A stretch of DNA of 5,647 nucleotides from IMG/VR virus record IMGVR_UViG_2540341028_000011, positions 1 to 5,647 of that record; one strand, given 5' to 3'. The translations under genes and the position numbers were made by a program. The notes beneath the pieces were generated by a model. That model did not search any database. It had not been told where the DNA came from and worked only from the letters and a program-made list of their open reading frames with translations. Below, piece by piece: positions 1-5,647 of the stretch. Positions within the stretch are counted from its first letter, which is position 1. The number at the start of each line of letters is the position of its first letter. The DNA comes from a virus (taxonomy: Duplodnaviria > Heunggongvirae > Uroviricota > Caudoviricetes).

Positions 1-2
1 AT

Positions 3-188
3 CTCTGCTCTCATTGCCGTAAAACATGGCAACTACAGTTCACTTACACCGCCTCTCAGCCCGGTACGCACCAGAAAATCATTGATATGGCCATGAATGG
101 CGTCGGATGTCGCGCCAGTGCACGCATTATGGGCGTTGGCCTCAACACGGTTTTACGTCACTTAAAAAACTCAGGCCGCAGTCGGTAA
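3..188 (+). CDS. insA: IS1 InsA (5'-partial, C-terminal 61 codons, stop TAA 186-188)
   Basis: Frame 3 translates to [61 protein letters not shown], which matches the InsA C-terminus. It is not in the ORF track because the start lies upstream of the window. Confidence 0.85.
162..170 (+). promoter_or_regulatory. IS1 programmed -1 ribosomal frameshift site (A6C slippery run)
   Basis: TTAAAAAAC lies just before the insA stop, at the position where IS1 makes the InsAB' fusion. Confidence 0.7.
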
Positions 189-202
189 CCTCGCGCATAT
201 AA

Positions 203-610
203 CCGGGCAGTGATGTGATTGTCTGCGCTGAAATGGACGAACAGTGGGGCTACGTCGGTGCTAAATCACGTCAGCGCTGGCTGTTTTACGCGTATGACAG
301 GATACGGAGGACGGTTGTGGCGCACGTCTTCGGTGAACGCACTCTGGCCACACTGGAGCGTCTTCTGAGCCTGCTGTCGGCCTTTGAGGTCGTGGTATGG
401 ATGACGGATGGCTGGCCGCTGTATGAATCACGCCTGAAGGGAAAGCTGCACGTTATCAGCAAGCGTTACACTCAGCGCATTGAGCGACATAATCTGAATC
501 TGAGACAACATCTGGCAAGGCTGGGACGGAAGTCACTGTCGTTCTCAAAATCGGTGGAGCTGCATGACAAGGTCATCGGGCATTATCTGAACATAAAACA
601 CTATCAGTAA
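203..610 (+). CDS. insB: IS1 insB reading frame (catalytic part of the InsAB' transposase); cut off from insA by a TAA at 200-202
   Basis: Frame 2 [29 protein letters not shown]...[15 protein letters not shown] (track 215..610) matches IS1 InsB. The frame is normally entered by a -1 frameshift at the A6C site, but here it hits TAA 11 codons after that site. Confidence 0.85.
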
Positions 611-611
611 G

Positions 612-1643
612 TTGGAGTCATTACCCGCCGACTGCCTGGAATTTATCTGGTCGTTACCCGAAAATTCTGTTGACCTGATAGTCACGGACCCGCCGTACTT
701 TAAAGTGAAGCCTGAGGGCTGGGATAACCAGTGGAAGGGCGACGATGATTACCTGAAGTGGCTGGAGCAGTGTCTGGCGCAGTTCTGGCGGGTGCTGAAA
801 CCTGCCGGAAGTCTTTACCTGTTCTGTGGTCATCGCCTGGCATCTGATATCGAAATCATGATGCGTGAACGCTTCAGTGTGCTGAACCATATTATCTGAG
901 CGAAGCCGTCCGGACGCTGGAACGGATGCAACAAGGAAAGCCTGCGGGCGTATTTCCCCGCCACAGAGCGCATTCTGTTCGCGGAACATTATCAGGGGCC
1001 GTACCGCCCGAAAGATGATGGCTATGAGGCGAAGGGCAGTGCACTGAAACAGCATGTGATGGCCCCGCTGATTTCTTACTTTCGTGATGCGCGAGCTGCC
1101 CTGGGGATAACGGCAAAACAGATTGCAGATGCCACAGGAAAGAAAAACATGGTGTCGCACTGGTTCAGTGCCAGTCAGTGGCAGTTGCCGAATGAAAGCG
1201 ATTATCTGAAATTACAGGCGCTGTTTGCCCGGGTGGCAGAAGAGAAGCATCGGCGTGGTGAACTGGAAAAGCTCCACCACCAGCTGGTGGATACGTATAC
1301 CTCACTGAACCGGCAGTATGCGGAGCTGCTGAGTGAATATAAACATCTGCGGCGGTATTTTGGCGTGACGGTGCAGGTGCCGTATACCGATGTGTGGACG
1401 CATAAACCGGTGCAGTTCTATCCCGGGAAACATCCGTGCGAAAAACCGGCAGAAATGCTGCAGCAGATAATCAGCGCTAGCAGTCGTCCGGGTGACCTGA
1501 TTGCAGATTTTTTCATGGGGTCGGGTTCGACAGTGAAAGCGGCACTGGCGCTCGGGCGTCGTGCAATTGGCGTTGAGCTGGAGACTGAACGTTTTGAGCA
1601 GACGGTTCGGGAAGTACAGGATTTAGTCAGCCAGAACGGATGA
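612..1643 (+). pseudogene. Phage-type beta-class DNA (probably N6-adenine) methyltransferase, disrupted: 5' end replaced by the IS1 terminus and an in-frame TGA at 897-899
   Basis: Track ORFs 612..899 and 1056..1643 are in the same frame (frame 3), and the only stop between them is TGA 897-899. Motif IV DLIVTDPPY is near the N-terminus and the AdoMet-binding motif DFFMGSGST near the C-terminus, which is the beta-class order. The first five codons (TTG-GAG-TCA-TTA-CCC) are IS1 terminal sequence, so the native start is lost. Confidence 0.8.
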
Positions 1644-1645
1644 TA

Positions 1646-1674
1646 TTGAAGAATTAATTACGCGTCGTTATTAT
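1646..1674 (+). promoter_or_regulatory. Sigma70-type promoter for the tRNA cluster (-35 TTGAAG 1646-1651, 17 bp spacer, -10 TATTAT 1669-1674, GC-rich discriminator GCGGC)
   Basis: The hexamers and spacing put the predicted start about 1681-1683, just before the first tRNA at 1684. A GC-rich discriminator is typical of stable-RNA promoters. Confidence 0.55.
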
Positions 1675-1683
1675 GCGGCTCCC

Positions 1684-1759
1684 GGCCCTTTAGCTCAGTG
1701 GTGAGAGCGAGCGACTCATAATCGCCAGGTCGCTGGTTCAAATCCAGCAAGGGCCACCA
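1684..1759 (+). tRNA. ileZ: tRNA-Ile2-like, anticodon CAU (lysidine type; elongator Met not strictly excluded), 76 nt with encoded CCA
   Basis: Cloverleaf reads directly: acceptor GGCCCTT/AAGGGCC, anticodon loop CTCATAA, T-loop GGTTCAAATCC, 3' ACCA. It closely resembles E. coli ileX from memory, including C4 and C5 in the acceptor stem. Confidence 0.85.
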
Positions 1760-1766
1760 TCACATA

Positions 1767-1843
1767 CCGCCATTAGCTCATCAGGAAAGAGCGCCAGCCT
1801 TCGAAGCTGGCTGCGCGGGGTTCAAGTCCCCGATGGCGGTCCA
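1767..1843 (+). tRNA. argN: tRNA-Arg, anticodon UCG (decodes CGA, rare in E. coli), 77 nt with encoded CCA
   Basis: Acceptor CCGCCAT/ATGGCGG, anticodon stem CCAGC/GCTGG with loop CTTCGAA, T-arm CGGGG-TTCAAGT-CCCCG, then discriminator plus CCA. Confidence 0.85.
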
Positions 1844-1856
1844 TTATCTGCATCAT

Positions 1857-1933
1857 GCGTTGTTAGCTCAGCCGGACAGAGCAATTGCCTTCTAAGCAAT
1901 CGGTCACTGGTTCGAATCCAGTACAACGCGCCA
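1857..1933 (+). tRNA. argO: tRNA-Arg, anticodon UCU (argU-like, decodes AGA/AGG), 77 nt with encoded CCA
   Basis: Acceptor GCGTTGT/ACAACGC, anticodon stem ATTGC/GCAAT with loop CTTCTAA, T-arm ACTGG-TTCGAAT-CCAGT, 3' GCCA. It resembles E. coli argU from memory. Confidence 0.9.
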
Positions 1934-1948
1934 CACTTATTTTCCCTG

Positions 1949-1973
1949 GCTCGCTTTTGCGGGCTTTTTTTTT
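1949..1973 (+). terminator. Rho-independent terminator closing the tRNA cluster
   Basis: Hairpin GCTCGC-TTTT-GCGGGC (6 bp with one G-U pair) followed directly by a run of nine T. Confidence 0.6.
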
Positions 1974-2170
1974 AAATGTCTCACAATTCAGACGGTTGAC
2001 TGTTGTCTGGTTTGCGGGGAGTTTGTTAAAAGAAACTGGCATGGTGAATCCCCCTGTGCGGAGGGGCAATCAGCGAGTAGGTATATGGGATAATCGCGGA
2101 TTCAGGTGCTGGTACTGAATTCACCGGGAGGCACCCGGCACCATGCAATGGCACATAGCGCCACTCTCCA

Positions 2171-2197
2171 GCCCCTCTCCGGAGGGGCTTTCTTGTG
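2171..2197 (+). terminator. Rho-independent terminator-like hairpin (plus strand)
   Basis: Perfect 7 bp stem GCCCCTC/GAGGGGC with tetraloop TCCG, followed by TTTCTTGTG. Confidence 0.55.
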
Positions 2198-2200
2198 GGC

Positions 2201-2229
2201 AAAAAAAGCCCGCGCTGGGAGACGCGGGC
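2201..2229 (-). terminator. Rho-independent terminator on the minus strand, convergent with the one at 2171-2197
   Basis: The plus strand reads A7-GCCCGCG-CTGGGAGA-CGCGGGC, so the minus strand reads a 7 bp GC stem followed by TTTTTTT. Confidence 0.55.
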
Positions 2230-2422
2230 GGCAAGGAATAAACAATAAAACGTGAAGTAATATTTCAGCTGGCGAATAATACCCCATAGTAGTCACTCTG
2301 CGCAACTGCGCGGTCTTTTTCGAATTGCGGGCTGTCGTCTCTCTTCTGCCATTGTCCTGTAACTTCCGGACTTCAGCCCGCTCCTCATTTTACTCACAAT
2401 ATTATCCCGGCCGGGAGGATTC

Positions 2423-3502
2423 ATGGCTTTTAAACACTATGATGTTGTCAGGGCGGCGTCGCCGTCAGATCTTGCGGAAAAGCTGACACATAAACTGAAA
2501 GAGGGCTGGCAGCCGTTTGGTAGTCCGGTGGCCATAACCCCTTATACTCTGATGCAGGCGATTGCAGCAGAAGGTGCAGTAATCAGCGCCACCAGCGACC
2601 CGGAGTATTACTTTGTTGTGGTTCTGGCAGGGCAGTCAAACGGCATGTCGTATGGTGAAGGCCTTCCGCTGCCGGGGACATATGACCGTCCGGACCCGCG
2701 TATTAAGCAACTGGCGCGTCGCAGTACGGTGACACCGGGCGGTGCAGCATGCAAATATAACGACATCATTCTGGCGGACCATTGTCTGCATGATGTGCAG
2801 GACATGAGCCGTCTTAACCATCCGAAAGCGGACCTGTCAAAGGGGCAGTACGGAACCGTGGGGCAGGGGCTGCATATCGCCAAAAAACTGCTGCCGTTTA
2901 TACCGGCGAATGCGGGCATTCTGCTGGTTCCGTGCTGTCGTGGTGGTTCAGCGTTCACCACCGGAGCTGATGGCACATACAGTGACGCGAGTGGTGCCTC
3001 GGAGAATTCAACCCGCTGGGGTGTGGACAAGCCGCTGTATAAGGACCTTATCGGTCGAACAAAAGCGGCACTGGAGAAGAACCCGAAAAATGTGCTGTTT
3101 GCCGTGGTGTGGATGCAGGGGGAATTTGATTTTGGCGGTACGCCGGCAAATCATGCCGCACAGTTTGGTGCGCTGGTTGATAAATTCCGTGCAGACCTGG
3201 CGGATATGGCAGGCCAGTGCGTCGGTGGCTCTGCTGGCGGTGTTCCCTGGATATGCGGGGACACGACGTATTTCTGGAAGCAGAAGAACGAATCCACGTA
3301 CCAGACGGTGTACGGCAGCTATAAAAATAAAACGGAAAAGAATATCCATTTCGTACCGTTCATGACCGATGAGAACGGGGTGAATGTGCCGACGAACAAA
3401 CCGGAAGAAGACCCGGACATTCGGGGTATCGGTTATTACGGTTCGAAATGGCGTGACAGCTCAGCCACCTGGACGTCACAGGACAGGGCGAGCCATTTCT
3501 AG
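2423..3502 (+). CDS. nanS-p: Prophage NanS-p-like sialate 9-O-acetylesterase (N-terminal DUF1737-like segment plus SGNH/SASA esterase domain), 3'-truncated by IS2
   Basis: 359 aa ORF with GGAGG 6 nt upstream of the ATG. The GQSNGMSYGEGLPLP block and the following sequence resemble E. coli NanS/YjhS and the prophage esterase found downstream of stx, from memory. The stop TAG 3500-3502 is the first three bases of the IS2 left end. Confidence 0.8.
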   Translation: MAFKHYDVVRAASPSDLAEKLTHKLKEGWQPFGSPVAITPYTLMQAIAAEGAVISATSDPEYYFVVVLAGQSNGMSYGEGLPLPGTYDRPDPRIKQLARRSTVTPGGAACKYNDIILADHCLHDVQDMSRLNHPKADLSKGQYGTVGQGLHIAKKLLPFIPANAGILLVPCCRGGSAFTTGADGTYSDASGASENSTRWGVDKPLYKDLIGRTKAALEKNPKNVLFAVVWMQGEFDFGGTPANHAAQFGALVDKFRADLADMAGQCVGGSAGGVPWICGDTTYFWKQKNESTYQTVYGSYKNKTEKNIHFVPFMTDENGVNVPTNKPEEDPDIRGIGYYGSKWRDSSATWTSQDRASHF

Positions 3503-3837
3503 ACTGGCCCCCTGAATCTCCAGACAACCAGTATCACTTAAATAAGTGATAGTCTTAATACTAGTTTTTAGACTAGTCATTGGAGTACAGATGATTGATG
3601 TCTTAGGGCCGGAGAAACGCAGACGGCGTACCACACAGGAAAAGATCGCAATTGTTCAGCAGAGCTTTGAACCGGGGATGACGGTCTCCCTCGTTGCCCG
3701 GCAACATGGTGTAGCAGCCAGCCAGTTATTTCTCTGGCGTAAGCAATACCAGGAAGGAAGTCTTACTGCTGTGGCCGCCGGAGAACAGGTTGTTCCTGCC
3801 TCTGAACTTGCTGCCGCCATGAAGCAGATTAAAGAAC
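3500..3837 (+). mobile_element. IS2 left-end fragment (left terminal repeat TAGACTGGCCCCCTGAATCTCCAGACAACC...), interrupted by IS629
   Basis: The terminal sequence and the start of the InsC reading frame match IS2 from memory. The element breaks off at about 3837, where the IS629 terminal repeat begins. Confidence 0.85.
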
Positions 3838-3839
3838 TG
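3591..3839 (+). pseudogene. insC: IS2 orfA (InsC) N-terminal fragment, about 83 codons, truncated by the IS629 insertion
   Basis: [56 protein letters not shown]...MKQIKEL follows a GGAG ribosome-binding site. After KEL the frame runs into the IS629 repeat, giving NRPGNPGD*. The track start at 3546 is probably an upstream over-extension. Confidence 0.85.
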
Positions 3840-3891
3840 AACCGCCCCGGGAATCCTGGAGACTAAACTCCCTGAGAAAGAGGTAAACAGG

Positions 3892-4218
3892 ATGACTAAA
3901 AATACTCGTTTTTCCCCCGAAGTCCGTCAGAGGGCGATTCGTATGGTTCTGGAAAGTCAGGGCGAATATGACTCACAGTGGGCGGCAATTTGTTCCATTG
4001 CCCCAAAGATTGGCTGTATACCGGAGACTCTGCGTGTCTGGGTACGCCAGCATGAGCGGGATACCGGAGGCGGTGATGGCGGGCTCACCACCGCTGAACG
4101 TCAGCGTCTGAAAGAGCTGGAACGTGAAAATCGTGAACTGCGCCGCAGTAACGATATCCTTCGCCAGGCTTCCGCTTATTTTGCGAAGGCGGAGTTCGAC
4201 CGCCTCTGGAAAAAGTGA
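3892..4218 (+). CDS. IS629 OrfA (IS3-family helix-turn-helix / leucine-zipper transposase subunit)
   Basis: 108 aa [33 protein letters not shown]...[36 protein letters not shown] with AAGAGG ribosome-binding site. An A-rich run GGAAAAAG sits at the orfA end, where IS3-family frameshifting occurs. Confidence 0.9.
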
Positions 4219-4826
4219 TGCCACTGCTGGATAAGCTGCGTAAGCTGTACGGGGTCGGACCGGTATGCAGTGAACTACATATTGCCCCGTCAACGTATTA
4301 CCACTGTCAGCAACAGCGACATCATCCTGATAAACGCAGTGCCCGTGCGCAGCGCGATGACTGGCTGAAGAAAGAGATACTGCGCGTATACGATGGGAAT
4401 CATCAGGTATACGGTGTGCGTAAAGTCTGGCGTCAGTTGTTACGGGAAGGTATCAGAGTGGCCAGATGCACTGTGGCACGTCTCATGGCGGTTATGGGAC
4501 TTGCCGGTGTTCTCCGGGGTAAAAAGGTCCGTACGACCATCAGCCGGAAAGCCGTTGCCGCAGGCGACCGCGTAAACCGTCAGTTCGTGGCAGAACGACC
4601 TGACCAGCTGTGGGTGGCTGATTTTACTTACGTCAGCACATGGCAGGGCTTCGTCTATGTGGCGTTCATTATTGATGTGTTTGCCGGATACATCGTGGGG
4701 TGGCGGGTCTCATCGTCCATGGAAACGACATTCGTGCTGGATGCTCTGGAGCAGGCGTTATGGGCCCGTCGACCGTCCGGCACGGTCCATCACAGTGATA
4801 AAGGTTCTCAGTATGTATCGCTGGCC
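4215..4826 (+). pseudogene. IS629 OrfB (DDE transposase catalytic domain), 3'-truncated with the third catalytic residue region missing
   Basis: Frame -1 relative to orfA. Contains WVADFTYV and HHSDKGSQY, the first two acidic-residue motifs of an IS3-family DD(35)E domain. The ORF then reads 4 codons into the next element (VSVN*), so the E-containing region is absent. Confidence 0.85.
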
Positions 4827-4912
4827 GTAAGCGTAAACTGACCGCCGTATGTAGCCATTAAGCCTGTATTGGTAACGTAGGTGCCCACCTTTTCAACTAG
4901 TGGACACCTGTT

Positions 4913-5332
4913 ATGGAACAGAAAGCATTATCTGCAGAACCCCGCAGATCATTTTCAAATGAGTTTAAACTTCAAATGGTTAAACTGGCTTCACAACCAG
5001 GAGCCTCTGTTGCCCGTATTGCCCGGGAACACGATATCAATGATAACCTGCTGTTCAAATGGCTCAGGCTCTGGCAGAACGAAGGGCGCATATCGCGGCG
5101 TCTTCCGGTAACAACCTCTTCTGACACTGGCGTTGAATTATTACCTGTGGAGATAACGCCGGATGAGCCGAAAGAACCTGTGGCTGCTCTTACTTCGTCT
5201 TTATCTACTCAGACTACTGTTAGTGCCAGCTCCTGCAAGGTGGAGTTCCGTCACGGTAACATGACGCTGGAAAATCCTTCACCAGAGCTGCTCACAGTGT
5301 TGATCCGTGAACTGACCGGGAGGGGACGATGA
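4913..5332 (+). CDS. tnpA: IS66-family accessory protein TnpA (helix-turn-helix)
   Basis: 139 aa ORF MEQKALSAEPRRSFSNEFKLQMVKLASQPGASVARIAREHDINDNLLFKWLRLWQNEG..., with the stop overlapping the next start. Confidence 0.8.
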   Translation: MEQKALSAEPRRSFSNEFKLQMVKLASQPGASVARIAREHDINDNLLFKWLRLWQNEGRISRRLPVTTSSDTGVELLPVEITPDEPKEPVAALTSSLSTQTTVSASSCKVEFRHGNMTLENPSPELLTVLIRELTGRGR

Positions 5333-5647
5333 TCTCACTCCCGTCAGGCACCCGCATCTGGCTCGTTGCTGGGATAACCGATATGCGTAAGTCTTTCAAC
5401 GGGCTGGGTGAACAGGTACAGCATGTGCTGAATGATAATCCCTTCTCCGGTCACCTGTTCATCTTCCGTGGCCGACGGGGTGACATGATTAAAATCCTGT
5501 GGGCTGATGCTGATGGTCTGTGCCTGTTCACCAGACGCCTGGAGGAAGGCCAGTTTATCTGGCCTGCTGTGCGTGACGGCAAGGTATCCATTACCCGCTC
5601 GCAACTGGCAATGCTCCTCGATAAGCTGGACTGGCGTCAGCCAAAAA
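5329..5647 (+). CDS. tnpB: IS66-family TnpB (Orf2), 5' part; open to the window edge, so absent from the ORF track
   Basis: Frame 1 from ATG 5329 translates without a stop to MISLPSGTRIWLVAGITDMRKSFNGLGEQVQHVLNDNPFSGHLFIFRGRRGDMIKILWADADGLCLFTRRLEEGQFIWPAVRDGKVSITRSQLAMLLDKLDWRQPK, recognisable as IS66 TnpB. Confidence 0.85.
   Translation, partial: MISLPSGTRIWLVAGITDMRKSFNGLGEQVQHVLNDNPFSGHLFIFRGRRGDMIKILWADADGLCLFTRRLEEGQFIWPAVRDGKVSITRSQLAMLLDKLDWRQPK

Follow-up and report, generated by a model that had tools for sequence, protein, structure and literature searches.

A single C-to-T transition closes the transposase frame of a structurally complete IS1 element of the IS1F type, which lies at a prophage deletion junction in Shigella flexneri serotype 6. 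We are confident in this reading, in which the transition (C343T, IS1 numbering) blocks production of the element's own transposase and leaves the copy as a possible substrate for transposase supplied in trans. The frame is closed ahead of the DDE catalytic domain; insA is intact, as are the A6C slippery motif and the two inverted repeats. From this layout, the element would have lost its autonomy and would rely on transposase made elsewhere.

The window analyzed here (5,647 bp) is the whole of draft contig AERO01000124.1 from assembly GCA_000193935.2, given as S. flexneri CDC 796-83 in a published genome list (PMC5429569). The contig starts within IS1, hence the window has only nucleotides 144–768 of the element (positions 1–625, plus strand; window position n corresponds to IS1 nucleotide n + 143), and 624 of these 625 nucleotides are identical to E. 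coli IS1 copies. A complete 768-bp copy with both inverted repeats is found at the orthologous locus, L003 7436–8203 (chromosome CP055124.1). Window positions 1–188 (plus strand) hold the 3' two-thirds of insA, that is, InsA codons about 30–91 and the stop codon TAA at 186–188; this part is intact and the same as in the reference isoform, and the InsA protein sequence is identical. The right end of the element, ...GTTGGAGTCATTACC, closes at 625, and the right inverted repeat (603–625, plus strand; reverse complement GGTAATGACTCCAACTTACTGAT...) equals that of K-12 IS1F. Membership of the IS1 family is clear from four features: a length of about 768 bp with imperfect terminal inverted repeats GGTAATG... 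and ...CATTACC (seen in the L003 copy), an insA product with a zinc ribbon and a helix-turn-helix (HTH), an A6C motif overlapped by a –1 insB' frame whose eleven residues past the slip are those of IS1A and IS1F, and a DDE_Tnp_IS1 catalytic domain encoded in that frame.

Direct reading of TTA AAA AAC at 162–170 places the A6C motif AAAAAAC, the site of programmed –1 frameshifting, at 164–170 (plus strand; IS1 nucleotides 307–313), and the motif is unaltered. The fusion reads ...RHLK up to the slip, continues for eleven residues in the –1 frame, and then meets TAA at 200–202 (plus strand; IS1 nucleotides 343–345). This stop is codon 97 of an InsAB' fusion of 232 codons, so the unbroken 232-codon frame that an autonomous IS1 possesses is absent from this copy. 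On conceptual translation, the same –1 frame is open again from 203 (203–610, plus strand) to the TAA at 608–610, and the list of open reading frames (ORFs) has within it an ORF of 131 residues that starts at GTG 215 and ends at 610. The 96 residues ahead of the stop carry only the InsA domains, PF03811 Zn_ribbon_InsA and PF12759 HTH_Tnp_IS1 (E-values of 3.3e-20 and 4e-28, respectively, for the full-length InsA product). The residues after the stop (203–607) contain PF03400 DDE_Tnp_IS1 in its entirety (E-value 6.6e-75, profile positions 1–131 of 131), severed from the DNA-binding part of InsA. A first-pass annotation of this DNA had held that the fusion frame closes 11 codons past the shift with loss of the whole catalytic domain, and that the insB frame is open over 203–610; both statements are borne out, and its coordinates were all correct on direct reading.

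As for RNA structure past the slip site, a hairpin is predicted at 174–229. Position 200 falls in the loop of this hairpin, which folds at –17.9 kcal/mol with C and T alike, hence the substitution is predicted to leave this local structure unaffected. A longer fold (164–300) does differ by allele, both in structure and in energy (–41.6 kcal/mol with T versus –43.1 kcal/mol with C). Any such effect would be irrelevant once the frame is closed.

The origin of the stop is simple. Compared with common IS1 copies, window positions 1–625 differ solely at position 200. These reference copies encode WP_094106546.1, bear the annotation 'IS1 family transposase, programmed frameshift', and occur in thousands of E. 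coli genomes; in 3,762 E. coli records the best match is a copy with an identity of at least 99%. Over its full length, the L003 copy is identical to the widespread IS1F-type isoform at 767 of 768 positions, both inverted repeats included, to K-12 IS1F at 762 of 768, and to IS1A at 699 of 768 (91%). Codon 97 is CAG in IS1A, whereas the copy widespread in E. coli and Shigella has CAA, as does K-12 IS1F. Since the nearest isoform has CAA, one C-to-T transition made the stop (C343T, window position 200, InsAB' Q97*). The first-pass annotation had proposed two substitutions on the basis of CAG at this codon; only one is needed because CAG is the IS1A codon and IS1F-type elements have CAA. The same annotation would have been overturned by active reference isoforms with a stop at this codon, and we found no such stop at codon 97 of IS1A, K-12 IS1F, or the widespread copy.

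The TAA allele, contained in GGTAACCTCGCGCATATAACCGGGCAGTGATGTGATTGTC, is rare outside its locus. Across 5,426 complete E. coli genomes, with approximately 70,000 IS1 places, a 71-mer centered on the stop was never matched exactly, and its top identity in any complete E. coli record was 98.6%, that is, one mismatch. Exact-pattern scans for TAA or TAG at this codon were empty in the GTDB species representatives and in the JGI metagenomes, scans that are uninformative on copies within the same genome, and GTDB folds Shigella into E. coli. The phage collection gave no match at 99% or above. Exact protein identity of the 131-residue ORF (215–610) was also tried as a means of finding TAA copies. 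It proved uninformative because gene callers report the identical ORF for normal CAA or CAG copies, and the codon was indeed CAA or CAG in all nine of the nine readable places. Among plasmids, one of the best 5,000 matching records has TAA, namely NZ_CP026767.1, a virulence plasmid from S. boydii 59-248, and the allele is thus not strictly confined to one locus.

This plasmid copy bears on the least improbable alternative, that TAA-bearing copies form a non-autonomous sub-lineage of IS1 which spreads between loci in the S. boydii/S. flexneri 6 clade by trans-mobilization or by gene conversion among IS1 copies, so that the studied element would not be a one-off dead copy. In its favor, the plasmid holds a second TAA-bearing IS1 (L025 3694–4461) at a locus unrelated to that of the prophage copy. 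Relative to orthologous virulence-plasmid copies, this element shows three differences, all of them C-to-T changes within IS1 (C343T, C11T, and C140T), and none in 793 nucleotides of flanking DNA, a pattern that fits import from another IS1 copy. C11T falls in the left inverted repeat, and C140T replaces Arg with Cys in the zinc-ribbon region of InsA. The orthologous plasmid insertion, however, has CAA in plasmids of S. dysenteriae, S. boydii, EIEC, and S. flexneri 6, where the IS1 copies are identical or near-identical to the common isoform. Because the site is shared with CAA-bearing plasmids, the insertion is old and the plasmid TAA arose in place, not by a new insertion; we therefore rejected transposition of the defective copy as its source. 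Gene conversion, recurrent mutation, clustered deamination, or a polishing artefact in a repeat are possible origins of the plasmid allele. Recurrent mutation, or a polishing artefact of a repeat-rich long-read assembly, would explain it as well as spread does. Moreover, TAA was confined to that one record among the best 5,000 plasmid matches, and no TAA copy was seen at a new insertion site. On balance, we consider a spreading sub-lineage improbable, and we favor simple point inactivation of the prophage copy.

What such a copy could still do can be outlined from its reading frames. Ribosomes that remain in frame would still yield normal InsA, the repressor that binds the ends of the element. 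Those that slip –1 at the A6C motif would yield a 96-residue protein made of InsA residues 1–85 and the eleven residues from the –1 frame, which would keep the zinc ribbon and the HTH and be without the DDE domain. With the DDE domain missing from both proteins, the copy would be unable to supply its own transposase; with both inverted repeats intact, it is a possible substrate for InsAB' from other IS1 copies in the genome. The element would thus do no more than provide InsA and a truncated InsA-like protein, and serve passively as a substrate when transposase comes from outside. The first-pass annotation had judged the copy to be non-autonomous and movable only with transposase from outside; the first part stands on a frame that is closed before the DDE domain, while its movement in trans is something that we infer. 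Judging from studies of InsAB' in K-12, rescue of this copy in Shigella by InsAB' in trans may be possible and would probably be inefficient, as expected from the cis preference and the instability of InsAB' described in two reports (PMC12428005, PMC12903888).

Recoding could in principle restore partial function, either by readthrough of the ochre codon, perhaps at a low level, or by termination at 200–202 followed by reinitiation at GTG 215, which would give a separate DDE polypeptide acting with the InsA-like fragment. GTG 215 lies only 13 nucleotides past the stop and opens the 131-residue ORF that spans the whole DDE domain. It is not, however, preceded by a good Shine-Dalgarno sequence, and the resulting DDE fragment would be without the zinc ribbon and HTH that are needed for end binding. 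A bypass by some other single frameshift was sought and none was found: frame 0 stops at 186–188, the –1 frame at 200–202, and the +1 frame at 211–213, hence every single shift runs into a stop. We know of no split IS1 transposase. Partial function through recoding is accordingly a highly improbable outcome. Put together, the more novel interpretations (either a two-piece IS1 transposase made of an InsA-like fragment and a free DDE polypeptide, or a non-autonomous TAA lineage spreading in the S. boydii/S. flexneri 6 clade) carry very little weight with us compared with simple inactivation of the frame.

The stop is a real allele of this locus. Window positions 1–4826 are 100% identical to L003 (CP055124.1), L004 (JWSL02000004.1), and L005 (CP026811.1), and TAA is present at the orthologous locus in these three and in an IMG/VR contig (L029). 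Counting the window, five assemblies carry TAA at the locus, two of which are complete chromosomes. CP055124.1 and CP026811.1 belong to the S. flexneri serotype 6 strains FDAARGOS_714 and 64-5500 (PMC9455713). The TAA allele is thus fixed at this locus in the serotype 6 S. flexneri lineage. The first-pass annotation had raised an error at the stop as a way in which its reading might fail; a sequencing, assembly, or consensus error is conceivable because the draft contig starts within a high-copy repeat, and contig ends located in repeats can blend reads from several copies, but it has practically no chance of being correct, given that four more assemblies (two of them complete chromosomes, and three of the four matching the window at 100% over 4,826 nucleotides) have the same base and that reads mixed in from other copies would favor the majority CAA over TAA. 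With five concordant assemblies, we take error to be excluded.

The element does not sit at a simple insertion site. A simple insertion would be bordered by a target-site duplication of 8–9 bp, and here the 9-bp flank on the left, ...CGTCGAGCG, differs from that on the right, CGCCGACTG.... The right flank belongs to an N6/N4 DNA methyltransferase pseudogene of the prophage (626–1643, plus strand), which IS1 abuts at codon 15, and it aligns from nucleotide 42 (codon 15) of an intact methylase homologue in L007. The left flank lies approximately 40 nucleotides from an xis-like gene that adjoins the integrase gene. In L003 7380–8243 (orthologous to window 1–665), the xis-like/integrase end of the prophage is thus joined to codon 15 of a methylase from the late region. 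The absence of a duplication, together with the joining of distant prophage parts, implies that an IS1-associated deletion or IS1–IS1 recombination removed the early region. IS-driven genome decay has been described for Shigella, and the junction fits this description (PMC7373316). The methylase gene is a double pseudogene: its first 14 codons are gone at the IS1 boundary, and a TGG codon has become TGA at 897–899, giving HII*AKPS in the window versus HIIWAKPS in the intact L007 homologue. Gene callers split it into ORFs of 95 and 194 residues. The host context is a lambdoid prophage remnant.

Several other features of the window were noted. Three prophage tRNA genes (Met-CAT, Arg-TCG, and Arg-TCT) are clustered at 1684–1933, between the methylase and an esterase gene. 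In Stx phages, the ileZ-argN-argO cluster presumably has this position ahead of stx, whereas the window is devoid of stx genes. A suppressor tRNA encoded here was considered and rejected, given the anticodons of these three genes. Just upstream of the esterase gene, positions 2010–2200 gave a full-length Rfam match (139 bits) to the gammaproteobacterial sRNA STnc100. The esterase gene itself (2423–3502) is an intact ORF of 359 residues with DUF1737 and SASA domains that resembles the NanS-p type of sialate O-acetylesterase. The public collection has the identical 359-residue protein in 38 of its blocks, among them a contig from a Hadza/Nepal gut metagenome (L007) with an undeleted prophage. 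The remainder of the window (3546–5647) is IS debris, with an IS66-family orfA fragment at 3591–3866, and an IS1203/IS629-like IS3 element that has an ALIL frameshift pseudoknot (Rfam, 4173–4289) and breaks off at 4826. Positions 4827–5647 match IS66-family (ISEc8-like) orfA/orfB at L003 20929–20109 with 99.6% identity, in an orientation opposite to that of complete serotype 6 genomes. Either strain CDC 796-83 underwent a rearrangement here, or the contig is a chimera whose parts were joined at a repeat.

IS1 is the most abundant insertion sequence of Shigella; in reference genomes, 46–73% of all IS insertions are IS1 (PMC7373316). Such an expansion is expected to leave point-inactivated copies behind, and the present one matters very little. 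In annotation, it is best entered as a pseudogene and its internal stop recorded, and C343T offers a handy single-base marker by which one particular IS1 copy of serotype 6 S. flexneri can be told apart. Were the allele multi-copy, it could trace trans-mobilization or gene conversion among IS1 copies.

Lastly, we compared the element with known IS1 systems. The widespread IS1F-type IS1, which is also present on Shigella virulence plasmids, shares its length of 768 bp, inverted repeats, insA, A6C motif, and insB' frame; the widespread element has CAA (Gln97) and an open InsAB' frame, whereas the copy studied here has TAA. IS1A and IS1E, the K-12 'consensus' elements, have the same 768-bp layout, the same A6C position, and the same InsA and InsAB' lengths, and differ from the studied copy in overall sequence (699 of 768, 91%), in having CAG at the codon, and in having G versus A at position 4 of the left inverted repeat. 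Engineered miniIS1 cassettes consist of IS1 ends without a transposase gene and, like the studied copy, contain no source of transposase in cis. They move only when InsAB' is given in trans, according to one study (PMC12903888). Unlike miniIS1, the studied copy is natural and full length, and its intact insA predicts that it would still express the inhibitor InsA.

The closest parallel is K-12 IS1F (L024 449–1146), located between fecI and yjhU, which shares both of its inverted repeats, letter for letter, with the studied copy. It is also inactivated by a nonsense mutation, and PGAP flags it as 'programmed frameshift; internal stop'. The stop in K-12 IS1F is at another codon, W163 (IS1 nucleotide 542, G-to-A), within the DDE domain, and its InsA has a His-to-Pro change in the zinc ribbon and a Thr-to-Lys change, whereas the studied copy has a single change at codon 97. 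In two reports, K-12 IS1F is described as essentially immobile at native transposase levels and as moving only when InsAB' is overproduced; under overproduction in trans, it was the most readily mobilized of four non-consensus K-12 IS1 elements, and the weak native action in trans was put down to InsAB' being unstable and acting preferentially in cis (PMC12428005, PMC12903888). Both reports deal with IS1F immobility and discuss amino-acid substitutions; the W163 stop is not mentioned in the passages searched (PMC12428005, PMC12903888). K-12 IS1F is a direct precedent for a point-inactivated IS1 copy, and the studied element is one more ordinary case, either dead or dependent on other copies, of a mobile element that is very common.

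Follow-up and report, generated by a model that had tools for sequence, protein, structure and literature searches.

A probable pseudogene of the M.EcoGI/M.EcoGII family of prophage DNA methylases in Shigella, bounded by IS1 and interrupted by a stop at Trp105

M.EcoGII, a 349-aa beta-class enzyme encoded by a prophage of Escherichia coli O104:H4 C227-11, methylates adenine irrespective of sequence context (Murray et al. 2018, PMC5778455). It is identical at 333 of 349 positions to M.EcoGI, which is encoded by another prophage of the same strain; it is silent in the lysogen, and its constitutive expression harms the cell (PMC5778455). Phage 1720a-02 was said by the same authors to carry a very similar methyltransferase (Murray et al., PMC5778455). 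In an AlphaFold2 model of M.EcoGII, the Rossmann catalytic core comprises residues 1-134 and 260-349, a helix-turn-helix four-helix TRD occupies residues 160-237, and the dimer interface is formed by residues 97-110 and 116-140, the first of these segments being fully conserved in M.EcoGII and its reconstructed ancestors (PMC11551740).

Here we describe a remnant of a related gene in a stretch of 5,647 nucleotides (the window), which is the 5.6-kb contig AERO01000124.1 of the draft assembly GCA_000193935.2 (locus L008). AERO00000000 is Shigella flexneri CDC 796-83 (PMC5429569). The gene order along the window is the right 625 bp of IS1, the methylase remnant, three tRNA genes, a match to the STnc100 family, a DUF1737/SASA esterase gene and a nest of IS elements. 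The features to which the text refers are as follows.

1-625, plus strand: IS1, positions 144-768 of the 768-bp element (Pfam DDE_Tnp_IS1, Zn_ribbon_InsA and HTH_Tnp_IS1 on the called genes)
162-170, plus strand: insAB' A6C frameshift motif of IS1
215-610, plus strand: insB-frame ORF of IS1
603-625, plus strand: right inverted repeat of IS1
612-899, plus strand: hybrid ORF of 95 codons with a TTG start and a TGA end (ORF listing, translation, Pfam)
626-1643, plus strand: remnant of an M.EcoGI/GII-family beta-class N6-adenine DNA methyltransferase gene, starting at the third base of codon 14 and ending with the stop at 1641-1643 (gap-free alignment to intact 1059-nt genes)
687-698, plus strand: catalytic motif IV, DPPY, residues 35-38
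897-899, plus strand: nonsense codon TGA in place of TGG (Trp105), G to A at 899
1056-1643, plus strand: 3' ORF of 195 aa, in which GTG is codon 158 and ATG is codon 159
1062-1295, plus strand: TRD, residues 160-237 (limits from the AlphaFold2 model of M.EcoGII, PMC11551740)
1431-1448, plus strand: HPCEKP motif
1512-1526, plus strand: AdoMet motif I, FMGSG, residues 310-314
1684-1933, plus strand: prophage tRNA cluster, with a CAT/ileZ-type tRNA, Arg-TCG and Arg-TCT (ARAGORN; Rfam tRNA 58-72 bits)

When the frame was translated from 612, the conceptual product read LESLP-ADCLEFIWSLPENSVDLIVTDPPYF...VLNHII*AKPSGRWNG...ADFFMGSGSTVKAA...LVSQNG*, so that LESLP-ADCLEF, DPPY, NHII*AKPSG, FMGSGST and SQNG* follow one another with 897-899 as the sole internal stop. 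The initial annotation, made from the letters alone, had described a DPPY...FxGxG frame that is open from the IS1 boundary to 1643 save for this TGA, and both the translation and the gap-free alignment to homologues confirmed it. The beta-class order of motifs, with DPPY in the N-terminal part and FxGxG in the C-terminal part, is retained, and a complete ORF of 349-352 codons is not: 41 nt are gone from the 5' end, and codon 105 is TGA. The Pfam profile PF01555 (N6_N4_Mtase), which covers residues 29-340 of an intact homologue with 150 bits, was split between the two ORFs of the window: the ORF at 612-899 matched profile positions 1-79 (E 9e-14), and the ORF at 1056-1643 matched positions 121-219 (E 2.5e-24). 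Compared with the copy in an E. coli O121 prophage, 626-1643 contained no other stop and no indel, and 36 further substitutions remained.

The ORF at 612-899 begins, as had been noticed, with a TTG inside IS1. This TTG and four further codons come from the IS1 end (L-E-S-L-P), the fifth codon (CCC, P) straddling the IS1/methylase joint, and methylase residues 15-104 follow, the native residues starting at Ala15. The insB stop (608-610) lies one base from the TTG at 612, and the remnant is co-oriented with insB. No obvious Shine-Dalgarno-like run was found just upstream of the TTG at 612 (ACATAAAACACTATCAGTAAG) or upstream of the 3' ORF at 1056. Over 400-2450 a promoter scan found 3 sites where 1.6 were expected, and none of the 3 reads outward at the IS1 end. 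Residues 105-157 (53 residues) fall outside both ORFs. Since DPPY lies at residues 35-38 and FMGSG at residues 310-314, the 3' ORF, which starts at residue 158, retains the TRD, HPCEKP and FxGxG but has no DPPY and cannot be catalytic alone, in agreement with the initial annotation. On the map of the M.EcoGII model, the 95-aa hybrid product ends inside the first segment of the dimer interface.

A megablast search matched the window to 277 phage records, the best of which were Stx2a/Stx2d-converting phages with ~94% identity, and in these the match was one gap-free piece that started from 626 under a CDS annotated as "DNA methylase" and was followed by tRNA. Among complete E. coli genomes, the best gap-free matches were 95.5-96.6% identical and again started from 626. 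Overall, the DNA identity of the remnant to intact Stx/lambdoid prophage genes was 94-97%, and the gap-free homology started exactly at window 626 and ran to the stop at 1643 (94.3% for phage Stx2_95 and 96.6% for the E. coli O121 prophage). The intact homologues are either 1059 nt (352 aa), as in Stx2_95 and the O121 prophage, or 1050 nt (349 aa), and their start lies 41 nt upstream of the position equivalent to window 626. In Stx2_95 and O121 the gene starts with ATG-(T/C)TT-AAT-ACT-GTA-AAA-ATA-TCC-AGT-TGT-GAG-TTA-ATC-AAC. Thus, the alignment to intact prophage homologues gave the measure of the N-terminal loss: the first 41 nt, which are 13 codons and 2 nt of codon 14, are missing from the window gene. 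No homologue starting at the residue equivalent to 626 was present among those examined. Residues 8-14 (SSCELIN) can be aligned to solved beta-class enzymes, so the lost stretch matches the start of their conserved N-terminal region. At its other end the window copy is of the 352-aa variant (...DLVSQNG), as in the O121 prophage.

The remnant was then compared with the described members of the family. The conceptual product of the window was identical to published M.EcoGII at 310 of 335 aa, without a gap in the TRD, which is approximately 93% because the M.EcoGII sequence was machine-read, with reading errors, from the PDF supplement of the SUPREM paper. Against the 349-aa enzyme of an O104:H4 prophage, 323 of 335 positions were identical (96%), and that enzyme in turn agreed with the printed M.EcoGII at 330 of 348 positions, which suggests that the 349-aa enzyme of this syntenic prophage is the orthologue of M.EcoGI. 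The "DNA methyl transferase" gene of phage 1720a-02 was 94.1% identical to the window at the DNA level. The location is that of a lambdoid prophage, with synteny to the O104:H4, O121 and Stx2 prophages in the order Q, 198-nt ORF, methyltransferase, three tRNAs, SASA esterase and lysis genes, and the order in the tRNA cluster 3' of the methylase matches that of intact prophages. Judged by sequence and synteny, the remnant is a member of the M.EcoGI/M.EcoGII family by descent only, as a pseudogene. The intact gene, between Q and tRNAs of the ileZ-argN-argO type, lies in late-operon territory and is presumably transcribed only after induction.

The left boundary of the remnant was examined in relatives, since the left end of IS1 lies outside the window. 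The first base of the window is IS1 position 144, the IS1 terminus (...GTTGGAGTCATTACC) ends at 625, and window 1-625 is 100% identical to IS1 positions 144-768, with the A6C motif (TTAAAAAAC) at IS1 position 305 (window 162). Near-identical DNA is labelled in RefSeq as "IS1-like element IS1X2 family transposase", and the 232-aa IS1 product has the Pfam domains Zn_ribbon_InsA, HTH_Tnp_IS1 and DDE_Tnp_IS1. IS1 is typically ~768 bp long with imperfect terminal inverted repeats of roughly 23 bp (GGTAATG...), and its simple insertion produces a target-site duplication of 8-9 bp. The complete copies in complete chromosomes are 768 bp long, with inverted repeats matching at 20 of 23 positions and the A6C frameshift motif; the copy in S. 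flexneri 64-5500 (CP026811) lies at L005 7436-8203. The left flank (...TCCACTCGTCGAGCG) was the same in all assemblies that extend to the left end of IS1. In S. flexneri 64-5500, this flank consists of a phage integrase gene and the remains of xis, directly adjoining IS1.

In E. coli O104:H4 2009EL-2071 a complete prophage occupies the corresponding site beside potC, and its integrase and excisionase are the same as in S. flexneri 64-5500 (98.9% identity). Pairwise BLAST of this prophage (L013) with the S. flexneri 64-5500 locus (L005) showed that L005 5000-7435 corresponds to L013 18901-21347 with 98.6% identity and that L005 8204-10707 corresponds to L013 37519-40026 with 90.2% identity. The matched flanks show that L013 21348-37518 (16,171 bp) is replaced by one 768-bp IS1. 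The O104:H4 segment comprises the first 22 nt of xis, exo, dicB, relBE, repressor/cro-like and replication genes, hokD, DUF968, rusA, the antiterminator gene (Q), the 198-nt ORF and the first 41 nt of the methylase gene. Relative to O104:H4 the Shigella prophage remnant is mosaic, with 98.6% identity on the int/xis side and 90.2% on the methylase-tRNA-esterase side.

No target-site duplication was found at this IS1: the flanking 9-mers CGTCGAGCG and CGCCGACTG agree at 6 positions. They lie at L005 7427-7435 and 8204-8212, the right one being window 626-634. We considered the flanks as a degenerate target duplication and rejected this, for they are 16 kb apart in the intact prophage; the 6/9 likeness probably reflects chance or the target preference of IS1. 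The lack of a duplication is expected if IS1 bounds a deletion or is the recombinant of two copies. Judged by synteny, this IS1 marks a deletion of ~16.2 kb and not an insertion, and either an adjacent deletion by one IS1 or recombination between two IS1 copies in direct repeat could have produced the joint. The view that the IS1 terminus had replaced the native start codon and ribosome-binding site was thus right about their loss, the intact start lying 41 nt upstream of 626, and has to be given up as a mere replacement by the terminus in light of the 16.2-kb deletion. By analogy with phage lambda, the late promoter of lambdoid phages would lie downstream of Q, and the lost intergenic region between Q and the methyltransferase gene is the likely place of this promoter.

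The second lesion is at codon 105. At position 899 the window has A, and every intact homologue examined (Stx2_95, the O121 prophage, a gut-metagenome contig and the O104:H4 prophage) has G. A 41-mer centred on the site with TGG occurred in 1,498 of 5,426 complete E. coli genomes, at 1,855 places, and the same 41-mer with TGA occurred in none of the 5,426 genomes and in none of 50,697 phage records. A 29-mer with TGA gave no hit in GTDB species representatives and JGI metagenome contigs. In the alignment, Trp105 corresponds to the W of "NEIIWDR" in PDB 9c3u/8urk and of "NLIIWNYP" in M.RsrI, within the IIW block, and lies within residues 97-110. The proposal that TGG had become TGA at a likely conserved Trp was thereby borne out, and none of the intact homologues examined has a natural stop at codon 105. 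The lesion is a TGG-to-TGA nonsense mutation, a G-to-A transition at a conserved Trp.

Both lesions are shared by a group of strains. The remnant sequence was identical in 16 other assemblies, and the double lesion occurs in two serotype 6 strains of S. flexneri, 64-5500 and FDAARGOS_714 (serotyped in PMC9455713), in S. boydii serotype 4 Sb227 (CP000036; identity from PMC8767353) and in several other assemblies, whereas the 5,426 complete E. coli genomes lack it. Serotype 6 groups more closely with S. boydii than with the rest of S. flexneri (PMC8767353), and the two lesions accordingly look like shared derived characters of the S. flexneri serotype 6/S. boydii Sb227 lineage. The conclusion that the prophage has lost this methylase accordingly extends from one strain to that lineage. 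Many contigs encode the 95-aa hybrid ORF and a truncated esterase of 359 aa. Neither among these contigs nor in scans of complete E. coli genomes, phages, GTDB representatives and JGI metagenomes did we find a genome that has one lesion and lacks the other.

One contig from a Nepal gut metagenome (L007) was considered as an intermediate, for its methylase gene is intact at the 5' end with TGG as codon 105, and it encodes a truncated esterase of 359 aa identical to that of the window. It was rejected, since its methylase differs from the window by ~3%, with the differences graded towards 3', and the contig may be a recombinant or a chimera. At L007 ~9086-9093 (window 1508-1513) an extra T in a T6 run before FMGSG shifts the frame of the AdoMet motif and gives a 330-aa product, which may represent either another inactivation that arose independently or a misassembly of the homopolymer. 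In another assembly (GCA_000296305.1, L022 3811-4288) the same IS1 joint and TGA occur together with an esterase call of 462 aa instead of 359 aa. Since both methylase lesions are present there beside a longer esterase, the truncation of the esterase may be younger than they are.

Several further observations concern the DNA 3' of the methylase. The tRNA-Arg(TCG) gene (window 1767-1843, plus strand; 58 bits as tRNA) shows several differences from its copies in four E. coli prophages/phages, and the neighbouring tRNA(CAT) and tRNA-Arg(TCT) genes are identical to the copies in the same four. A full-length Rfam match to the STnc100 sRNA family (RF02076; 139 bits against a gathering score of 47) lies at window 2010-2200 on the plus strand, between the tRNA cluster and the esterase gene, which is the place of stx in Stx phages. 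The DUF1737/SASA (nanS-p-like) esterase gene (window 2423-3502) is interrupted at ~3499/3500 by an element that we take to be the left end of IS2 (window 3500-3838), and this is cut near 3838 by an element that is presumably IS629-like (window 3839-4826). The latter is itself cut at 4826/4827, exactly at the GTAAGCG... terminus of an IS66-family element (window 4827-5647). S. flexneri 64-5500, which is 100% identical to window 1-4826, lacks this last junction, and the junction looks strain-specific.

The explanation that we consider very probably correct is that window 626-1643 is a pseudogene of an M.EcoGI/M.EcoGII-family prophage methylase, disabled by an IS1-bounded deletion and by nonsense mutation of Trp105 in the course of plain decay. 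An IS1-associated deletion extended from within xis through the second base of methylase codon 14 (~16.2 kb in the O104:H4 prophage) and cost the gene its first 14 residues, its start codon and ribosome-binding site, the upstream intergenic region and Q. An independent G-to-A transition turned the TGG of Trp105 into TGA. At most two fragments would then be left, one of 95 aa that is fused to IS1 and holds DPPY and one of 195 aa that holds the TRD and FxGxG, and the stretch from residue 105 to 157, to which the model assigns a portion of the Rossmann core and the greater part of the dimer interface (PMC11551740), is in neither of them. We found nothing in the data that contradicts this account. 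Context-free adenine methylation is a property of the family, and for the window copy the two lesions together predict zero activity; no active enzyme would be expected from the remnant, in respect of expression as well as of activity.

Two other readings would make one of the lesions only apparent. A simple insertion of IS1, with the 5' 41 nt and the promoter lying just beyond the element and the gene restorable by precise excision, is compatible with the window alone, which starts at IS1 position 144, but it is barely credible given what lies to the left of IS1 in complete chromosomes and long contigs, namely xis/int of the prophage and not methylase, together with the lack of a 9-bp target duplication and the disappearance of 16.2 kb of syntenic prophage. 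That the TGA is a sequencing or assembly error, leaving the IS1 lesion alone as real, might be suspected of a 5.6-kb contig from a draft assembly; there is practically no chance of this, since A at 899 recurs with zero differences in the remnant in the 16 other assemblies, several of which are finished chromosomes from different laboratories and dates, including that of S. boydii Sb227, and hence is not a read error.

The remaining readings accept both lesions and differ on what they mean. Because the remnant lies directly downstream of insB in the same orientation, read-out transcription from IS1 into it is possible. Among the stop codons of E. coli, UGA is the one most prone to read-through, and its near-cognate decoding by tRNA-Trp would restore the native residue. 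Residual function through such read-out and read-through, or a split methylase made from the two fragments, would also suit the single base between the insB stop and the TTG at 612 and the lack of further damage to the frame after the TGA. We nevertheless regard residual function as highly improbable: the first 14 residues are gone, of which 8-14 align to solved homologues, neither 612 nor 1056 is preceded by an obvious Shine-Dalgarno-like run, core and dimer-interface residues of the model (PMC11551740) lie in the stretch outside both ORFs, and the intactness of the 3' part needs no selection, since all copies are identical and apparently recent. A further possibility is that the nonsense mutation was selected after the deletion had fused a toxic, non-specific methylase to constitutive IS1 transcription without control by repressor or Q. 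Speaking for it are the harm done by constitutive M.EcoGII and its silence in the lysogen (Murray et al., PMC5778455), the position of the gene immediately 3' of insB and the independent frameshift in the FxGxG region of the related metagenomic contig (L007). It is unlikely, as no single-lesion genome was found to set the order of the two, the N-terminal truncation may already inactivate the protein, the frameshift of L007 sits in a homopolymer run that may have been misassembled, and pseudogenes build up neutrally in Shigella genomes (PMC3218036). That the stop served as an adaptive "safety catch" against a toxic methylase one base 3' of insB and was later fixed in the S. boydii/S. flexneri serotype 6 lineage, or, in a weaker form, that trace read-through of UGA leaves a low, diffuse m6A, is in our estimate quite improbable. 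We therefore keep to plain decay as the preferred reading.

The main practical consequence of plain decay is for annotation. The two short "N6_N4_Mtase" ORFs called in S. flexneri serotype 6 and S. boydii Sb227 would be fragments of one dead gene, not to be counted in restriction-modification or methylome inventories. Checking methylome data for loss of the corresponding motif, which had been suggested as a test, would be uninformative, since the family is non-specific, motif-less and silent in lysogens. The IS1 joint and the TGA provide a clean pair of derived characters joining S. flexneri serotype 6 with S. boydii Sb227, in agreement with the phylogeny (PMC8767353), and the locus is an example of one IS1 removing the whole early region of a prophage and locking the remnant and three tRNA genes in the chromosome. 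Beyond correct annotation, the significance is slight.

[quoted passage not shown] With the O104:H4 prophage it has in common the integrase, the position adjacent to potC and the order Q-methyltransferase-tRNA-esterase. The "DNA methylase" genes of Stx2_95, 1720a-02, phiP27 and mEp460 are 80-94% identical to it at the DNA level over the whole remnant, and Stx2/lambdoid phage methylase genes have the same neighbours, Q upstream and the tRNA cluster downstream; in contrast to the remnant they are complete (1059 nt, TGG at codon 105) and belong to inducible phages, whereas the Shigella remnant has no stx and its early region is gone. Among solved beta-class methyltransferases, PDB 9c3u/8urk, M.RsrI (1eg2/1nw5) and CcrM (6pbd) have in common an N-terminal core with DPPY and IIW and a C-terminal HPxxKP/FxGSG; the core alone aligns (E 1e-25 to 1e-17), and the central TRD of the M.EcoGII family has no sequence match in the chains of 9c3u/8urk, M.RsrI and CcrM. 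The locus resembles the IS-driven pseudogenisation of Shigella (PMC3218036; PMC8767353) in having a complete IS1 at the joint without a target duplication and in its IS-dense setting, with IS1, IS2, IS629 and IS66-family elements within 5.6 kb, and among the IS1 adjacent deletions of Shigella nothing about it is unusual. All its parts are known, namely an M.EcoGII-family prophage methylase, an IS1-mediated deletion and the reductive evolution of Shigella, and together they amount to ordinary genome decay.

Follow-up and report, generated by a model that had tools for sequence, protein, structure and literature searches.

The late-region 'moron' slot of lambdoid (Stx-type) prophages and the RNA genes beside it are documented in the annotation of phage 933W (Plunkett 1999), in Tree et al. 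(2014) and in a 2026 preprint by Zhu, Shabalina and Storz. The Stx2 prophages, represented here by 933W, Sakai Sp5 and the Stx2c prophage of strain OkiPb01694, carry a tRNA triplet, a terminator to the left of the cargo, the small RNA STnc100 to its right and the esterase gene nanS-p downstream. STnc100 has been reported 75 nt downstream of stx2B (PMC12370729), as was also seen in 933W here, and has been equated with EcOnc27/sRNA103 (PMC12711010). Eleven copies are present in EDL933, one of them confirmed by northern blotting (PMC5331693), and the RNA has been related to PasD, whose position is upstream of the sialic acid esterase gene (2026 preprint by Zhu, Shabalina and Storz). The Sakai Sp4 allele, EcOnc05, is bound by Hfq, with an Hfq CRAC peak and a northern band of ~222 nt (Tree et al. 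2014, PMC4104026). The two convergent RNAs that follow the cargo site have likewise been described (Tree et al. 2014); their minus-strand member EcOnc08/21/42 measures ~271 nt in Sp4 and Sp15 of Sakai, whereas AsxR and AgvB (RF02703/RF02702; Tree et al. 2014), which lie on the minus strand, abut the 3' end of STnc100 and end in a terminator and U-tract, are 51-60 nt long. Toxin-free arrangements include Sakai Sp4 (ileZ1-argN1-argO1, EcOnc05, EcOnc08/EcOnc21, ECs_1088), with an empty slot and 489 bp from argO to the esterase gene, and the phages Nil3, Lahn2, TL-2011a and vB_EcoP_phi296/315/367, in which the tRNAs are followed by STnc100 and nanS-p. Existing publications cover the stx slot, its unoccupied form in stx-negative phages and in prophages of O157, and the neighbouring pair of convergent small RNAs.

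The DNA analysed here (the window, 5,647 nt) is the entire contig AERO01000124.1 of Shigella flexneri CDC 796-83 (PMC5429569), as a look-up of the exact protein sequence of its truncated esterase shows. The serotype 6 chromosomes CP055124.1 and CP026811.1 match positions 1-4826 with 100% identity, and no complete E. coli genome matched the window at a coverage of at least 80%, which is consistent with a Shigella origin; when the IS1/methyltransferase junction was searched for exactly in the GTDB species-representative genomes, 0 matches were returned. The gene order methyltransferase-tRNAs-nanS-p and its coordinates, initially proposed from the letters alone, are borne out by ORF listing, ARAGORN, Rfam and Pfam, and the gap between the last tRNA and the nanS-p start (1934-2422) does measure 489 bp. 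We are highly confident that the interval 1646-2422 is an unoccupied allele of the moron slot in an IS-eroded S. flexneri prophage remnant, and the arrangement is a common and ordinary one. The window contains the following features.

1..625, plus strand: IS1, cut by the left contig end, with its right inverted repeat ending at 625 (InsA/InsB ORFs; PF03400 DDE_Tnp_IS1)
626..1643, plus strand: DNA N6/N4 methyltransferase pseudogene (PF01555 on both halves)
1646..1674, plus strand: pT, putative tRNA promoter, TTGAAG-17-TATTAT (consensus scan; aligns to the 933W feature 'pT; putative tRNA promoter')
1684..1759, plus strand: tRNA ileZ, anticodon CAT (ARAGORN, Rfam; sequence identical to 933W ileZ)
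1767..1843, plus strand: tRNA argN, Arg anticodon TCG (ARAGORN, Rfam)
1857..1933, plus strand: tRNA argO, Arg anticodon TCT (ARAGORN, Rfam; identical to the Sakai Sp4, Nil3 and Stx2c prophage copies)
1948..1974, plus strand: Rho-independent terminator ending the tRNA cluster, with a stem at 1948-1965 and then a T-run (in 933W, 'terminator upstream of the stx genes')
1975..1976, no strand: cargo (moron) insertion point, unoccupied in the window (placed by flank alignments to Stx2 prophages)
2010..2200, plus strand: STnc100-family small RNA gene, EcOnc05 allele (Rfam RF02076)
~2201..2475, minus strand: predicted EcOnc08/21/42-type RNA, convergent with STnc100 (terminator, probe match, homology)
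2298..2313, plus strand: conserved hairpin CTGCGCAACTGCGCGG followed by TCTTTTT (nearly invariant in 4/4 aligned sequences)
2423..3502, plus strand: 5' part of nanS-p, 359 codons, with DUF1737 and most of the SASA esterase domain (Pfam)
3500..~3837, plus strand: IS nest, IS2 left-end fragment
~3838..4826, plus strand: IS nest, partial IS629/IS1203 with a frameshift pseudoknot at 4173-4289
4827..5647, plus strand: IS nest, IS66-family tnpA/tnpB

Both sides of the interval are homologous to the flanks of stx, as alignments to the Stx2c prophage (locus L001), 933W (L002) and Sakai Sp5 (L009) demonstrate. Window 1501-1974 corresponds to L001 3876-4350 (left flank, 92%) and window 1977-2576 to L001 5683-6307; taken through the stxB-to-nanS-p intergenic region and nanS-p itself, the right flank aligns over window 1977-3499 to L001 5683-7275 at 88%, in agreement with alignment A2. 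The stx2c cassette (L001 4351-5682; 1,332 bp comprising the stx2 promoter, stxA and stxB) lies exactly between the two flank matches, and a 1.3-kb stx2AB cassette distinguishes the Stx2 prophages from the window at 1975/1976. The left breakpoint immediately follows the tRNA terminator, GGCTCGCTTTTGCGGGC with its T-run, which is the last element common to the window and the stx2 left flank (alignment A1), and homology restarts at TGTCTCACAATTCAG (alignments A1/A2). Judged from these alignments, the slot amounts to a single position, 1975/1976, and not to a 489-bp interval: on the left, 41 bp belong to the tRNA terminator, and on the right, ~446 bp hold two previously described small-RNA genes and the nanS-p leader, all of which Stx1 and Stx2 phages likewise have downstream of stx. 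The true insertion site is one junction directly behind the terminator of the tRNAs, at which other genomes carry TerB/DUF3927 or DUF3927/IraM. A tblastn search of the window with Stx1A/B, Stx2A/B and Stx2cA/B gave a best E value of 0.65 (positive control, E = 0), blastn of the stx cassettes against the window yielded only chance matches of 12-18 nt, and six ORFs in the spacer were all without a match in Pfam. The sequence-only reading, which had called the interval the empty, stx-negative form of a cargo hotspot, is upheld for the stx-like flanks and the lack of any toxin-like sequence; its equation of the 489 bp with the empty slot has to be given up.

Among the described elements, Sakai Sp4 is 96.6% identical to the window in the tRNA block, 99.1% in STnc100, 92.3% in the minus-strand module and 98.9% in the nanS-p leader. 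It differs in having an HTH/AraC-like protein upstream instead of the methyltransferase, in keeping Q and a CPBP protease moron upstream, and in an esterase coding sequence only 72.7% identical to that of the window. The Stx2c prophage has the same methyltransferase (94.9%), and the segment 1644-1974, with ileZ-argN-argO and the terminator directly left of the cargo site, is 92-93% identical to 933W and the Stx2c prophage. Where the window has the EcOnc08/21/42-type module, the minus strand of 933W and Sp5 encodes AsxR, an anti-sRNA of 53 nt. In Nil3 the junction layout is base for base that of the window, whereas phi296 has 28 extra bp there; Nil3, Lahn2, TL-2011a and phi296/315/367 differ further in being complete phages or derived from them, in having Q directly upstream of the tRNAs and in lacking the large methyltransferase.

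The segment between argO and nanS-p had been described as only hairpin terminators and AT-rich spacer, a description that fails on composition and content alike. Its G+C content is 51.5% versus 53.2% for the window, the low-G+C part being restricted to 1934-2009 (42%), and it contains an STnc100 match together with a convergent minus-strand RNA module. The STnc100 match (RF02076) reaches 139.4 bits against a cut-off of 47, with an E value of 1e-31 over the full-length model (1-206), and the element possesses its own terminator at 2170-2189. The EcOnc05 northern probe (Tree et al. 2014, PMC4104026, Table S3) is an exact antisense match to window 2068-2102; the northern probes of that study were mapped rather than its Hfq peaks, NC_002695.2 being offset from the published table by ~+140 nt at Sp5 and ~0 at Sp4. 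Across seven divergent alleles, the STnc100 structure comprises 34 consensus pairs, three of which are changed on both sides (compensatory), with one cell broken. STnc100 lies directly to the right of the cargo in all variants checked, namely stx1 (VT1-Sakai), stx2a, stx2c, a hypothetical protein with TerB and DUF3927, DUF3927 with IraM, and none. The view that the spacer is functionless filler agrees with its four terminator-like hairpins, where 1.2 are expected, but it is left with practically no chance by the G+C content, the 139-bit Rfam match, the exact match of an experimentally validated probe and the strong sequence conservation across prophages irrespective of cargo. An absence of ORFs is not the same as emptiness, and the DNA downstream of stx is small-RNA coding and moves with the slot whatever its cargo.

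It might also be supposed that the spacer encodes a small protein, given a 32-codon ATG ORF at 2143-2241 with a GGAGG 11 nt upstream. An ORF opens at a conserved ATG in 8/8 alleles examined (31-46 codons), a Shine-Dalgarno-like motif is present, and ribosome footprints have been recorded on some STnc100 copies in EDL933 (PMC5331693). However, the peptides are unconserved, with frame shifts between alleles and no Pfam match; the GGAGG and the ATG both fall within invariant RNA stems of the STnc100 consensus, and ribosome coverage is low on most STnc100 copies (PMC5331693), so that a coding role is very improbable. Several weaker Rfam matches in the window, all below their cut-offs and situated on terminators or IS junctions, were taken as chance: OmrA-B at 2201-2289 on the minus strand (25 bits), anti-hemB, AaHKsRNA20, and AfaR at 4784-4919 (50 bits versus 100).

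The second small RNA is encoded on the opposite strand. Its strong terminator, a stem at 2229-2208 followed by a U-tract of seven U extending to 2201, abuts the STnc100 end. The EcOnc08/21/42 probe corresponds to window 2275-2309 at 29 of 35 positions in plus sense, which means that it detects a minus-strand RNA; the remaining 6 of the 35 set the module apart from the Sakai allele that was probed. Over 2201-2330, the identity to Sp15, Sp4 and several Stx2 prophages amounts to 91.5-96.9% (91.5-92.3% for Sp15 and Sp4). Probe homology, a strand opposite to nanS-p and a terminator beside STnc100 together place the module with EcOnc08/21/42. On the published size of ~271 nt, which comes from a northern in another strain, the 5' end would lie at ~2475, and the RNA would overlap the ribosome-binding site and start codon of nanS-p and be antisense to the nanS-p start. 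Like AsxR and AgvB, the module sits on the minus strand against the STnc100 3' end with a terminator and U-tract, yet it lacks their conserved ~42-nt 3' region (…UUGCCCGAACCCAYUCGGGC…). No covariance-model match to either family was obtained in the window at E up to 1, whereas the same Rfam search on 933W found AsxR at this position with 88 bits. Single-sequence fold stability is only modestly above that of shuffles (z -1.8 and -2.0), and a scan for consensus sigma-70 promoters found none for either small RNA. A ~70-nt minus-strand sRNA starting from a promoter TTGCGC-18-TATTAT at ~2305-2276 was considered and rejected, as the published probe overlies that promoter and the RNA is ~271 nt long. 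The convergent pair occurs with stx1, stx2, other cargo or none in the slot, and both RNAs would act as Hfq-binding regulators, like their O157 homologues.

The unoccupied junction is far from rare. Using an 86-bp query confined to the junction (1930-2015) and requiring a contiguous match at 95% identity or more, it was found in 932 of 5,426 complete E. coli genomes, whose serotypes include O157:H7, O145, O26, O111, O121, O104:H4 and O80 and which also comprise avian and urinary isolates; Sakai Sp4, FRIK804 and the stx-negative phage Nil3 have the same empty junction, and the empty allele is also found in Lahn2, TL-2011a and phi296/315/367. This distribution bears on whether the slot formerly held stxAB and lost it by precise deletion, which would make the locus a secondarily emptied Stx prophage and not a never-occupied allele. 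Flanks 88-92% identical to the Stx2c prophage and a methyltransferase-tRNAs-nanS-p order of the Stx2c type would suit such a history, and the Stx2 cassette ends with short similar heptamers, ATATCTG and TAATCTG, which recombination could use. Nevertheless, no stx remnant of any length was found in the window, an identical junction is spread over many serotypes and phage Nil3, and a gut-metagenome relative with an intact Q shares it. Moreover, STnc100 to the right of the junction is 99% identical to that of the stx-free Sp4 and only ~70% identical to the Stx2 prophage alleles. Secondary precise loss is consequently unlikely, with a slim chance at best.

Both protein genes bordering the RNA genes have decayed. 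IS1 stands in place of the prophage DNA that ran from xis as far as codon 14 of the methyltransferase gene, Q included, and homology to the methyltransferases of relatives begins at 626. In a global alignment with the intact 352-aa gene of the Stx2c prophage, the first 41 nt are lost to IS1 and TGG is changed to TGA at 897-899, with no indels; the TGG is kept in the Stx2c prophage and in L017, a human-gut metagenome contig. On the other side, nanS-p is cut by IS2 at 3499/3500, its stop codon TAG being the first three bases of IS2. The 359-aa ORF contains DUF1737 and SASA and lacks DUF6645, which shares a single frame with those two domains in the prophage 9-O-acetyl sialic acid esterase NanS-p; a DUF6645 fragment forms a separate ORF beyond the IS elements in complete genomes. 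The truncated product aligns to residues 14-313 of 337 of NanS (PDB 3PT5) and ends ...SHF, 24 residues short of the end of the NanS-homologous domain. In NanS, the catalytic residue His301 (Rangarajan et al. 2011) is probably the counterpart of the His in this terminus. Neither the methyltransferase decay nor the IS2 cut had been noticed in the sequence-only reading.

In the serotype 6 chromosomes, the order is potC', int, xis, IS1, methyltransferase remnant, tRNAs, sRNAs, nanS-p' and IS2/IS629, after which come the part of nanS-p that encodes DUF6645, the genes for holin, lysozyme and Rz, more IS elements and what is left of a tail-fibre-assembly gene. In Stx-converting lambdoid phages, late transcription through the slot is driven by Q, pR' and qut from upstream. 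The wider prophage, in which Q and lysis genes were to be looked for, supplies the latter (holin, lysozyme, Rz) and not the former, since no gene with an Antiterm domain is present in the prophage of the complete S. flexneri 6 genomes. That no Q lies between the methyltransferase and the tRNAs was correctly observed but is to be expected, as Q in relatives is upstream of the methyltransferase, where the window has IS1. With Q and pR' lost, the block would be transcribed from local promoters only, pT at 1646-1674 being the candidate. L017 has the same empty slot and IS2 cut, together with intact Q and methyltransferase; it shows 0 differences from the window over 1993-3573 and 65 differences clustered at ~1000-1900. 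Its state indicates that the emptiness of the slot and the split in nanS-p are both older than the IS1 deletion and the nonsense mutation.

IS elements and a nonsense mutation have cost the prophage Q, the early region, methyltransferase and nanS-p, yet the RNA-only block of 0.8 kb, with pT, its three tRNAs for rare codons and both small RNAs, remains whole and is 100% identical over the 4.8 kb shared by carriers. It has therefore been considered whether the block is domesticated in S. flexneri serotype 6, a possible but doubtful proposal. If it were true, the block could provide decoders of AUA/AGA/AGG to AT-rich genes on the virulence plasmid, and phage small RNAs could enter the host Hfq network, with the minus-strand RNA variant of the window orphaned from its nanS-p target. 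More generally, the Shigella copy shows how RNA genes can outlive protein genes in a decaying prophage.

The proposal that the tRNAs have their own promoter is supported by the promoter-like site at 1646-1674, whose position is annotated as pT in 933W. The three tRNAs score 58-72 bits in Rfam and would decode the rare AUA, AGA/AGG and CGN codons. ARAGORN assigns ileZ to Met, while the 933W, Sakai and RefSeq annotations give tRNA-Ile (AUA), and the argN allele of the window is unlike those of all ten loci compared.

The cargo junction, at which Stx2 prophages carry stx2AB and which is unoccupied in the window, holds other sequences elsewhere. The stx-negative phage phi296 (L003 6371-6398) contains 28 additional bases, ATTACAGGAAAGACACTGGACAGTGAAATG, precisely at this junction (window 1973/1974), and two loci with other cargo carry the following in the same region:

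L011 2892-4182: hypothetical protein, TerB and DUF3927
L012 3311-5055: DUF3927, IraM and IS1

Together, these contents indicate that the point is used by several different insertions. The same prophage is present in a Nepalese human-gut metagenome contig (L017 8204-11151, compared with window 626-3573). The differences between the two sequences are mosaic, with none across 1993-3573 and 65 clustered at approximately 1000-1900, a pattern in the aligned sequences that suggests recombination with a breakpoint adjoining the cargo junction. Both carry the identical IS2 insertion, whereas Q and the methyltransferase gene are intact in the metagenome relative, and argN differs between them at five positions. 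The window argN (1767-1843) is unlike all copies compared (933W, Sp4, Sp5, Nil3, phi296 and an Stx2c prophage) and scores 58 bits against the Rfam tRNA model, above the 43-55 bits of those copies.

On either side of the junction, the window contains genes in decay:

612-1643: methyltransferase remnant with two disabling lesions
3497-3502: IS2 insertion in nanS-p, directly after the codons for ...SHF

In the methyltransferase remnant, the first 41 nt are replaced by IS1, and a single nonsense change at 897-899 converts TGG to TGA, whereas TGG is retained in the metagenome relative; the remainder has no indels and keeps its frame. The NanS-p domain with homology to PDB 3PT5 is cut by IS2 24 residues short of its end, and the truncated ORF takes its stop codon (TAG) from IS2 bases 1-3. 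In complete S. flexneri 6 genomes, the DUF6645 C-terminal piece forms a separate ORF past IS2/IS629.

The spacer downstream of the junction includes two further features:

2143-2241: 32-codon ATG ORF within the small RNA gene STnc100, with GGAGG 11 nt upstream
2298-2313: hairpin CTGCGCAACTGCGCGG followed by TCTTTTT, nearly invariant

In each of the eight alleles examined, the ORF at 2143 has an uninterrupted reading frame of 31-46 codons. Its peptides are frameshifted or unconserved between alleles, and its ATG and GGAGG belong to invariant RNA stems. The hairpin is also nearly invariant in 933W, although the anti-sRNA AsxR there replaces the adjacent minus-strand module; it may be a plus-strand terminator, or else part of the minus-strand RNA or of its promoter.

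At the right end, the terminal 821 bp of the window, IS66-family tnpA/tnpB, start at junction 4826/4827, which joins an internal IS629 position to the IS66 end. In complete genomes, these 821 bp lie approximately 8.5 kb away and inverted (L013 20929-20109), and the IS629 copy at the corresponding site is full length. The junction may be a draft-assembly mis-join from repeat collapse, or else strain-specific. An AfaR match on the minus strand across it (4784-4919) reaches 50 bits against a threshold of 100 and is probably IS-derived similarity. The nest also includes an intact frameshift signal:

4173-4289: ALIL frameshift pseudoknot of an IS3-family element, 116 bits

For the compared Sakai prophages, Tree et al. 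2014 (Table S2) give coordinates that match NC_002695.2 at Sp4 and fall approximately 140 nt below it at Sp5, so the two genome versions differ between 1.18 and 1.27 Mb, and mapping the Hfq peaks of that study to the current RefSeq record requires correcting this shift.

Follow-up and report, generated by a model that had tools for sequence, protein, structure and literature searches.

A minus-strand small RNA in the moron slot of a decayed stx-negative E. coli prophage is probably a copy of the Hfq-bound sRNA EcOnc08/21/42 with two nested transcripts

The stretch of DNA analyzed here (the window, 5,647 nucleotides of IMG/VR record IMGVR_UViG_2540341028_000011) covers the "moron" slot in the late region of a lambdoid prophage of E. 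coli that is decayed and stx-negative. From left to right, a fragment of an IS1 transposase (215-610) is followed by a DNA methylase gene that is broken (612-899 and 1056-1643), then by the tRNA trio ileZ-argN-argO (1684-1933), and then by a plus-strand sRNA of the STnc100/PasD/Esr055/EvrS/EcOnc05 type (2010-2200; Rfam RF02076, 139.4 bits, E = 1e-31). The EcOnc05 probe matches 2069-2103, inside this STnc100-type RNA. Position 2423 is the start of a DUF1737/SASA sialate-esterase (nanS-like) gene, which IS3-family elements truncate at 3502; an IS629-like one among them carries an ALIL frameshift pseudoknot at 4173-4289. The same gene order is annotated in Sakai prophage Sp4, and also in Sp15, where stx1AB replaces the tRNAs.

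An earlier note made from the sequence alone had proposed an sRNA on the minus strand of this stx/moron (cargo) slot, and both the placement and all of the coordinates it gave are correct. The predicted short RNA is 70 nt long (2201-2270, minus strand; covariance model R1, 102.8 bits) and runs opposite to the late operon and convergent with the STnc100-type sRNA, in the interval from the moron/tRNA slot to the esterase ORF. Model R1 also matches 35 homologous loci. Reading from its 5' end, the predicted RNA has an AU-rich, single-stranded part, then a seed, and finally a terminator hairpin with a U7 tail. Its stem-loop, GCCCGCG(U)/loop/(G)CGCGGGC at 2208-2229, folds at -16.9 kcal/mol and is followed by the tail at 2201-2207, which is the termination site and the expected site for the proximal face of Hfq; the role of such U tails in Hfq binding is established (cited in PMC4104026). 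The partner sRNA terminates at 2170-2189 on the plus strand, so that the 2 terminators stand tail to tail. The strong intrinsic terminator of a 7-bp GC stem plus U7 that had been noticed at 2201-2229 was recovered by a terminator scan as the top site of the window (2229-2208, 8 pairs of which 7 are G-C, a loop of 6, and T7), among 9 sites against 4.4 +/- 2.2 in shuffles. The fold of a 74-nt RNA has a z of -2.45, and the terminator accounts for all of its stable structure.

The earlier statement that no minus-strand gene needs a terminator here is also borne out. Across the region there are just 2 ORFs on the minus strand, 2102-2305 and 2293-2424, and each reads through the terminator or the promoter; a conserved ORF across the RNA body was rejected because homologues carry indels of 4 and 8 nt that shift the frame.

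This element is a real sRNA that is already on record, as EcOnc08/21/42 and as an sRNA found by RIL-seq in EPEC; it is not new, and it is uncharacterised. What had been read from the sequence as a terminator-ended, Hfq-type sRNA is thus confirmed as such but is no undiscovered candidate, since it shares 68 of 70 nt (97%) with the copies in Sp4 and in EPEC E2348/69, and the locus is likewise 97% identical to that in Sp15. Table S2 of PMC4104026 lists for Sakai Sp4 the peaks EcOnc05 on the plus strand and EcOnc08 (1179938-1180010) and EcOnc21 (1180016-1180101) on the minus strand, and the Hfq-CRAC peak EcOnc42 belongs to the homologue in the Stx1 phage Sp15 (PMC4104026). Pairs of convergent sRNAs occupying precisely this slot were described by Tree et al. 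2014 (PMC4104026), who gave EcOnc08/21/42 a Northern size of ~271 nt. The window is colinear with Sp4 and Sp15 over the candidate region (Sp4 offset 1177735; identity over 2196-2440 of 94.7% to Sp4 and 93.4% to Sp15), which places the EcOnc08 peak at window 2203-2275 and the EcOnc21 peak at 2281-2366. EcOnc42 maps to 2284-2366 after a coordinate correction, and 2281-2366 is the region equivalent to EcOnc21/EcOnc42. The correction is needed at Sp5 and Sp15, where the current RefSeq sequence of Sakai (NC_002695.2) is shifted by +135 nt relative to NC_002695.1, used in PMC4104026; the shift was checked on AsxR and then confirmed by a CLASH read. A placement of EcOnc42 at the equivalent of 2419-2501, inside the esterase CDS, was rejected as an artefact of this shift. 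The published EcOnc08/21/42 probe is the plus-strand sequence of window 2276-2310.

The EPEC counterpart, named "E2348C_1409.E2348C_1408.IGR", is encoded on the minus strand of E2348/69 at 1444797-1444978 in prophage PP6 (PMC8550237, Table S6) and was equated with EcOnc08/21/42 by its authors, Pearl Mizrahi et al. 2021 (PMC8550237). Mapped onto the window, its 3' end is 2201 and its estimated 5' end 2382. Later reviews still enter EcOnc42/21/08 with the target "unknown", and Rfam 15 holds no family for the EcOnc08-type RNA, its sole match at the candidate being a sub-threshold OmrA-B. Other identities were considered and rejected. Esr41 is encoded in SpLE1/OI-43, in another slot, and has no Rfam match here. 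Esr055 and EvrS come from the same intergenic region but run in the late-operon direction and are therefore the plus-strand STnc100-type partner. Among PasA-D, PasD is again the STnc100-type partner and PasA (EcOnc51/52) lies downstream of the esterase. EcOnc33 (~71 nt, Sp6), suspected on account of its size, was located instead at the esterase gene's 3' end.

All expression and binding data considered here come from homologues in strains other than the window's (PMC4104026, PMC8550237, and PMC5286369). The near-identical copy (68 of 70 nt) in EHEC Sakai is bound to Hfq as CRAC peak EcOnc08 (PMC4104026, Table S2), the EPEC homologue passes the RIL-seq criteria for sRNAs (PMC8550237, Tables S6 and S7), and in Sakai the homologue is found in RNase E-CLASH hybrids with mRNAs (PMC5286369), where support takes the form of single reads. 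The layout of an Hfq-binding sRNA that the earlier note had recognized is accordingly confirmed for the homologues by CRAC, RIL-seq, and CLASH, and reaches the window copy through its 97% identity to them. On the strength of this identity we expect that the window copy also binds Hfq and pairs through its seed as the homologues do.

RIL-seq in EPEC recovered 767 chimeras of the homologue with the cfa leader and 197 with the dppA leader (PMC8550237), and its other partners include emrA, tir, espC, gadX, perA, pcm, the yagU intergenic region, and a LEE gene (PMC8550237). These targets have the motif GGCAAGG/GGCAGGG in common, and GGCAAGG is the exact complement of CCUUGCC, the seed at 2236-2230 on the minus strand, which abuts the terminator stem on its 5' side. 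Linking CCUUGCC to the published target motif is an addition of the present analysis. The heptamer is unpaired in both the MFE and the centroid folds of the window's RNA. In the best predicted duplexes with the sites in cfa, emrA, the yagU intergenic region, and E2348C_3965, pairing always goes through nt 35-46, at -15.5 to -20.9 kcal/mol and better than 98-99% of shuffled targets; for the dppA, tir, perA, and pcm sites, predicted pairing did not exceed that with shuffled sites. In cfa the site is part of the long leader, at -135 to -129 relative to the AUG. CLASH hybrids with ECs2472 and ECs2888, a single read each, involve the CCUUGCC seed region. A second pairing region is possible at the conserved core ACUUCACGUUUU (2245-2258), of which ACUUCACGUUUUG is paired to CAAAACGUGAGGU of the ECs2692 mRNA in one CLASH read. 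The window RNA thus has what is seen in Hfq-dependent, trans-acting sRNAs: a terminator with a long U tail (an 8-bp stem with 7 G-C pairs and U7) and an accessible, conserved seed against multiple mRNAs, as judged by fold, conservation, target motif, and predicted duplexes. The literature has no regulatory outcome on record for any target of an EcOnc08-type sRNA.

Of 5426 complete E. coli genomes, 1113 have a 130-nt region around the element, at up to 6 copies each. Two pattern scans of GTDB species representatives did not find it, the E. coli representative apparently being without the element. Esterase-linked loci of IMG/VR (80 of them), together with a pattern scan, yielded 22 distinct versions of the RNA, and the covariance model of the RNA body finds 36 full copies. 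Most have the terminator stem GCCCGCG/CGCGGGC; 1 version (L025) has GCCCGCA/UGCGGGC, and 3 further types (L016, L186, and L019) have a wholly different complementary stem, AACCGCUC/GAGCGGUU. All homologues end in a tail of 6 to 10 U. The covariation score of 0.218 was equalled by 0 of 500 shuffles, and the covariation counts understate compensation because the MAFFT and covariance-model alignments leave AACCGCUC/GAGCGGUU out of register; individual folds show the compensation of this alternative stem. Terminator pairing is kept by compensation across the homologues. The seed heptamer is CCUUGCC in most of them, CCUUGCU in L015/L025, and UCUUGCC in L019/L020, so that it varies only at its first or last base and CUUGC is invariant throughout; L016 has the heptamer in duplicate. 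The core is near-invariant among EcOnc08-type copies, with the single variant L039 having CACGUUUC.

For the short form an internal promoter is proposed. Upstream of the 70-nt RNA, on the minus strand, are a -35 hexamer TTGCGC (2300-2305), an 18-nt spacer (2282-2299), and a -10 hexamer TATTAT (2276-2281). TTGCGC matches TTGACA at 3 of 6 positions and the -10 matches at 5 of 6, giving 8 of 12 for the pair, which was not listed by the promoter scan because 8/12 falls below its threshold. Sites at least as good number 17 in the 5.6-kb window, compared with 11.8 +/- 3.8 in block shuffles, and on the window sequence alone the promoter is at chance level. It owes its credibility to comparison instead of to the consensus match. 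When loci were selected by the RNA body alone and not by the hexamers, TTGCGC and TATTAT stood exactly 18 nt apart, both invariant, upstream of all 36 copies, while there was variation in the six nt ahead of the -35, in the final six nt of the spacer, and in the discriminator. TTGCGC is retained even where its hairpin partner has been replaced (L016 type), and L019/L020 have a third RNA body joined directly after TATTAT. The conservation and covariation that the earlier note had wanted examined are seen here as hexamers kept in 36 of 36 copies and as compensated stems.

The same promoter scaffold drives characterized RNAs. The AsxR locus of Sakai Sp5 reads TTGCGC, 18 nt, TAAAAT, 5 nt, +1, as do the anti-sRNA loci of IMG/VR, and the primary 5' ends of AsxR and AgvB were mapped by RLM-RACE (PMC4104026). 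Because this scaffold yields RACE-mapped 5' ends, the hexamers in the window are positional homologues of a validated promoter, with TTGCGC common to the anti-sRNA promoters, TATTAT in the position of the AsxR/AgvB TAAAAT, and the -10 placed six nt before +1 as in those loci. By analogy with this geometry, we infer that +1 is A2270 and that the RNA is 70 nt long. The EcOnc08 CRAC peak, which was called separately from EcOnc21, ends within 5 nt of this predicted +1; for comparison, AsxR CRAC peak ends lie 1-4 nt from the true RNA ends. Of the promoter that the earlier note had proposed, the coordinates, the invariance, and the shared position with AsxR/AgvB stand, while its match to consensus is that expected by chance. 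A 70-nt primary transcript is plausible but unproven.

Could the locus make no functional RNA at all, the hairpin serving as an insulator or terminator against antisense transcription and the hexamers being a chance match? The insignificance of the promoter match by itself would fit, but seed, core, hexamers, and terminator pairing are all conserved across diverged copies, and the Hfq-CRAC, RIL-seq, and CLASH signals of the homologues already contradict this explanation, to which we give almost no credence.

The comparison with AsxR and AgvB also bears on how the element is carried. In many related loci homology to the window is confined to the part from 2298 onward, and an anti-sRNA cassette (AsxR, AgvB, or EcOnc03) takes the place of the sequence beyond TTGCGCAG, reading TTGCGC, 18 nt, TAAAAT, and 5 nt up to the RACE-mapped primary 5' end of the RNA. 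Homology with the AsxR/AgvB loci breaks at 2297/2298, so that TTGCGC is the last element of the common block. On its far side the cassette extends to the end of the U tract, beyond which the terminator of the partner sRNA resumes, and both cassette types are found with both types of partner terminator. Since promoter position and spacer are the same as in the anti-sRNA loci, 2201-2297 looks like an exchangeable sRNA cassette, an alternative to the anti-sRNAs; the shared promoter scaffold and the cassette boundaries are likewise an addition of the present analysis. A fuller version of this proposal, for which we see the case as evenly balanced, is that 2201-2297 is one allele of a cassette that lambdoid prophages plug into a fixed scaffold bounded by the TTGCGC -35 at one edge and by the terminator of the partner sRNA at the other, and that the EcOnc08-type RNA would stand beside the anti-sRNAs as another family, produced as a primary transcript of 70 nt whose conserved 3' seed is directed at mRNAs of the host concerned with the envelope, acid stress, and virulence, such as cfa, emrA, gadX, and tir.

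With slot, orientation, promoter scaffold, and types of convergent partner all the same as in the anti-sRNAs, the RNA might itself be a sponge like AgvB and AsxR, with a 5' part that mimics an mRNA target and titrates a core sRNA, and a connection to dppA is common to AgvB and the EcOnc08-type RNA. Its composition argues otherwise. The conserved 3' domain of the anti-sRNAs (~42 nt, GUAUCUCAUGC..UUGCCCGAACCCAYUCGGGC) is absent from the window, and Rfam RF02702 and RF02703, the AgvB and AsxR models, gave no match there at E <= 1. Furthermore, the ten motif-bearing RIL-seq partners of the EPEC homologue are mRNAs or leaders with no sRNA among them, and the target motif maps to the conserved 3' seed, not to the variable 5' end. 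We regard a sponge as very improbable.

Trans-acting or not, the 70-nt RNA would not be the only product. An upstream extension at 2271-2392 on the minus strand, antisense to the leader of the esterase gene, is indicated by the EcOnc21/42 CRAC peaks, the Northern probe, CLASH, and the EPEC 5' estimate. The Northern probe (2276-2310) lies on the internal promoter, wholly upstream of +1, and detected ~271 nt; a probe so placed would miss any 70-nt form, a further point that the present analysis adds. RNA-seq coverage in EPEC gives a length of ~182 nt (PMC8550237). In Sp4 as well as Sp15 there are CLASH fragments whose start is equivalent to 2392/2393, and 2 hybrids contain AUAUUAUUCGCCAGCUGAAA, which spans the -10 and +1. 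Since CLASH fragments cross the proposed -10 and start site, transcription from upstream certainly reaches the terminator. A promoter scan of Sakai Sp4 and Sp15 found ATGCCA-17-GATAAT (9/12), overlapping the esterase start; the window's equivalent is AAGCCA (2429-2424), 17 nt, and GATAAT (2406-2401), a candidate promoter at 2401-2429 on the minus strand whose -35 overlaps the esterase start codon and matches consensus at 3 of 6 positions. We suggest from these scans that it serves the long isoform.

It may be asked whether anything but this long RNA is transcribed. An RNA of ~180-270 nt, starting near 2392 or further upstream, might be the only primary product, with a ~70-82-nt species arising by RNase E cleavage near 2282 and TTGCGC/TATTAT conserved as part of the long RNA or of a plus-strand hairpin. 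The ~271-nt Northern band, the ~182-nt EPEC coverage, and the CLASH starts at 2392/2393 in Sp4 and Sp15 are what it would predict. So is the shared start of 2 independent CLASH hybrids at AUAUUAUUCG (~2282), an AU-rich context that would suit RNase E and could mean that processing makes any short form. The neighboring prophage sRNA PasA is reportedly cut from a longer precursor, and by sequence alone the internal promoter, with its 3/6 -35 and long 18-nt spacer, matches at chance level. Several observations stand against it, however. The TTGCGC-18-nt scaffold of the AsxR/AgvB loci leads to RACE-mapped primary 5' ends six nt past the -10; the hexamers are invariant although the 6 nt adjacent on each side vary and the body after the -10 is swapped in L019; TTGCGC persists despite the lost hairpin partner of the L016 type; and the EcOnc08 peak, ending no more than 5 nt from the predicted +1, is separate from EcOnc21. 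A long RNA as the only transcript is possible but, in our view, doubtful. Rather, there are probably 2 nested transcripts, of ~190 and 70 nt, with a common 3' end. Seen this way, the 5' end that the earlier note had expected near 2269 gains support from the AsxR/AgvB geometry, although CLASH fragments cross the site, and its transcript of 65-75 nt is retained as the predicted 70-nt form but not as the sole, and perhaps not as the main, product next to those of ~271 and ~182 nt.

The long isoform also raises the question of a cis role, in which the RNA would mainly be an antisense regulator of the nanS-like esterase leader or of late-operon read-through. It is perfectly complementary to the plus strand over 2271-2392 and reaches across the 5' leader of the esterase, whose RBS and start codon are overlapped by the candidate promoter of the isoform, and the block 2298-2440 is conserved across cassette types. 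Against this, the RIL-seq and CLASH partners are trans-encoded mRNAs with a motif complementary to the 3' seed, and the overlap with the esterase leader includes neither the seed nor the terminator. In the window, moreover, the esterase gene has been destroyed by IS insertions, while the sRNA is intact and identical to copies elsewhere. A mainly cis role appears improbable.

The EcOnc08-type sRNA most likely acts in trans. It would be transcribed against the late operon, from the interval that separates the tRNA/stx "moron" position from the nanS-like esterase gene, as an RNA of ~190 nt starting near 2392 from the GATAAT promoter at the esterase start, the form shown by the homologue data, and presumably also as a 70-nt RNA starting at A2270 from TTGCGC-18-TATTAT, the anti-sRNA scaffold. 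Both should stop at the intrinsic terminator at 2229-2201, tail to tail with the STnc100-type sRNA. Hfq would hold the U7 tail and a U-rich stretch, leaving the single-stranded CCUUGCC (2236-2230) to pair with GGCAAGG-type sites in mRNAs. We conclude with good, though not full, confidence that window 2201-2270 on the minus strand, together with its upstream extension, is this prophage's copy of the known EcOnc08/21/42 sRNA, acting in trans, borne on a cassette, and made as 2 nested transcripts.

The RNA has been detected in 3 transcriptome-wide interaction studies, yet it is without a name, an Rfam family, or a mapped 5' end. Its top RIL-seq partner in EPEC is the long cfa leader, and the others include LEE and per virulence transcripts. 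The long cfa leader is a hub for RydC, ArrS, CpxQ, and GadF and controls cyclopropane fatty-acid synthesis and acid resistance. Because about one-fifth of complete E. coli genomes carry the RNA, a defined function would bear on how stx-negative cryptic prophages tune host physiology and virulence. The layout shared with the anti-sRNAs, a common promoter and a swappable cassette, is a concrete, testable model for the diversification of prophage sRNA repertoires and, if true, would mean that prophages reprogram host post-transcriptional networks by exchanging cassettes and not through the evolution of new loci.

Among known systems, EcOnc08/21/42 of Sakai Sp4 and Sp15 resembles the window most closely in locus, strand, and neighbors (tRNAs or stx1 upstream, an STnc100-type partner, and the esterase downstream). 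The window differs in being another, IS-riddled, stx-negative prophage with 2 substitutions in the RNA and several in the promoter spacer, and the published size of ~271 nt corresponds to the long form only. The EPEC sRNA has its 3' end at the same nucleotide and an identical seed and differs at 2 of 70 nt, and E2348/69 has ISEc13 between the tRNAs and a remnant of the partner sRNA.

The anti-sRNAs AgvB, AsxR, and EcOnc03 (RF02702 and RF02703) share with the EcOnc08-type RNA the slot, the orientation, the convergent partner, TTGCGC, the 18-nt spacer, and both cassette flanks. Their transcribed sequence is unrelated except for UUGCC before the terminator, their -10 is TAAAAT in contrast to TATTAT, their length is 51-60 nt as against 70 nt, and their known partners are core sRNAs whereas those of the EcOnc08-type RNA are mRNAs. 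PasA (EcOnc51-52) is likewise an Hfq-dependent prophage sRNA of the same gene neighborhood, with nested long (236 nt) and short (85 nt) forms on a common terminator and a seed that abuts or overlaps the terminator stem, but it lies between the esterase and the holin and has another sequence. OmrA/OmrB (RF00079) are also Hfq dependent, ~85 nt long, and U-rich before the terminator. Their model gives a weak full-length match at 2201-2289 on the minus strand (E = 0.14); membership was rejected at 25.2 bits against a gathering threshold of 40 and with the conserved 5' seed absent, and we treat the resemblance as due to chance or to shared architecture.

The prophage from which the window derives is in decay, with its tRNAs and both sRNAs remaining intact. 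A fragment of an IS1 transposase (215-610) adjoins a 5'-truncated DNA N6/N4-methylase gene, which is split into two ORFs (612-899 and 1056-1643) in the window but is an intact single gene of 352 aa in related prophages. The DUF1737/SASA esterase ORF (2423-3502) ends at 359 aa, compared with about 620 aa elsewhere. Downstream of it lie transposase genes of the IS3 family in a nested arrangement (3546-5332), one of them IS629-like, with its ALIL frameshift pseudoknot at 4173-4289. A sub-threshold Rfam match to the AfaR sRNA also falls within this IS region (4784-4919, minus strand; E = 1e-6, at 50 bits where the gathering cut-off is 100).

Insertion sequences have landed more than once in the small sRNA slot of homologous prophages. 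In L047 the sRNA is cut by IS1 after CACGUUUUG (about 1269-1294 of that locus), and in E2348/69 an ISEc13 (612-1985 of locus L085) lies between the tRNAs and a remnant of the partner sRNA. In the window this partner is an STnc100-family sRNA on the plus strand (2010-2200; a strong match at 139 bits), arranged tail to tail with the minus-strand candidate. Immediately 3' of argO and upstream of the STnc100-type sRNA is a terminator-like plus-strand hairpin with a T9 tract (1948-1974; GGCTCGCTTTTGCGGGCT then TTTTTTTTT). Its presence suggests separate transcription units for the tRNA cluster and for the STnc100-type sRNA.

A second terminator-like hairpin on the plus strand (2298-2313; CTGCGCAACTGCGCGG then TCTTTTTCG) overlaps the minus-strand -35 of the candidate, and is perhaps an attenuator ahead of the esterase. 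It is kept in the Sakai copies, and in loci of the L016 type TTGCGC is retained while its pairing partner in the hairpin is replaced. Two other homologous loci, L019 and L020, contain a third minus-strand sRNA body, UCGUUAAUUAAUUGUUCAUAUUGUUUCUUCUUGCC plus a terminator (about 2290-2353), which is joined immediately 3' of a -10 TATTAT identical to that of the candidate. This body resembles EcOnc08 in the seed region (UCUUGCC) but shows no relationship to it in the 5' half, and we found no earlier description of it.

Mapping of the EcOnc sRNAs easily goes astray on differences between versions of the Sakai coordinates. The EcOnc positions of the Hfq-CRAC (PMC4104026) and RNase E-CLASH (PMC5286369) studies show no shift relative to NC_002695.2 at prophage Sp4 (1.18 Mb), but for both Sp5 (1.27 Mb) and Sp15 (2.92 Mb) they are 135 nt below it, and the coordinates in the CLASH table look 0-based. 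Among published EHEC and EPEC sRNAs, Esr055, EvrS, PasD, and EcOnc05/13 appear to be differently named members or relatives of the plus-strand STnc100-type element.

Follow-up and report, generated by a model that had tools for sequence, protein, structure and literature searches.

Insertions and a deletion at the nanS-p locus of a decayed Shigella flexneri prophage, with an uncertain third insertion sequence

Introduction

The locus considered here raises the question of how parts of three insertion sequences (IS) came to lie one behind the other after an interrupted phage gene, and whether each element entered the preceding one or DNA was also lost. The window, that is the whole 5647-bp stretch of DNA analysed, is the entire draft contig AERO01000124.1 of Shigella flexneri serotype 6 strain CDC 796-83 and spans late-region DNA of a lambdoid prophage that has decayed; a check at the prophage locus found the stxAB cassette absent. 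A preliminary description had named the elements, from left to right, as IS2, IS629 and an IS66-family element, and had allowed for either nested insertion or subsequent deletion. The best explanation is probably a history of insertions and a deletion in a decaying prophage, with the third layer left uncertain. All in all, this is ordinary Shigella genome decay, made of known elements and a known kind of event.

Elements and junctions in the window

The window starts inside an IS1 element, of which the right-hand 625 bp are present (1-625, plus strand). Its terminal repeat (...GTTGGAGTCATTACC) finishes at 625, and a phage DNA methylase gene loses its 5' end to it at 625/626. This IS1 is identical to that of the same locus in three relatives (L006-L008, introduced below), carries a copy-specific T at 200 and also differs from other IS1 copies at 347. 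Further to the right lies the 5' part of nanS-p (2423-3502, plus strand), a prophage sialate O-acetylesterase gene, with 359 native codons (2423-3499) and a TAG contributed by IS2. It aligns at 87% identity to residues 1-374 of P0026, an intact 636-aa homologue from S. dysenteriae, the alignment finishing at ...DRASHF; Pfam DUF1737 and SASA are recorded for the protein, which is found in identical form on 26 contigs.

IS2 is represented by nt 1-338 of its 1331 (3500-3837, plus strand), comprising the left inverted repeat, the promoter region and the first 82 codons of orfA (insC). Its left end (TAGACTGGCCCCC...) begins at 3500, and the nanS-p/IS2 junction lies at 3499/3500; nanS-p stops at once because the IS2 end starts with TAG, which agrees with the earlier reading that IS2 starts exactly at the nanS-p stop codon. 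The left terminal repeat TAGACTGGCCCCCTGAATCTCC... followed by orfA identifies the segment as IS2, a member of the IS3 family, and window positions 3500-3838 are 98.6% identical by BLAST, from the first base, to the IS2 of E. coli K-12 W3110, which is 1331 bp long and has a 5-bp target duplication. Only nt 1-338 of the complete 1331-bp element are present, and orfB, the right repeat and the 5-bp duplication are missing: nt 339-1331 were found neither in the window nor at the same locus in relatives, and ATTTC (3495-3499), the candidate target duplication of IS2, has no partner. A 20-bp similarity to the flank upstream of IS2 in E. coli KE51 was set aside, as it lies at a cnf1-hly island and not at nanS-p.

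The IS2 orfA reads on into IS629 and gives a chimeric 91-aa OrfA' (3591-3866, plus strand) with 83 native codons (the last split by the junction), 8 IS629 codons and TAA, much as had been described when the cut was placed after about 83 codons at the IS629 left end. NCBIfam 'IS2 repressor TnpA' matches OrfA' over positions 1-85 of 121 with 187.5 bits, under the full-length cutoff of 229 bits because the protein is truncated. The 91-aa product is annotated in CDC 796-83 and CCH060 and was found on 4 contigs.

At 3837/3838, IS2 nt 338 joins nt 1 of IS629, of which nt 1-989 are present (3838-4826, plus strand), with the left inverted repeat TGAACCGCCCCGGG..., orfA, the frameshift region and the first 203 orfB codons. 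The segment is 99.5-100% identical to complete 1310-bp IS629-type copies, and complete colinear copies carry 3-bp duplications (AAC/AAC, CAT/CAT); it is 100% identical to the same-locus copy in L006-L008, which is complete there at 1310 bp. Within the IS629/IS1203/IS3411 group of the IS3 family, copies named 'IS1203 family' by NCBI are 95.8% identical to the segment, and depositors name an identical C-terminal fragment 'IS629 ORF2 [Shigella flexneri]'. A T at 4019 is specific to the copy at the nanS-p locus, while the following 807 bp (4020-4826) are invariant among all compared IS629 copies of the lineage. Both orfA (108 aa, 3892-4218, plus strand; NCBIfam IS3-family transposase, positions 1-86), in which the SNP at 4019 causes a copy-specific Thr43-to-Ile change, and the ALIL pseudoknot (4173-4289, plus strand; full-length match to Rfam RF01497 over positions 1-117 of 117, with 116.2 bits for a gathering score of 50) are intact. 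The ALIL pseudoknot is the programmed -1 frameshift signal of IS3-family elements. The chimeric OrfB' (207 aa, 4218-4841, plus strand) has 203 native codons ending in ...HSDKGSQYVSLA, then VSVN from the IS66 repeat and TGA, and matches the NCBIfam IS3-family transposase at positions 93-291 of 369 with 211 bits. It retains both catalytic D residues and ends 9 residues past the second (HSDKGSQYVSLA). The catalytic E is missing: in complete copies (...NAMAES...) it follows the second D at a distance of 36 residues, beyond nt 989. OrfB' is not an intact DD(35)E transposase.

At 4826/4827, IS629 nt 989 joins the left end of an ISEc8-like IS66-family element, of which nt 1-821 of 2506 are present (4827-5647, plus strand) before the contig ends. 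The segment opens with GTAAGCG at 4827 as part of the left inverted repeat GTAAGCGTAAACTGACCGCC, and contains tnpA (4913-5332, plus strand; NCBIfam 87.2 bits, cutoff 74) and the first 106 codons of tnpB (5329-5647, plus strand; 119.8 bits, cutoff 50). TnpC lies past the contig end and was read from complete copies, where it scores 448 bits (cutoff 180), which completes the terminal repeat and tnpA-tnpB-tnpC order of the family. The segment is 99.9% identical to a pINV copy (in L017), 99.1-99.6% identical to the other compared copies and about 92% identical to IS66-family copies on E. coli plasmids, one of them on an O157:H7 EDL933 plasmid; its T at 5218 occurs in none of 16 other compared copies. 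Elsewhere, ISEc8-like copies are flanked by 8-bp duplications at many different sites, and these sequences indicate an active, multicopy element.

Alignment of the segments to reference copies thus bears out the three identities (98.6%, 99.5-100% and 99.1-99.9%), which cannot be chance matches since the E-values are effectively zero. It also confirms all three breakpoints, previously given as 3500, about 3837 and about 4826 and now fixed at 3499/3500, 3837/3838 and 4826/4827. The shared orientation of the elements, each on the plus strand, holds as well, and so does the cut of IS629 orfB past its second catalytic motif by the IS66 left end (GTAAGCG, 4827), with the four codons VSVN before TGA. 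The ORF tails of 0, 8 and 4 foreign codons are ordinary read-through into foreign DNA and need no special explanation.

The locus in relatives and the deletion

Four relatives from the same lineage carry the locus: S. flexneri 64-5500 (CP026811.1), CP055124.1 and JWSL02000004.1, which are long-contig genomes (L006-L008), and the draft of CCH060 (AKMW01000034.1; L009). Window positions 1-4826 are 100% identical to L006-L008 and 99.98% identical to CCH060. The relatives share with the window IS1, a methylase pseudogene and three tRNAs, and likewise the 5' part of nanS-p, the 338-bp IS2 piece and the left end of IS629; unlike the window, they continue with a complete IS629 and then the nanS-p 3' end and lysis genes. 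Their closest IS66 copy lies about 4.4 kb further on, on the opposite strand, and is interrupted by a second IS629. Other assemblies also show the first two junctions, with nanS-p/IS2 in 10 loci and IS2/IS629 in 7.

Extending the locus to the right, as the preliminary description had proposed, was carried out on these relatives and did recover the 3' part of nanS-p, directly after the complete IS629. In particular, IS629 (11416-12725 in L006) adjoins nanS-p codon 521 in all four genomes and is followed at once by the last 116 codons (residues 521-636). The expectation that the right part of IS2 (about 1 kb) would reappear downstream failed, as the missing 993 bp do not follow IS629 in any of the four. 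The flanks of this IS629 are AAC and GGG, with no 3-bp target duplication, whereas a nearby second copy of IS629 (copy B) has a clean AAC/AAC duplication. Because IS629 abuts the nanS-p 3' end without a duplication, the IS2 remainder and about 438 bp of nanS-p have been deleted and not displaced, and simple nested insertion is therefore ruled out at the IS2/IS629 level. Of the two routes previously allowed for, deletion thus stands at this level, while simple nesting of IS629 in IS2 fails on the unequal flanks and on the lack of any resumption of IS2 in the relatives. The deletion is seen in the relatives and not in CDC 796-83 itself, since the contig leaves IS629 at nt 989.

The probable course of events starts with the insertion of IS2 into nanS-p after codon 359, followed by that of IS629 into IS2 orfA at nt 338/339. 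A deletion from the IS629 right end would then have removed IS2 nt 339-1331 and about 146 nanS-p codons, caused by IS629 itself as an adjacent deletion or by its recombining with a second copy. What remained would be the 5' part of nanS-p, the first 338 bp of IS2, IS629 in full and the 3' end of nanS-p. This resulting structure is seen directly in the relatives, and from it we infer the order of the steps. Apart from the inactivation of nanS-p and the inner transposases, the arrangement at the nanS-p locus has no function.

The third junction and its plasmid counterpart

The IS629/IS66 junction reads ...CGCTGGCC/GTAAGCGTAAACTG (with a longer left side, ...GTATCGCTGGCC/GTAAGCGTAAACTG), exactly the form that a transposase would produce, with the first base of the IS66 left repeat on the target. 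The predicted 8-bp target duplication would be CGCTGGCC, the contig ending 821 bp into the element. Among the indexed assemblies, one contig only carries this junction, and likewise the exact OrfB' protein (EFW59446.1). A 200-bp junction probe, run by BLAST against 5426 E. coli genomes and 72,556 plasmids, nowhere matched contiguously, and no exact match was found in GTDB representative genomes (36-mer and 23-mer) or, by pattern scans, in JGI metagenomes. The four relatives have no IS66 at the nanS-p IS629 site, and no literature report of the nanS-p/IS2/IS629/IS66 arrangement was found. Near-contiguous IS629-IS66 matches in E. coli UTME-12 and S7 represent another arrangement, with IS629 inserted into, or situated next to, an IS66-type element. 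The third layer is uncertain because its junction is present in one contig only and no copy-specific sequence ties it to the locus; it could represent an insertion private to this strain, a false link made across a repeat, or an artefact.

The same probe revealed a plasmid junction with the opposite IS66 end. The pINV-type plasmids CP026812.1 (S. flexneri 64-5500) and CP160648.1 resemble the window in that IS629 breaks off at nt 989 (...CGCTGGCC) and the next base is the first of a terminal repeat belonging to the same 2506-bp IS66 element. They differ in that the partner is the right end (GTAAGCGTCAACGG...), with IS66 in the opposite orientation, and the junction reads ...CGCTGGCC/GTAAGCGTCAACGG. 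GTAAGCGT is common to both IS66 ends, which agree at 20 of the first 24 positions. The plasmid IS66 is flanked by GAACATCA and CGCTGGCC, with no target duplication, and the plasmid IS629 copy lacks T4019 and has a T at 3870.

Recombination between the two chromosomal IS629 copies or between IS66 copies was rejected as a source of the junction, since homologous exchange never alters which IS end a flank joins, and an IS629-IS629 deletion would give a full IS629 followed by internal IS66 sequence in reverse. The nearby prophage IS66 copy was rejected as donor, as it differs at 5056 and 5195. That an ISEc8-like IS66 used the same 8-bp IS629 site (nt 982-989, CGCTGGCC) twice in opposite orientations, in the lineage virulence plasmid and in CDC 796-83, is doubtful. 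If true, this double use would suggest that the element prefers the site or is directed to insert next to a resident copy's end. To our knowledge, neither site preference nor insertion beside its own ends has been described for the IS66 family.

Origin of the third junction

It is possible that the third layer is real at the locus and that CDC 796-83 alone has an IS66 in its chromosomal IS629 at nt 982-989, in a true three-deep stack. Downstream one would then expect the IS66 right end, the CGCTGGCC duplication, the rest of IS629 (nt 990-1310) and the 3' end of nanS-p, with ...CGGTGCTCCGTTGACGCTTAC/CGCTGGCC/TACACACAGCGG as the right junction. The exactness of the left junction, the activity of the ISEc8-like element with its many copies and 8-bp duplications, and the private IS66 SNP T5218 are consistent with such an insertion, and the locus-specific T4019 on the contig fits a correct link, but 807 bp without a marker separate it from the junction. 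Private IS insertions are common in Shigella (PMC7373316), yet all four relatives, CCH060 with its identical sequence type among them, have an intact IS629 and agree with the window at 99.98-100% over its first 4826 bp. Moreover, on the lineage plasmid a different IS66 junction breaks IS629 at the identical nucleotide, a coincidence with an independent chance of about 1 in 1300, and the absence of such an insertion from the 5426 genomes and 72,556 plasmids speaks against a general hot spot.

Another possible origin is a different IS629 copy, with a physically real junction that the assembler linked to the locus via shared IS629 sequence. The likeliest site would be the truncated IS629 of the virulence plasmid, where a second IS66 could have inserted beside the end of the resident copy. 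Indeed, the relatives' pINV has IS629 nt 1-989 joined to an IS66 end at this very nucleotide, and IS629 copies are indistinguishable over 4020-4826. The window IS66 is closest to plasmid-type and majority copies (1 mismatch), with 3 differences from the IS66 of the same prophage. Other drafts of the locus also stop in repeats, four of them (L012-L015) ending between 3832 and 4199, and one of these (L013) runs on in IS2 past the IS629 junction. Against this origin, the IS629 partner in the two closed plasmids is the right and not the left end of IS66, and, reasoning from the structures, a further transposition would still be needed because homologous recombination cannot convert one junction to the other. 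Some other IS families are known to target their own ends on insertion; in the IS66 family this would be a putative property.

It is rather unlikely that the junction is absent from the cell and stems from a chimeric read, or from a mistake in assembly or finishing that placed the wrong IS66 end at the plasmid's genuine junction. This would explain the identical breakpoint at no extra cost, and would suit a junction confined to one draft contig whose final 1.8 kb are repeat sequence throughout. However, overlap and de Bruijn assemblers need junction-bearing reads, a false overlap would need more than 8 identical bases, the sequence directly after the junction is specific to the left end, and the private T5218 is unlike a collapsed multi-copy consensus. 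The need for junction-bearing reads and T5218 thus favour a physically real, distinct IS66 copy beside an IS629 cut at nt 989. Finally, simple nested insertion at all three levels, with the missing right parts reappearing downstream in reverse order and with target duplications, is very improbable, as only the shared orientation and the clean left junctions speak for it, while the four relatives show nanS-p codon 521 right behind IS629, lacking both the rest of IS2 and a 3-bp duplication.

Significance and comparison with known systems

The history of insertions and a deletion proposed for the nanS-p locus documents one more step of IS-driven prophage decay in Shigella and has little biological weight, the loss being that of a phage sialate esterase gene whose relatives have been studied in EHEC. 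Its practical value is that of a warning, as the end of a public contig is pure repeat and one junction is unsupported elsewhere; for this reason, EFW59446.1, recorded as a "putative transposase", may describe an arrangement that does not exist at the locus. If the junction is real, the reuse of one IS629 nucleotide by both IS66 ends would offer a small lead on target choice in the IS66 family.

Similar situations are documented in Shigella chromosomes and in phages of the Stx2a type. Shigella reference genomes contain 229-348 IS insertions, with IS inside IS noted and ISEc8 listed for S. dysenteriae Sd197 (PMC7373316). These genomes have hundreds of IS copies per chromosome and resemble the window in IS lying within IS, but the set does not include S. 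flexneri serotype 6 or the nanS-p locus of the window. In Stx2a phages, IS insertions occur in nanS-p and between stx and nanS-p (PMC10462455). As in the window, nanS-p is struck in the same late-region position by IS3-family elements (IS629/IS1203) and, in one phage, by ISEc8; the Stx2a phages, however, carry single insertions and retain stx, whereas the prophage of the window has no stxAB and received IS2 as its first insertion.

Source contig and prophage surroundings

Contig AERO01000124.1 (5647 bp, assembly GCA_000193935.2) makes up the whole window, with sequence identity confirmed, and derives from Shigella flexneri CDC 796-83, a serotype 6 strain of the same sequence type as CCH060 (PMC6397287, PMC4206707, PMC5429569). 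Both contig ends lie inside repeats, the start 625 bp within IS1 and the end 821 bp within an IS66-family element, so that the contig is repeat-limited on both sides. Apart from its insertion sequences, the contig represents the late region of a lambdoid prophage, one related to Stx phages. Here two lesions inactivate the phage DNA methylase gene (626-1643): IS1 has taken the place of its first 41 nt, with the junction at 625/626, and at 897-899 a TGG codon, kept by relatives outside the lineage, has become TGA, which leaves ORFs of 95 and 194/195 amino acids. A tRNA trio (Met-CAT, Arg-TCG, Arg-TCT; 1684-1933) lies 3' of the methylase gene, and the interval between these tRNAs and nanS-p (1934-2422), where stxAB usually sits, lacks that cassette. 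The spacer 3' of the would-be stx position and 5' of nanS-p holds a full-length match to the Rfam sRNA family STnc100 (2010-2200; 139 bits, gathering score 47).

Identity of the stacked elements

Reference IS copies from annotated E. coli genomes were aligned to the window by blastn and, together with profile searches, support the identities proposed in the preliminary description, namely IS2, IS629 and an IS66-family element. The IS2 left end (TAGACTGG...) begins at 3500, and thus TAG 3500-3502, which halts nanS-p immediately, belongs to IS2, as had been suggested. The IS2 match (3500-3838) is 98.6% identical to the K-12 W3110 copy (1331 bp, 5-bp duplication ATTTC) and covers positions 1-85 of the 121 in the IS2 TnpA profile; as the T at 3838 can be attributed to IS2 or to IS629, the window holds IS2 nt 1-338 or 1-339. 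ATTTC directly 5' of IS2 in the window is also the target duplication of the unrelated IS2 in K-12 W3110 (L002 1494-1513), and in the cnf1-hly island of E. coli KE51 the 20 bp 5' of IS2 resemble the nanS-p flank (CAGGACAGG.CG.GCCA; window 3480-3499, L031 3501-3520), a likeness that may reflect IS2 target preference or chance.

IS629 starts with its left end (TGAACCGCC...) at 3838 and matches complete 1310-bp copies up to 4826 (nt 989), covering positions 93-291 of the 369 in the IS3-family transposase profile and retaining an intact ALIL frameshift pseudoknot (4173-4289). At 4827 it gives way to the left end (GTAAGCGTAAACTGACCGCC) of an IS66-family element of 2506 bp that produces 8-bp duplications, whose TnpA and TnpB both score above the profile cutoffs. 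The reading-frame tails are also as first described: IS2 OrfA' has 83 native and 8 foreign codons, while IS629 OrfB' ends in ...HSDKGSQYVSLA followed by VSVN and is without the catalytic E, which in complete copies stands 36 residues past the second D.

A deletion beside IS629 in the relatives

Window positions 1-4826 are 100% identical in CP055124.1, JWSL02000004.1 and CP026811.1 (S. flexneri 64-5500) and 99.98% identical in a 56-kb contig of CCH060. The nanS-p/IS2 junction was found in 10 fetched loci and the IS2/IS629 junction in 7. One of the 10 loci is a human gut metagenome contig (L010, ENA ERZ4567471, 11068-11151) with no more than 97.7% identity to the window, whose prophage retains phage early genes together with a methylase reading frame of full length; by this sequence comparison, IS2 insertion at the nanS-p site would be either old or recurrent.

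The long contigs all carry a complete IS629 (11416-12725 in the relative L006), and directly after it comes GGGTGAGGG..., which corresponds to residues 521-636 of P0026, the intact 636-aa S. dysenteriae homologue of nanS-p. Since the 5' part of nanS-p in the window corresponds to P0026 residues 1-374, about 146 nanS-p codons and IS2 nt 339-1331 are missing. The IS629 copy at the nanS-p locus is flanked by AAC vs GGG, unlike the clean AAC/AAC duplication around another copy about 5.8 kb downstream. The preliminary description had offered simple nested insertions or later deletions; its observations stand, and at the IS2 level these data refute the former and bear out the latter. IS2 would thus have inserted into nanS-p, IS629 into IS2, and a deletion extending from the right end of IS629 would have followed, either by IS629-mediated adjacent deletion or by recombination with a second IS629 copy; the sequence fits both routes.

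The IS66-family junction

The relatives part from the window exactly at 4826/4827, going on with IS629 nt 990. It is doubtful, albeit conceivable, that the third junction is real at the nanS-p locus. In favour of a real junction, assemblers require reads with the junction inside, the bases past it are specific to the IS66 left end, and T5218, a synonymous tnpA base that none of the 16 further IS66 copies in the comparison shares and that lies 429 bp before the contig end, is unlike a collapsed consensus. Against a junction at this locus, IS629 is intact here in four close relatives, and the junction is found in contig AERO01000124.1 only: the 207-aa chimeric ORF EFW59446.1 is on record for that contig alone, a 200-bp junction probe matched none of 5426 complete E. 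coli genomes or 72,556 plasmids contiguously, and exact junction patterns gave none in GTDB representatives or JGI metagenomes.

The breakpoint is, moreover, the same as that of a plasmid, which also argues against this locus. In the pINV-type plasmids CP026812.1 (S. flexneri 64-5500; L017 5112-8606) and CP160648.1 (L020), IS629 is likewise cut at nt 989 but adjoins the opposite, right-hand end (GTAAGCGTCAACGG...) of that IS66 element, which is thus inverted relative to the copy in the window; its flanks (GAACATCA vs CGCTGGCC) lack a target duplication. On its far side, the plasmid IS66 abuts a stretch of 167 bp and then an IS1. As homologous recombination never swaps the IS end touching a flank, it cannot turn the plasmid junction into that of the window, which therefore needs a second transposition into the same 8-bp target, possibly beside the resident copy, a wrong assembly link or an artefact. 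The chance of independent insertion at the same site is about 1/1300, and E. coli genomes with both IS types showed no such insertion, although the common O157-type IS629 is one base off in the 8-mer. The relatives' prophage carries a second IS66 copy on the opposite strand (L006 17111-20929), split at IS66 nt 1080 by a second complete IS629 with an AAC duplication, a reverse nesting about 4.4 kb downstream of the locus.

That the junction is real but lies elsewhere is about as likely. T200, found in this IS1 copy only (the contig starts 199 bp before it), and T4019, found at this locus only (IS629 OrfA Thr43 to Ile), are copy-specific, and 4020-4826 is identical across every compared IS629 copy of the lineage, leaving 807 bp without anything that ties the IS66 junction to the locus. 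Short-read assemblies of the locus (L012-L015) end at 3832-4199 or run into full-length IS2. One of them (L013 3432-3561) passes the IS2/IS629 junction into a full-length IS2 orfA (123 aa), a small case of an assembler tracking the repeat consensus over the local copy. An artefact, against which the assemblers' need for junction-spanning reads and T5218 speak, is slightly less likely than either, and the remainder of the probability goes to options not thought of. The IS66 level of the stack is thus unverified.

Comparison with known loci

None of the three elements is new, and public closed genomes already contain the first two junctions. Shigella chromosomes hold 229-348 IS copies, with IS inside IS noted in reference genomes (PMC7373316), and insertions of IS3-family elements and ISEc8 in nanS-p have been described in Stx2a phages (PMC10462455). 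Stx2a phage LC567842.1 carries an stxAB cassette of about 1.3 kb, whereas the window lacks it and keeps the sequences on both its sides. Overall, the locus is a commonplace accumulation of IS elements in a prophage undergoing decay.
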